Of a stretch of 55,558 nt of DNA, positions 1-55,558 are shown in pieces. The first letter of the stretch is position 1. Each line of letters begins with the position of its first letter. The notes under the pieces were generated by a model. The model saw only the letters and a program-made list of their open reading frames with translations, ran no database searches and was not told the DNA's origin. A program made the position numbers and the translations under genes. The stretch is from sequence record SRR20825006_1547; one strand, 5' to 3'.

Positions 1-147
1 GGCGTGATCTTCAAAACTACTATCCATAAAAAAATGCCTCGGAATTTTTCTAATAGCATCTAAAACAGCGGTGTTAGAAACACCTTTTTTTTCTACAATT
101 TGTGCAAGCAATCTACGCTTCCCTTGGTGACGAGTAGTATCCTTCAT
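1..147 (-). CDS. pcm: protein-L-isoaspartate O-methyltransferase, 5' part (runs off window)
   Basis: Manual translation from ATG at 147: MKDTTRHQGKRRLLAQIVEKKGVSNTAVLDAIRKIPRHFFMDSSFEDHA; the VL.AI.K.PRH.F motif is typical of the Pcm N-terminus. Confidence 0.85.
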   Translation of the reverse strand, partial: MKDTTRHQGKRRLLAQIVEKKGVSNTAVLDAIRKIPRHFFMDSSFEDHA

Positions 148-342
148 ACCGCTAAAATACGTAAACCACAAGCCCACTTCCTAGACAAAAACCAGCATTT
201 TTTCAACAACAGGTAGAATGGCAAAATTCTGCTTAAGAAAACCTATTTTTGTAGAAGGTCTCAATAAGATTATACTATTTACGTTGACCTTATATTCTAT
301 AAATCGATCCTTCTTAATTAAAAAGGAAAAACAAAATATACT

Positions 343-1302
343 ATGCTTAAAGCAGGCGTACTAGGTGCGGGACACTTGGGAAAAATTCATCTTAAACTTT
401 TAAATCAGTCAGAACGTTACGAACTTGTAGGGTTTTACGATGAATCTGAAACTACCGCAAAAGCTGTTGCTGAAGAATTTGGCTATCACCGTTTTGACAG
501 TATTGCGCAGCTAATTGATGCTTGCGATATAGTTGATGTGGTGACGCCAACAACGCATCATTTTGATTGCGCAGAACAAGTCATAAAAGCCGGTAAGCAT
601 CTCTTTATAGAAAAACCTATTGCTCAAACAGTTGAGCAAGCGGTGGCCATTCGTGAGCTTGCCAAAAAACACGGCGTTCGTGGTCAGGTAGGTCACGTAG
701 AACGTTTCAATCCGGCGTTTACGGCAGTAAATCATCTTATTGAAAACCCGATGTTTATCGAGGCGCATCGCTTAGCCGAATTCAATCCAAGAGGTACTGA
801 TGTGCCGGTGGTTTTGGATTTGATGATTCACGATATTGATGCCATTTTAAGTGTGGTGAAAAGTGAGGTGAAACACATTTCTGCCTCGGGGGTTGCAGTA
901 ATAAGCGATACACCTGATATTGCTAATGCCCGTATTGAATTTGCAAACGGATGCGTTGCTAATCTTACTGCCAGCCGCATTTCGATGAAAAAAATGCGTA
1001 AGGCACGTTTCTTTCAAAAAGATGCATATATCTCTGTAGACTTTCTAGAGAAGAAATGCGAAGTGGTACGTATGAAAGATGCGCCTGAACAGGCAGATGA
1101 CTTTGCAATGATTCTTCAGAATGCTGAAGGAGTAAAAAAACAAATCTATTTTGACAATCCTGAGGTGGAAGAGAATAATGCTATTTTAGACGAATTAGAA
1201 GCTTTTGCCGATGCTATTGAGCAAAATACCACACCTATTGTGAGCTTAGCAAATGGCACCGAAGCCTTAAGCATAGCCATGAAAATTATTGCTGATCTAT
1301 AA
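343..1302 (+). CDS. Gfo/Idh/MocA family oxidoreductase
   Basis: GAGHLG Rossmann motif, EKP motif, GHVERFNP, DLMIHDID. Confidence 0.9.
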   Translation: MLKAGVLGAGHLGKIHLKLLNQSERYELVGFYDESETTAKAVAEEFGYHRFDSIAQLIDACDIVDVVTPTTHHFDCAEQVIKAGKHLFIEKPIAQTVEQAVAIRELAKKHGVRGQVGHVERFNPAFTAVNHLIENPMFIEAHRLAEFNPRGTDVPVVLDLMIHDIDAILSVVKSEVKHISASGVAVISDTPDIANARIEFANGCVANLTASRISMKKMRKARFFQKDAYISVDFLEKKCEVVRMKDAPEQADDFAMILQNAEGVKKQIYFDNPEVEENNAILDELEAFADAIEQNTTPIVSLANGTEALSIAMKIIADL

Positions 1303-1326
1303 TATTCTGAAAAGAACTTTAAGCCT

Positions 1327-2052
1327 ATGTTAGCAATTCTGAAAAAAGAATTCCATTCATTTTTCGCTTCTCCTGTTGGCTATTTAGTAATAGGACTATT
1401 CTTAATCCTAAACGGTCTTTTTCTGTGGGTTTTTGATAATGACTTTAATCTTTTTGATTACGGTTTTGCCGACTTAACGCCCTTTTTTCAGCTCGTACCT
1501 TGGATTTTTATTTTTCTAATTCCGGCGGTTACTATGCGTAGTTTTAGTGACGAACTACGTTTGGGGACTTTAGAGTTACTTCTTACCAGACCCATTACTA
1601 CCCTGCAGCTTGTTTTGGGTAAGTTTTTTGGTGCACTGCTGCTCTTGATTTTGGCTTTAATTCCCACTCTTGTATATGTTTATGCCATTGATCAACTAGG
1701 TAATCCTCAGGGTAATTATGATCAAGGTGTTTTAATAGGTTCGTACTTGGGGCTTCTCTTTTTAGCTGCTACATATACTGCCATCGGCGTTTTTGCATCT
1801 ACGCTCTCTGAGAATCAAATTGTCGCTTTTTTAATTGCTGCGCTTTTATGCTTTCTATTTTACTTTGGGTTCAATGGAATTGCAGATACGCTGAGTTTCG
1901 AAATTTTGAAAACCTTCAGTCTTCAAATGCACTTCGAAAGCATTGGCCGCGGAGTAATAGACAGTAGAGATCTTATTTATTTTTTGAGCATAACCTCTGT
2001 TTTCCTTGGGCTCACTGTTTTAAAACTTGAATCTAAATCTGTGAAGGGATGA
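1327..2052 (+). CDS. gldF: gliding motility ABC transporter permease GldF
   Basis: ABC-2 permease (TMRSFSDE..GTLELLLTRP) directly upstream of gldG. Confidence 0.9.
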   Translation: MLAILKKEFHSFFASPVGYLVIGLFLILNGLFLWVFDNDFNLFDYGFADLTPFFQLVPWIFIFLIPAVTMRSFSDELRLGTLELLLTRPITTLQLVLGKFFGALLLLILALIPTLVYVYAIDQLGNPQGNYDQGVLIGSYLGLLFLAATYTAIGVFASTLSENQIVAFLIAALLCFLFYFGFNGIADTLSFEILKTFSLQMHFESIGRGVIDSRDLIYFLSITSVFLGLTVLKLESKSVKG

Positions 2053-3728
2053 TCAAGTCAAACTCAAAATATTTATTTTTTGCAGCGATCGTTCTGATCG
2101 TACTCATTTTATCTCAGTCCTTTAATTTCAGGCTTGATTTAACAGCTGATGGTCGTTATACGCTATCTGAAACTTCAAAAAATATCATTGCTAAAGCACA
2201 GGATCAGGTAGTTGTTGACGTTTTTCTTTCAGGAAATGTGCCTGATGCTTTTCAAAAATTACAAATTGAAACCCGCCAACTGCTTGAGGAATATGCTTCT
2301 CACAATGCAAACATCAAATTTGCCTTTGTAAATCCTGTTCCCGACGGAGTTTCCCCAGAGCAAATCGCTCAGGATTTTAACAATCGCGGAATGCGCCCAG
2401 AGCAGGTACAGCTTAGAGATAATGGAAAAGTAAGTCAGGAGTTTATATTTCCTTGGGCTTTGGTCTCATACAAAGGTAAAAGTATTCCTGTTCCGCTTTT
2501 GAAGAAAAGCCTGGGAGCTGCACCAGATCAACTCGTAAGCAAATCGGTTCAAAACCTGGAATATGCATTTTCTAACGGATTCTATAAAGCGCTCAACCCA
2601 AAAAGTAAGCGTATTGCCGTTTTAAAAGGAAACGGCGAACTTGATGATAAATACATTGCCGACTTTTTTAAGACGCTTAGAGAACGGTATTTTATTGCGC
2701 CTTTCCCTTTAGATTCTATCGCGCAAACCCCGGATACTGTACTTACTGCGCTGAATAAATTTGATCTTGTAGTTGCTGCAAAACCAACTAAGGCTTTTAG
2801 TGATGCCGAAAAGTATGCGTTAGATCAATTTATTATGCACGGCGGAAAATCATTATTTCTGCTCGATCAAGTAGCGATGGAGACTGACAGTTTGTATCTG
2901 CGTGATGGTATGGCGCTGGCAACCGCAAGACAACTTAATCTAGATGATTTTTTCTTTAAGTACGGCTTACGCATCAATCCTGTTTTGATTGAAGATCTCT
3001 ACGCTGCACCACTGGTATTGGCGAGTGGAGAAGCCGCAAATTCACAATATACGCAACTCCCCTGGTTCTATTATCCGCTAGTGACCCCCACTGAGAATCA
3101 TCCTATAAACACCAATATTGATAATCCCATTGCATTTGAATACGCAAATCAAATTGATTTATTAAATACAGATTTACAACAAACCGTATTGCTTCAAAGC
3201 TCTGTACTTTCTAAAGTAAATGGAGTGCCTGCACCGGTAAGTCTAGAATCTATTACCACTGAACCCAGCCCCGAACAATATGCCGCAGGAGCACAAAATC
3301 TGGCGGTTTTAGTTGAAGGAAAATTTACTTCGGCGTTTAAAAATAGAATTCTTCCGTTAGAAAATCTGAGGGAACCCTTTCGCGAAAGCGCAATAAAAAA
3401 CACTGCAATGATCGTGGTTGCTGATGGTGATCTTATTAAAAATGATCTGGATCAAAACGGCAGACCTTTAGAATTAGGATTTGACAAATTCACATTTAAA
3501 GAGTACGGAAATAAAGAATTTTTACTCAATGCTGTCAATTACCTTCTTGACGATAATGGTCTTATTAACATTAGAAGCAAGAGTATAAATCTTCCTGCAC
3601 TTGATATTCAAAAAATATCAAATGACCGCGCCACTTGGCAAGCCTTGACAATAGGGCTTCCGCTAGTGTTTCTCGCTGTGTTTGCTCTAATTTATACAGC
3701 GCTGAGACGGCGTAAATATCGGGCCTAA
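2049..3728 (+). CDS. gldG: gliding motility ABC transporter auxiliary component GldG
   Basis: RLDLT..RYTLS N-terminus, LDQFIM.GG, GNKEFLLNAVNYL, C-terminal TM helix; overlaps gldF by 4 nt. Confidence 0.9.
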   Translation: MIKSNSKYLFFAAIVLIVLILSQSFNFRLDLTADGRYTLSETSKNIIAKAQDQVVVDVFLSGNVPDAFQKLQIETRQLLEEYASHNANIKFAFVNPVPDGVSPEQIAQDFNNRGMRPEQVQLRDNGKVSQEFIFPWALVSYKGKSIPVPLLKKSLGAAPDQLVSKSVQNLEYAFSNGFYKALNPKSKRIAVLKGNGELDDKYIADFFKTLRERYFIAPFPLDSIAQTPDTVLTALNKFDLVVAAKPTKAFSDAEKYALDQFIMHGGKSLFLLDQVAMETDSLYLRDGMALATARQLNLDDFFFKYGLRINPVLIEDLYAAPLVLASGEAANSQYTQLPWFYYPLVTPTENHPINTNIDNPIAFEYANQIDLLNTDLQQTVLLQSSVLSKVNGVPAPVSLESITTEPSPEQYAAGAQNLAVLVEGKFTSAFKNRILPLENLREPFRESAIKNTAMIVVADGDLIKNDLDQNGRPLELGFDKFTFKEYGNKEFLLNAVNYLLDDNGLINIRSKSINLPALDIQKISNDRATWQALTIGLPLVFLAVFALIYTALRRRKYRA

Positions 3729-3767
3729 GTGTTAATAAGTTTGTTTCGGCAAAAACGGCTATTACGA

Positions 3768-3775
3768 TATCTTTG
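3768..3775 (+). promoter_or_regulatory. Bacteroidota sigma-A -7 element (TATCTTTG) for dnaN
   Basis: Matches TAnnTTTG about 90 nt upstream of dnaN. Confidence 0.6.
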
Positions 3776-3866
3776 TGAGGCTGTGTGACAGCTAAAAAAT
3801 AAAATTGTCAACCCATTTGAATTCTAGTTTTGACCTCGTGTCAAAGAGCATAAACAGCTTTTTCTT

Positions 3867-4985
3867 ATGAAATTTATTGTATCAAGTTCTTACCTTTTAA
3901 AGCAATTACAGGTTTTAGGCGGGGTAATCAATAACAGTAACACGCTTCCTATTTTAGATAACTTTTTGTTTGAATTAGAAGAAAGCACTTTAAAAGTTTC
4001 GGCTTCTGATTTAGAAACTACAATGATCGCAACCCTAGAGGTTGAGTCTGATGATAGCGGAAGTATTGCAGTACCGGCACGTTTACTGCTCGATACATTA
4101 AAGACCTTTCCAGAACAACCGCTTACGTTTGTTGCAGGTGATAATAACACGATAGAAATTAGTTCTAATCACGGTAAGTATGCGCTGGCCTATGCCTCTG
4201 GAGAAGAGTTCCCTAATGCCGTAGAATTAGATGATCCTAGCAAAGTTAGCATTCCTGCAGGAGTGCTTGCAACCGCTGTAAGCAATACTATTTTTGCTAC
4301 AGGAAATGACGACCTTAGACCGGTAATGAGCGGTGTTTTCTTTCAGTTTGATACCGAAGGATTAACTTTTGTAGCAACAGATGCGCACAAACTGGTTAAA
4401 TACGGTCGTACTGATGTACAGGCCAATCAAACCGCTGAATTCATCATGCCTAAAAAACCTTTAAATCTTTTAAAAGGAATTTTAGCATCAAGTGATGATG
4501 ACATCAGTGTTGAGTACAACGACTCAAATGCAAAATTTAGCTTTGACAATGTGCAGCTACTTTGCCGCTTGATCGATGGAAAATATCCAAATTATGAGGC
4601 GGTAATTCCTAAGGAGAATCCTAATAAACTCGTGATTGATCGTAACCAGTTTTTAAACTCAGTACGTAGGGTATCTATTTTCTCAAATAAAACTACACAT
4701 CAAATCCGTTTAAAGATCGCGGGAGCAGAACTTAATATTTCTGCGGAAGATGTTGACTATAGCAATAAAGCCGAAGAGCGTTTAACCTGTGATTATCAAG
4801 GAGATGATATGCAAATAGGTTTCAACAGTAGATTTCTGGTAGAAATGCTTAATAATTTAAATGCCAACGATGTTTCCTTAGAAATGTCGTTACCTAACCG
4901 CGCCGGAATTTTAACTCCGGTTGATGGTCTAGATGAAGGTGAAAAAGTAACGATGCTGGTGATGCCGGTTATGCTTAATAATTAA
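3867..4985 (+). CDS. dnaN: DNA polymerase III beta clamp
   Basis: LPILDNFL, ASDLE, VATDAHKL, LIDGKYPNY, C-terminal LVMPV. Confidence 0.98.
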   Translation: MKFIVSSSYLLKQLQVLGGVINNSNTLPILDNFLFELEESTLKVSASDLETTMIATLEVESDDSGSIAVPARLLLDTLKTFPEQPLTFVAGDNNTIEISSNHGKYALAYASGEEFPNAVELDDPSKVSIPAGVLATAVSNTIFATGNDDLRPVMSGVFFQFDTEGLTFVATDAHKLVKYGRTDVQANQTAEFIMPKKPLNLLKGILASSDDDISVEYNDSNAKFSFDNVQLLCRLIDGKYPNYEAVIPKENPNKLVIDRNQFLNSVRRVSIFSNKTTHQIRLKIAGAELNISAEDVDYSNKAEERLTCDYQGDDMQIGFNSRFLVEMLNNLNANDVSLEMSLPNRAGILTPVDGLDEGEKVTMLVMPVMLNN

Positions 4986-5020
4986 GAGTAAGAAGGATAA
5001 GTAAGTACCTTTTATTTTAG

Positions 5021-5056
5021 AAGCGTTCTTGTGAGCAATTACAAGAGCGCTTTGTT
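5021..5056 (+). terminator. intrinsic terminator after dnaN
   Basis: AAGCGTTCTTGT/ACAAGAGCGCTT stem followed by a T-rich tract. Confidence 0.7.
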
Positions 5057-5167
5057 ATTTTATAAAAAACTGAAAAACAATAGATTATTGTTTTATTAAA
5101 AATTTCGCACTACATTTAAATACCCTTTGATCTCCTAGCAAATCCCCGATAATTAAATTCTTATACT

Positions 5168-5767
5168 ATGAGAAGAGATTTTTTATCTGGTTTAGCTTTA
5201 GGTATTTTGGTAGGTCTCATTATCGGGCTATCTATTGCACAAGTTACGGGCATTATTTTAGGAGCACTTACATCTCTTTTAGCAGCTTTCTTTGGCTTAC
5301 GCCCCGACAAGGAAGGTGAAAGTGGCAATAAAATAATTATTGGCAGCTTTAGTCTAGGGTGTTTTACCGCTTTACTTTTGGGCATTTTCTTACGTACGCA
5401 CGACGTTCTGGCACCTTCCCTTCAAAATGAGATCGCCCTTTATAAATCGGTTAATTTTTCAGATGAGGAAATAAAAGAACTGATTTACTTCAAACATTTC
5501 GGACTTGTTGCTAATCAAAAGCTGTCTTTTAATAAAGAAGCTGCAAACGCAAATGCGCTCAAAAGCACACTACTGATGGCTGATGAAAATGATCTAGCGC
5601 TTTGCGCAGTAGAGCTTGAAAATTTATCACTCAGAGAGATCGAAGAACTCTTTCTTGCTTCCGGCGGAAAGTTTCAAAGACTGTTTAACCAACTTCAACA
5701 AAATAGTATTGATAATAGCGAATTAAAATCTTCCGTACTTCTAATTAAGGAATTGCTATGCGAATAA
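5168..5767 (+). CDS. hypothetical membrane protein (3 N-terminal TM helices)
   Basis: 199-aa ORF with Gly/Leu-rich hydrophobic N-terminal segments; overlaps the next gene. Confidence 0.7.
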   Translation: MRRDFLSGLALGILVGLIIGLSIAQVTGIILGALTSLLAAFFGLRPDKEGESGNKIIIGSFSLGCFTALLLGIFLRTHDVLAPSLQNEIALYKSVNFSDEEIKELIYFKHFGLVANQKLSFNKEAANANALKSTLLMADENDLALCAVELENLSLREIEELFLASGGKFQRLFNQLQQNSIDNSELKSSVLLIKELLCE

Positions 5768-7107
5768 TACTACTACTCTTGAGCTTGTGCTGCTTAAGTT
5801 CCGTTGTGTTTGCCGGTGTTAAAGAAGAGATCAGCAAAACGATTGTGCGGGTAAAATCAGGCAATAAATATTCTACCGGATTTTTCTACGGAAATGGCAA
5901 TCAAATCATAGCTACTTTACATTCGATTGGTAACCCAGATCAGATTGAAGTTTTTATTCCTTCTGAAAAATCGTGGTGCTCAGTAAGATTAAGTAGAATT
6001 TCTAAAAAATCAGATTTGGTCTTACTTAATCTTTCAGAATGCACTTCCGCAAACTATTTAAAAACTGAAAACATTACCACATCTACTATTGATACTAAAG
6101 TGTTTACCGTAGGTTATTATGGAAGTAACGATAAATACCAAGATCGTGATTTCACTGTAGGTTTAATCGAAGGTAAACGCCTTAAAGACCTCTTAGAGCC
6201 GTCTGCAGAACAAGAGATCAGATCGCTTGGCTTTCCATCCCTAGATACCGAAATTGTTTATTTAAAAGGTCAGTTGCTACACGGATTTTCGGGTTCTCCC
6301 ATTGTTGACTACCGTGGAAAATTGATAGGAATTGCAGACGGAGGTTTAGAAAATGGCGCCGCCGGAATCAGTTGGTGCATTACAGCTTCCGCCTTAAACG
6401 ACCTCAAAACTGCAACCGATGCGTTTCCCAGATCTAGTCTCAAAAAGGTAAACACCCTCTTCGCTGAAGAAATTTCCCCGTCAAACGCCAAAACTGTGAG
6501 TAATGGGCGATTCTCATTTCAGCTGATAAAATCCCGAACTTTTAAAGAACTAGATGCTACGGGCAATTATACACAATACCCTGAGATGGGTATGTATCAG
6601 ATAATGCAAGCGCTTGATCAGGAAGGCATAGCCTATAACAATTTTAGTTTTGATATTTATCTCGAAGCCACAACCGGAGCCACAATAGCGCTCCCTAAAG
6701 GAATGGAATTAAAACAAGAAAACGGACTATTTTACGCCACTACATTTGATAATCAAGTTGTGATCTTAATCGCGTTATATGAAACCTATGACGTTATGCA
6801 AATGTCTTTAGAGTTTGAAAATATGTTACAAGCAGCTACTGGTGTTTACACGTGGCAACTAGATTCACGAATGTCTTTTCTGGTTCCTTATTACAGACCA
6901 GATAATGTGGTTATCAACAGAAAATCCTTTTTTAACTATCAACCTAATCGTTATCTCATAGAAGCGCTTGCCGCTAAAGAATATACATTTTTTGGAGTAG
7001 CTACGGTTTTTAAAGAATCCTTCGATTTTAATACTTATGAATTTACTGATCAAGATCTTGCTGCTCAATTTGTATTAGCGCTTCAGTTGACCACGTTCAC
7101 TAATTAA
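5758..7107 (+). CDS. secreted trypsin-like (S1) serine protease with unknown C-terminal domain
   Basis: Signal peptide; STGFF, TLH, SDLVLL and HGFSGSP give a H-D-S triad. Confidence 0.8.
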   Translation: MRIILLLLSLCCLSSVVFAGVKEEISKTIVRVKSGNKYSTGFFYGNGNQIIATLHSIGNPDQIEVFIPSEKSWCSVRLSRISKKSDLVLLNLSECTSANYLKTENITTSTIDTKVFTVGYYGSNDKYQDRDFTVGLIEGKRLKDLLEPSAEQEIRSLGFPSLDTEIVYLKGQLLHGFSGSPIVDYRGKLIGIADGGLENGAAGISWCITASALNDLKTATDAFPRSSLKKVNTLFAEEISPSNAKTVSNGRFSFQLIKSRTFKELDATGNYTQYPEMGMYQIMQALDQEGIAYNNFSFDIYLEATTGATIALPKGMELKQENGLFYATTFDNQVVILIALYETYDVMQMSLEFENMLQAATGVYTWQLDSRMSFLVPYYRPDNVVINRKSFFNYQPNRYLIEALAAKEYTFFGVATVFKESFDFNTYEFTDQDLAAQFVLALQLTTFTN

Positions 7108-7109
7108 AA

Positions 7110-7132
7110 AGGCTCAACGTTCTGTTGAGCCT
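7110..7132. terminator. terminator hairpin between convergent genes
   Basis: AGGCTCAAC-GTTCT-GTTGAGCCT perfect 9-bp stem. Confidence 0.7.
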
Positions 7133-7156
7133 CATATTTTTACTTCTGTAAAAGCA

Positions 7157-7597
7157 TTATTCAAAGGTGTAATACAATCCTGGACCGTCACAACTTTGCC
7201 AAGAACTCTGCACACTATCTGAGGTGGTATACATAAGTAATTCTACTGTATCTCCAGTACAATTACCTACCAACTCACCATCTGAATCGTGAGTAAATTG
7301 TAGATATTTATCACTGTTGATCATTACAATATCAAATGTACCTTCAGATTTTAAAGTTTGTCCATCACGCTCTCTAACCTTTGTAAAATGCATTTCAGGG
7401 CCTAAAATATAGTATTCCTGCCACGCCATTTCGGCTCCCGTGGTTTCAGAATTTCGAATCTGTCCGCTCATTTTAACTAAGTTAAGTCGTACCGTTGCGG
7501 TTTCTTGAACAAGATTAGTTGTTGCAGTGTTATTATCATCAGTACATGAGCTCAAACTCAATAGCATAAAACTGAAGAAAAGTAATCTAAACATCAT
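7157..7597 (-). CDS. hypothetical lipoprotein (possibly lipocalin-like)
   Basis: Lipobox LSSC; beta-rich 146-aa protein. Confidence 0.7.
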   Translation of the reverse strand: MMFRLLFFSFMLLSLSSCTDDNNTATTNLVQETATVRLNLVKMSGQIRNSETTGAEMAWQEYYILGPEMHFTKVRERDGQTLKSEGTFDIVMINSDKYLQFTHDSDGELVGNCTGDTVELLMYTTSDSVQSSWQSCDGPGLYYTFE

Positions 7598-7652
7598 GGA
7601 GAGTATTTTCTTTTAAGATGCTAAGAACTTAAAAAGGTTGCGTTTAGTATAT

Positions 7653-7686
7653 AAAAAAAGCCTGAAGATTAATAACCTTCAGGCTT
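7653..7686 (-). terminator. intrinsic terminator after gltD
   Basis: AAGCCTGAAG/CTTCAGGCTT stem with a poly-T tract on the minus strand. Confidence 0.8.
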
Positions 7687-7710
7687 ACAGTAAATTAAGT
7701 TTAAAAATAA

Positions 7711-9177
7711 TTATACTCTTGGTAAATCACCATCTCCTTTTAACGGTAAATCAGAACTTCCCATAAGATATGTATCTACGTGATGGGCTGCTTGTCTTCC
7801 TTCTGAGATGGCCCAAACAATAAGCGATTGTCCTCGTCTAGAGTCTCCCGCCGCAAACACTCCGGGCACATTAGTCATATAATTATCTATTGAAGCTTCG
7901 ATATTTGTTCGCGCATCCATTTTAATGCCCAATTGCTCAGCAACTGTAGGTTCACTACCTGTAAATCCTAAAGCAAGAAATACCATATCAGCTTTCCATT
8001 CTTTTTCGGTTCCCGGAACTTCTGAAAGCGTTGGTCGTTCTCCCGGTTTGTGCGTCCATTCTACTTCAGCAGTTACAAGACCTGTTAGGTTTCCATTTTC
8101 ATCACCTACAAATTTTTTAGTAGAAATTGAAAAGAAACGCTCTGCTCCTTCTTTATGAGAAGTACTTGTGCGCAGACGCATTGGCCAATAGGGCCAAGGC
8201 TGATTCTCAGGACGTTCAGGAGTTCCCTTACTCATAATTTCAAAGTTTTTCACGCTGGTTGCTCCGTGACGAATTGAGGTACCAATACAGTCACTTCCTG
8301 TATCACCACCACCTATTACGATCACGTCTTTACCGGTAGCTTTGATCTCTTCGCCCTTCCATTCTAAACCATCAACGCGACGGTTGTTTTGAGGCAAGAA
8401 ATCCATCGCTTGATAAATTCCTTTTAGATCAGATCCCGGAATGGGTAAATTACGTCTTACCGTTGCTCCGGTGGAAAGCACAACAGCATCAAAATCATTT
8501 TTCAATGCATCAGCATTAATATCCTTTCCTACGTGCACTCCACATTTAAAAACAATACCTTCTTCTTCTAAAATGGCCAATCTACGATCGATGACGTGCT
8601 TTTCCATTTTAAAATCAGGAATTCCATAGCGTAAAAGTCCGCCTGGTTTTTCGTCTCGCTCAAACACCGTTACTGAATGTCCGGCACGGTTTAACTGCTG
8701 TGCAGTAGCTAACCCTGCAGGTCCAGAACCAATAACTGCAACCGTTTTTCCTGTACGTTTTTCAGGTGCATTTGGCTTAACCCAACCATTTTTAAAAGCT
8801 TCTTCAGCTATATTTTTTTCGATATTTTCAATCGTGACAGGGTCTTCGTTGATCCCTAGTACACAAGCTTCTTCGCAAGGCGCAGGACATAATCTTCCTG
8901 TAAATTCAGGAAAATTATTAGTACCGTGTAAGATGGACGCGGCCTCTTCCCAGCGCTCGCGATAAACAGCATCGTTAAAATCTGGAATTAAATTACCAAG
9001 TGGACAACCACTATGGCAAAAGGGAATCCCACAATCCATACAACGTGCTCCCTGGTTTTTTATCTCTGGCTTATCAAGCGGAATGGTAAACTCCTCATAT
9101 TTCTGAATCCGTTCCTCAACAGGTTTGTACGGTTCATTTTTTCTATCATATTCTAAAAATCCGGTTACTTTTCCCAT
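7711..9177 (-). CDS. gltD: glutamate synthase small subunit
   Basis: RCMDCGIPFC..GCPLGN, GSGPAG, GGGDTGSDC, GQSLIVWAISEGR. Confidence 0.97.
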   Translation of the reverse strand: MGKVTGFLEYDRKNEPYKPVEERIQKYEEFTIPLDKPEIKNQGARCMDCGIPFCHSGCPLGNLIPDFNDAVYRERWEEAASILHGTNNFPEFTGRLCPAPCEEACVLGINEDPVTIENIEKNIAEEAFKNGWVKPNAPEKRTGKTVAVIGSGPAGLATAQQLNRAGHSVTVFERDEKPGGLLRYGIPDFKMEKHVIDRRLAILEEEGIVFKCGVHVGKDINADALKNDFDAVVLSTGATVRRNLPIPGSDLKGIYQAMDFLPQNNRRVDGLEWKGEEIKATGKDVIVIGGGDTGSDCIGTSIRHGATSVKNFEIMSKGTPERPENQPWPYWPMRLRTSTSHKEGAERFFSISTKKFVGDENGNLTGLVTAEVEWTHKPGERPTLSEVPGTEKEWKADMVFLALGFTGSEPTVAEQLGIKMDARTNIEASIDNYMTNVPGVFAAGDSRRGQSLIVWAISEGRQAAHHVDTYLMGSSDLPLKGDGDLPRV

Positions 9178-9184
9178 GATTCTA

Positions 9185-12100
9185 TTATTCCGTTAAATCT
9201 GTTAATTTTTCTTCTTCTTCCAATCGTATCAATGCCTGACGGTATTCTTCTGGCAATACTTTAATAAACTTAGGCAAGTATGCATCCCAGTTCTCAAGAA
9301 TACGCTGTGCCAAAGCACTTTGCGTATAATTGTAATGATTGGTAATCAATTCTTTTAATTGTTGTTTATCATTTTCTTCGGTAATTGGATCTAAGTTAAG
9401 ATCTGCAGCATTACACTTAGATTTGAACTTTTGATCCTCATCTAAAACGTAAGCGATACCGCCACTCATACCGGCACCAAAATTACGTCCTGTTTTACCA
9501 AGGATTACAGCAACACCACCGGTCATATATTCACAACCGTGATCTCCTATACCTTCTACAACTGCGGTAGCGCCACTATTACGCACACAGAAACGCTCTC
9601 CGGCTACACCATTAAAATATGCTTCTCCACTAGTTGCTCCATAAAGAGCTACGTTACCAATGATGATATTCTCATTAGCTTCAAAAGTAGCCTCCTCAGG
9701 AACTTTTATAATTAGTCGAGCTCCAGAAAGTCCTTTACCTACATAATCATTAGCGTTACCATCTATTTTAAGAGTAAGACCTTTTGTAGCGAAAGCACCA
9801 AAACTCTGACCAGCCGAACCTTTAAAGTTCACCTTCAAGGTATTATCAGGTAAGCCTTGCTCACCATAAATCTTAGAAATTTCATTACTTAAAATCGCAC
9901 CAACAGCACGGTTTAAGTTATTAATTTCAAGATCTAGCGTTGTTTTTTCCTTACGGAATAAGGCAGTATGTGCTAATTCTATAATCTCAAAATCAATAGA
10001 TTTCTCTAAATGATGATTTTGTGATTCGGTATTGTAAATCTTCACTCCTTCAGGTACTTGAATGTTATGTAGAATTGGTGAAAGATCTATACCTGCAGCT
10101 TTATAATGTTCAATTGCTTTGTTTCGGTCTAACTTATGTGCTTGACCAACCATTTCATCAACAGTCCTGAATCCTAGTTGAGCCATAATCTCTCTCAACT
10201 CTTCGGCAATAAAGTACATAAAGTTAACCACGTGTTCTGGTTGTCCTTTGAACTTCTTACGTAATTCAGGATTCTGCGTTGCAATCCCTACAGGACAGGT
10301 ATTAAGATGACATACGCGCATCATAATACAACCTGAAGCCACTAACGGTGCCGTTGCAAATCCAAATTCTTCGGCACCTAATAGACAAGCGACAGCAACA
10401 TCGCGTCCTGTTTTAAGCTGACCGTCACATTCTAAACGTATACGACTACGCAGGTTATTAAGCACAAGAGTTTGCTGCGCTTCGGCAATTCCTAATTCCC
10501 ACGGTAAACCGGCGTGACGTAAAGAAGTAAGCGGTGATGCACCGGTACCTCCATCGTAGCCTGAAACTAGAATGACATCAGCCATTGCTTTAGCAACCCC
10601 TGCAGCTACGGTACCTACACCTACTTCTGAAACAAGTTTGACGTTTACACGTGCTTCCCGGTTTGCAGATTTCAGATCATAGATCAACTGCGCTAAATCT
10701 TCAATCGAATAGATATCGTGATGCGGTGGTGGAGAAATCAACCCTACATAAGGAGTACTCTTACGGGTTTTAGCAATGAATTTATTTACTTTCTCTCCTG
10801 GCAATTGACCGCCTTCTCCGGGTTTTGCACCCTGAGCCATTTTTATCTGAATTTCTTTTGCGCTGGTAAGGTAGTTACTCGTAACACCAAAACGTCCTGA
10901 AGCTACCTGTTTAATGGCAGAGTTTCTCCAATCACCATTAGGGCTTTTATAAAAACGCTCAGCGTCTTCTCCTCCTTCTCCACTATTACTTTTACCGCCA
11001 ATACGGTTCATTGCAACAGCGAGATTTTCGTGCGCCTCCTTACTGATCGAACCGTACGACATTGCTCCCGTTTTAAAACGCTTTACAATTTCGGTCCAAG
11101 GTTCTACTTCTTCAATAGGAATAGGGTCATAATTTGAAAATTCAAAAAGACCACGAATAGTCATTAACTTTTTTGACTGCTCATTAATAAGCTTAGAATA
11201 TTCTTTATAAGTTGAAGGATTATTGCGTCTTACAGCTTCCTGAAGTTTTGCAATGGTCAACGGATTGAACATATGGCGCTCGCCATTACGTCTCCAGCGA
11301 TACTCCCCACCTGCTTCGATCTCCAGATTACCTGAAATATGCTTACTTCCAAAACTACGGGTATGACGTTTAGCAATCTCTTGCTCAACTTCATAAAGCC
11401 CTATACCTTCAATTCTACTTGGCGTATTTGGGAAATATTTTGAAATCAACTTGGAGTTTAAGCCTAAAGCTTCAAATAAACGAGAACCTCGATATGAGTT
11501 AAGCGTAGAGATTCCAATTTTATTCATCACTTTAATCACTCCTTTACCTATCGCTTTGTTGTAATTTTCTACTGCTGAAGTAAAGTCAATATCTCCCAGA
11601 TTACCTGCTTCGATTTCCTTCTGAATGATCTCATTAACCATATATGGGTTAATCGCACTGGCTCCGTAACCAAATAATAATGCAAAGTGATGCACTTCAC
11701 GTGGTTCTGCCGACTCAACAATGATACTCATCTTAGAGCGCTGACCGCTTCTAAATAATCCACTGTTCAAGTACGAGCACGCTAAAAGTGCAGGAATTGG
11801 TGCCATCTCATCATTAACCCCTCTATCTGAAAGAATCAAAATGGTATGCCCATCATCAATTCCTTTTGAAGCTTTAGCAACCATTTCATCTAAAGCATCT
11901 TCAAGACCATTTAATCCACGTTTAGCTTCATAAAGCATCGGGATAGAAGTGACTTTAAAGTCTGGATTGTCAAAGTTTTTAATCTTATCAAGATCCTCTT
12001 TAGATATAACCGGATTTTGGATTCTGATTTTCTTACAATAATCAGGCGTGATTTCCATAAGGTTGGTATCAGGACCTAGTGTAAGACTTAAATCAGTAAT

Positions 12101-13693
12101 AAGTTCTTCTCGAATACCATCGAGAGGCGGGTTAGTTACTTGTGCAAATAATTGCTTAAAATAGTTATATATAAGTTGTGGACGATCTGATAATACCGCT
12201 AGCGGGGTATCTGAACCCATAGATCCTATAGGCTCTTTACCTTTAGTAGCCATAGGTACAATTATCGTATTGATATCTTCTTTAGTATAACCAAAAGCAT
12301 TTTTACGCAGACCAAAATCAGTATCTTCTAATTTAAAGTCAACATCACGGTAAGGTATATCTTTAAGATGTACACGATTTTTAGTTAACCATTCTTGATA
12401 TGGTTTTTGCGTAACGATGCTTTCTTTAACTTCTTCATCATTAACAATGCGACCGGCTTTCATATCAACTAAAAACATTTTCCCTGGCTCTAATCTACCG
12501 TGGAATGCAACGTTTTTAGGCTCAATATTTAAAACCCCGGTTTCAGAAGACATTATTACATCACCAGTTTTGGTCACGGTATAACGCGATGGTCTTAATC
12601 CGTTACGATCCAATACAGCACCTATGTAATCCCCATCTGTAAAAGGAATAGAAGCAGGACCATCCCACGGTTCCATGATACAGCTATTAAACTCATAGAA
12701 CGCTTTTTTCTCAGGTGTCATATCTTGATGCTTTTCCCAAGCTTCCGGTACCAGCATCATCATAATTTCCGGTAAAGATCTACCTGACATCAAGAGAAGT
12801 TCAACAACCATATCCATCGAAGCTGAATCTGATTTCCCCGGAAGAATAATTGGGAACAACTCTTTAATCTCTTCCCCAAACCAGTCACTCTTAAGAAGCT
12901 CTTCTCTACTACGCATACGCGAAACATTACCGCGCAGGGTATTGATCTCTCCGTTATGACACATATATCTAAACGGCTGTGCCAAATCCCAAGTTGGAAA
13001 TGTATTTGTTGAGAATCGCTGATGTACTAAAGCAAGTCTTGTAGTCAACTTAGGATCTAAAAGATCAACGTAATAGTACTTAATATCCTCAGGCATCAAA
13101 AGCCCTTTAAATATTAAGGTCTTATTAGATAGACTAGGCAGGTAAAAGTAAGTGCGTTCTGAAAGCTTACTATTTAATATAGTATGCTCTGTAATTTTTC
13201 TTGCAGAATAAAGTTTGATCATAAACTCTTGCTCCTGCATTTCATCATTGGGCTTACCAATAAAAATTTGCTCTATGTGAGGTTCTACGCTTGCCGCGAT
13301 CGCACCAAGATAACCGGTATCTACCGGTACGCGTCTCCAGCCTAAAAGCTTAAGCCCTTTAGCCTCGATTTGCTCTTCAAAAATCTTCTTACAATATGCT
13401 CGTTGATTTTCCTTTTGAGGAAGAAACACATTACCCATTGCATACGCTCGCGCTTCGGGAAGATCAAAGTCACAATTCTCTTTAAAGAAATCATAAGGTA
13501 TATCTATAAGTATACCTGCACCGTCTCCCGTTTTTCCGTCACTACTAACCGCTCCTCTGTGTTCTAGTTTTTCAAGAATTTCTAGCGCCTTATGAATAAT
13601 TCCATTAGACTGTTTTCCTTCAAGACTACAAATGAACCCAGCACCGCAATTTTCATGCTCCCATTCTGGTGAATATAATCCTTGTTTTTCCAT
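9185..13693 (-). CDS. gltB: glutamate synthase large subunit
   Basis: ENCGAGF N-terminal Cys, HQRFSTNT, AQGAKPGEGGQLPG, CIMMRVCHLNTC; start set at MEKQGLY (13693). Confidence 0.98.
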   Translation of the reverse strand: MEKQGLYSPEWEHENCGAGFICSLEGKQSNGIIHKALEILEKLEHRGAVSSDGKTGDGAGILIDIPYDFFKENCDFDLPEARAYAMGNVFLPQKENQRAYCKKIFEEQIEAKGLKLLGWRRVPVDTGYLGAIAASVEPHIEQIFIGKPNDEMQEQEFMIKLYSARKITEHTILNSKLSERTYFYLPSLSNKTLIFKGLLMPEDIKYYYVDLLDPKLTTRLALVHQRFSTNTFPTWDLAQPFRYMCHNGEINTLRGNVSRMRSREELLKSDWFGEEIKELFPIILPGKSDSASMDMVVELLLMSGRSLPEIMMMLVPEAWEKHQDMTPEKKAFYEFNSCIMEPWDGPASIPFTDGDYIGAVLDRNGLRPSRYTVTKTGDVIMSSETGVLNIEPKNVAFHGRLEPGKMFLVDMKAGRIVNDEEVKESIVTQKPYQEWLTKNRVHLKDIPYRDVDFKLEDTDFGLRKNAFGYTKEDINTIIVPMATKGKEPIGSMGSDTPLAVLSDRPQLIYNYFKQLFAQVTNPPLDGIREELITDLSLTLGPDTNLMEITPDYCKKIRIQNPVISKEDLDKIKNFDNPDFKVTSIPMLYEAKRGLNGLEDALDEMVAKASKGIDDGHTILILSDRGVNDEMAPIPALLACSYLNSGLFRSGQRSKMSIIVESAEPREVHHFALLFGYGASAINPYMVNEIIQKEIEAGNLGDIDFTSAVENYNKAIGKGVIKVMNKIGISTLNSYRGSRLFEALGLNSKLISKYFPNTPSRIEGIGLYEVEQEIAKRHTRSFGSKHISGNLEIEAGGEYRWRRNGERHMFNPLTIAKLQEAVRRNNPSTYKEYSKLINEQSKKLMTIRGLFEFSNYDPIPIEEVEPWTEIVKRFKTGAMSYGSISKEAHENLAVAMNRIGGKSNSGEGGEDAERFYKSPNGDWRNSAIKQVASGRFGVTSNYLTSAKEIQIKMAQGAKPGEGGQLPGEKVNKFIAKTRKSTPYVGLISPPPHHDIYSIEDLAQLIYDLKSANREARVNVKLVSEVGVGTVAAGVAKAMADVILVSGYDGGTGASPLTSLRHAGLPWELGIAEAQQTLVLNNLRSRIRLECDGQLKTGRDVAVACLLGAEEFGFATAPLVASGCIMMRVCHLNTCPVGIATQNPELRKKFKGQPEHVVNFMYFIAEELREIMAQLGFRTVDEMVGQAHKLDRNKAIEHYKAAGIDLSPILHNIQVPEGVKIYNTESQNHHLEKSIDFEIIELAHTALFRKEKTTLDLEINNLNRAVGAILSNEISKIYGEQGLPDNTLKVNFKGSAGQSFGAFATKGLTLKIDGNANDYVGKGLSGARLIIKVPEEATFEANENIIIGNVALYGATSGEAYFNGVAGERFCVRNSGATAVVEGIGDHGCEYMTGGVAVILGKTGRNFGAGMSGGIAYVLDEDQKFKSKCNAADLNLDPITEENDKQQLKELITNHYNYTQSALAQRILENWDAYLPKFIKVLPEEYRQALIRLEEEEKLTDLTE

Positions 13694-14041
13694 AAAATTT
13701 TTGCTCAATATTAAAGACAGAATGATAAAGCTATTCAATAAACTGAAATGCCAATAATTTTAAAGAATAAGATTTTTATTATTTCGTAATTGTCAAAAAA
13801 AGGTCTTTTAAATAAAAAGTAATTAATAAAACAGAGGTCTTTTTATAGAAAATGAAATGCATTTTTGCCCAAAAACGGCTATTTCGGCAAATTCTAAAAA
13901 TGCTATAAATCTTAAGCGAATGTTAACAATTGGCGTTTTTGATACTTTTTTACCCTAAAAATTACCATAAATTAACAAAAACAGCACATTCTCCATAATT
14001 AAATTCACAATTTAAAACTTCCGAAATCGCTTTCGGATAGC

Positions 14042-14116
14042 ATACCCTAAAAATTTAGGGGGTATATTTACAAAAACAATAAAAATTTTCACTTACCCCC
14101 TATTTTTTTGGGGGTG
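14042..14116. promoter_or_regulatory. pair of imperfect ACCC-N12/13-GGGT palindromes (candidate operators)
   Basis: ATACCCTAAAAATTTAGGGGGTAT (14042-14065) and TACCCCCTATTTTTTTGGGGGT (14094-14115) in an otherwise AT-rich intergenic region. Confidence 0.55.
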
Positions 14117-14165
14117 GTTTTAAATAATACCTAGTTTAGCAGCTCACCAATTAATCAATTTAAAA

Positions 14166-15284
14166 ATGAAAAAATTAATTTTACCTGTAATGCTATGCTT
14201 AGGTCTTTCAGCCTTTGCTCAAGAAGAAGAAACCTCTTGGACTGACGGATTCTCACTTTCAGGATCTATCGATGCGTATTTTAGACAGAATATTACTACG
14301 CTTAATAAGGTTACAGATGAAGGCTATCCTGCACCGGGTTCGTCATTTGCTAATCAGCCAGGATTTGCTTTAGGTATGGCAAACGCAGTTTTAAGCTATG
14401 AAAAAGGAAGTGTAGGAGCTGTGGCAGATCTTGTTTATGGCCCACGTGGTACAGATGCTGTTTTTGGTTCTACTACTGCAAGTTCAAGCATCGTGAACCA
14501 ATTGTATGTGTATTGGAATGTGAGCGAAAGTGTTACTTTAACCTTTGGTAACTGGAACACCTTTTTAGGATACGAAGTTATTTCGCCTGCAGCGAACTTC
14601 AACTATTCTACTTCTTACATGTTCTCTTATGGACCATTCTCTCACTCTGGTTTAAAAGCAGACTTTGCCCTTGATGATAACTGGAGCGCAATGCTTGCAG
14701 TAATGAACCCAACTGATTGGACAGATTTTAATCCAGCAGGAAGCTACACTTTTGGAGGTCAGTTAGGATACTCTACAGACAGTGGTAGTACTTTCTTAAA
14801 CTTAATTTATGGAGATCAAGATGGAGATTACACGGACCAAGGAATGGGAGAAGGAGCCGGCTCTACTTTTCAAGTTGACCTTACCACTGGTTATGACTTA
14901 AGTGACTCTTTCTATTTAGGCTTAAACGCTACTTATAACACTACAGATGCTGGTGATATGGGCGGTGATGATTACGGATTTTACGGTGTAGCTCTTTATG
15001 CTCAAGCTGCTTTAAGCGATTCTTTCTCTTTAGGATTACGTCCTGAATATTTTAGTGAGTTTGCTGGCGGTGCAGGTGCAATAGGTGGCTACGATGCTGC
15101 AGGAGATGCAAATGTATTTGCGGTAACCCTATCTGGTAATGCAAAAGTTGGTCCTTTAACTTTTATTCCCGAATTTAGATTAGATTCTGCAAGTGAAGAT
15201 GTATTTCTTGACTCGTATGACGGGACACCTACTTATACAGGTAGCTTAGGTTCTTTCTTACTTGCAGCCGTATATTCATTTTAA
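14166..15284 (+). CDS. outer-membrane beta-barrel porin (BBP2/OmpL-like), ammonium-transporter associated
   Basis: AFAQ signal peptide, GYEVISP..NFNYSTSY motif, C-terminal VYSF. Confidence 0.8.
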   Translation: MKKLILPVMLCLGLSAFAQEEETSWTDGFSLSGSIDAYFRQNITTLNKVTDEGYPAPGSSFANQPGFALGMANAVLSYEKGSVGAVADLVYGPRGTDAVFGSTTASSSIVNQLYVYWNVSESVTLTFGNWNTFLGYEVISPAANFNYSTSYMFSYGPFSHSGLKADFALDDNWSAMLAVMNPTDWTDFNPAGSYTFGGQLGYSTDSGSTFLNLIYGDQDGDYTDQGMGEGAGSTFQVDLTTGYDLSDSFYLGLNATYNTTDAGDMGGDDYGFYGVALYAQAALSDSFSLGLRPEYFSEFAGGAGAIGGYDAAGDANVFAVTLSGNAKVGPLTFIPEFRLDSASEDVFLDSYDGTPTYTGSLGSFLLAAVYSF

Positions 15285-15303
15285 CCTAAACTAAATTTTT
15301 ACA

Positions 15304-15642
15304 ATGAAAAAAATTGAAGCAATTATTAGAAAATCTAAATTTTCAGCTGTTAAAAAAGCGCTACACGAAAAAGGAGTGAACTTCTTTTCTTACTGGGACG
15401 TAACCGGTCTTGGGAACGAGAAAGAAGGTCATGTTTATCGCGGTGTTTCTTATAGCACAAGTGATATTCAACGTAGATACCTTTCTATAGTTGTAAATGA
15501 TGATTTTGAACAAGCCGCTATTGCTGCCATTTTAGATGCTGCCGCAACCGGTGAAGTAGGTGACGGTAAAATATTTGTTTCTGATGTTAAAGATGCATAC
15601 CGCATTAGAACAGGAAAGAAAGGACCAGATACTTTAAACTAA
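15304..15642 (+). CDS. glnK: PII nitrogen regulatory protein (GlnK-like, amt-linked)
   Basis: MKKIEAIIR, YRG..Y T-loop, TGEVGDGKIFV, RIRTG. Confidence 0.9.
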   Translation: MKKIEAIIRKSKFSAVKKALHEKGVNFFSYWDVTGLGNEKEGHVYRGVSYSTSDIQRRYLSIVVNDDFEQAAIAAILDAAATGEVGDGKIFVSDVKDAYRIRTGKKGPDTLN

Positions 15643-15666
15643 AACTAATCAAACTAAATAAATCAA

Positions 15667-16956
15667 ATGAATTTTATGGCTAATATGTTATTACAAGAAC
15701 CGGCTGATGCAGTACAAGCTGCTGTTGACGCAGTTAATGCAGATCTAGGTATTCTCTGGATCATCATCGCTGCCATTTTAGTATTCTTTATGCAAGCGGG
15801 CTTTACCTTAGTAGAAACCGGATTTACAAGTGCTAAAAATGCAGGTAACATTATTATGAAGAACTTTATGGACCTCGCAGTAGGCTCTTTAATGTTCTGG
15901 GTAGTGGGTTACTCTATTATGTATGGTGGCGAAACCATTTTAGGTGGTTTTATGAGAGACCCTTCAGACTTAGCTTTCTTTAGCGAAGATGACTGGCACA
16001 ACCTCTTTTTCCAAACTGTATTTTGTGCTACCGCAGCAACTATTGTTTCCGGGGCAGTTGCAGGACGTTTTAAGTTCTCTTCTTACCTTATCATTTCTGC
16101 GGTTTTAACCACATTTATCTATCCGGTATCTGGAAGCTGGTTATGGCCTTTTGATGATCAAGCTTGGTTAAACAATCTTGGATTTATTGATTTTGCCGGA
16201 TCTACAATTGTTCACGCTGTAGGTGGTTTTGCCGCTTTAGTTGCAGCTAAACTTGTAGGACCTAGAATTGGTAAGTATGGGCCTGACGGAAAAGTTAATG
16301 CAATCCCTGGACATAACCTTGTTTTAGGTGCATTAGGGGTATTTATCCTTTGGTTAGGATGGTTTGGCTTTAACGGTGGATCTCAGTTAGCCTTTGGTGG
16401 AGACGATTCTATTGCCGTAGGTAGCGTGATCATAAACACTAACCTTGCAGCAGCATTGGGTGGTATTGCAGCACTATTCTTTACTTGGATAAAATATGGT
16501 AAACCAGATATTTCTATGACTTTGAACGGAGCTTTAGCAGGTCTAGTAGGTATTACTGCAGGCTGTGGTAATGTAGACGCATTTGGCTCTGTAGCAATTG
16601 GACTTATCAGTGGTATCGTTGTGGTATTATCTATTGAATTCATCGATAAAAAACTTAAGATTGATGATCCAGTAGGTGCAATTTCTGTACACGGAGTATG
16701 CGGTTTCTTAGGAACTGTTCTAGTTGGTGTTTTTGCAACCGAAGGCGGCGTGCTTTACGGTGGTGGATTTGGCCAGCTAGGTGTTCAGTTCTTAGGTTCG
16801 ATCTCTATGATCGCTTGGGCAATTGTTGCTACCTTTATCGTATTGTTTATCGTTAAGAAAACAATTGGAATCCGCGTTTCTGAAAAAGAAGAGCTTGAAG
16901 GTCTTGATGCGCACGAGCACGGAACAACAGCTTACAACTTTGAAGTTGACGAATAA
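15667..16956 (+). CDS. amtB: ammonium transporter
   Basis: FMQAGF, DFAGSTIVH, GWFGFNGGS, DDPVGAISVHG (both pore His present). Confidence 0.95.
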   Translation: MNFMANMLLQEPADAVQAAVDAVNADLGILWIIIAAILVFFMQAGFTLVETGFTSAKNAGNIIMKNFMDLAVGSLMFWVVGYSIMYGGETILGGFMRDPSDLAFFSEDDWHNLFFQTVFCATAATIVSGAVAGRFKFSSYLIISAVLTTFIYPVSGSWLWPFDDQAWLNNLGFIDFAGSTIVHAVGGFAALVAAKLVGPRIGKYGPDGKVNAIPGHNLVLGALGVFILWLGWFGFNGGSQLAFGGDDSIAVGSVIINTNLAAALGGIAALFFTWIKYGKPDISMTLNGALAGLVGITAGCGNVDAFGSVAIGLISGIVVVLSIEFIDKKLKIDDPVGAISVHGVCGFLGTVLVGVFATEGGVLYGGGFGQLGVQFLGSISMIAWAIVATFIVLFIVKKTIGIRVSEKEELEGLDAHEHGTTAYNFEVDE

Positions 16957-16996
16957 TTTTAGACTTATAAGTTAAAACTCAAAACGCTATAATTTA

Positions 16997-17032
16997 TAAA
17001 CCCTCAGCGAATGCTGAGGGTTTATTTTTTTT
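16997..17032 (+). terminator. intrinsic terminator after amt
   Basis: TAAACCCTCAGC-GAAT-GCTGAGGGTTTA followed by poly-T. Confidence 0.9.
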
Positions 17033-17137
17033 AGACTATTGGGATATTTCGAAGCAACTTAGGAGATCTACGTCTCTAGCAAATTTTGAATGTCGACTTT
17101 CAAGACTTCTCCTTTTGATTAGTGCCGAAATACTATT

Positions 17138-17482
17138 CTATTTTAAAAACTGTATAGATATTGGGTAATATGTAGCTTCACCATTTGCAGCTTTGATCGC
17201 GTTAATTATCGGAAAAATTAGAACTAGTAAGCCTAAAGCAATAAAACCTAGAAGTCCCAAGCCAAATAGCAAGATCAAAGGAATACAGATTATACTATAT
17301 ATAAAAGTACTGATCTGAAAATTGAGAATTTGTTTCCCATGCTCGTCCATATTAAGCACTTTTTCCCGCTGCGTTAACCACAGCACTAGCGGCACAATAA
17401 AGCCTCCTATTCCGGTTACAAAATCTAATAATTGACTAAGGTGTGCAACTACCAGTAAATTCTTATCTTCTCTAAGCATCAT
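17138..17482 (-). CDS. DUF4870 family membrane protein
   Basis: AHLS, PLVLWL, HGKQILNFQIS, AIKAANG..YYP motifs. Confidence 0.85.
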   Translation of the reverse strand: MMLREDKNLLVVAHLSQLLDFVTGIGGFIVPLVLWLTQREKVLNMDEHGKQILNFQISTFIYSIICIPLILLFGLGLLGFIALGLLVLIFPIINAIKAANGEATYYPISIQFLK

Positions 17483-17509
17483 AATATGTTGATTTTTTGA
17501 TTGTTTACC

Positions 17510-17541
17510 TATTAGTACTCCAGTTTTGATAAATGTTACAG
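17510..17541 (-). promoter_or_regulatory. ECF-sigma-type promoter CTGTAACAT-N14-GTACTAATA
   Basis: Near-identical motif with identical spacing upstream of the ECF sigma gene (43644-43675). Confidence 0.6.
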
Positions 17542-17570
17542 TCGCCTATTTTAACTACTCTCTCAAAATA

Positions 17571-17585
17571 TGGCACGCTACTTGT
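17571..17585 (+). promoter_or_regulatory. sigma-54 (-24/-12) promoter-like motif
   Basis: TGGCAC-GCTAC-TTGT, one mismatch to TGGCAC-N5-TTGC. Confidence 0.55.
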
Positions 17586-17647
17586 ATTTAACTAAGCGTA
17601 CCATCCAAGAAATAGGTCAGAGTACAAACAATCTAAATCTAGAAATT

Positions 17648-18931
17648 ATGAAAAACTTAATTTACCTTTTTATTGGTCTGCTTGCAGGAGTGTCTTCTGC
17701 AACCGCAGCGACCTTGGATGATACCTCAATTAATAGATATTATGATGGCAGTCGCTACATATTTGTAGAAGGCGGTGTAGAATTTTCTATATATCCTGAT
17801 GGTGAATTTGATTTTGTTTTACCTCAAATCGCTCAAGGTGTAAATGTTAATGTAAATGCCGGTCCTGTAAATATTAGTTACAATTCAGGATACAACTATG
17901 ATCCTTATGTGCAATATGATGATTATGGAGCTGTAATTCAGATTGAAAATGTGCCTATTTACTATGATAACTGGGGTAGAATTATTCAAGCTGGTGACGT
18001 ATTTATAAATTATCAAAATAACAGAATCGTAAATGTAGGTGGCTTAAACGTTTTTTATCGTGGTAGTCGATTTTCACATGTAACGGGTTATATCAATGTA
18101 TACAATCGTAGATATGTATATCATCCATATCACAACTTCTTTTACAGACCATTTTTTGACAGATGTTTAGTATACACAACACCGTATAGAAGGTTTTATC
18201 GTCCTGTAAGATATGATTATGCGTACCACAGAAGTCACTATATGCAAGGATACCGCAATGGCTATAGAAATGCTTATCATGATTTCAAACGACCTCAAGG
18301 ACGTATTGCTCATAATAATGCAAGACGCGGCAGTTATAGTAAAGCCCGTGCACGAGTAAATACTGATAATAGATCTTATGCTTCAAGATCAAGCACATCT
18401 AGAGCTACTGCAGATAGCAGAACCTCTAGAAACGTTGCAAGCACAAGACAATCTCGAAGCTCAAATAATGCTATTATCAATAACAGGTCTAGCCGAAATT
18501 CTGATGCCAGAAGAGCTACGAATAATACAAATGCTCGTGTTACTCGTAATGTAAATACTGTATCTAGAAGCAGTAATGCTGATAGAAATACGATAAGAAC
18601 CCAAAGAACTAGTACTGCTACACGTAATAATGCTGTTCAAAGATCAAATCAACAGCGAACTATTGCTCAAAGAAGTACAAATAATCGTAATATTGCAAAG
18701 TCAAGAAACACAAGTAATCAGCGAAGCGTAGCACAACGCCCCAGCAATACGCAACGTGTTTCAAGAAACGTTCAAACACAGCGCACTGTAGCAAAGCGTT
18801 CAACCGCTCCTCAGCGCAGCGTTCAGCGTTCACAAAGCTCAAGAAGCAGCAATGCGGCAAGAGCATCAAATACTAGAAAAACAAGTTCTGCGAGAACATC
18901 TAGAAGTAGCTCTAGAGGTCGCGGAAACTAA
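17648..18931 (+). CDS. secreted protein with aromatic beta-rich N-domain and long Arg/Ser/Asn/Gln-rich disordered tail
   Basis: Signal peptide from MKNLIYL (17648); low-complexity C-terminal ~190 aa. Confidence 0.8.
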   Translation: MKNLIYLFIGLLAGVSSATAATLDDTSINRYYDGSRYIFVEGGVEFSIYPDGEFDFVLPQIAQGVNVNVNAGPVNISYNSGYNYDPYVQYDDYGAVIQIENVPIYYDNWGRIIQAGDVFINYQNNRIVNVGGLNVFYRGSRFSHVTGYINVYNRRYVYHPYHNFFYRPFFDRCLVYTTPYRRFYRPVRYDYAYHRSHYMQGYRNGYRNAYHDFKRPQGRIAHNNARRGSYSKARARVNTDNRSYASRSSTSRATADSRTSRNVASTRQSRSSNNAIINNRSSRNSDARRATNNTNARVTRNVNTVSRSSNADRNTIRTQRTSTATRNNAVQRSNQQRTIAQRSTNNRNIAKSRNTSNQRSVAQRPSNTQRVSRNVQTQRTVAKRSTAPQRSVQRSQSSRSSNAARASNTRKTSSARTSRSSSRGRGN

Positions 18932-18962
18932 ATAAAGATTTTTTGGTTGGTTAGTTGGAAGG

Positions 18963-18994
18963 TCCCGTATCTGATTTATTCAGATCGGGATTTT
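18963..18994. terminator. terminator hairpin between convergent genes
   Basis: TCCCG(T)ATCTGA-TTTAT-TCAGATCGGGA followed by TTTT; overlaps the flippase stop codon. Confidence 0.6.
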
Positions 18995-20445
18995 CTCGTT
19001 AATAGATAGGTGTTAATCCAGTGATTTATCTCAGTAGAAATTTTAAGTCGATAAATTAGGGTTAAATAAATCAGACCTAATATAACCGACTTCCCTCCTA
19101 TTGCCAATACCGGATTCCACTTAAAATCCCAAAAGTAAAATCCTACTCCCAATAAGATAAGTACTATTGTTAAATACAATGATTCAGTAGTAAAAGGATG
19201 CATTTTAAATTTCTTCTGTACCACGTAAATCTTAGAAAGTGCATAAACCACCGAAGCAACAAAGGTTGCTATTGCTGCCCCGCTAATTCCCAAAATGGGT
19301 ATAAAAATCAGATTGAGTACTACAGCTATCACAACTAAAACGATTCCTAATACTAAAACCAACCGGTAATAATCGCTGTTGTATAAAATAGCATTATTAT
19401 TACCCATTACATTATCTATCAATTTAGCCAGCGCAATAAGCAATACCACATATAAGCCTTTACTATACGCCGGATCAAGCATCAAGTACAAAGTGTTTAT
19501 GTTACAAACAATGAGCAAAAAAATGAGTCCGGAAACGGCATAAAGTGTTATGGAGCTTTTTTTATACAAATCCCTAAGTTCAAGATAACGCTGTGCATTA
19601 ATATAAGTCGCGGTAAGCGGATACATAATTTGATGCATTGCTCTTGCAGGTACTGCAATAACGGCGGCAATGTAAATTCCTACGGAATAATAGGCTACGT
19701 TTTGAATAGGAATCAATTTACCTAGCATAAACATATCAATCTCTAAAATCATAACCGCTACAGAACCGGCAATGATGATCAGAATACTATATTTTAAAAT
19801 AGACAACCATTCTGCGGGAATTGCAATTCTAAAGCGAGGCGCGCGCAATCTAAATGCGTAAAGCATCGTCACCAGCATTCGCAGCGCATAAATAACCGCA
19901 ACACCATACAAGAATCCTTCTGTGCTAAACCATTTTAGCGCAAAACCTACAAGTAAGAGCATAATGCAAAAGCGATGAAATACTTCATTCATCACATTTC
20001 CAAAAACACTTTGTAATTGTGTTTTAGCCCAAGCATAACTGATCTCAAAATATGCCATTGAAAAGGCGATGATTGCTATCAAATAAGCATAGGGCCGAAC
20101 AATATCATTTTTTGAAGCTAAAAAATCTACCAGCTCACCGTAAAAGCAATATACCAAAATCGACGCAGGAAGGATTATAAGTAAAGGAAGCAAGAGCATA
20201 AAACTCAAAAAATCATCTTGCTTCCTACCACTGTAAGAAGAGTAAAATTTAATGAGTGTATTCTGAACTCCGAGCGCTACAAATGGCATTGCTAAGGTAG
20301 AAGCGCTAAGTAAAAACCCCACTAGACCATAATATTCAGCATCAAAAAACTGCACATATAACACCAGCGTATTGAGCGCACCAATACCAAAACCTATATA
20401 GGTTGTAACTAGGTTTTTAAAGGATTGCGATGCTACTATTCCCAT
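18976..20445 (-). CDS. polysaccharide/oligosaccharide flippase (Wzx/MOP superfamily)
   Basis: About 14 TM segments, IDMFMLG...VAYYS, LNLIFIP.LGI.GAAIAT. Confidence 0.85.
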   Translation of the reverse strand: MGIVASQSFKNLVTTYIGFGIGALNTLVLYVQFFDAEYYGLVGFLLSASTLAMPFVALGVQNTLIKFYSSYSGRKQDDFLSFMLLLPLLIILPASILVYCFYGELVDFLASKNDIVRPYAYLIAIIAFSMAYFEISYAWAKTQLQSVFGNVMNEVFHRFCIMLLLVGFALKWFSTEGFLYGVAVIYALRMLVTMLYAFRLRAPRFRIAIPAEWLSILKYSILIIIAGSVAVMILEIDMFMLGKLIPIQNVAYYSVGIYIAAVIAVPARAMHQIMYPLTATYINAQRYLELRDLYKKSSITLYAVSGLIFLLIVCNINTLYLMLDPAYSKGLYVVLLIALAKLIDNVMGNNNAILYNSDYYRLVLVLGIVLVVIAVVLNLIFIPILGISGAAIATFVASVVYALSKIYVVQKKFKMHPFTTESLYLTIVLILLGVGFYFWDFKWNPVLAIGGKSVILGLIYLTLIYRLKISTEINHWINTYLLTRKSRSE

Positions 20446-21728
20446 TACAAGGTGTGGATTAATTCGGCTAGCTTAGCGGTCAATGCTTTACGTGTGAATT
20501 GCTCTAAATTACCGTTAGTTTGCGAAATACCACCACTTTTATACTCCTCATATTTTGTGAGAATAAATGCTTTTAATCGTTGTTTCTCATGGTATGTAAA
20601 ATAGATTCCACCATCAGCTTTTTCTAAAATTGAGGTTATATCTGAATTTACCGGACCAATAGCTAATATAGGTCTTCGTGCTACTAAATATTCAAACAGC
20701 TTACCCGGAATAATCGCTTGCGTTTCTATAGAATCAATTTCTAGAAGCAATAAAATTTGTGCGCTACGTTGTTTTATTAAAGCTTCTTGATGCGTGACAT
20801 ACCCCGGAATCATTAGATTATCCCCTAAGCCTTCAGCAATAATGGTTTGTTTCACCGCTTCACCTACTCGGCCAATCAGTTCAATTTTTAAATCCTTGCC
20901 AAAAGTTGGTATTTCAGTCTTTATTTCTGAAAGAATTTCCCACAAGATCTTAGGGTTTCGATCTTCTAATAGCGAACCAATATGAGCCAATGAAAATGCA
21001 GGATCTAATTCTGGCTGCATTACTTTTTCATCGTCAAAGCCATTAGTAATGCACGTCACCGGAGTGTTTGTAGTTTTCTCAAAATCACTTTTTGTTGTGG
21101 GACTTGTAACCACTATTTGTGTGGCTTCATTTAAGATCTGAAACTCGAGGTCAGCGTGCTTTCGCTGAGCGAATTTAGTCAATCGCAACTTTTTATGATA
21201 GCCAATACTCGTCCATGGATCTCTAAAGTCGGCGATCCAAGGTAGATTATGAAGTTTCTTAAGATCCCGACCTATGAGATGCAAGCTGTGCGGCGGACCT
21301 GTTGTAATTATGCAATCTACGGGGTGATCCTTTAAATAAGAATTTAAAAACGTAACCGATGGTTTTACCCAAAATTTACGCGCATCAGGAATGAAAAGAT
21401 TACCGCGAATGAACAGCATGAGTTTTTGTACTAGACTCTGTTTGCTTTCCTCTTTTATTATCCCGGAACTGATCTGTTTTGTGTTTTTCTTTGAGAAAAA
21501 TTGAGCCATTTTATAAGGCTCCCAAATAGGATGTTTGAGAATGCTTACATCCTCGGGAATTTCATTGACTAAACTTTCATCAAGAATTGGGTAATCAGGA
21601 TTTTCAGGAATATATACAATGGGCTCAACTTCAAATTCCCACAAGTATTTAACAAATTTCAGCCAGCGCTGTACACCAGGTCCTCCGGCAGGAGGCCAAT
21701 AATAGCATATGATCAACGCTCTTTTCAC
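20445..21728 (-). CDS. glycosyltransferase family 4 (GT-B)
   Basis: YYWPPAGGPGVQRW, TTGPPHS, DFRDPW, PGKLFEYL. Confidence 0.9.
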   Translation of the reverse strand: MKRALIICYYWPPAGGPGVQRWLKFVKYLWEFEVEPIVYIPENPDYPILDESLVNEIPEDVSILKHPIWEPYKMAQFFSKKNTKQISSGIIKEESKQSLVQKLMLFIRGNLFIPDARKFWVKPSVTFLNSYLKDHPVDCIITTGPPHSLHLIGRDLKKLHNLPWIADFRDPWTSIGYHKKLRLTKFAQRKHADLEFQILNEATQIVVTSPTTKSDFEKTTNTPVTCITNGFDDEKVMQPELDPAFSLAHIGSLLEDRNPKILWEILSEIKTEIPTFGKDLKIELIGRVGEAVKQTIIAEGLGDNLMIPGYVTHQEALIKQRSAQILLLLEIDSIETQAIIPGKLFEYLVARRPILAIGPVNSDITSILEKADGGIYFTYHEKQRLKAFILTKYEEYKSGGISQTNGNLEQFTRKALTAKLAELIHTL

Positions 21729-21755
21729 AAAAATAATTTAGGTACTTACTGTTAC

Positions 21756-24197
21756 TTACTCCGTCTTAGCGCTATTCAACTTTCGGTAGGTAAAAAAGAC
21801 GCCACCAAGAATGATCAATAGGAGCAGAATATTACTAGCCAAACTAATCGTACTTCCGGTCTTTACCACTTGAGGTTCGAATTTAAACTCGATGGTATGC
21901 TCGCCTTCAGGAACCATCATCGCTCGCAAAATATAGTCTGCTTTAAAATAGGTTGAAGGTTTACCATCAATGTAAACATTCCAACCATTAGGGTAATACA
22001 CCTCGCTAAACACAGCCAATTTTGCTTCTTGAGCACTAGATTGGTATTTTAAATAGTTTGGCTGATGCTCCACAAGAGAGATGTTATCTGTACTGTTCTG
22101 CGGAAAAATATTCCGTGATAGTTCATTTGCATAGCGCTCTTGAATCACAGCCGTCTGCAACGTATTTAAACTATCGAGAGCTAAAATTTCTGCATCGGCA
22201 TTAGGCACAACCTTTACATTTTGTACAAACCAAACATTCCCATTTGCCTGCGGGTTTTGCTGCACTTGTTCAGCGCCCTCTTCATCTTGCGAGATTATGT
22301 ATTTCACATTAAGCAAATTTAACGGCTGTATATTTCCTTGATACAAATAAAACTCTGCCAATTCCTGCAAGCGTGCAGGTTTTGCACCGTGATAACCTCC
22401 TATTGAATTATGAAAATAGCTTGTACGCGCCCCATTTAAACCTATGCGTTGTTCAAAAACACGATACCGCGAAGTGTCTTGCAAAATCTGCTTATCTGCT
22501 TCAGAAGCTTGAAAAGGCTGCTCTACCAATCGTGCCGCCATAAAGTTTTCGGTATTCACATAACGGCGATCTACTTGTACCAAATCAAAAACAATCAAAA
22601 TTGCCATAACTAAAATCACTTGGATTTCAGATACTTTTTGTTTGATGTAAAACCAAATTAACCCGGCCGCGATCAGTACTAAAATTAGCGTTTTGAGCGT
22701 GTCGTTTACCAGAAGTGATTTTCGGTCTTCTTTAACGGCACTTATAAAATCCATTCCAAAATTCTGAATGTAATATGCGTCATTGCCGCCGGCAAAAGAA
22801 AATAGACTTCCGTTGAATAATAGAATAATCAGAGATAGTCCTCCGGTAATTCCCGTGGTCCATTTTAAAGCTTTGAGCTTATCTTCTTTTGCTTCGGTTT
22901 TCTGTAAAATTTTATACAAGCCAAACACCGCCAGAACAGGCACACAAAGCTCAGCGATCACCTGTATTGAAGTTACAGCCCTAAACTTATTATAGAGCGG
23001 AAAATAGTCAATCCATAGATCGGTAAACCAAGAAAGGTTACTTCCGAAGCTTAACAAAAGTGATAGTATCGTTCCACCTAAAAGCCACCATTTCAGGCGT
23101 CCTTTTACCATAAAACTTCCTAAAACAAATAAAAATACCACAACAGCCCCGAGATAAGCCGGACCTGAAACTCCAGGTTGACTTCCCCAATAATAGAGCC
23201 CGAATTGCCCAAAAATTGATTCAACCTGAGCAGGAGGAACTCCTTGTTGCAATAAAAACTGCGTAAAAGCACTGTCTTTATCATACGGCTCCGAGTTTGA
23301 ACCACCATAGAGACCAGCGATAAAAAGGTCTAAAGTTTCAGAAATCCCGTAGCTGTATTGATTGATGTATTCTTTATCTAAACCAGCAACATCAGTTTTA
23401 GGAGTTCCATCAGGATTGATGGTCAGATCGCTTTTTCCACGTGTACTAAACGCGCTATACTCTGAAGTTGCCATCAAACTGGCCGCATTAGTACCTAAAG
23501 CAAGCACAACAGCCAAAACTAAAATACCAACACTTTTAAAGAAATGTGGTAATTCATTTTTTCGTAAAGCGTCTATTAAATAAGCAACACCTAGCACAAG
23601 AACCAACAACATTAGGTAATAGGTCATCTGCACGTGATTGGCGACAATTTCTAACGCCATTGCAACCGTAGTAAGTATAAAACCCCAGATATACTTTTTT
23701 CTAAACGTAAGAAGGATTCCACTTAAAACCAGCGGCATATAGGCGATCGCGTGAGCTTTTGCATTATGGCCAACTCCTAAAATTATAATGAGATAACTAG
23801 AAAACCCAAAGGCTAAGGCACCCAGACCGGCATATTTCCAATCAAGTTTCAGTACAAGAAGCAGCACGTAAAAACCTATAAAATAGAGAAATAAATAATC
23901 TGAGGGTCGCGGTAAAAACCTGATGCTAAGATCTAAACTTTTGATCCAATTATATGGATATTTAGCTCCCAATTGATACGTAGGCATTCCGCCAAAAGCG
24001 GCATCCGTCCAGTATGGTTCTTCGCCGGTAGCGGCTCTAAAATCCATTTGTTCTTTAGCCATCCCGCGATATTGCTGAATGTCACTCTGAAACATCTTTT
24101 TCCCGGAGAGCACCGGACTAAAATAAAGTAATGCAGTAATTATAAATATCAAAACCACAACAAGGTGTGGCGCGATCTTTTTAAAGGAAAATGTCAT
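21756..24197 (-). CDS. YfhO family membrane protein (GT-C-like)
   Basis: Multi-TM; QSDI, FGGMP.YQ, NH.QMTYY, GYHGAK, SEVYYP.GW. Confidence 0.85.
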   Translation of the reverse strand: MTFSFKKIAPHLVVVLIFIITALLYFSPVLSGKKMFQSDIQQYRGMAKEQMDFRAATGEEPYWTDAAFGGMPTYQLGAKYPYNWIKSLDLSIRFLPRPSDYLFLYFIGFYVLLLVLKLDWKYAGLGALAFGFSSYLIIILGVGHNAKAHAIAYMPLVLSGILLTFRKKYIWGFILTTVAMALEIVANHVQMTYYLMLLVLVLGVAYLIDALRKNELPHFFKSVGILVLAVVLALGTNAASLMATSEYSAFSTRGKSDLTINPDGTPKTDVAGLDKEYINQYSYGISETLDLFIAGLYGGSNSEPYDKDSAFTQFLLQQGVPPAQVESIFGQFGLYYWGSQPGVSGPAYLGAVVVFLFVLGSFMVKGRLKWWLLGGTILSLLLSFGSNLSWFTDLWIDYFPLYNKFRAVTSIQVIAELCVPVLAVFGLYKILQKTEAKEDKLKALKWTTGITGGLSLIILLFNGSLFSFAGGNDAYYIQNFGMDFISAVKEDRKSLLVNDTLKTLILVLIAAGLIWFYIKQKVSEIQVILVMAILIVFDLVQVDRRYVNTENFMAARLVEQPFQASEADKQILQDTSRYRVFEQRIGLNGARTSYFHNSIGGYHGAKPARLQELAEFYLYQGNIQPLNLLNVKYIISQDEEGAEQVQQNPQANGNVWFVQNVKVVPNADAEILALDSLNTLQTAVIQERYANELSRNIFPQNSTDNISLVEHQPNYLKYQSSAQEAKLAVFSEVYYPNGWNVYIDGKPSTYFKADYILRAMMVPEGEHTIEFKFEPQVVKTGSTISLASNILLLLIILGGVFFTYRKLNSAKTE

Positions 24198-24225
24198 ATA
24201 AGTTAGCTATACTAAAGCGTGGAAA

Positions 24226-24486
24226 TTAGTCAATTTCTTCATAATCGATATATTCTCCCACAGTTTTATTTGAAGTCTGGTCACGATGCGGAACACGGTC
24301 TATAACCGTCTCTCCTTCTTTTTTAGCAGCAGGTTCTTTATAGCCGCGACCTTGGGCCATATTCTGAAAACGCTCCCCTACCTTTTTGGCCAAGTAACGC
24401 ATTATATAAGGAGATAAAAATCTAAAAAGGATTCGCAATCCAAAGAAGATTAATAAGATGATAAGCAATGTTTGAATAAACTTCAT
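24226..24486 (-). CDS. DUF4834 family small membrane protein
   Basis: N-terminal TM helix, C-terminal VGEYIDYEEID; start placed downstream of a TAATTTTG -7 element (24504-24511). Confidence 0.75.
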   Translation of the reverse strand: MKFIQTLLIILLIFFGLRILFRFLSPYIMRYLAKKVGERFQNMAQGRGYKEPAAKKEGETVIDRVPHRDQTSNKTVGEYIDYEEID

Positions 24487-24647
24487 CAGCACAATATTTG
24501 CGACAAAATTAACCATTACGACACGTTTTCACCTTAAAAAAAGAATAAAACCTAGCCTGTTGGGTTGTATGTTAACTTTAGGCTATCTCTTATTTTTACA
24601 CTATGTTTGTCAGATTGCAGGTCAAAAAAATCCTTAGTTCCAGTTTT

Positions 24648-25553
24648 ATGAAATTCAGTGCTATGCCGAATAAATTGATTTTTAGTTTATCGCTGTTGTT
24701 GTGCGCATTTGCTCAACAAGCTAAAGCTCAATACACTGAAACCCTAAATTCTAACAGGCCGGGACAATCTCAAGGAGCCTTTGCCGTGGGCCGCGGCGTT
24801 TTTCAGGCAGAATTAGGAGCGACAATGGGTAAAGAATCGCACAATTTACTCTACACAGAAACTGACAATATCGGGGTGGAATTTCAGTTGAGATACGGTG
24901 CTATTCGTGAGCAACTAGAATTTAACTTCAGCGGAACTTATTTATATGAAGATATCGTTCCTACAGCCGGTGCTGCAGAACCATACAGCCATAGTGGTTT
25001 TCCCATTATTACGCTAGGAGCAAAATACCTGCTGTACGACCCTTATAAGAATTACGAAGAAAAAATTAATCTGTACAGTTACCACGCCAATCGTGCATTT
25101 AAGTGGCGTACACTAATTCCTGCCGTTTCAATTTACTCAGCCGCAAATTATGTGTACGAAGACGATAACCCATTTTTACCTAGCAGTCAGGCCGGTTTTA
25201 CTCCAAAGGTCGTCGCGATCACACAACACAACTGGGGCCGTTGGGTTTGGGTCAATAACTTTATTTATGATCAATTTTTAACTGATTTTCCTACCAAAGC
25301 TTGGATCACAACAATGACGCATTCGTTCAATTCTAAAATTGCAGCTTTTGCAGAGTTTCAAGTGATTATGAGCGACATTTATGCTGATGACCTATTTCGC
25401 TTTGGCGGTGCTTATTTGATTACTAAAGATCTTCAGGTTGATGTAAGTGCACTCATCAATTTTAAAGAGACTCCTAAACGCCAGCAATTAGGGTTAGGAT
25501 TGTCTTACCGACTGGATTTTCATAGCCATGATGAATTGCTTCCGCAGAAATAA
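24648..25553 (+). CDS. outer-membrane beta-barrel 'transporter' (MetA-pathway/Phenol_MetA_deg-like)
   Basis: AKAQ signal peptide, NRPG...AFAVG.G.FQ.E motif, LGLGLSYRLD end; the -7 element TATGTTTG at 24602-24609 implies a start at 24648 or 24663. Confidence 0.7.
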   Translation: MKFSAMPNKLIFSLSLLLCAFAQQAKAQYTETLNSNRPGQSQGAFAVGRGVFQAELGATMGKESHNLLYTETDNIGVEFQLRYGAIREQLEFNFSGTYLYEDIVPTAGAAEPYSHSGFPIITLGAKYLLYDPYKNYEEKINLYSYHANRAFKWRTLIPAVSIYSAANYVYEDDNPFLPSSQAGFTPKVVAITQHNWGRWVWVNNFIYDQFLTDFPTKAWITTMTHSFNSKIAAFAEFQVIMSDIYADDLFRFGGAYLITKDLQVDVSALINFKETPKRQQLGLGLSYRLDFHSHDELLPQK

Positions 25554-25593
25554 AAAATACGGTTACCTTTACAAGCTATATTATTAGAGTAGA

Positions 25594-26712
25594 ATGATTA
25601 CAATAAAAGAAATGAAAACAAAACAGGAACTGACAAAATTTGTCAAGTTTCCGTTTTCACTTTATGATAAGAACAGTAACTGGGTTCCTCCGTTAGTCAA
25701 TGACGAGCTTGAAAGTATGGATCCTGAGAAGAATCCTGTTTTTAAAAATGCCGAGGCCCGCTTCTTTTTAGCTTATAAAAACAACAAACCGGTTGGTAGG
25801 ATCGCAGCGATCATCAATCATATTGAGATCAATGAACAAGGTAAACCTAAAATGCGTTTTGGGTGGTTTGACGCCATTGATGACCTTGAAGTAACTAAAG
25901 CACTCATTGCTCAAGTAGAAAAAATTGGCCGCGCTAATAACTTAAACTGGATTGAAGGTCCGGTAGGTTTTAGCAATATGGAAAAGGCCGGAATGCTCAT
26001 CGAAGGTTTTGAATACCTCAATACGATGATCACTTGGTATAACTACCCATACTACAAAGAACATTTTGAAAAACTGAATTTTGAGAAAGCTTCAGAATGG
26101 GTTGAATATAAGATACAAATCCCTGAAAAATCTCCCGAAAAGGTTGAAAAATTTGCGCGAATCATTGTAGAGCGTTACAACCTTAAGTTGATTCACTTTA
26201 AAAATAGCAAAGAGATTCTGCCTTATGTAGATGATATGTTTGGGCTGCTCAATAAAACTTACAACGATCTGAGCACTTTTGTACCTATTCAACAATATCA
26301 GATCGATCATTATAAGGATAAGTACATCAAATACATCAATCCGCATTACATTAAATGTATTGAGAATGCTGAAGGTAAACTCATTGCCTTTGCGATCACG
26401 ATGCCTTCATTTAGTAAAGCATTGAAAAAAGCTAACGGTAGTCTGTGGCCTTTTGGCTTTATTCATCTGTTACGCGCTAGAAATAACAACGATACGGCTG
26501 CCTTTTATTTAATTGGCATCGATCCCGAATATCAAGGTAAAGGGGTTACCGCTGCGATTTTTCAAACGATGCAAGATCTGTTTACTGCTAATGGTATTAC
26601 TGAAGTGGAGACCAATCCTGAACTTGAAGAGAACAAAGCAATTCAGCAGCTTTGGAAAAAGTATGATCATCAACTGCATAAACGAAGAAGGACCTATAAA
26701 CGTGATTTATAG
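25594..26712 (+). CDS. tandem GNAT-fold N-acyltransferase (bacterial ceramide-synthase-like)
   Basis: VGRIAAIIN, RFGWFD, YNYPYY, LIGIDPEYQGKG acyl-CoA motif, ELEEN. Confidence 0.65.
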   Translation: MITIKEMKTKQELTKFVKFPFSLYDKNSNWVPPLVNDELESMDPEKNPVFKNAEARFFLAYKNNKPVGRIAAIINHIEINEQGKPKMRFGWFDAIDDLEVTKALIAQVEKIGRANNLNWIEGPVGFSNMEKAGMLIEGFEYLNTMITWYNYPYYKEHFEKLNFEKASEWVEYKIQIPEKSPEKVEKFARIIVERYNLKLIHFKNSKEILPYVDDMFGLLNKTYNDLSTFVPIQQYQIDHYKDKYIKYINPHYIKCIENAEGKLIAFAITMPSFSKALKKANGSLWPFGFIHLLRARNNNDTAAFYLIGIDPEYQGKGVTAAIFQTMQDLFTANGITEVETNPELEENKAIQQLWKKYDHQLHKRRRTYKRDL

Positions 26713-26749
26713 GCCCTAAACTCTTTTAGATTATAGCGATGCTATATTA

Positions 26750-27430
26750 TTATTCGGTAAGAATAAAACTTACCTGAATTTTTGAAGTTATCGTTAATTC
26801 TCCTGGTGCTAAAGTACGTTGCGTACTATCTGCTGATTCTGCCATTGCCATTTTATACATTGGCTGTGGTTGAGGAACGCTGGTTCCTAATTCTGCGATC
26901 GTGATCGCTTTACCTATTCCTTGTCCTAATACTTGCGCATATTCCTGTGCCTTAGCTTTAGCATTAGCGATAGCTTTCTTGCGCGCTTCGGCTTCATAAG
27001 CTTCCATTTTTGAAGAAGAAAATTCTACACCGTTGATGGTATTGATACCCGAAGATAAAAGTCCTGCCATTATTTTATCGTAGTTAGACAGATCTTTCAG
27101 TTTTACAGAAATAGTCTGACTCGCGCGATAATTATAGGTTTTGGTATTGTAATCGTAGTTTTTGTTCAGATTTACGTATTCGGTCTGCACTTGATTCTGC
27201 GGAATGTTCATCTTTAGTAAATAATCTAAAACCTTATCAACGCTGGTGTCATTTTCAGCCTTGACTGTTTTTGCGTCTTTTCCTTCGGTTTGAACTCCCA
27301 TACGTATGGTAACTTCATCGGGTACTGCTACTACTTCCCCTTCTCCTGTTACGTTAACTGTTGGTTGAATAGCTTGTGCGCTTGCCATAGTGGTCATTGC
27401 GGTAATTGCTAGAATTAAAATAGATTTCAT
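26750..27430 (-). CDS. SIMPL domain (DUF541) periplasmic protein
   Basis: VTGEGEV.AVPD, AR.KAI.NAK.KA. Confidence 0.9.
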   Translation of the reverse strand: MKSILILAITAMTTMASAQAIQPTVNVTGEGEVVAVPDEVTIRMGVQTEGKDAKTVKAENDTSVDKVLDYLLKMNIPQNQVQTEYVNLNKNYDYNTKTYNYRASQTISVKLKDLSNYDKIMAGLLSSGINTINGVEFSSSKMEAYEAEARKKAIANAKAKAQEYAQVLGQGIGKAITIAELGTSVPQPQPMYKMAMAESADSTQRTLAPGELTITSKIQVSFILTE

Positions 27431-27460
27431 AATAGTTGTTTTTTATTTACCTCAATAAAA

Positions 27461-27475
27461 GCAAGTCCTGTGCCA
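27461..27475 (-). promoter_or_regulatory. sigma-54 promoter for the SIMPL gene
   Basis: TGGCAC-AGGAC-TTGC, perfect consensus, 30 nt upstream of the ATG. Confidence 0.75.
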
Positions 27476-28126
27476 TTAAAGCCGACCTGTCTTGTTGAGT
27501 ATAAATAAAATTACAATAGGAATCGCTAATAAACATACCATCAAGGTATTAACCTGAAACAAAGCAGGCACCATTAACAAAGTAATAACATAACCACCTA
27601 CTGCGCCACCAAAATGGGCATCGTGACCAATATTGTCATTATTAGCCCGCATCCCATAAATCGAGTACAGTAAATACCCAATCCCAAAAATATACGCCGG
27701 AATAGGTACAGGAATAAAAAACATATATAGACTCATATCTGGGTAAAGCAAGATCGCAGCATACAAAATCCCTGACACTGCGCCACTGGCTCCCACCGCA
27801 GTGTAATGATATTCATCTTTATGAAAATAATAGGAAAGTAAGTTTCCCAAGATCAAACTGCCAAGATAAATAACCACAAATTCCCAATTGCCTAAAAACG
27901 AAATAACTATAGGCGCAAAGAAATAGAGCGTAAGCATATTAAAAAATAAATGCGACGTACTCACGTGCAGAAAACCTGAAGATAATACACGTATCTGCTC
28001 GCCTCTACGCACCGCACCCGTATTAAACTTATATTTTTCAAAAAAGGAATAATCGTTAAAACCTTTAATTGAGATCAACACATTGACACCAATTACAATG
28101 GCAGTAATTATACTTAAATCGCCCAT
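27476..28126 (-). CDS. rhomboid intramembrane serine protease
   Basis: FLH...HLFFNM, GASG catalytic Ser, AHFGG catalytic His. Confidence 0.95.
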   Translation of the reverse strand: MGDLSIITAIVIGVNVLISIKGFNDYSFFEKYKFNTGAVRRGEQIRVLSSGFLHVSTSHLFFNMLTLYFFAPIVISFLGNWEFVVIYLGSLILGNLLSYYFHKDEYHYTAVGASGAVSGILYAAILLYPDMSLYMFFIPVPIPAYIFGIGYLLYSIYGMRANNDNIGHDAHFGGAVGGYVITLLMVPALFQVNTLMVCLLAIPIVILFILNKTGRL

Positions 28127-28146
28127 AAAAGCTCAAATTTTGGATT

Positions 28147-28164
28147 CAAATATACCTATATTTG
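28147..28164. promoter_or_regulatory. back-to-back -7 elements (TATATTTG on each strand)
   Basis: CAAATATA at 28147-28154 (minus) and TATATTTG at 28157-28164 (plus), between divergent genes. Confidence 0.6.
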
Positions 28165-28362
28165 TGCACTAACTGCCGTTTCATGTGATGCCGTTTATAG
28201 GTAGATATAACCTACAATGCGGAATGTACTTGAGACGCTTTTAAGAAGGAAATCTTTAATTCCTAGAAAAGGTTGCAGGTCGTATACGCACAGTAGAAAC
28301 CTAAAAAGGACTTTATAGATTCAGAATTTTTACGCGCAGTTATCCATAAAAACAAAACGCAC

Positions 28363-29238
28363 ATGCAACGCCTTCTTTATTGGCTGGTTTATCCTCTATT
28401 GTGGATTATCTCTAAACTTCCATTCTGGCTATTTTATAAAGTTTCTGATGTTATTTTTTTCATCTTATACTACGCGGTAGGTTACCGAAAGAAAACGGTA
28501 CGTTTCAATCTTAAGACAGCATTTCCTGAAAAATCAGATGTTGAACGTAAAAGCATCGAAAAAAAGTTCTATAGACATATGTGTGATATGTTTTTAGAAA
28601 TGATCAAATCAATCTCTATCTCTGCCGAAGAACTCAAAGAGCGCTTTCAATTTGATGACTTAAGTATCGTTGAAAAATTAGTAAAAGAGCAACGCAGCTC
28701 CTTAATTATGATGGGGCATTATGCCAGTTACGAATGGCTTACGGCGTTACAATTCTATTTTCATCACAGCGGATACGGAATTTATAAACGAATTAAAAAC
28801 CCGTATTTTGATAAACTTATTCATGAGATTAGAGAAAAATGGAATTCTAAGCTGTTAGCGAATAAAGAAGCTACTTTCATTATCAGAAAACAACAACGCG
28901 CCGGAAAAATGGCTACATATGCGTTTATCGCAGATCAATCACCCAAAACCCGCAAAAACTATCACTGCACCGATTTTCTAGGACAAAATGTACCTTTTTT
29001 CACCGGAGTAGAGCGCTTGGCGAAATCTGAAGATATGCCGGTTATCTATCTCGCGGTAGACAAAATAAAAAGAGGCTATTATAAAGCCTCTTTTAAAGTC
29101 ATTACTGAAGATCCCACCACGCTACCAGATTATCAAATTACCGATGAATTTGCAGGATTGCTAGAAGCGCAGATCAAAGCAAATCCGGAATATTATTTAT
29201 GGACGCACAAACGGTTTAAACACGCGCTTTCGGTTTAA
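28363..29238 (+). CDS. lipid A biosynthesis (LpxL/HtrB-type) acyltransferase
   Basis: GHYASYEW (H-x4-E), ADQSP, YLWTHKRFK. Confidence 0.9.
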   Translation: MQRLLYWLVYPLLWIISKLPFWLFYKVSDVIFFILYYAVGYRKKTVRFNLKTAFPEKSDVERKSIEKKFYRHMCDMFLEMIKSISISAEELKERFQFDDLSIVEKLVKEQRSSLIMMGHYASYEWLTALQFYFHHSGYGIYKRIKNPYFDKLIHEIREKWNSKLLANKEATFIIRKQQRAGKMATYAFIADQSPKTRKNYHCTDFLGQNVPFFTGVERLAKSEDMPVIYLAVDKIKRGYYKASFKVITEDPTTLPDYQITDEFAGLLEAQIKANPEYYLWTHKRFKHALSV

Positions 29239-30623
29239 ATACCCGCTATCGATTTAATTTCACTGATCATTGCATCTGCAATTTGATCTGCTTCGGTTTG
29301 GCTTTGTGCTTCCGTATAGATACGAATGATAGGTTCTGTATTTGATTTTCTAAGATGAATCCAATGATTTTCAAAATCAATTTTCACTCCGTCTATCGTG
29401 TTTACATCCTCATCTTGATAGCGCTGCGCAATTTCCTTTAAAATAGCATCCACATCTAAGGTCGGCGTTAATTCAATTTTCTTTTTGCTCATAAAATACG
29501 CCGGGTAACTCGCGCGTAATTCACTTACTTTAATTTTCTTTTTTGCCAAATGCGTTAAAAATAAAGCAACACCCACAAGCGCATCGCGGCCATAATGAGA
29601 CTCCGGATAGATTATTCCACCGTTACCTTCTCCTCCAATTACAGCATTTACCTCTTTCATTTTAGTCACCACATTCACTTCCCCTACAGCTGCAGCGTGA
29701 TAGGTTCCTCCGTGTTTTTGAGTGATGTCTCTTAAGGCTCTTGACGAACTCAAATTAGAAACCGTATCTCCGGGATTTTCACTCAACACATAATCTGCAC
29801 AAGCTACTAGAGTGTATTCTTCGCCAAACATTTCACCGGTTTCATCAATAAATGCAAGTCGATCTACATCAGGATCAACCACGATTCCTAAATCGGCATT
29901 TTCTTCCGGAACCAACTTACAAATGTCAGTGAGATGTTCTTTTAAAGGCTCAGGATTATGCGGAAAGTTTCCGGTAGGCTCACAATATAATTTTTCAACA
30001 TAAACCCCTAAACGTTCCAGAAGCATTGGGATTGCGATACCTCCAGTAGAATTTACACCGTCAACCACAATCTTAAAATTAGCAGCTTTGATCGCATCTT
30101 CATCTACCAAATCCAGATCCAAGACTTCGTCAATATGAATGTCGATATAGGCATCATTTTTATGAATTGCACCCAAAGCATCAACTTCAGCAAAAGTTAC
30201 CGAAGATTCCTCGGCAATTTTTAAGATCTCTGCACCAGCTTCAGCATTGAGAAATTCACCATTTTTATCCAGAAGTTTTAATGCATTCCACTGTTTGGGA
30301 TTGTGAGATGCGGTTAGGATAATTCCACCATCAGCGTGCTCTAATTGCACCGCGAGTTCTACCGTTGGTGTGGTAGAAAGATCAAGATCTACTACGTCAA
30401 TCCCCAAACCTACCAAAGTTTGCATAACCAACTGCTGTAACATCTCTCCGCTCAGGCGCGCATCTCGACCTACCACGACTTTATACGTGTCTTTACTGCG
30501 TTGCTTTTTTATATAAGTGCCGTAAGCAGCAGCAAATTTCACCGCGTCTATAGGGGTTAAATTCTCTTCAGGCTTTCCTCCAATGGTACCACGTATTCCT
30601 GATATTGATTTTATTAGGGTCAT
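29235..30623 (-). CDS. glmM: phosphoglucosamine mutase / alpha-D-phosphohexomutase
   Basis: TASHNP phosphoserine motif, DPDVDR, GEGNGG, RKSNTEP. Confidence 0.85.
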   Translation of the reverse strand: MTLIKSISGIRGTIGGKPEENLTPIDAVKFAAAYGTYIKKQRSKDTYKVVVGRDARLSGEMLQQLVMQTLVGLGIDVVDLDLSTTPTVELAVQLEHADGGIILTASHNPKQWNALKLLDKNGEFLNAEAGAEILKIAEESSVTFAEVDALGAIHKNDAYIDIHIDEVLDLDLVDEDAIKAANFKIVVDGVNSTGGIAIPMLLERLGVYVEKLYCEPTGNFPHNPEPLKEHLTDICKLVPEENADLGIVVDPDVDRLAFIDETGEMFGEEYTLVACADYVLSENPGDTVSNLSSSRALRDITQKHGGTYHAAAVGEVNVVTKMKEVNAVIGGEGNGGIIYPESHYGRDALVGVALFLTHLAKKKIKVSELRASYPAYFMSKKKIELTPTLDVDAILKEIAQRYQDEDVNTIDGVKIDFENHWIHLRKSNTEPIIRIYTEAQSQTEADQIADAMISEIKSIAGI

Positions 30624-30759
30624 AAATAAAGTATTCTGATTTTTTTGAGCTTATTTTCAAAAACTGAAAATTATAATGCTCGTAGTTTTAAAATTTCTGG
30701 TCTGACAAATATAGCCATTAGAGGCGCTTCTGTATCTTCAGAATTTGTAATTTAAGCCT

Positions 30760-31371
30760 GTGAATTTTTTAGCGCACATATACCTGTCTGGCAACGATAC
30801 GCTTATTAAGCTGGGTAATTTTATGGCTGATGGCATAAAAGGTAAACAATACAAAAACTACCGGCCTCAACTGCAAAAAGGGATTTTACTACACCGCAGT
30901 ATTGATAGTTTTACAGACTTACATCCTATTGTAAAACAAAGTACAAAAAGACTGCATCCTAAATACAGTCATTATAGTGGGGTTATTGTAGATATTCTTT
31001 ACGACCATTTTTTGGCAAAAAACTGGAAAAAATATAATAAGATCCCTTTACCTCAATATGTTGAAGATTTTTATGATTTGCTTGATGAGCATTATGATAT
31101 TCTTACGCCCTCTATTCAGCGTATGGTACCGCACATGATCGCAGACAACTGGCTGTTGAGTTATGCTGAAATTAGCGGTATTGCGACGGTGCTTTACAAT
31201 ATGAATAGACGCACGAAAAACATAAGTGGAATGGATCGCGCAGTCGAAGATCTGCAGTTACATTATCACGACTTCGAAAACGAATTCACACTATTTTTTG
31301 AAGAACTGCGGGCATTTTGCTCCAACCGAATCAAAGAACTTGACATTCAATTTAGATTAAAAAACACCTGA
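30760..31371 (+). CDS. acpH: acyl carrier protein phosphodiesterase
   Basis: MNFLAH, GNF.AD.IKG, LHR.ID.FTD.HP, DI.YDHFLA. Confidence 0.9.
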   Translation: MNFLAHIYLSGNDTLIKLGNFMADGIKGKQYKNYRPQLQKGILLHRSIDSFTDLHPIVKQSTKRLHPKYSHYSGVIVDILYDHFLAKNWKKYNKIPLPQYVEDFYDLLDEHYDILTPSIQRMVPHMIADNWLLSYAEISGIATVLYNMNRRTKNISGMDRAVEDLQLHYHDFENEFTLFFEELRAFCSNRIKELDIQFRLKNT

Positions 31372-31375
31372 CTTT

Positions 31376-33127
31376 ATGCAACAAAAAAACGCCTTGAAGC
31401 TCCCATTTTGTTCCCGATTTTTAATGCTGAGCCTTTTCTTGATTTTAGCAGCCTGTAAAACAGAAACACCAAAACCCCGCAGCATTGAGCGTGGGAAAAT
31501 TGCAGATAGTATCATGGTGGTTTCTGCACGCGAAGAAGCATCTAGAATTGGAGCTGAAATTTTACAAAAGGGTGGAAATGCCTTTGACGCGTTGATTGCT
31601 GTTGATATGGCACTTAATGTGGCTTATCCGTTTGCAGGAAGTTTAGGCGGTGGCGGATTTATGGTCTACCGCAAAGCTGATGGTGAAGTAGGCAGTATTG
31701 ACTATCGCGAGAAGGCTCCAATGGCAGCAACGCACGATATGTATCTTGATAAGGAAGGTAACGCTATAGATTCTTTAAGTCGGCAGGGACCTTTAGCGGT
31801 AGGCGTTCCGGGAAGCATTGCCGGTATGTTTGCCATTCACGAGAAATTGGGTTCATTGCCCATGGCAGAAATCCTTCAACCTGTGATCGAGTTGGCTGAA
31901 AAGGGTTATCAAATTACCGATAATCAACTGGCGCGCTTTCAAAATTATGCTTCGGTTTTTGATCAAGTGAACGGCAAAGAAACATTGTATTCTATTGGAT
32001 TTCGAGAAAGTGATTCCATAAAAATAAAAGCTGGTGATCGCATTAAAAATCCGCAATTAGCTTCAACGTTGAAACGGATTGCCGTTAATGGAAAACAGGA
32101 ATTTTATGAGGGGGAAACCGCAAAAAAATTAGTTGATTTTATACAGAAACACGGCGGGATCATCAGCCTTGATGATTTAAAAAATTATGAAGCGGTATGG
32201 CGAGAACCTATCATTTCAAACTATAAAAATCTTCGGGTGATCGGGATGCCTCCTCCATCAAGTGGCGGAGTCTGTTTAGCCGAAATATTAAAAATGATCG
32301 AACCTTACGATTTAAAGTCTTTCGGTCATAATTCAGCAAAAAGCATTCAAGTTATTACCGAAGCAGAACGCCGAGCGTATGCTGATCGTAGTTTCTTTTT
32401 AGGTGATCCTGATTTTAATGAGATCCCTATTGATTCGCTTATAAATGAGGCGTATGCCACGCGACGGATGCAATCTTTTGATTTTGACAAAGCAACTCCT
32501 TCTGCTGAAATAGAGCACGGGGCGATCTCAGGATACGAGTCTATGGAAACCACACATTTTTCCCTCGTTGATCAATACGGTAATGCAGTAGCCCTTACCA
32601 CTACCCTAAATGGCGCTTACGGCTCAAAATTATATGCAGATGAATTGGGCTTCTTTTTAAATAATGAGATGGATGACTTTAGCGTAAAGCCCGGCGTGCC
32701 GAATATGTTCGGACTTATAGGCGCTGAAGCAAATAAAATTGAATCCCAAAAACGCATGTTGAGTTCTATGACTCCTACTATTGTAGAAAAAGAGGGGCAA
32801 CTCTGGATGACTGTAGGTACCCCTGGAGGATCAACCATCATTACTTCGGTGCTGCAGACCATTCTCAATGTAGCGGTTTTTGACTACGGAATGCAAGAAG
32901 CGGTAGATGCTCCACGCTTTCATCACCAATGGCTTCCTGATGTTGTTACTTTTGAGCCTGATGCTTTTGGTAAAGATCTTTTAGACACCTTAAGTAATAA
33001 GGGGTATGAAATACGTCAAGAGAATAGTGTGATTCTGGGTAAAGTAGACGGAGTTCTGGTTCTTCCTAATGGCAAATTAGAAGGTGGTGCAGATCGCAGA
33101 GGCGATGATACCGCAGTTGGTTTCTAA
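31376..33127 (+). CDS. ggt: gamma-glutamyltransferase (lipoprotein)
   Basis: Lipobox LAAC, GGNAFDA, ETTHFS nucleophile Thr, NNEMDDF, LSSMTPT, GTPGG; the true start may be the later Met of MLSLFL. Confidence 0.95.
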   Translation: MQQKNALKLPFCSRFLMLSLFLILAACKTETPKPRSIERGKIADSIMVVSAREEASRIGAEILQKGGNAFDALIAVDMALNVAYPFAGSLGGGGFMVYRKADGEVGSIDYREKAPMAATHDMYLDKEGNAIDSLSRQGPLAVGVPGSIAGMFAIHEKLGSLPMAEILQPVIELAEKGYQITDNQLARFQNYASVFDQVNGKETLYSIGFRESDSIKIKAGDRIKNPQLASTLKRIAVNGKQEFYEGETAKKLVDFIQKHGGIISLDDLKNYEAVWREPIISNYKNLRVIGMPPPSSGGVCLAEILKMIEPYDLKSFGHNSAKSIQVITEAERRAYADRSFFLGDPDFNEIPIDSLINEAYATRRMQSFDFDKATPSAEIEHGAISGYESMETTHFSLVDQYGNAVALTTTLNGAYGSKLYADELGFFLNNEMDDFSVKPGVPNMFGLIGAEANKIESQKRMLSSMTPTIVEKEGQLWMTVGTPGGSTIITSVLQTILNVAVFDYGMQEAVDAPRFHHQWLPDVVTFEPDAFGKDLLDTLSNKGYEIRQENSVILGKVDGVLVLPNGKLEGGADRRGDDTAVGF

Positions 33128-33132
33128 TATAT

Positions 33133-33236
33133 TATATACTAATCAACACATAATACAAATTATAACCTTTTTAGTGTATATTTTATATTATAATCAAAAT
33201 AGATTATATTTGTCGTTATATACTAAAATCTTTAAT
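33133..33236. repeat. four 20-bp boxes at exact 28-bp period upstream of satD
   Basis: Boxes start with TATATAC/TATAACC/TATAATC/TATATAC at 33133, 33161, 33189 and 33217; box 3 is the palindrome TATAATC-N6-GATTATA. Confidence 0.6.
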
Positions 33237-33241
33237 TTTAA

Positions 33242-33835
33242 ATGAAAGCTGTTCTTACAGGAGATATTGTAAATTCCAGAGCTTTTATGGGCTGGCAAGA
33301 TGCTCTCATTGAAGTGTTAAACAGGTATGGCTCAAGCCCAAAAACCTGGGAAATCTTCCGTGGCGATAGTTTTCAATTGATTGTGGATGCAGCTTTGGCT
33401 TTAGAAGCCGCTATCCATATCAAGTCTGTAATAAAATCTAATGCAGCTTTAGATGTACGTATTGCGATAGGCTTAGGCGAATGCTCTTATGATGCAGATC
33501 AAATTACCTTGGCAAACGGCAGTGCTTTTATACATTCGGGTACAGCTTTTGACGCTATTAAGAATAGAACGCTAGTGCTTCAATCAGCCAACGAGCAACT
33601 GGATGAAACGCTAAATCTTATGCTGTCGTTAGCAAGTCTTACGATGGATCAATGGCCACCGGTTACCGCGCAGATCGTTAAAGCGCGTCTCGAAGAACCT
33701 CAGCTCAATCAAACCGAATTGAGCCAGAAACTTGATAAAGCTCAGAGTGCCATAAGTAAAGCACTTTCTCGTGCAGGTTATGACGAGATTCATTCAATGA
33801 TACAGTATTACACTAAAAAAATTGAAACCTTATGA
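33242..33835 (+). CDS. SatD family protein with C-terminal HTH
   Basis: TGDIVNS, RGDSFQ, RIAIG.G, NGSAF..SG; C-terminal NQTELSQKLDKAQSAISKAL HTH. Confidence 0.8.
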   Translation: MKAVLTGDIVNSRAFMGWQDALIEVLNRYGSSPKTWEIFRGDSFQLIVDAALALEAAIHIKSVIKSNAALDVRIAIGLGECSYDADQITLANGSAFIHSGTAFDAIKNRTLVLQSANEQLDETLNLMLSLASLTMDQWPPVTAQIVKARLEEPQLNQTELSQKLDKAQSAISKALSRAGYDEIHSMIQYYTKKIETL

Positions 33836-34581
33836 TTGTTCTTGCGCTGAAATTGGTTCTGGCTCATATCTTAGGAGATTTTGTGCTCCAGCCGTCTAAG
33901 TGGGTAAAGCATAAAATGAAACACGGTTGGAAATCAAAATACTTACTTGCGCACGTAGGTGTTCATCTGATCGCTTTATTAATTTTACTCCAGTTTGACC
34001 CCGCTTACTTTTTAGGCATTACAACTATCGTTCTTACGCACTACGCCATTGATGCGCTTAAAATAAAGTTTACAACAAAAAAGAACAGCCGCAAGCTATT
34101 TGCCGCAGACCAGATCGCACACCTTATGGTGCTCAATCTCGTACTTTATTATTATACGCCATACCGCATCGATTTCACTGAAATCCTATCGCCACAATCT
34201 CTATTGCTCGTCACCTTACTATTTTTTGTGACCTATGTTGCCGGAATTCTTATGCGCGTTGCGCTTCAGCCGTGGCAAGATGCTATTGAGCCTGCTTCAA
34301 AAAAAGAAAATGCAAAAAGCACCTCGCTCGCGGGAGCCGGAAAGATTATAGGGATTCTTGAACGCTTGTTTGTATTCACCTTTATTTTACTCAACACCTG
34401 GTCTGCCATTGGGTTTCTTATCACGGCCAAATCAGTATTCAGGTTTGGTGATTTAACCGAAGGCAAAAACCGAAGACTCACCGAATATGTCCTTATAGGT
34501 ACCCTTCTAAGCTTTGGAATCGCAATAGGTTGCGGCTTACTATTTAGGTTCTTAAGCGCATTAGACACATTTAACGCCTAA
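33832..34581 (+). CDS. DUF3307 family membrane protein
   Basis: AHILGDFVLQ, HYAID..K, DQIAH, IGILER, AKSVFR, EYVLIGTL.S; ATGA overlap with satD. Confidence 0.85.
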   Translation: MIVLALKLVLAHILGDFVLQPSKWVKHKMKHGWKSKYLLAHVGVHLIALLILLQFDPAYFLGITTIVLTHYAIDALKIKFTTKKNSRKLFAADQIAHLMVLNLVLYYYTPYRIDFTEILSPQSLLLVTLLFFVTYVAGILMRVALQPWQDAIEPASKKENAKSTSLAGAGKIIGILERLFVFTFILLNTWSAIGFLITAKSVFRFGDLTEGKNRRLTEYVLIGTLLSFGIAIGCGLLFRFLSALDTFNA

Positions 34582-37124
34582 ACACCCTCTTTGCGTAACA
34601 CTTCTAGTGGCGAACTTTTAATCACACTGCGACTGTTGCTCAATCCAATAGCTAAAACAAGCGCTGTAATTCCCGGAAGTAAAACCATAAACGGAATTGC
34701 CGATGGAACAAAAGCAGTATCAAACGCAAAATAAGCGAGTAGCAAACTACCCAATAGCGACAGTAAAATACCAGACAGCGTTCCCAAAAGTCCTAAGTAC
34801 AAATATTCTAGACCTTGAATGCGCAAAATCTGTTTGCTCTTTGCTCCCATCGTGCGCAGCAATACACTTTCTCGTATCCGTTGAAATTTGCTCGTACGCA
34901 CTGCTCCTAGCAAAACAATGATCCCGATAAGAATACTGAAAAACGCCATAAAGTTGATGATGTAACTAATTTTAGTAAGCAACTCTTCAACAACGCTAAG
35001 CACCTGTCGTAGATCAAGAATCGAAATGTTAGGGAATGCTTTTACTAATTTCTGCTGAATGGCTGCTGAAGCTTTTGCATCAGGAACCTGTGTGGTGATC
35101 ACACCAAACTGTGGCGCACGCTCCAACACTCCTGCCGGAAATACGATTGAAAAATTCAACTGCATTCTACTCCAATCTACCGTGCGTATGCTTCCTATTT
35201 CGGTTTCTAAGAGTCGGCCTTGTACGTTAAAGGTCACGTGGTCTCCTACTCCAACTTTTGCATCTTCAGCAAAATTGTCACTTACAGATATTGGAACAAC
35301 CTCAGCTTCTTCGGTAAAGGTTCCTGTAAATGTTCCTGCTTGTAAAACTTCCGAAGCGATTAAAGAATCCCTATAGGTTGTTCTGAATTCGTGATTTAAT
35401 ATCCATCGATTTATGTGTACGGTCGTGTCTTTTTTTAAATCGGCATTATCACGACCGTTAATGCTTTGCACGCGCATCGTCACAATTGGAATCTGATCTA
35501 GCGGTGGTAATTCATTTGAAGATAATGTTTGTGCAACTTCAGTCATTTGATCTTTTTGCACGTCGAGCAAGATCATATTGGCTTGATTGGCTTCACTATC
35601 CAAATTGGCCTGAGCGAGCAGAATATCTTTAGTAAAGTAAAGCGTACTTATCAAAAACGAACCAACGCCTATCGCAAGAATCAAAACCACCGTTTGATTC
35701 TGAGGCCGGAACAAATTACGTAAGCTTTGCCGTGAGGTAAAGCTCCAACTTTCGGGAAAATACTTCCGAAGTAAACGCATGAATGCACGCGCGATTCCAC
35801 CTAGAATACTAAAAACAACGAGAATTCCGCCTAAGAATGATGCGGCATACTTCCAATCTTCCAACAGCCAAAACGCAAATAAAAACACAAAGGTGAGTAT
35901 CGCCAATGAGACTGCTATCGCCGTTTTTGACGACTGCTGATTGTCTGAAGCACTTACCCGTAAAGTTTGTAAAGGAGAAACCTGCAGCGTACTCAACAAC
36001 GGGTAGAGCGCAAATAAAACCGACATAAAAGCGCCGATGAAGATTCCTAAAAAGATAACCGGCCAAGATAATTTAAGTGCGACATCTACCGGTAATAATC
36101 CTTCTAAAAGAATAGGAAATAACTGCTGCAACAACAAACCGGCAATGGTTCCTAGAATTCCACCTACGAGTCCTAAAACACCAATCTGGATCAAATAAAT
36201 AAGAAATGCCTGCTTACGGCTTGCTCCCAAACACTTTAAAATAGCGACCGATTTGAGTTTGTCTTTGATATAAATCGTAGTCGCACTTGCAATGCCCACG
36301 CATCCTAAAAGTAAGGCGATAAAACCTACTAAATTCAAGAACTTCCCAAAGTTTTCGTAGCGTCGGCCAAGACGCTCACTGGTAGATGTATGGGTGTCGA
36401 GATCAGCATCTGCCTCATCCAGCCGATTATCAATCGCTTGATCAAGAAGTTCCATATCTTGATCAGGTGCTTCAAAATAAAACTCATAATCAATTCGGCT
36501 TCCCAACTGAACCAAACCGGTTTTTTCTATAAATGGGTACGGAATGACCACTGGTGGAGCGATTGCGCTAAAAACGGCGTTGCTTCCGGGAAGCGCTTCA
36601 ACACCACCTAAAACAGGCAGTTTCACTTCACCTATTTTGATCGTATCTCCAACCTTTACATTTAGTTGAAGCATCACTGTAGCATCGAGCAAGGCACCTT
36701 GCTTCTCTTGAAAATCTTCAGCAGCCGATTCTGGTTGCGTCTCCAACTTTCCGTAGAATGGAAATCCGTTGCTAATCCCCCGCACTTGTAGTAATTTGGT
36801 CGCTTGATTTTTTGGAAACAGCGCCATCGAGGAAAGCGAAATTTCTTCAGCATCTGCCCCTCCTAAAGAATCTACAATAGCTTGTGCTTCTTCGGTTAGT
36901 GGATGATCGCTGTCGATTTTAAAATCGGCGCCCATCAAGGCTTTGGACTGCAAGGAAATGTTATCCTTTAAAGTTTCTCCAAAAGATTGAATGGACACAA
37001 TCGCTGCAACTCCCAAAATGATCGAAACCATAAAGAGACTTAACTTCCCGGCACTGGCTTTAAAGTCGCGCCACGCCATTTTTCTCAACCACCCTAAGCG
37101 TAAAGAACTTTTCATACCGCTCAT
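34578..37124 (-). CDS. ABC transporter permease, FtsX/MacB-like (YbbP-type)
   Basis: Two FtsX repeats (AILKCLGA, LLRTMGA) with large periplasmic domains. Confidence 0.85.
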   Translation of the reverse strand: MSGMKSSLRLGWLRKMAWRDFKASAGKLSLFMVSIILGVAAIVSIQSFGETLKDNISLQSKALMGADFKIDSDHPLTEEAQAIVDSLGGADAEEISLSSMALFPKNQATKLLQVRGISNGFPFYGKLETQPESAAEDFQEKQGALLDATVMLQLNVKVGDTIKIGEVKLPVLGGVEALPGSNAVFSAIAPPVVIPYPFIEKTGLVQLGSRIDYEFYFEAPDQDMELLDQAIDNRLDEADADLDTHTSTSERLGRRYENFGKFLNLVGFIALLLGCVGIASATTIYIKDKLKSVAILKCLGASRKQAFLIYLIQIGVLGLVGGILGTIAGLLLQQLFPILLEGLLPVDVALKLSWPVIFLGIFIGAFMSVLFALYPLLSTLQVSPLQTLRVSASDNQQSSKTAIAVSLAILTFVFLFAFWLLEDWKYAASFLGGILVVFSILGGIARAFMRLLRKYFPESWSFTSRQSLRNLFRPQNQTVVLILAIGVGSFLISTLYFTKDILLAQANLDSEANQANMILLDVQKDQMTEVAQTLSSNELPPLDQIPIVTMRVQSINGRDNADLKKDTTVHINRWILNHEFRTTYRDSLIASEVLQAGTFTGTFTEEAEVVPISVSDNFAEDAKVGVGDHVTFNVQGRLLETEIGSIRTVDWSRMQLNFSIVFPAGVLERAPQFGVITTQVPDAKASAAIQQKLVKAFPNISILDLRQVLSVVEELLTKISYIINFMAFFSILIGIIVLLGAVRTSKFQRIRESVLLRTMGAKSKQILRIQGLEYLYLGLLGTLSGILLSLLGSLLLAYFAFDTAFVPSAIPFMVLLPGITALVLAIGLSNSRSVIKSSPLEVLRKEGV

Positions 37125-37807
37125 ACGCTTGCTTTTGTAAGGTTTGCAATTCGGCCTCCTTTAATGGTGAGAATATTCTGCGTTTTCTGAGCGAGTTCCA
37201 TATCGTGTGTCACCAAAACCAAAGTAGTCCCCAATTCTTTATTCAACTCAAAAAGCAAATCAACTACGGTTTCTCCGGTTTCAGCATCCAGATTTCCCGT
37301 GGGTTCGTCTGCAAACAAAATTTTAGGATCGTTGGCAAAAGCACGTGCAAGTGCCATACGCTGCTGCTCCCCACCAGAAAGTTGCGAGGCGTAATGATTA
37401 CCGCGATCTCCAAGACCAACTTTAGTGAGTAATTCGGCTGCTTTTTTCATTGCGTGCTTAGCACCTTGCAACTCTAAAGGAACCGCCACATTCTCAAGTG
37501 CGGTAAGCGTAGGTAATAATTGAAAATCCTGAAAAACAAAACCTACATCTTTATTGCGCAATAAGGCACGTTCATCTTCGGTAAGACTACTCAGCTCGAC
37601 ACCATTTAAAGTCACTGTTCCAGAATCTGGTTTATCAAGACCGGCACATAAACCAAGTAATGTGGTTTTACCACTTCCCGACGGACCAACGATTGAAAAG
37701 GTTTCTTTTTCTGTTATACTAAAGTTAATATCATCAAGTACTTTGAGCGTTTTTGAGCCACTGGTATAGCTTTTTGCTAAATTTGAGATTTCTAATATAG
37801 ATGCCAT
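37121..37807 (-). CDS. ABC transporter ATP-binding protein (YbbA/LolD-like)
   Basis: GPSGSGKTT, LSGGEQQR, ADEPTGNLD, VTHD. Confidence 0.95.
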   Translation of the reverse strand: MASILEISNLAKSYTSGSKTLKVLDDINFSITEKETFSIVGPSGSGKTTLLGLCAGLDKPDSGTVTLNGVELSSLTEDERALLRNKDVGFVFQDFQLLPTLTALENVAVPLELQGAKHAMKKAAELLTKVGLGDRGNHYASQLSGGEQQRMALARAFANDPKILFADEPTGNLDAETGETVVDLLFELNKELGTTLVLVTHDMELAQKTQNILTIKGGRIANLTKASV

Positions 37808-37925
37808 AAATGGGTGTTGCTTGGAAGAATAGTTTTGGACGCTTTTTTAGACCGAAGCTTACGTGAAAACCTCAGGCGCGCCAATAAATGTTTAAAATAA
37901 TCAATTACCTTTTAAATCTGCCCTC

Positions 37926-38624
37926 TTGAAAAATAGAATTCCCTTTTATCTCCTTTTTGTTTTCTTGATCCTTGCTGCGTGTAAAGATGCTAACACCACT
38001 AATGTTGAAGAAAATGAATCACAAAATACTTCTGAAACTACTGATGCAGAAGATCAAAATGCTACTTCAAACAGCATTTTATTCTTTGGCGACAGTCTGA
38101 CTGCCGGTTACGGTTTAGAAGATCCAGACAATGCATTTCCCGGTTTGATTCAAGAGAAATTAGATAGCCTCGGACTTGATTATAATGTGATCAACGCCGG
38201 TTTGAGTGGCGAAACTACCGCCGGAGGTAGAAACAGATTAGAATGGGTACTGGAACCTGATGTAAACATTTTTGTATTAGAACTAGGAGCTAATGATGGT
38301 TTACGTGGTGTTTCGGTGGCAGAGACGCGTGAAAATCTGCAATGGATGATTGATAAAGTAAAAACGGAAGCGCCGCAGGCAAAAATCGTTCTTGCGGGGA
38401 TGCAGCTTCCGCCAAATTTGGGCACCGAATACACCACCGATTTTAAAAATATGTTTCCGCAGTTAGCTGAAGAAAATAATATTGCTTTTATTCCTTTCCT
38501 TTTACAAAACGTAGGCGGTATCGCAAGCTTAAACCAAAACGATGGTATTCATCCTACCGAAGAAGGGCATAAACTGGTAGCCGCCAATGTATGGCCTGTT
38601 TTAGAACCACTTGTTCAAGAATAA
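37926..38624 (+). CDS. SGNH/GDSL arylesterase (TesA-like), lipoprotein
   Basis: FGDSLTAGYG, SGETTAGG, ELGANDGLRG, DGIHP; lipobox LAAC. Confidence 0.9.
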   Translation: MKNRIPFYLLFVFLILAACKDANTTNVEENESQNTSETTDAEDQNATSNSILFFGDSLTAGYGLEDPDNAFPGLIQEKLDSLGLDYNVINAGLSGETTAGGRNRLEWVLEPDVNIFVLELGANDGLRGVSVAETRENLQWMIDKVKTEAPQAKIVLAGMQLPPNLGTEYTTDFKNMFPQLAEENNIAFIPFLLQNVGGIASLNQNDGIHPTEEGHKLVAANVWPVLEPLVQE

Positions 38625-38627
38625 ACA

Positions 38628-39941
38628 ATGGATCAAAAAGAAACCAACCTTGAGCAGCTCTACGATTACCTCAATGATGAAGAAGATGCTAGGAGTTGCA
38701 AGGCGATCGATGAAGAATCTTGTAGAGAAACGCCAAAAAATTATTTCCTTATTCTTATAAGTAATATGCTCACCTCTCTGGGGGACACCTTGAGCAATCC
38801 TAAAACGGTACTCACGTGGATTATGAGTTATGTGAATGCTCCCGTGATGCTCATCAGTTTTATTGTTCCCATTCGAGAATCAGGGTCGATGTTGCCCCAA
38901 TTGTTTATTGCACATTATATTAGAAAGCGTGCAATACGCAAATACGTTTGGGTCTTAGGTTCGTTTCTACAATTTCTAGCTATTGCCGGTATCGGGTTGA
39001 TCGCCTTATCATTTGAAGGAATTATTGCCGGTTGGTTGATAATCGGATGCCTAATTGCGTTTAGTCTTGCTCGTGGCTTGTGCTCCATTGCTTTTAAGGA
39101 TGTTTTGGGAAAAACAATTCCGAAGAAAAAACGCGGAAAATTAAAAGGTTACACCTCATCGGTAAGCGGAATTCTAGTCCTAGCAGCCGGCTTATTCATT
39201 CTTTACCGATCTAAAGATGATGTTGGTATTGAATTTTACAGCTACCTCATTTTCTTTGCTTCAGCATTATGGCTGATTGCTGCGTTGATCTATGCGAACA
39301 TTAAAGAATTTCCCGGTGCTACCGAAGGAGGTAAAAATGGTCTAAAAGAAGCTTGGAATCGTCTGAGTTTACTCAAAGAAGACAAACCTTTTAGAAATTT
39401 TATCATTACCCGTTCCTTACTGCTTTGCTCCGCCTTAACTGCACCTTACTACATTTTGCTTGCCCAGCGCTATGTAGGTAAAGAAGCCTATTTATTGGGT
39501 TTGTTCATTATTGCAAATGGCGTCGCTTCCATCATTAGTGCGCCGGTTTGGGGTAAAATGGCAGATAAATCCAGTAAAAAAGTAATGACTTATGCAGCGA
39601 TGCTTACTGCTGGTTTAGGGCTCATTGTAGTTGGGTTAATTCAATATGTCCCAGGTTTACGCGATCAAGTTTGGTTGTATCCTGTGGCGCTTTTCGTATT
39701 GGGAATTGCCCATCAAGGAGTGCGCCTGGGACGTAAGACCTACATTGTAGATATGGCAGAAGGCAACCGCCGTACCGATTATGTTGCAGTAAGCAACACG
39801 CTCATCGGCATCATACTACTAATAACTGGAGGTTTGAGTGCTCTTGCTTCGCTGATCTCTGTTGAAGGCGTAATTGTTTTACTTTCTGTTTTAGGCATTA
39901 TTGGTGCTTTTAAGGGTTCTACCCTACCCGATGTAGAATAA
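38628..39941 (+). CDS. MFS transporter
   Basis: About 12 TM segments; DVLGKTIPK..RG, WGKMADKS. Confidence 0.85.
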   Translation: MDQKETNLEQLYDYLNDEEDARSCKAIDEESCRETPKNYFLILISNMLTSLGDTLSNPKTVLTWIMSYVNAPVMLISFIVPIRESGSMLPQLFIAHYIRKRAIRKYVWVLGSFLQFLAIAGIGLIALSFEGIIAGWLIIGCLIAFSLARGLCSIAFKDVLGKTIPKKKRGKLKGYTSSVSGILVLAAGLFILYRSKDDVGIEFYSYLIFFASALWLIAALIYANIKEFPGATEGGKNGLKEAWNRLSLLKEDKPFRNFIITRSLLLCSALTAPYYILLAQRYVGKEAYLLGLFIIANGVASIISAPVWGKMADKSSKKVMTYAAMLTAGLGLIVVGLIQYVPGLRDQVWLYPVALFVLGIAHQGVRLGRKTYIVDMAEGNRRTDYVAVSNTLIGIILLITGGLSALASLISVEGVIVLLSVLGIIGAFKGSTLPDVE

Positions 39942-39971
39942 ACGTTTTGAAACATTCATTTTTTAAGTAGC

Positions 39972-40001
39972 AAAAAAAAACGCCACGTTTTAAGTGGCGT
40001 T
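39972..40001 (-). terminator. intrinsic terminator (likely bidirectional)
   Basis: AACGCCAC/GTGGCGTT stem preceded by A9, which is the U-tract on the minus strand. Confidence 0.75.
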
Positions 40002-40061
40002 CTTTCCATTGCTGGATATTGTTATATCGGCTGCATCCTGGATGCCCTTAGATATTAAAGA

Positions 40062-40160
40062 TTACTTCTTTTTAGAAGCAGTCTTCACCGGCTTAACAGC
40101 AGCAGGTTTTGTAGCCTGTTTAGCTGGAGCAGCCTTTTTAGATGACTTGTTTTGTGCCAT
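40062..40160 (-). CDS. 32-aa Lys/Ala/Pro-rich histone-H1-like small protein (absent from ORF track)
   Basis: MAQNKSSKKAAPAKQATKPAAVKPVKTASKKK*; alternative in-frame ATG at 40172; TACATTAG -7-like element at 40182-40189; downstream terminator. Confidence 0.65.
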   Translation of the reverse strand: MAQNKSSKKAAPAKQATKPAAVKPVKTASKKK

Positions 40161-40290
40161 TGTTTGACTCATTTTATAGTACTAATGTATGCCGAAATTT
40201 GATATGTTTTACAAAGTGTTCGGTGGATTTTAGTTAAATTTATAGTTAATATTTCAGTGCTTTTTTGAAGCACTTTTTAACCAATAATGT

Positions 40291-40890
40291 ATGAGCAATC
40301 CCAGTAAAATAGAGGCTTATTTTGAAACAGAACATCCTTTTAAAGATGCTATTTTAACATTAAGAACCATAGTAAAGCAAACAGAACTTGTTGAAACCTT
40401 TAAATGGAGTGCTCCCGTGTACACAATAGACGGCAAAAACGTCGCAGGGATCGGAAAATTTAAACATCATTTTGGGGTTTGGTTTTTCAACGGCTCGCTT
40501 ATTAAAGATAAATATGGGCGGCTGCACAATGCACAGGAAGGTAAAACCAAAGCCTTGCGCCAGCTGCGCTACACCGATGCTTCAGAAATTAAAGAAGACG
40601 AACTTTTATACTACCTCAACGAGGCGATTAGCAATCAGAAAAAAGGATTAGAAGTAAAAGCCGCGAAGCCAGTAAAAAAAGTGGTTTTACCTACAGAACT
40701 CACTCAAGCGTTCTCAGAAAATCAAAATTTAGAAAAGGCTTTTAAAGCACTTACTCCGGGAAGACAAAAAGAATACGCCGAGCATATTGCTTCTGCCAAA
40801 CAAGAAAAAACCAGACGATCCAGACTAGAAAAAGCCACACCACTTATTCTTGACGGCAAAGGCTTACACGATAAATATAAAAATTGCTAA
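40291..40890 (+). CDS. YdeI/OmpD-associated family protein (DUF1801 + OmdA domains)
   Basis: KWSAPVY, WFFNG, LTPGRQKEY...AKQEKTR.SRLEK. Confidence 0.85.
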   Translation: MSNPSKIEAYFETEHPFKDAILTLRTIVKQTELVETFKWSAPVYTIDGKNVAGIGKFKHHFGVWFFNGSLIKDKYGRLHNAQEGKTKALRQLRYTDASEIKEDELLYYLNEAISNQKKGLEVKAAKPVKKVVLPTELTQAFSENQNLEKAFKALTPGRQKEYAEHIASAKQEKTRRSRLEKATPLILDGKGLHDKYKNC

Positions 40891-40891
40891 G

Positions 40892-41311
40892 ATGTCGGCT
40901 AATAAAACACAACCTACAGATGCTTCGGTATTGGATTATATCAATGCAGTGCAACACGAGCAACGCAAGAAAGATGCATTAGCGCTCTATGCTATTTTCA
41001 ACGAACTTCTTCCTGAACCGGCAGTGCTATGGGGCGATAGCTTGATCGGCTATGGAACGTATCATTATAAATACGATAGCGGCCGCGAAGGTGATTTTTT
41101 TCTTACGGGATTTTCACCGCGTAAACAGAATCTTTCAATTTATATTATGCCGGGTTTTAAGCGCTATACAGAATTGCTTGAACAACTGGGCAAGCACAAA
41201 ACCGGGGCTTCGTGCCTTTACATCAACAAACTCGCAGACATTGATCTTGAGGTTCTAAAAAAACTGATTACCGAATCTGCAGCTTATATGCGTGAGAAAT
41301 ATAAAGCTTAA
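40892..41311 (+). CDS. DUF1801 domain protein
   Basis: NKTQPT, WG.S.IGYG.Y.Y.Y.SGREG, GFSPRK, SCLYI; ATG at 40892. Confidence 0.85.
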   Translation: MSANKTQPTDASVLDYINAVQHEQRKKDALALYAIFNELLPEPAVLWGDSLIGYGTYHYKYDSGREGDFFLTGFSPRKQNLSIYIMPGFKRYTELLEQLGKHKTGASCLYINKLADIDLEVLKKLITESAAYMREKYKA

Positions 41312-41383
41312 AACTTATCTTTTTACGATGCCAATAAAGCTACTATTTGCACGTTGACTTAATTACAACTACATTATTTGACT

Positions 41384-42211
41384 ATGCGATTATCTCTTTC
41401 TATTCTTGTTGCCAGTATCATTTTAGTGAGTTGTGGGTCGGTGAAGAAAGAAAACATTGAGTACTTAGATACAACGTATAAAACTTCCGCAGAAGCTCCT
41501 GAGCTTAATATTTTTCAGCCTAAAGACTCACTGGTAGCTCACGATGTGCTGATTTTTGTTCACGGTGGAAACTGGAACAGCGGAAACAAAAATACCTACT
41601 CGGTACTCGGGCGCAACTTTGCAGGCAAAGATTACCTCACCGTCATTCCCGGATATACGCTGAGTCCGTATGCCAATTACGATCAGATGACTCAAGAGAT
41701 CGCCAAAGCCATTAAGTGGACGCACGATAACGCCGAAGCATACGGCGGCGACCCTAACCGAATCTTTTTAATGGGGCATTCCGCAGGCGGTCATCTGGCT
41801 GCTTTAGCGGCTATGAATCCAAAATATTTAGAAAATACAGATTATATAAAAGGAATTATTCTCGACGATGCAGCCGGACTAGATATGTATTCCTATTTGC
41901 AAGAAAATCCGCCTGGTGAAGAAGAGTATTACAATGTGACCTGGACGACCAACCCTGACGAATGGAAAAACGCTTCGCCGTATTATTTTTTAGATGAAAG
42001 TACGCCACCTATTTTAACCTTGTTGGGAACTAAAACCATTCCTTCACTATACTATTATAATGATTTGTTTCATAAAAAGCTTCTCGAGTTTCAGCCCGAA
42101 GCGCAATTGCTGATTATGAATAAAAATCATACGGCGATGGTGACACAATTTTTCAATCCGTTGAGTAAATATTTTAAAGAGATTCAAAATTTCACTTCAA
42201 GTATCGAGTAA
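41384..42211 (+). CDS. alpha/beta hydrolase (HSL/BD-FAE-like esterase), lipoprotein
   Basis: Lipobox LVSC, HGG oxyanion motif, GHSAG nucleophile. Confidence 0.85.
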   Translation: MRLSLSILVASIILVSCGSVKKENIEYLDTTYKTSAEAPELNIFQPKDSLVAHDVLIFVHGGNWNSGNKNTYSVLGRNFAGKDYLTVIPGYTLSPYANYDQMTQEIAKAIKWTHDNAEAYGGDPNRIFLMGHSAGGHLAALAAMNPKYLENTDYIKGIILDDAAGLDMYSYLQENPPGEEEYYNVTWTTNPDEWKNASPYYFLDESTPPILTLLGTKTIPSLYYYNDLFHKKLLEFQPEAQLLIMNKNHTAMVTQFFNPLSKYFKEIQNFTSSIE

Positions 42212-42240
42212 ACTACCTCAGGCAAGCCTTTGGCAGCGCC

Positions 42241-42277
42241 AATAAAAAAGGGACAGTAAAACTGTCCCTTTTTTATT
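42241..42277. terminator. bidirectional intrinsic terminator
   Basis: AATAAAAAAGGGACAG-TAAAA-CTGTCCCTTTTTTATT. Confidence 0.9.
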
Positions 42278-43571
42278 AATCTTCTTCTGCGATGATTTTA
42301 TTCTGTTTAAACGGTCGCACGATGAGTCGGGCTGCTTTGTCGTAGTTGAGATAACTGTAAGTCCAGTTGAAAAAGGTCACTACCCTATTTCTAAAGCCCA
42401 CGAGAAACCATAAGTGTATAAACATCCAAATAAACCACGCGAGAAATCCACCAAAGTGAATTTTACCCATATCGACCACGGCTTTGTTTCTACCTATGGT
42501 CGCCATTGAGCCTTTATCAAAATATTTAAAGGGCTCTAACTCCTCTTTACGCAGCATCTTTTTAAAATTCTTCGCCAGGTTTTTACCCTGCTGAATAGCG
42601 GGCTGCGCCAATTGCGGATGACCTTTTGGGAAATCTTCGGTTTCCATTAAAGCAATATCTCCAATGGCATATATATTTTGAAAACCAACGACACGGTTGT
42701 ATCGGTCTACCTTATAGCGGTTCAGTTTTGGTAATAAAGCGGTTTCTTCAAAACCTTCGATAGAAGCACCAGTCACACCAGCAGACCAAATAAATGTTGC
42801 GGTATCTAGTACCAAATCTCCTTTTGTAGTCACACGGTTATTCTCATAATTGCCTACAAAAGTTTCTAAGTGAATGGTCACCCCCATTTCCTCTAAAAAC
42901 TTCTGCGCTTTTTCTGAAGATTGCTTGCTAAAAGGCGGTAACACGCGATCTGCACCTTCAATCAGGTGAATTTCAATTTCGCTAGTATCCATATCAGGAT
43001 AGTCTGCTTGGAGGACATTCGAGCGAAGTTCTGCAAAGGCACCACTCAGCTCAACACCAGTTGGGCCGGCTCCAGCGATTACAAAACGTAAAAGTTCTTT
43101 TCGTTTCACCGGATCTTCGGTTCTGTTGGCCTTCTCTAAATTCTCAAACATCAGACTTCGAATGTTTAAAGCCTGCGGAAGGCTTTTCATCCAGATCGCA
43201 TTTTCTTCAATAGTTTTATTTCCGAAGAAATTAGTGCGCGTACCTGTAGCAATCACCAGATGATCATAGTGCAAGTCGCCAATATCAGTACGCACTTTTT
43301 GCAGTTGAGTATCTATACGATGCACTTCAGCCAACCTGAAATGCATATTTTTTTGTTTCCTGATGATTTTCCTGAGTGGGTATGCTATAGATTCTGGCTC
43401 GAGCCCGGAAGTAGATACTTGGTACAATAAAGGCTGAAAGGTGTGAAAATTTCGCTTGTCGAGTAAAACTACTTGATAATCTGTTTTTTTAAGTTTTTTG
43501 ATCAGGTTCATACCTCCAAACCCCCCACCAATAATAACGATGCGTGGTTGGTTAGTTTCAGGAATATTCAT
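42276..43571 (-). CDS. ndh: type II NADH dehydrogenase
   Basis: GGGFGG, FQPLLYQV, GAGPTGVE, YAIGD, AQPAIQQG, KGSMATIGR. Confidence 0.9.
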   Translation of the reverse strand: MNIPETNQPRIVIIGGGFGGMNLIKKLKKTDYQVVLLDKRNFHTFQPLLYQVSTSGLEPESIAYPLRKIIRKQKNMHFRLAEVHRIDTQLQKVRTDIGDLHYDHLVIATGTRTNFFGNKTIEENAIWMKSLPQALNIRSLMFENLEKANRTEDPVKRKELLRFVIAGAGPTGVELSGAFAELRSNVLQADYPDMDTSEIEIHLIEGADRVLPPFSKQSSEKAQKFLEEMGVTIHLETFVGNYENNRVTTKGDLVLDTATFIWSAGVTGASIEGFEETALLPKLNRYKVDRYNRVVGFQNIYAIGDIALMETEDFPKGHPQLAQPAIQQGKNLAKNFKKMLRKEELEPFKYFDKGSMATIGRNKAVVDMGKIHFGGFLAWFIWMFIHLWFLVGFRNRVVTFFNWTYSYLNYDKAARLIVRPFKQNKIIAEED

Positions 43572-43643
43572 GGTAGTCAATTTGTATCAAAGTTAACGTA
43601 CAGGGGCTAGAACCATTAATCTTTATCATTATTTTAGCAATAG

Positions 43644-43675
43644 CTGTAACATATTACCCCGCTTCTGTACAAATA
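43644..43675 (+). promoter_or_regulatory. ECF autoregulatory promoter candidate CTGTAACAT-N14-GTACAAATA
   Basis: AAC-containing -35 element, 20 nt upstream of the ECF sigma start; matches 17510-17541. Confidence 0.6.
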
Positions 43676-43695
43676 CTTCAACTAACAATTTAATA

Positions 43696-44190
43696 TTGGA
43701 TCCGCAACTTGAAAAACAATTTGTAACACAGCTTGAAGCCAATCAAAATATTGTGCATAAGATCTGCAGGCTTTATACCCACGATCAGGAATCGCATAAT
43801 GATTTGTTTCAAGAAATAACTATTCAATTATTTAAAGCCTATCCTAAATTTAGAGGAGACTCTAAGTTTACCACCTGGATGTATCGTGTAGCGCTCAATA
43901 CAGCAATTACGTTATATCGCAAGTCTAAGCGACGAATTAAAACGCAAGACTACGATAACGTGATGTTTAAAATAGCCAGTACCGATTATGACGACACTAT
44001 TGAAGAACAATTAAAATTAATGTACTCGGCGATCAGGCAACTCAACGATATTGATAAAGCGCTGGTATTTCTTTATCTGGAAGATAAACCCTATAGCGAG
44101 ATCTCTGAAACTTTAGGTATTTCTGAAGTGAACGCCAGAGTAAAAATGAACCGGGTAAAAGGAAAGTTGAAAGACTTATTAAATGTGTAG
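43696..44190 (+). CDS. ECF-type RNA polymerase sigma factor
   Basis: DLFQEI, FTTWMYRVALNT (region 2), YSEISETLGIS (region 4). Confidence 0.95.
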   Translation: MDPQLEKQFVTQLEANQNIVHKICRLYTHDQESHNDLFQEITIQLFKAYPKFRGDSKFTTWMYRVALNTAITLYRKSKRRIKTQDYDNVMFKIASTDYDDTIEEQLKLMYSAIRQLNDIDKALVFLYLEDKPYSEISETLGISEVNARVKMNRVKGKLKDLLNV

Positions 44191-44194
44191 AACG

Positions 44195-44836
44195 ATGGAT
44201 GAATTAGATTTCTTAAAAAAAGACTGGAAGCGCCAAGAGGCAGATCTTCCTAAAGTAAGTGTAGACACCATATATAAAATGATTCATAAACGCTCTTCGT
44301 CTTTGATGAAGTGGATTTTATATGTATCTATTTTTGAGTTTGTATTATGGACTATTCTTAACATAACTACGGTAAACGCCGAAACACTTGAGACACTTAG
44401 ACAAATACATTTGTATGAATTTGAAATTGTAGGTATTGTATTGCAGTATGCCGTTCTAGGCATCTTTATCTATCTATTTTACAAGAATTATAGAGAAGTA
44501 CAAACTACAGATAATACAAAGCATTTAATGAGTCGTATTCTCAAAGTGAGACGTACGGTTAACTTTTATGTCGCTTATAACCTGATAATCTTTTTTATTA
44601 TAGGGATGGTGGTTTTCATTGCGATGCTCAATTTTGACCCGAAGTTCAACGATGTAATGATACAAGCCGAAGACGGTACGCAATCTATGCCGTTAGGATT
44701 TATAGCCGTATTTATTGTGATGCTGCTCGTTCTAGTCGCATTGCTGTGGGCTTTCTACAAGCTGCTTTACGGTATTTTATTACGCCGATTAAAACGTAAT
44801 TACAAAGAGCTTAGCAAGCTAGAAATGCGTGACTAG
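44195..44836 (+). CDS. 4-TM membrane protein, putative anti-sigma
   Basis: MDELD.LKK.W N-terminus and 4 TM helices; directly follows the ECF sigma. Confidence 0.65.
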   Translation: MDELDFLKKDWKRQEADLPKVSVDTIYKMIHKRSSSLMKWILYVSIFEFVLWTILNITTVNAETLETLRQIHLYEFEIVGIVLQYAVLGIFIYLFYKNYREVQTTDNTKHLMSRILKVRRTVNFYVAYNLIIFFIIGMVVFIAMLNFDPKFNDVMIQAEDGTQSMPLGFIAVFIVMLLVLVALLWAFYKLLYGILLRRLKRNYKELSKLEMRD

Positions 44837-44866
44837 ATTGCTTCTCTTCTTTATTCTTAGAATATC

Positions 44867-44897
44867 AAAGCCTGTCTTGATTGAGACAGGCTTTTTT
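44867..44897 (+). terminator. intrinsic terminator
   Basis: AAAGCCTGTCT/AGACAGGCTTT followed by a T tract. Confidence 0.85.
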
Positions 44898-45052
44898 ATG
44901 CTGAACCATTACCACTTTTTTAAAACATCTCAGGGCAGGCTTTTGGAGAACATCGTGATTAGCGAAAACTTTTAAAGATTTAAGAAAATCATAATCTTTT
45001 TTATGGAGCTATTAACAAGTGGTACACTTATTTTTGTGACAAACAACCTATT

Positions 45053-47959
45053 ATGCCCAAAGTCTTACTCGTTCTTTTTATTGCTGTTTTGCTGAATGCA
45101 TTTACTGTAAAAGCACAAGAATACACTTCTGCATCTATAAAGCAAACCATTCAAGATTTTAAGAAGGACCCTCGCGGTCCTTATTTACGAATACGTTGGT
45201 TTTGTGAAGATGGCACTATGCGCGAACCTAAAGATCCGTGTCCGGAAGGCGTAGACGGTATTCAGCACGCAAGCTATAAACCGCTAACCGAAAATCTGGC
45301 GGAGCGTAATCATTTATTTTTTGGTGAAATTTTAGCCGCAGCTGATAAAAACAAATTTTGGGATGCAGCACAAGAACAAAGCCGACTGAAACAATACCAA
45401 CTCAACAAATATTTGCAAAGTGTAGATAATGGGTGGATTCTGGAAAAAGCACAATTTTACCGCGGAGCGATTCAATCTGAAGATGAAGAAGCTTGGGGAA
45501 TTGAATTCTACGAATGGTTACTTAAAGATGACGCCCGACTAGAAAAGAATTACTACGTTATTCGTCAATCTTTAAAAGATATCCCGCATTCTGGCGATGA
45601 TAATATTGCCCAGCGTATGCGCAGCGAATCAAAAGTTATCGCTGAAGAATTCCCGAAATTTATGGACGTTCGGGTGAAAATTCACGGGCAGCCTGAAGTT
45701 AGTGATCTTGCTCTTGTGCAAAATTTCCGTCAGGAATATAGCGACGAACTCACTCCAGAACTTAAGGAGCAATTTGATGCTTTAGTGGCTACGCTAAATG
45801 AATATTATGCACCTATCAATTTAGAGCGCCTAAAAAATCAAGTTGCGAGCATTAAAGGGGACTTTGATGTAAAACAGCAACTGCTCAAATTTACCACAGA
45901 CTTTGATAACAACACTCCGGCTTACGACGTCATTCCTGAGATTAGTGATCTTTTGTGCAACATTAGAACGCAGGTAACGCAAGTGAAAAAGGCCTCAGAG
46001 CGTCTAACGCTTTTAGATGTTTCTTTAAAGTTAGAAGAAATGCTTCTGAAAAAAGCCGCAGACTGGGAGCCAGAAGATCTACGCGACCTCTTAGATAAAA
46101 ACTATTACCTAAGCTACGCAACCGCCGGCACCGGACTTCTCGAAGTTTGGGAATGGGAAGAAGTGGCTTCAGTTATTGCTCCTATAAATTATACCACAGT
46201 TTCTTTAGCCGAATTGAATTCCATTTTAAACACTTCGCGCAGCATCGTGCAGTGGAGTGCGGCTATGGCAAAAGCTAATTACGACGCTGTAGTTGAAAAA
46301 TACGCAGAATTTGAACCTCTAGCTACGGGCTTTATTGACGATCGCGTGCGGTCATCTGTAGCGCTTCCTTTAGGAAAAACGGTTAGTGAATTGGGTGATT
46401 TTATTTCAAATAAATCAAACTTGGAGAACGATGTGATGCAAATTGATGAGCAAAGCGCTATTCACGGCTTGAATCCGGGGTATGCACTGGGCGAATTGGT
46501 TGTCGTATCTGGAAATCCGGATGCGGTTGAAGTTTCTAATAAAAAGATCTACATCTTTAAACGTCCACCTTCAGACCTAAAACCGGTTGCCGGAATTGCT
46601 ACTGTAGATGAAGGAAATTTAGTTTCTCACGTACAGCTTCTCGCGCGTAATTTAGGTATTCCTAACGCCGCTTTAAGTGATAAGAATCTTGAAGATCTTC
46701 AAGAGTTTAATGGCGAAGAAGTGTTCTACGCAGTTTCAAATAAAGGTACAGTGATCCTAAAACCTGCAGATGAAATGACTTCAGAAGAAAAAGCGCTTTT
46801 TTCATCTGAAGAACGTAAGCAGACAAAAATTGCCGTCCCAATCGAAAAAATTCAGTTAAATCAAAAAAGCATTCTCAATATGAGGGATATCGATGCTTCC
46901 GCAAGCGGTATTCTGTCGGGTCCAAAAGCTGCAAATTTAGGTCAGTTAAAGAAAATGTTCCCAGATCACGTAGTTGAAGGACTAGTGATCCCATTTGGGA
47001 TTTTTAGAGATCATATGAATCTCCCAATGCCCGGTCAAGGTAAAAGTTACTGGGAATTTCTTACAGAAATGTTTGAAACCGCCGAAGCTAAACGCCAGGC
47101 AGGAACTCCTGATGCTCAGGTGGTAGATTATCAACTCGCCAAACTTGCTACCTTGAGAGACGCGATCAATGCGATGCAATTAAAACCTGCCTTTGTGAGC
47201 GAATTGCGTAATTCATTTGCTTCTATTTTTGGTAAACCTATAGGACAGGCCCCGGTGTTTTTACGTAGTGACACCAATATGGAAGACTTAAAAGAGTTCA
47301 CAGGTGCCGGATTAAACCTGACGCTTTTTAATGTGGTAGAAGAACAAAAGATCTTAGACGGAATTAAAAAAGTATGGGCGTCGCCTTATACCGAGCGTAG
47401 TTTTAAATGGCGCCAGGTGTATCTTTCTAATCCCGAAAATGTGTTTCCTTCAATACTTGTGATCCCAAGTGTTGATGTTGATTATAGCGGCGTTATGATC
47501 ACCAAAGGAATCAACGAAGGAACAGACGAGGATCTTACGGTTGCATTTAGCCGAGGTGCCGGTGGAGCCGTTGACGGTCAAGCTGCCGAAACTCGCTTAG
47601 TAACCGCTAACACGACTAAATTATTAGCTCCAGCAAGACAGCCAGACTATATTAGACTTCCGGTTTCCGGGGGAACCAAAGGATATTCAACCTCTTTTGA
47701 AGCTTCGATCTTGAATGAAAAAAATATTCAAAGTTTGAGAGAAGTGGCAGAAGAAATTAGATCAAAAATTCCTGAAGAAACCAACAGTGATCCTAAGGCT
47801 GCTTATGATGTAGAATTAGGTTTTCAAGATGATAAATTATGGCTGTTTCAGATCAGACCATTTGTCGAAAATAAAAATGCGCTGAGCAATGGGTATCTTG
47901 ACTCCATTTCGCCTAAAACCAATCCTGACGAATATATTGAGATGGATAGCAAACTTTAA
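45053..47959 (+). CDS. secreted PEP/pyruvate-binding-domain dikinase (phosphohistidine swivel + C-terminal ATP-grasp)
   Basis: Signal peptide ...TVKA|QE; GNLVSHVQLLARNLGIP (His526); GPKAANL, RSD.NMED...F.GAGL, DVELGF...LFQIRP. Confidence 0.85.
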   Translation: MPKVLLVLFIAVLLNAFTVKAQEYTSASIKQTIQDFKKDPRGPYLRIRWFCEDGTMREPKDPCPEGVDGIQHASYKPLTENLAERNHLFFGEILAAADKNKFWDAAQEQSRLKQYQLNKYLQSVDNGWILEKAQFYRGAIQSEDEEAWGIEFYEWLLKDDARLEKNYYVIRQSLKDIPHSGDDNIAQRMRSESKVIAEEFPKFMDVRVKIHGQPEVSDLALVQNFRQEYSDELTPELKEQFDALVATLNEYYAPINLERLKNQVASIKGDFDVKQQLLKFTTDFDNNTPAYDVIPEISDLLCNIRTQVTQVKKASERLTLLDVSLKLEEMLLKKAADWEPEDLRDLLDKNYYLSYATAGTGLLEVWEWEEVASVIAPINYTTVSLAELNSILNTSRSIVQWSAAMAKANYDAVVEKYAEFEPLATGFIDDRVRSSVALPLGKTVSELGDFISNKSNLENDVMQIDEQSAIHGLNPGYALGELVVVSGNPDAVEVSNKKIYIFKRPPSDLKPVAGIATVDEGNLVSHVQLLARNLGIPNAALSDKNLEDLQEFNGEEVFYAVSNKGTVILKPADEMTSEEKALFSSEERKQTKIAVPIEKIQLNQKSILNMRDIDASASGILSGPKAANLGQLKKMFPDHVVEGLVIPFGIFRDHMNLPMPGQGKSYWEFLTEMFETAEAKRQAGTPDAQVVDYQLAKLATLRDAINAMQLKPAFVSELRNSFASIFGKPIGQAPVFLRSDTNMEDLKEFTGAGLNLTLFNVVEEQKILDGIKKVWASPYTERSFKWRQVYLSNPENVFPSILVIPSVDVDYSGVMITKGINEGTDEDLTVAFSRGAGGAVDGQAAETRLVTANTTKLLAPARQPDYIRLPVSGGTKGYSTSFEASILNEKNIQSLREVAEEIRSKIPEETNSDPKAAYDVELGFQDDKLWLFQIRPFVENKNALSNGYLDSISPKTNPDEYIEMDSKL

Positions 47960-47990
47960 ACTTCCGCAGTAATTTCTATAAAAACAACCT

Positions 47991-49280
47991 ATGAAAAAAG
48001 TACTAATCTGCATACCGGTCATTCTCTTAACCTTAGCATTTGCAGTACCTGACAGCTTCTACCCTATTGACGGATACGAACGAACAGGTATTGACAGACT
48101 GGCCCAATTAGAAAAAATAGTGCGCGACAGTATTGCGTATAATCGTATTCCGGCCGGAGCCTATCTTTCGGTTGAGGATATCAAACTTCGATTGACCGGA
48201 AAACAAGATAGCGCGATCGCTTATATGACTGAGGATGCAGAATTTCAGAAAAAAATAGGCAGTTTGTTTTATGGTTTAGACCAGAGCTATTCGATCTCGG
48301 TATTAGATATGACTGATAGTACTAATCTTAAATACGCTGCGCGAAATGAAACCCGAGGATATCAACCGGGAAGCGTGGGTAAATTAGCTATTCTTATCGC
48401 GATGTTTGATCAACTCGAAAAATTGTGTCCTGATGATTGGGGTGCACGAGTGAACCTACTCAAATATAAACGTGTAAAAGGCGGTCCGTTTGCAGTATAT
48501 GACCATCACACGATTCCTGTTTATGATATTGAGCAAGATAAATTAACCCGAAGAACCGCGCGCGAGGATGATGTTTTTAGCCTTTATGAATGGATTGACC
48601 ATATGGTTGCCGTAAGTAATAACGGGGCTGCCAGCGTGGTCTATCGTGAGGCTTTATTGCTGAAAGTTTTTGGAGAAAAATACTTTGATCTTACTGACGA
48701 GGAAGCTATGCAATGGTTTAAAGATACAGATCGTGGCGAGGTGACCAGACTTGCTAATGAAGTAGTAAACGAACCTTTACGCGCAATGGGAATCACAGAA
48801 GATGAGTGGCGTCTGGGTGGTTTTTTTACTAATGGTGGAGAACGCTACGTAGGCAGAATGGGCGGCAGTATTGGTTCACCAAAAGGGTTGATGAAGTTTT
48901 TGATCAATCTAGAACAAGGGAAAGCGGTAGACTCTCTTTCTAGTTTAGAAATGAAACGCATTATGTATCAAACAGAGCGTCGCATTCGGTATGCATATTC
49001 TCACGAATTAGACTCAGCCGCTGTGTATTTCAAAAGCGGAAGTTTTTATAAATGTGATAAAAGCAAAGGTGCTTGCGGTGACTATGCCGGAAATGTTTTT
49101 AATTATATGAATTCTGTAATTATTGTAGAGCATCCTGATGACGGTCCCAAGTATATTGTATGTCTTATGACTAACGTGCTTAGGAAAAATTCGGCTACAG
49201 ATCATATGTATCTCGCAAGCCGTATTGATAAAGTTTTACAAGAAGTAAACCAGCCAAAAGCTTCAGCTACGGGGCAATAA
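47991..49280 (+). CDS. secreted serine hydrolase, class-A beta-lactamase/PBP-like fold
   Basis: Signal peptide; S128-V-G-K, S209-N-N, K348-S-G. Confidence 0.8.
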   Translation: MKKVLICIPVILLTLAFAVPDSFYPIDGYERTGIDRLAQLEKIVRDSIAYNRIPAGAYLSVEDIKLRLTGKQDSAIAYMTEDAEFQKKIGSLFYGLDQSYSISVLDMTDSTNLKYAARNETRGYQPGSVGKLAILIAMFDQLEKLCPDDWGARVNLLKYKRVKGGPFAVYDHHTIPVYDIEQDKLTRRTAREDDVFSLYEWIDHMVAVSNNGAASVVYREALLLKVFGEKYFDLTDEEAMQWFKDTDRGEVTRLANEVVNEPLRAMGITEDEWRLGGFFTNGGERYVGRMGGSIGSPKGLMKFLINLEQGKAVDSLSSLEMKRIMYQTERRIRYAYSHELDSAAVYFKSGSFYKCDKSKGACGDYAGNVFNYMNSVIIVEHPDDGPKYIVCLMTNVLRKNSATDHMYLASRIDKVLQEVNQPKASATGQ

Positions 49281-49301
49281 CATATAAAATTGGTACGCAT
49301 T

Positions 49302-49333
49302 AAATCCCGTTCATTTTTTGGACGGGATTTTTT
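49302..49333 (+). terminator. intrinsic terminator closing the dikinase operon
   Basis: AAATCCCGTTCA/TGGACGGGATTT followed by a T tract. Confidence 0.8.
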
Positions 49334-49443
49334 ATTTACCAAGTTCATTTAAGTCTAAAAATTCTCGTCAGATTATTAAAGAATCTTACTAAATTCAAAC
49401 GGAATTCAGATTCAGAAAATAACCAATACGCACCATAAGTCCT

Positions 49444-49902
49444 ATGAATACTATTCAGTATAAAAAAGAGATTCAAGCGCCCGCGACAAAAGTGTACCGT
49501 ACGATGCTAGGCCTAGATAACATTAAAACTTATGAGAAGTGGACGGCAGCGTTTGATCCCACTTCCACCTATGAAGGAAGTTGGGATAAAGGTTCAAAAA
49601 TATACTTTGTGGGTACTGATAAAGAAGGGAACCGTGGCGGAATGATTTCTGAAATCGTCGAGAATATTGCTAACGAATTTATCTCTATACGCCATTATGG
49701 AATTTTAAAAGGAACTCAGGAAATTACTGAAGGTCCTGAGGTAGCATCGTGGGCTGGTAACCTAGAGAATTATAGCTTTAAGGAGCATCAAGGGATCACC
49801 ACAGTTACCGTAACGAGCGAGGTCCCTGAAGATTATCTTGATTACTTTAATACTACGTGGTCCAAAGCTTTAGACAAGCTTAAAGAACTTTCTGAAGCTT
49901 AA
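49444..49902 (+). CDS. SRPBCC/AHSA1-like domain protein
   Basis: I.AP..KV....L...TY..WT..F, E.Y.F.E..G.TT, W.KAL.KLK. Confidence 0.8.
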   Translation: MNTIQYKKEIQAPATKVYRTMLGLDNIKTYEKWTAAFDPTSTYEGSWDKGSKIYFVGTDKEGNRGGMISEIVENIANEFISIRHYGILKGTQEITEGPEVASWAGNLENYSFKEHQGITTVTVTSEVPEDYLDYFNTTWSKALDKLKELSEA

Positions 49903-49969
49903 ATCTTAGGTTGAGATACTTAAATTAAATTTCAGATTTGTGTCAAAAACATTTTTCAACTAATTTTAC

Positions 49970-49996
49970 ATCGCACACGATTTAATCGCAAAAGAT
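49970..49996. promoter_or_regulatory. candidate OhrR/MarR operator
   Basis: ATCGCACACGAT and ATCGCAAAAGAT at 15-bp period; core CACGATT-T-AATCGCA. Confidence 0.55.
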
Positions 49997-50001
49997 ATAA
50001 A

Positions 50002-50424
50002 ATGAAATATACTACCACTCAAAGCGTTTTTAGAATTATCTTAGGTACTTTAATGGCCATTGCCGGCGTTGGCCATCTCACCTTTCAGCGACAAGAATTT
50101 CAGGCTCAGGTACCACGCTGGCTACCGGATAGTGCCGCTTTTATGGATTTTGTGGTCCTCGCTTCGGGGGTTACAGAAATTCTATTAGGTCTTGCAATGA
50201 TCTTTTTAACCAAGCATCGCATTAAAGTGGGTTTGATTTTAGCGCTTTTTTATGTGCTGATCTTTCCAGGAAACATTTCACAGTACACCAATGGTATTGA
50301 TGCTTTTGGTTTAGATACGGATCAAAAAAGGTTAATACGCTTGTTTTTTCAACCGGTGTTAATCTTATGGGCGCTTTGGTCTACCGGAGCACTCACCTAT
50401 TTGAAGAATAGATTTAAAAAATAA
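50002..50424 (+). CDS. DoxX-like membrane protein
   Basis: AGVGH, VP.WLP, SG..EI.LG, FPGNI, RLFFQP. Confidence 0.8.
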   Translation: MKYTTTQSVFRIILGTLMAIAGVGHLTFQRQEFQAQVPRWLPDSAAFMDFVVLASGVTEILLGLAMIFLTKHRIKVGLILALFYVLIFPGNISQYTNGIDAFGLDTDQKRLIRLFFQPVLILWALWSTGALTYLKNRFKK

Positions 50425-50427
50425 GCT

Positions 50428-50901
50428 ATGAATTTCTACGATTTAGAAGCCAAAACACTTCAGGGAGAAACGATCTCAATGAATTCTTTTAAGGGAAAAA
50501 CGGTTCTTGTAGTGAACACTGCGAGCAAGTGCGGCCTTACGCCACAATATGAGGGACTTGAAGCACTGTATGAGAAGTATAAAGATAATGGTTTAGAGAT
50601 TTTAGGCTTTCCTTGTAATCAGTTTGGTAATCAAGAGCCTGGTGGCGCTGATGCCATAGAAGAATTTTGCCAGGTGAATTACGGTGTTCATTTCAAAATG
50701 TTTGATAAAATTGAGGTTAATGGCAGTAATACGCATCCCGTTTTTAACTACCTAAAGAAGCAGCTTGGCGGAACTTTAGGAAGTCGTATTAAATGGAATT
50801 TCACCAAATTTCTCATTGACAAAGACGGACAACCTGTAAAGCGCTTTTCACCCCTGACTAAGCCCGAGCATCTGACTAAAGACATTGAAAAAATTCTGTA
50901 A
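50428..50901 (+). CDS. gpx: glutathione peroxidase family peroxidase (Cys-type)
   Basis: [27 protein letters not shown]. Confidence 0.95.
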
Positions 50902-51363
50902 ATGAATCAAGAAACTCCTCAATTGCATCTTGAAAACCAATTATGTTTTCCACTTTATGCGGCTTCACGGCTTATGACCAAAATGTATGCTCCTTTGCTA
51001 AAAAAACTGGATGTAACCTACCCGCAATATTTGGTTCTATTGGTTTTATGGCAAAATGGCGAACAGACCGTGAATGCCATTGGATCCTGCTTACTCTTAG
51101 AATCTAACACCCTCACTCCTCTTCTTAAACGCTTAGAACAAAAAGAGTTATTGGTGCGTAGTCGTGCCCAGCACGATGAGCGTGTGGTTTTAGTCAAACT
51201 CACACCTAGCGGTCAAGCGCTAAAGGAAAAAGCAGTAAGTATTCCGCAGCAAATTGCACGTCTTTTTAACGACGTAGATCTTAAAGAAGAAGATTATACC
51301 ATCTTTGAGAAAACCTTAGCCCAGCTTGTACTGGTGTTGAAAGAACGCAGTCAGGAAATTTAA
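50902..51363 (+). CDS. ohrR: MarR family regulator, OhrR-like
   Basis: LENQLCFPLYAASR sensor Cys, TYPQYLVL, TLTPLLKRLE, DER.V...LT..G. Confidence 0.8.
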   Translation: MNQETPQLHLENQLCFPLYAASRLMTKMYAPLLKKLDVTYPQYLVLLVLWQNGEQTVNAIGSCLLLESNTLTPLLKRLEQKELLVRSRAQHDERVVLVKLTPSGQALKEKAVSIPQQIARLFNDVDLKEEDYTIFEKTLAQLVLVLKERSQEI

Positions 51364-54209
51364 GACCCTATCGAATTACCTGTTGCCGTATCTAATAAAG
51401 CAGGTTGCAACTTTTTAAGCGCTAAGGAAGCGAAAGAGCGCACATCACGATTTTTAGCGGTTATTTTGAGTTCGGCAAGCAATGGAAGGAATGAAGTATC
51501 TCCTAAAAATTGAATCAAATAAATCACAGGAAGTCTAAGGTTACCATCACCTACCTCAATGAGTTTTATAAGGGCCTTATTAAAACTGATATCATCTTCT
51601 AAAATCTCTTGATACACATCGACGTCTTCGATAATAGCGAGCTCTAATAAAGGCAATAAACTGTGTTTTAATTTAGGGGAAAGAATATTATCTAAAAACT
51701 CTATAGCATTCGCTCTAGTATCGCGATCTGTACTCACAAAACCTTTGTAGGCCACATCAAGATCTTTTCGGCTGTAGTACACCGCGAGAAGTTGAAAAAT
51801 GGTTTCAATACGCAAGCTTAGCTGTCGGTCTAAAACCTCTAGCAGACCTTCGCGTGCTTGAAGTAATTCGGTTTGATCATCTTCCGGTAAGCGATCATAT
51901 GCCTTAGCATTAAAATTACTTTTGATCACTTTACGACTACTTACAATATCCCGATACTCAAAGGTATACTGCAGTAGAAGCCTAAATACCGTTTTAGGGA
52001 AATAATTAAGCTTAGGATTCTTTCCTTTTAATTTATGCAATGACTTTGCTGAAGCACGGCGAATAAGGTTATCGCGACTCTGGAGTAAGCGCAGTAATAC
52101 ACGCACAGAAGCCTGTGTCTCAAACGTCTGTATCACCGCCGGAATATACTTTTTTGCGTTATTTTTCAATAACTTTTCAGCTTCTCTGGCCAGCAAAATC
52201 TCACTAATGCTTTCCCCGTAGGCGATAAGCGCTGCGATGGCATCTTTTCGGTATTGTTTAACCGTAAGAAAATCAATCAACGCATCAATAAATTGCGGAG
52301 CTCTGGAAATTCCTGCAGCGATAATGGCGTGGCTTACAATATGCGGATTTCGGTTATTAAAGTTAGCCGAAATAAAAGAATAGAATTGCGGCATCTGCGC
52401 GTAACCAATAGACTCTAACAGAAACGACAGTTCCTCAGGACGGTGATCGCTATCAGGTAATTCTAATTCTGCCAGCCACAACTCAATACGCAATTCAAGA
52501 TTGTAGCGGCTTGCGATCTGTTTATTATTTCGTGCTTCTTTTGCCAAGCAAAGTAAGGCTGCGTGCGCAATATAATCGCTGCTGTGATTGAGATAGCTAT
52601 CAAAAATTCGGCTATCATTTAGCGAGGTATGCAAAATGAGATAATTCATCGCCGCATACACTACTTCGTCATCTTTAAGATGCACCATATCACGCACGGC
52701 CTCTAGCGCGGTACCCTCAGGATAATGGTAGAGTTGATTAATCGCAGCGATTTTAACCGCATCGTCTTCGTGATTCAGTAGAGGAATGATCTTTTGCTTT
52801 AAGATCTTTGCATTTCGTTTATTTAGGTGGTTGAGATATTCTACAATTTGTAAAGGATTCCCATTGCTTAAAATACGTTTTCCCAACTCTAGAGGTGACT
52901 TACGCTTGCGCCTCGGAACGCCTTCGGTGACCTCAACAGCTTCTTTAAGACTTTGTCTAAAACTCTTAAAGTAAGAATCTCTAACTCTAAAAATTCCGAC
53001 AATCCAAACCAAAATCAGAAAAATGATAATTACCGTAACATAGTTAGATGGTAACGACAATCCTTTTATCACAAAAATTAAAAGACAGCCGGCAATTCCT
53101 GTAGCGACACTATCAACCACCACATCGATAAATGATTTGGTGCGGTTTTTTATTTCTAAAGAAACCGGCACCATCGCAAGTTCGGTAGCAGCTTTATTTA
53201 CAGATTGTTTAAAGCTTCCGTCAATACCTTTGATGATTATGAGCACCCATAATTCTGGAAATGTCAGGAATAATAAAGAGCCTAATGCAATACCTAACGG
53301 AAGGATTAACAACGAACTATTAACTCCCAACTTTTCTACTACCCGGTTGGTCAAAAACAATTGAATCCCAAGCGAGACCAAATTGAAGGTCGAAAACCAA
53401 AAGCCAAAAAACGAAGCCAACTGATCTGCATCAGGAATGGATCGCGCAGCAAAATCACTAAATTGAAAATCAACAAGTTTAGCAACAATAACACCTAAAC
53501 CTATGATCAAGGCCAGATAGGTTAAGTGTCGCGATTTTAATAAAAGCTTATATGCAGAATCCCCAAGCGATTGGTTGCTACTTTCTGAAATTGAAGCTCT
53601 GCTTACGTATCCCTTTTTATAGATCAAGGATAGTAACGGAATACAAGAAATTATAAACAATGCGGCAATCAGCAGCATGTTTCCATTACCAATATACGGC
53701 ACCAGAATAGTCGTTAAGTAGCCTCCAAAAATCCCTCCTGCAATTGCCCCTGAACCGATGAAACCAAAAAGTCTTTTGGCTTCTCTGGCATTAAATACCA
53801 TATTAGCTAACAACCAAAATTGACTTGTGGTAAGCACGGCGAAAATTCCGCTAATCACATAAAAAATATAAAGCGCTATGGCGCCGATAGCGTTTAGCTT
53901 ATACAATACGGCCAAAAACACAAAAGCCAGTGCAAAGAACACCAGCGATGAAACCATAATACGACGTAAAGAATACCGCCTTACCGCTTGATTATAAAAA
54001 TATGATGTTACGATTGCCGTTGCAGCAATAAGTAAATAACCAAACGCAAGACTATCTGCTCCCAGCCCTTTTAAAAAAAGCGCGTTGACAGTAGGTTTTA
54101 CAATAAGCAGGATCGTGATGATCAAAAAGACGTATAACTGCATGAAAAAAGAGATGGTTATCTCACCATCTCTTATATTAAACGTCTTTTTAAGGAACTT
54201 CTTAATCAC
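51360..54209 (-). CDS. NTT/TLC (Npt1/Npt2) family nucleotide translocase fused to HEAT repeats
   Basis: 12-TM N-half with FW.LAN.VF..REAKRLF and K.FIDV; helical-repeat C-half (RANAIEFLDN); GTG start overlaps the upstream gene. Confidence 0.85.
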   Translation of the reverse strand: MIKKFLKKTFNIRDGEITISFFMQLYVFLIITILLIVKPTVNALFLKGLGADSLAFGYLLIAATAIVTSYFYNQAVRRYSLRRIMVSSLVFFALAFVFLAVLYKLNAIGAIALYIFYVISGIFAVLTTSQFWLLANMVFNAREAKRLFGFIGSGAIAGGIFGGYLTTILVPYIGNGNMLLIAALFIISCIPLLSLIYKKGYVSRASISESSNQSLGDSAYKLLLKSRHLTYLALIIGLGVIVAKLVDFQFSDFAARSIPDADQLASFFGFWFSTFNLVSLGIQLFLTNRVVEKLGVNSSLLILPLGIALGSLLFLTFPELWVLIIIKGIDGSFKQSVNKAATELAMVPVSLEIKNRTKSFIDVVVDSVATGIAGCLLIFVIKGLSLPSNYVTVIIIFLILVWIVGIFRVRDSYFKSFRQSLKEAVEVTEGVPRRKRKSPLELGKRILSNGNPLQIVEYLNHLNKRNAKILKQKIIPLLNHEDDAVKIAAINQLYHYPEGTALEAVRDMVHLKDDEVVYAAMNYLILHTSLNDSRIFDSYLNHSSDYIAHAALLCLAKEARNNKQIASRYNLELRIELWLAELELPDSDHRPEELSFLLESIGYAQMPQFYSFISANFNNRNPHIVSHAIIAAGISRAPQFIDALIDFLTVKQYRKDAIAALIAYGESISEILLAREAEKLLKNNAKKYIPAVIQTFETQASVRVLLRLLQSRDNLIRRASAKSLHKLKGKNPKLNYFPKTVFRLLLQYTFEYRDIVSSRKVIKSNFNAKAYDRLPEDDQTELLQAREGLLEVLDRQLSLRIETIFQLLAVYYSRKDLDVAYKGFVSTDRDTRANAIEFLDNILSPKLKHSLLPLLELAIIEDVDVYQEILEDDISFNKALIKLIEVGDGNLRLPVIYLIQFLGDTSFLPLLAELKITAKNRDVRSFASLALKKLQPALLDTATGNSIGS

Positions 54210-55140
54210 CTAAGTTGCCAGCGCCTTTTGTAGCACTCGCAAGTAAAGTTCGAGATTTTTGTAGAGCTTTCTCTACAGGAAATACTAAATTTCTTATAAT
54301 TTGTTCACCGTTAGGATCTTCAATAAGCGCAACCATAATATACTTGCGACCATCTTCTCCCCAAACTAAAATAGAATCTGAATGATATTGTTTCCAAGAA
54401 CCAGATTTTCTAAATAGACGTGCATTAGGTGCAATGCGCTCAAGCGTATTTACAAACTTGTGGTGCAATGAAGGATTCTCCATAATGTCGAGCATTGCTT
54501 TAGAACGCTCTGGGCTTACCAATTTACCGGTAACTAATTTGTAGTAAAATCTGCAAACTTGTTCTGCAGTTGCGGCGTGGCTGAGTCCTTTCATTGGTTC
54601 AGGTCTGCGTTCTCCGGCAGCCGCATAACGCTTGCCTACCCAAAGACCACCGCCTTTATTCTGATCGTATAACTTATAACGGTCGCTGGTAAGTACACTT
54701 GAGATTTTGTCATACCCCAGACGATCAATCATACGGGTACTGGCCTGATTATTTGATTTACTGATCATTAACCACATATCCTTTTTAACCTCTGCGGTTT
54801 CTTTAAGTTCTCCTTTTTCGATCGCATCCATCGCTGAAAGTAGGATTGCAATTTTAGGCAAACTCGCAGCATACATCATTTCTTCACCGTTAAGACCTGC
54901 ATATTGAATCGCATTAGGGTCATCAAGACTCACAATACCCACAGCCATCTTTTTCTGGTCTACTAGGCGTTTCATTGTAGGATCTTTAGCGATCTGATTG
55001 TATAATTGAGTAGTTAAAACACTGCTGTTAAAATCTTCTAGCGGTGCATCAATACAATCTTTAAATGGAAGTTCTTGTGCAGTTATTTTTGAAGTCATTG
55101 CTACTACTAGCAATACAAGGGCGAAACTTAGTTTTCTCAT
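54202..55140 (-). CDS. secreted serine hydrolase, class-A beta-lactamase/PBP-like fold
   Basis: Signal peptide ...ITA|QE; YAASLPK (SxxK), SNN, KSG. Confidence 0.85.
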   Translation of the reverse strand: MRKLSFALVLLVVAMTSKITAQELPFKDCIDAPLEDFNSSVLTTQLYNQIAKDPTMKRLVDQKKMAVGIVSLDDPNAIQYAGLNGEEMMYAASLPKIAILLSAMDAIEKGELKETAEVKKDMWLMISKSNNQASTRMIDRLGYDKISSVLTSDRYKLYDQNKGGGLWVGKRYAAAGERRPEPMKGLSHAATAEQVCRFYYKLVTGKLVSPERSKAMLDIMENPSLHHKFVNTLERIAPNARLFRKSGSWKQYHSDSILVWGEDGRKYIMVALIEDPNGEQIIRNLVFPVEKALQKSRTLLASATKGAGNLGD

Positions 55141-55260
55141 AAACAATTTTTGGGTCTAATTGATTTTGGGGCTTTAACGCAATATTTACATTAATAGTAT
55201 GCAAAGGTTAAAGAAAAATCAACCTAAAATCAATATTTAACATTCTTTGTTTTAAATAGT

Positions 55261-55276
55261 TGCAAGCGCTATGCCA
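55261..55276 (-). promoter_or_regulatory. sigma-54 promoter-like motif for the serine hydrolase-NTT operon
   Basis: TGGCAT-AGCGC-TTGCA, 120 nt upstream of the ATG. Confidence 0.6.
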
Positions 55277-55320
55277 AAGAAATGTTAAAACTCAAGAAAT
55301 TTAAATGTTTATTTCACTGA

Positions 55321-55558
55321 CTAATAGTCCCATCTACGTGTTTGATTAAGCTGTTCTTCTTTCTCTAATTCTTCCTGCGGAATTACTTTTAAGAAGGAAG
55401 CATGCTGCTCTATGGCATACTCAATCATTTCTACAATATCCTCTACGCTGTCATTTTCGTAGTCGATATCTAATGGTTTTTTAATTTCCATAGTCTGAAG
55501 AATACCGCGTTTTTTTATACGAATTCCCTTTTTATCAAAAGATCTTCTGAAACCATCA
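55321..55558 (-). CDS. 3' end of a probable lysophospholipid acyltransferase family protein (partial)
   Basis: Manual translation DGFRRSFDKKGIRIKKRGILQTMEIKKPLDIDYE...WDY*; resembles flavobacterial PlsC-like C-termini from memory. Confidence 0.55.
   Translation of the reverse strand, partial: DGFRRSFDKKGIRIKKRGILQTMEIKKPLDIDYENDSVEDIVEMIEYAIEQHASFLKVIPQEELEKEEQLNQTRRWDY

Follow-up and report, generated by a model that had tools for sequence, protein, structure and literature searches.

A conserved four-gene module of Flavobacteriaceae and more distant bacteria combines a predicted exported dikinase, an NTT-HEAT carrier and two PBP-A-like enzymes

In the glucan water dikinase StGWD1, a central domain of 20 helices (~444 aa) is followed by a His domain and then by an ATP domain (PMC13553574). 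The plant and algal enzymes GWD1 and PWD carry CBM45 or CBM20 starch-binding modules, are located in plastids and have amylases and glucan phosphatases as partners. An ATP-grasp domain and a swivel His domain are also found in PEP synthase, PPDK and rifampin phosphotransferase, members of the PEP-utilising enzyme superfamily. Among nucleotide carriers, there is an NTT-HEAT clade in which a TLC/NTT domain is joined to C-terminal HEAT repeats; Major, Embley and Williams (2017, PMC5381601) report it as uncharacterised and found widely among free-living bacteria. According to the excerpted text of the same source, the TLC-family proteins of known substrate all move nucleotides, the characterised carriers all import or exchange them, and the partners described for the NTT-HEAT clade are cNMP-binding domains, with no mention in that excerpt of dikinase or PBP-like neighbours. 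PBP-A, in turn, is a peptidoglycan DD-peptidase (PMC11189452). Our literature search returned no paper on the four-gene module described here, which brings relatives of these proteins together.

The module was analysed in a stretch of 55,558 nucleotides (record SRR20825006_1547; hereafter the window) that matches a Leeuwenhoekiella palythoae record (L001) at 99% identity. A preliminary description of the window had proposed four genes arranged as two convergent operons. Open reading frames were found for all four and the layout was borne out, with 2.1 kb and four small plus-strand genes lying between the operons. The dikinase and hydrolase 2 genes are spaced by 31 nt, while the end of hydrolase 4 and the start of the carrier overlap by 8 nt. 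At 55140 the hydrolase 4 frame also has an in-frame ATG, which is the start given previously. A terminator-like hairpin sets the dikinase apart from an ECF sigma/putative anti-sigma pair. The features of the region are the following:

44867..44894, plus strand: terminator-like hairpin upstream of the dikinase, 12-pair stem with a T tail
45053-47959, plus strand: predicted exported dikinase, ORF of 968 aa
45053..45115, plus strand: predicted dikinase signal peptide (residues 1-21), small-x-small cleavage site followed by Gln
45116..46456, plus strand: dikinase N-domain (residues 22-468), modelled as all-helical (20 helices) plus one beta hairpin
46457..46849, plus strand: swivel phosphohistidine domain (about residues 469-599) with invariant His526
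46850..47959, plus strand: C-terminal ATP-grasp (PPDK_N) nucleotide-binding domain, Pfam match
47991-49280, plus strand: hydrolase 2, ORF of 429 aa, predicted exported acyl-serine enzyme of PBP-A/class A beta-lactamase fold (S128xxK131, S209xN211, K348SG350)
49302..49330, plus strand: terminator-like hairpin at the end of the dikinase-hydrolase 2 operon
49444..51363, plus strand: four inserted genes outside the module (SRPBCC-like, DoxX-like, glutathione peroxidase, MarR)
51360-54209, minus strand: NTT-HEAT carrier, ORF of 949 aa
52980..54209, minus strand: TLC/NTT-family transporter domain (carrier residues 1-410), TLC match
51360..52979, minus strand: HEAT-repeat domain, predicted cytoplasmic (carrier residues 411-949), HEAT_2 62 bits and HEAT 26.1 bits
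54202-55146, minus strand: hydrolase 4, ORF of 314 aa, predicted exported PBP-A-like acyl-serine enzyme (S95xxK98, S131xN133, K247SG249)

Each of the four genes has hundreds of full-length relatives, so these frames are real genes and not chance ORFs; parts of all four are also represented in contigs of marine metatranscriptomes (four runs from four studies). Among the inserted genes, a glutathione peroxidase scored 151.6 bits and a regulator of the MarR/SarA type 70.4 bits; the matches of the other two to AHSA1/SRPBCC and DoxX/MauE were weak. Most relatives' loci lack the MarR and stress genes at this place, and in most of the other loci hydrolase 2 is separated from the carrier by no more than tens of bases.

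It had been set beforehand that the proposal should be dropped if the genes did not co-occur and cluster in other genomes; results showed that they do both. The dikinase is patchily distributed (55 of 300 genera) and was present in 56 of 301 Flavobacteriaceae genomes. Full-length NTT-HEAT was found in 55 of these 56 genomes and in none of the 245 dikinase-negative ones, counts that overstate independence because genomes of one family are kin. The single dikinase-positive genome in which NTT-HEAT was not found, G149, is 90% complete and split into 610 contigs. Dikinase and carrier lay at most 3.5 kb apart in 49 of the 55 genomes, and at genus level both genes were present in the same 18 of 23 genomes. 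Among loci with at least 6.5 kb of sequence downstream, all three dikinase partners were in the flank at 58 of 65 Flavobacteriaceae loci and at 20 of 25 distant loci. Across the phylum, a TLC-family match (E <= 1e-10) was obtained in 12 of 12 sampled Bacteroidota dikinase genomes, and none of 14 control genomes gave a match to the Pfam TLC family. The full-length dikinase shows 57-60% identity across many genera, with a fixed gene order; a distant branch from sediment metagenomes, its few named relatives being proteobacterial, retains all four parts at only 31-35% identity. When the ORFs of 160 loci were clustered, no further widely recurring family emerged (the next largest held 22 ORFs), nor did any mobile element recur among the neighbours. 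The four genes are therefore kept, lost and mostly placed together in Flavobacteriaceae, other Bacteroidota and the distant branch, and we regard them as almost certainly a real conserved envelope module.

The link between dikinase and carrier is asymmetric, and the carrier family extends beyond the module. TLC or NTT-HEAT-like genes were present in 26 of 389 dikinase-negative Bacteroidota genomes, so that the carrier has other roles. In some genomes dikinase and carrier are far apart (by 65-70 kb in three Leeuwenhoekiella and by 2 Mb in G188) or the carrier gene lies elsewhere than at the dikinase (G674, G677, G689 and G701, the match in G701 having two in-frame stops).

The dikinase has the core order described for GWD1/PWD (PMC13553574): a helical domain (~445 aa, 20 helices), a phosphohistidine domain and a C-terminal PPDK_N-type domain. 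The chemistry is presumed to be common as well, with the beta-phosphate passing via His to the acceptor and AMP and Pi being left. In contrast to the plant-type enzymes, the starch-binding modules are missing and the predicted signal peptide leads straight into the helical domain; a domain search and the AF2 model gave no CBM match. A Sec signal takes the place of plastid location, and the genes found with it encode PBP-like enzymes and a nucleotide carrier instead of amylases and glucan phosphatases. The GWD entries 9HA9 and 9QVI were absent from the Foldseek, VIA-align and PDB sequence matches and may postdate the library copies used. The N-domain was modelled with high confidence (pLDDT 92.9), its beta hairpin bearing the conserved pair C51/C63, and neither Foldseek nor VIA-align returned a convincing solved structure match. 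It is presumed to be the acceptor-binding domain; it contains many conserved aromatic and charged residues and yields no clue to the acceptor.

His526 was invariant in 16 of 16 aligned dikinases, and the dikinase profile reached the PPDK His domain at E 0.0088; PF00391 scored above its cut-off in five of eight distant relatives, with no match reported for the window's own dikinase at E <= 0.01. The PPDK_N match covers residues 666-943 and, at 81.2 bits, exceeds its cut-off of 27. In the dikinases the ATP-grasp motifs do not vary, and their core aligns with the PDB matches, PEP synthase 8a8e and the Listeria entries 5hv1-5hv6 and 5fbs, which an 80-sequence dikinase profile detected at E values from 1.8e-34 (8a8e) to 3e-25. 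The Listeria entries are named as rifampin phosphotransferase in PMC13553574. Identity as PEP synthase or PPDK proper was rejected, since the PEP/pyruvate TIM barrel was not found and the ATP-grasp domain comes last, not first. Compared with PEP synthase, PPDK and rifampin phosphotransferase, the module dikinase is thus permuted, predicted to be exported, and devoid of both the TIM barrel and the rifampin-binding domain; its NCBIfam scores fall far under every equivalog cut-off.

Signal peptides had been proposed for the dikinase and both hydrolases, and the three N-termini do read as such, each opening with a short basic segment that leads into a hydrophobic run (12-16 residues) and a site of the small-x-small type; Gln follows in two of the three. 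By a crude hydrophobicity measure, an N-terminal hydrophobic segment was present in 149 of 154 dikinase-family ORFs, although an internal 12-mer exceeded the same threshold in 104 of 155 dikinases. Signal-like N-termini were seen in both deep branches. C51 and C63 were invariant in each alignment of 13-16 sequences and at least 90% conserved among 80, and the dikinase shares its operon with a predicted exported enzyme. The export layout is explicable without any other strongly hydrophobic anchor. A cytoplasmic dikinase, which would have told against the original proposal, is not what the signal-like N-termini, conserved cysteines and co-operonic exported enzymes indicate, and the protein is very probably extracytoplasmic.

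Both hydrolases matched Beta-lactamase2 (41.6 bits for hydrolase 2 and 77.3 bits for hydrolase 4), and the SxxK, SxN and KSG motifs, of the kind that marks penicilloyl-serine transferases, showed no variation among 124 of 124 hydrolase 2 and 100 of 100 hydrolase 4 ORFs. The AF2 model of hydrolase 2 (pLDDT 88.9), which has a conserved Cys pair (C355/C362), gave PBP-A 2j7v as top Foldseek match (E 5.6e-10, TM 0.73 by target). For hydrolase 4 the nearest solved sequence was PBP-A Tll2115 (E 6.6e-4, a sequence match only). PBP-A from Thermosynechococcus elongatus (Tll2115) is the nearest solved relative of both hydrolases, which have SxxK, SxN and KxG in common with it and with the class A beta-lactamases; identity in structural alignments is only 12-17%, and hydrolase 2 has ~150 extra residues. 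Judged from their sequences, both predicted enzymes have every acyl-serine motif of the DD-peptidase set. Assignment as class A beta-lactamases was not supported by the curated model: hydrolase 4 scored 24.8 bits with bla_class_A (NCBIfam) against a cut-off of 200, and hydrolase 2 gave no match.

The carrier matched TLC at 52.9 bits (cut-off 21). Its similarity to the plastid ATP/ADP carrier 9j3j is weak (E 6.3e-6, residues 113-420), with the stretches FW..AN...EAK, E.A..P and K..IDVV in common. Of the twelve membrane spans typical of TLC/NTT transporters, hydropathy gave ten clear ones, two weaker ones being read in loops 247-298 and 318-362, and the charge distribution points to an N-in/C-in topology. 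Unlike the NTT-HEAT clade as described, the module carrier is tied to a predicted exported dikinase, and the TLC protein of the distant branch, 427 aa long, has no HEAT domain.

We propose that the protein acts in the periplasm as a water dikinase. ATP would be bound by the C-terminal ATP-grasp domain, His526 would take the beta-phosphate, and the His domain would swing to the helical N-domain, where the bound acceptor would be phosphorylated, leaving AMP and phosphate. The inner-membrane TLC-family carrier would move cytoplasmic ATP, or another NTP, outwards, probably in exchange for spent nucleotide, with the HEAT domain, where present, on the cytoplasmic side. In the most speculative step, the acceptor would be cell-wall-linked, either peptidoglycan or a polymer or peptide processed by the two PBP-A-like enzymes, and its phosphorylation may prepare or mark it for them, by analogy with starch phosphorylation, which opens starch to amylases. 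We put this overall reading, a carrier-fed periplasmic water dikinase acting on a cell-wall-linked acceptor, at about even chances. The original proposal of nucleotide supply by the carrier to a periplasmic dikinase agreed with all the tests made here. TLC family membership makes it slightly more likely than not that the carrier supplies the dikinase's nucleotide, whereas a peptidoglycan-related acceptor is a tentative suggestion only. Against ATP export, ATP would leak through outer-membrane pores and the characterised TLC carriers are importers or exchangers; the weak resemblance to solved ATP/ADP carriers also speaks against nucleotide supply. At 10 of 80 distant loci, a lipobox-bearing lipoprotein of the e(P4) 5'-nucleotidase type is encoded in or beside the module, which fits the presence of AMP or phospho-esters outside the cytoplasm.

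The acceptor might instead be a glycan, with a bacterial GWD counterpart, likewise carrier-fed, phosphorylating a periplasmic or capsular polysaccharide and the hydrolases serving as esterases or remodellers of that polymer. The dikinase equals the StGWD1 core in domain order and sizes, its N-domain is rich in aromatic and charged residues, and the module is found in marine polysaccharide-degrading Flavobacteriaceae; however, neither a carbohydrate-binding module nor a glycoside hydrolase is recurrent among the 160 loci, and the complete DD-peptidase motif set and kinship to PBP-A do not suit this explanation, which we consider improbable. Rifampin phosphotransferase acts in the cytoplasm; a role in resistance or detoxification would have the exported dikinase phosphorylate an antibiotic or toxin in the periplasm and both beta-lactamase-fold enzymes hydrolyse related compounds. 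The ATP-grasp matches to the Listeria entries (rifampin phosphotransferase in PMC13553574), the patchy distribution and the MarR regulator and stress genes of the window would agree with it. Yet those inserted genes are absent from most relatives' loci, conservation extends over the full length and gene order with nothing mobile recurring nearby, and scores are far below the NCBIfam cut-offs (42.9 against 999 for Rph, besides the class A beta-lactamase result), so that such a role appears quite unlikely.

Flow in the opposite direction deserves consideration too, given that PPDK-type chemistry is reversible. The carrier would then import nucleotide, and either the dikinase would work in reverse, with a phosphorylated substrate from the environment, phosphate and AMP yielding ATP outside, or external nucleotides would be salvaged by the module. 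Import or exchange is what all characterised TLC carriers perform (PMC5381601). The nucleotidase in or beside 10 modules, by degrading AMP, would oppose an AMP-requiring reaction, and two DD-peptidase-like partners would be left without explanation. Water-dikinase reactions, moreover, run strongly forward, and we hold this direction to be very unlikely. Equally little credence can be given to co-inheritance for one envelope process in which the carrier moves another solute and the dikinase uses another donor or acts before export. It would accommodate the genomes with an unlinked carrier or with a carrier and no dikinase, as well as the weak similarity to proven ATP/ADP carriers, but it is at odds with the invariant ATP-grasp motifs, the almost perfect presence/absence match within Flavobacteriaceae and the nucleotide substrates of all TLC-family proteins whose substrate is known (PMC5381601).

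What is new here is the presence/absence table of the module across Flavobacteriaceae, the exported 5'-nucleotidase-type lipoprotein accompanying distant modules, and the finding that the carrier goes with the dikinase, in the family and in the phylum sample, while the reverse does not hold. The periplasm is usually taken to hold no ATP. If the carrier feeds the exported dikinase, our results suggest that many marine bacteria would supply ATP to this compartment.

The preliminary description had placed four ORFs in this part of the window, as two gene pairs kept apart by about 2 kb of small stress genes, and this layout was recovered in full:

44867-44894: terminator-like hairpin on the 5′ flank of the dikinase/hydrolase 2 pair
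45053-47959, plus strand: dikinase-like protein of 968 aa, with Pfam PPDK_N at residues 666-943 only
47991-49280, plus strand: hydrolase 2, 429 aa, Pfam Beta-lactamase2
49302-49330: terminator-like hairpin on the 3′ flank of the dikinase/hydrolase 2 pair
49444-51363, plus strand: four genes between the pairs (weak SRPBCC, weak DoxX, glutathione peroxidase, MarR-type regulator)
51360-54209, minus strand: NTT-HEAT carrier, 949 aa, Pfam TLC plus HEAT
54202-55146, minus strand: hydrolase 4, 314 aa, with an ATG at 55140, Pfam Beta-lactamase2

The dikinase and hydrolase 2 genes are spaced by 31 nt, while those for the carrier and hydrolase 4 overlap by 8 nt. The genes at 49444-51363 represent an insertion specific to this lineage, and the ends of hydrolase 2 and the carrier lie only tens of bases apart in most relatives. 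Upstream of the dikinase, at 43696-44836, an ECF sigma factor gene (Sigma70_r2/r4) overlaps a gene for a 217-aa familyless protein, possibly an anti-sigma. This pair is separated from the dikinase by a terminator-like hairpin and recurs in 11 closely related loci only, mostly of Leeuwenhoekiella. Further upstream (41378-43580) are two ordinary-looking genes, one for a 277-aa BD-FAE / alpha-beta hydrolase esterase and the other for a 434-aa NDH-2-type pyridine nucleotide-disulphide oxidoreductase. A scan for sigma-70 promoters was uninformative (26 sites found, 32.1 expected), and NCBIfam offered a usable name for none of the four module proteins. A Leeuwenhoekiella palythoae record is 99% identical to the window.

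Co-occurrence of the genes was surveyed in 301 Flavobacteriaceae genomes representing 300 genera. The dikinase was present in 56 of them, and a full-length NTT-HEAT gene (E < 1e-140) accompanied it in 55 of these 56 but was found in none of the 245 dikinase-negative genomes, counts that overstate significance because kin genomes are not independent. The sole exception, genome G149, is 90% complete and split into 610 contigs. A weak TLC-like match of about 430-455 aa occurred in 5 of the 245 negative genomes. The distribution is patchy (55 of 300 genera), yet the presence of dikinase and carrier matches nearly perfectly. Both genes were at most 3.5 kb apart in 49 of the 55 genomes; among the other six, one pair was separated by 70 kb, one by 2 Mb, and four lay on different contigs. 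We also assembled 80 Flavobacteriaceae loci from named genomes with 10-kb flanks. Where at least 6.5 kb was available downstream, all three partners stood beside the dikinase in 58 of 65 loci, the seven misses being six loci of Leeuwenhoekiella and one whose sequence ended too early. Co-occurrence and clustering, whose absence the preliminary description would have taken as refutation, are therefore borne out in this family. Clustering of all 1,919 ORFs from 160 loci, these 80 and 80 more distant ones, showed that only the four module families recur widely, the next largest cluster having 22 members.

Within Leeuwenhoekiella, the dikinase and NTT-HEAT were found in exactly the same 18 of 23 genomes. 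Their distance was ∼1.3 kb in four comparatively divergent species, ∼3 kb in two genomes, the window's nearest among them, and 65-70 kb in three; in the remaining genomes they were on separate contigs. In most other species of the genus it is the carrier-hydrolase 4 pair that has been relocated, either 65-70 kb away or to another contig. Some individual genomes showed peculiarities. G077 has two NTT-HEAT genes, one on another contig and one only 55 nt from the dikinase, leaving no space for hydrolase 2 between them. In-frame stops interrupt the carrier match once each in G105, G188 and G068 and twice in G701, which may reflect gene decay or errors of sequencing; in G188, moreover, 2 Mb separates the carrier gene and the dikinase.

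The dikinase family extends well beyond Flavobacteriaceae, comprising 357 clusters at 50% identity (E <= 1e-30) and remaining full-length down to about 30% identity. Named relatives of its distant, metagenome-derived branch belong to Gammaproteobacteria (Sulfuriflexus, Granulosicoccaceae) and Syntrophobacterales. In 80 metagenome loci of this branch, whose dikinases share 31-35% identity with that of the window, the dikinase is followed by hydrolase 2, with hydrolase 4 and a TLC-family gene adjoining, and all four genes were present in 20 of the 25 loci of sufficient length. Most carriers here are TLC proteins of 427 aa that lack HEAT (TLC 61.8 bits), although nine loci encode a 722-aa carrier with a short HEAT portion, and tandem pairs of carriers occur in three. 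Of 401 Bacteroidota genomes sampled, 12 from at least five families possessed the dikinase. All 12 had a TLC-family match, as did 26 of the 389 genomes without dikinase, and hence a dikinase implies a carrier, whereas a carrier does not imply a dikinase. None of 14 control genomes matched the Pfam TLC model. In G476, the Pfam TLC family search missed an adjacent carrier that tblastn found, so that Pfam family searches under-count. Linkage in this sample was looser outside Flavobacteriaceae: all four genes were adjacent in one genome; another had dikinase, hydrolase 2 and the carrier end adjacent before the contig ended; three had the dikinase beside both hydrolases with the carrier elsewhere; and one had a lone dikinase with NTT-HEAT 150 kb off.

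As the preliminary description had proposed, the dikinase is a predicted exported protein, its residues 1-21 reading as a Sec signal. By a crude numerical measure, both deep branches of the family carry signal-like N-termini that vary in sequence and end in small-x-small sites. The following region (residues 22-468) was modelled with a pLDDT of 92.9 as 20 helices plus one hairpin, whose two cysteines are invariant in both alignments of 13-16 sequences and conserved to at least 90% in a set of 80. Fold searches revealed no convincing counterpart among solved structures: the best Foldseek match in the PDB had an E of 0.14, and the top VIA-align hit among 48,161 chains (Z 9.0, on 96 residues of a designed bundle of helices) is at the noise level of helical models. 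The ESM Atlas contributed only fragments apparently of the same family (best score 0.84). The swivel domain (residues about 469-599) contains the invariant His526, presumed to be catalytic; a profile of 80 dikinase sequences hits the phosphohistidine domain of PPDK (E 0.0088), and the Pfam PEP-utilizers model is above cut-off in five of eight distant relatives. The C-terminal third is an ATP-grasp domain with conserved core motifs, similar to PEP synthase and to the Listeria enzyme (E 1.8e-34 to 3e-25), and the PEP/pyruvate barrel is absent from the protein.

The two hydrolases retain their catalytic residues throughout, since SxxK, SxN and KSG are invariant in 124 of 124 hydrolase 2 and 100 of 100 hydrolase 4 sequences. 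For hydrolase 4 the nearest solved sequence is PBP-A (Tll2115) of Thermosynechococcus. Hydrolase 2, in which a cysteine pair is invariant, gave a model (pLDDT 88.9) whose first match was also PBP-A (E 5.6e-10), followed by class A beta-lactamases. PMC11189452 describes PBP-A as a DD-peptidase with specificity for amidated muropeptides. A complex prediction for the helical dikinase domain with hydrolase 2 scored 0.00, which speaks neither for nor against pairing.

The carrier has a clear Pfam TLC match and aligns weakly, over residues 113-420 and including the family signature stretches, with solved plastid and bacterial ATP/ADP carriers. Each of K38, E343, K358 and D362 is conserved in no fewer than 93 of 96 module-linked carriers. 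Judged by hydropathy and the positive-inside rule, both ends of the protein lie in the cytoplasm, so the HEAT domain is probably cytoplasmic. A 2017 survey of NTT proteins reports that NTT-HEAT fusions occur widely among free-living bacteria and are uncharacterised (PMC5381601).

In 10 of the 80 distant loci (L098, L117, L123, L129, L135, L141, L145, L151, L153 and L160; for example L160:14222-15112), an exported lipoprotein with a lipobox is encoded inside the module or at most one gene away, in arrangements such as dikinase, hydrolase 2 and phosphatase facing the carrier, or hydrolase 4 followed by phosphatase. Its family is HAD-IIIB / e(P4) 5′-nucleotidase (Pfam 140.9 bits for the single protein scanned); three scored 181-280 bits with TIGR01533, one of them above the 216-bit cut-off. 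The e(P4)-type lipoprotein, which occurred in 0 of the 80 Flavobacteriaceae loci, may be an accessory fifth part of the module, and a putative periplasm-facing nucleotidase/phosphatase would fit with AMP release or phospho-ester formation outside the cytoplasm. Metatranscriptome contigs from four marine runs of four studies (90-99% alike) cover parts of all four module genes, and one spans the hydrolase 4/carrier junction. No RNA contig bridges the dikinase-hydrolase 2 junction, and every run left parts uncovered; such contigs indicate presence only, not transcript ends or levels.

The analysis shows the four-gene module, the export signals and the intact catalytic motifs; export of ATP, its exchange partner and the acceptor are inferred. 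The simplest account, to which we give an even chance, is that of the preliminary description: the TLC carrier would feed nucleotide to an exported water-dikinase-type enzyme, which would act on an envelope substrate jointly with two DD-peptidase-type enzymes. Four other explanations carry appreciable weight. One is that the acceptor is a glycan. PMC13553574 (2026) describes potato GWD1 as composed of two CBM45 modules, a 20-helix central domain (aa 483-926) without a clear PDB equivalent, a His domain (931-1050) and an ATP-binding domain (1069-1387). This helical, His, ATP-binding order is that of our dikinase, which in its domain order corresponds to the GWD1 core minus the CBMs. Fused forms that might name the acceptor were sought, and the three long proteins found all lack the N-terminal helical domain; eight slightly longer relatives have no additional Pfam domain. 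Of the long proteins, P0405 (1815 aa, from a metagenome) has swivel-His and PPDK_N, arranged likewise with His before ATP, fused with cadherin and cadherin-like domains, and may be another extracellular dikinase; P0407 (2360 aa, from a Paceibacterota MAG) has an N-terminal PPDK_N and five PEP-utilizers swivel domains.

Inactivation of an antibiotic by the module likewise merits appreciable weight, as does a reversed flow of nucleotide. The remaining explanation of this standing, a carrier role unrelated to the dikinase, has to be set beside the near-perfect match of the two genes in Flavobacteriaceae and beside the NTT-HEAT-like genes (27-30% identical, about 910-940 aa) of Bacteroidota genomes in which no dikinase was found (G693, G438, G544, G646, G590, G634, G685 and others), often in tandem with a second short TLC gene, which indicate that the carrier family has other roles. 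A more elaborate version of the carrier-fed dikinase combines an adenylate shuttle, dikinase-activated peptidoglycan and PBP-A-like wall repair in some Gram-negatives, and taken jointly we consider it improbable. The carrier would send ATP out and return spent nucleotide, making the periplasm an ATP-using compartment; the dikinase would activate a peptidoglycan carboxylate or hydroxyl by phosphorylating it; and the PBP-A-like acyl-transfer enzymes would then cut or re-join wall peptides without D-Ala-D-Ala energy. If true, this would amount to energy-coupled wall repair outside the cytoplasm.

To our knowledge, the textbook view is that the periplasm is without ATP and that all envelope chemistry is driven indirectly. 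Our literature search, with subscription journals and supplements outside its scope, retrieved no description of a module of exported dikinase and nucleotide carrier. Because the module is widely conserved and couples an exported ATP-grasp dikinase to a carrier from the ATP/ADP-transporter family, the assumption of an ATP-free periplasm becomes directly testable, and harmless marine Flavobacteriaceae that can be cultured are available as test systems. If the carrier does feed the dikinase, this would provide a first function for part of the uncharacterised NTT and NTT-HEAT proteins of free-living bacteria, and would bring to light a new covalent modification, either of the cell envelope itself or of some substrate processed in it.
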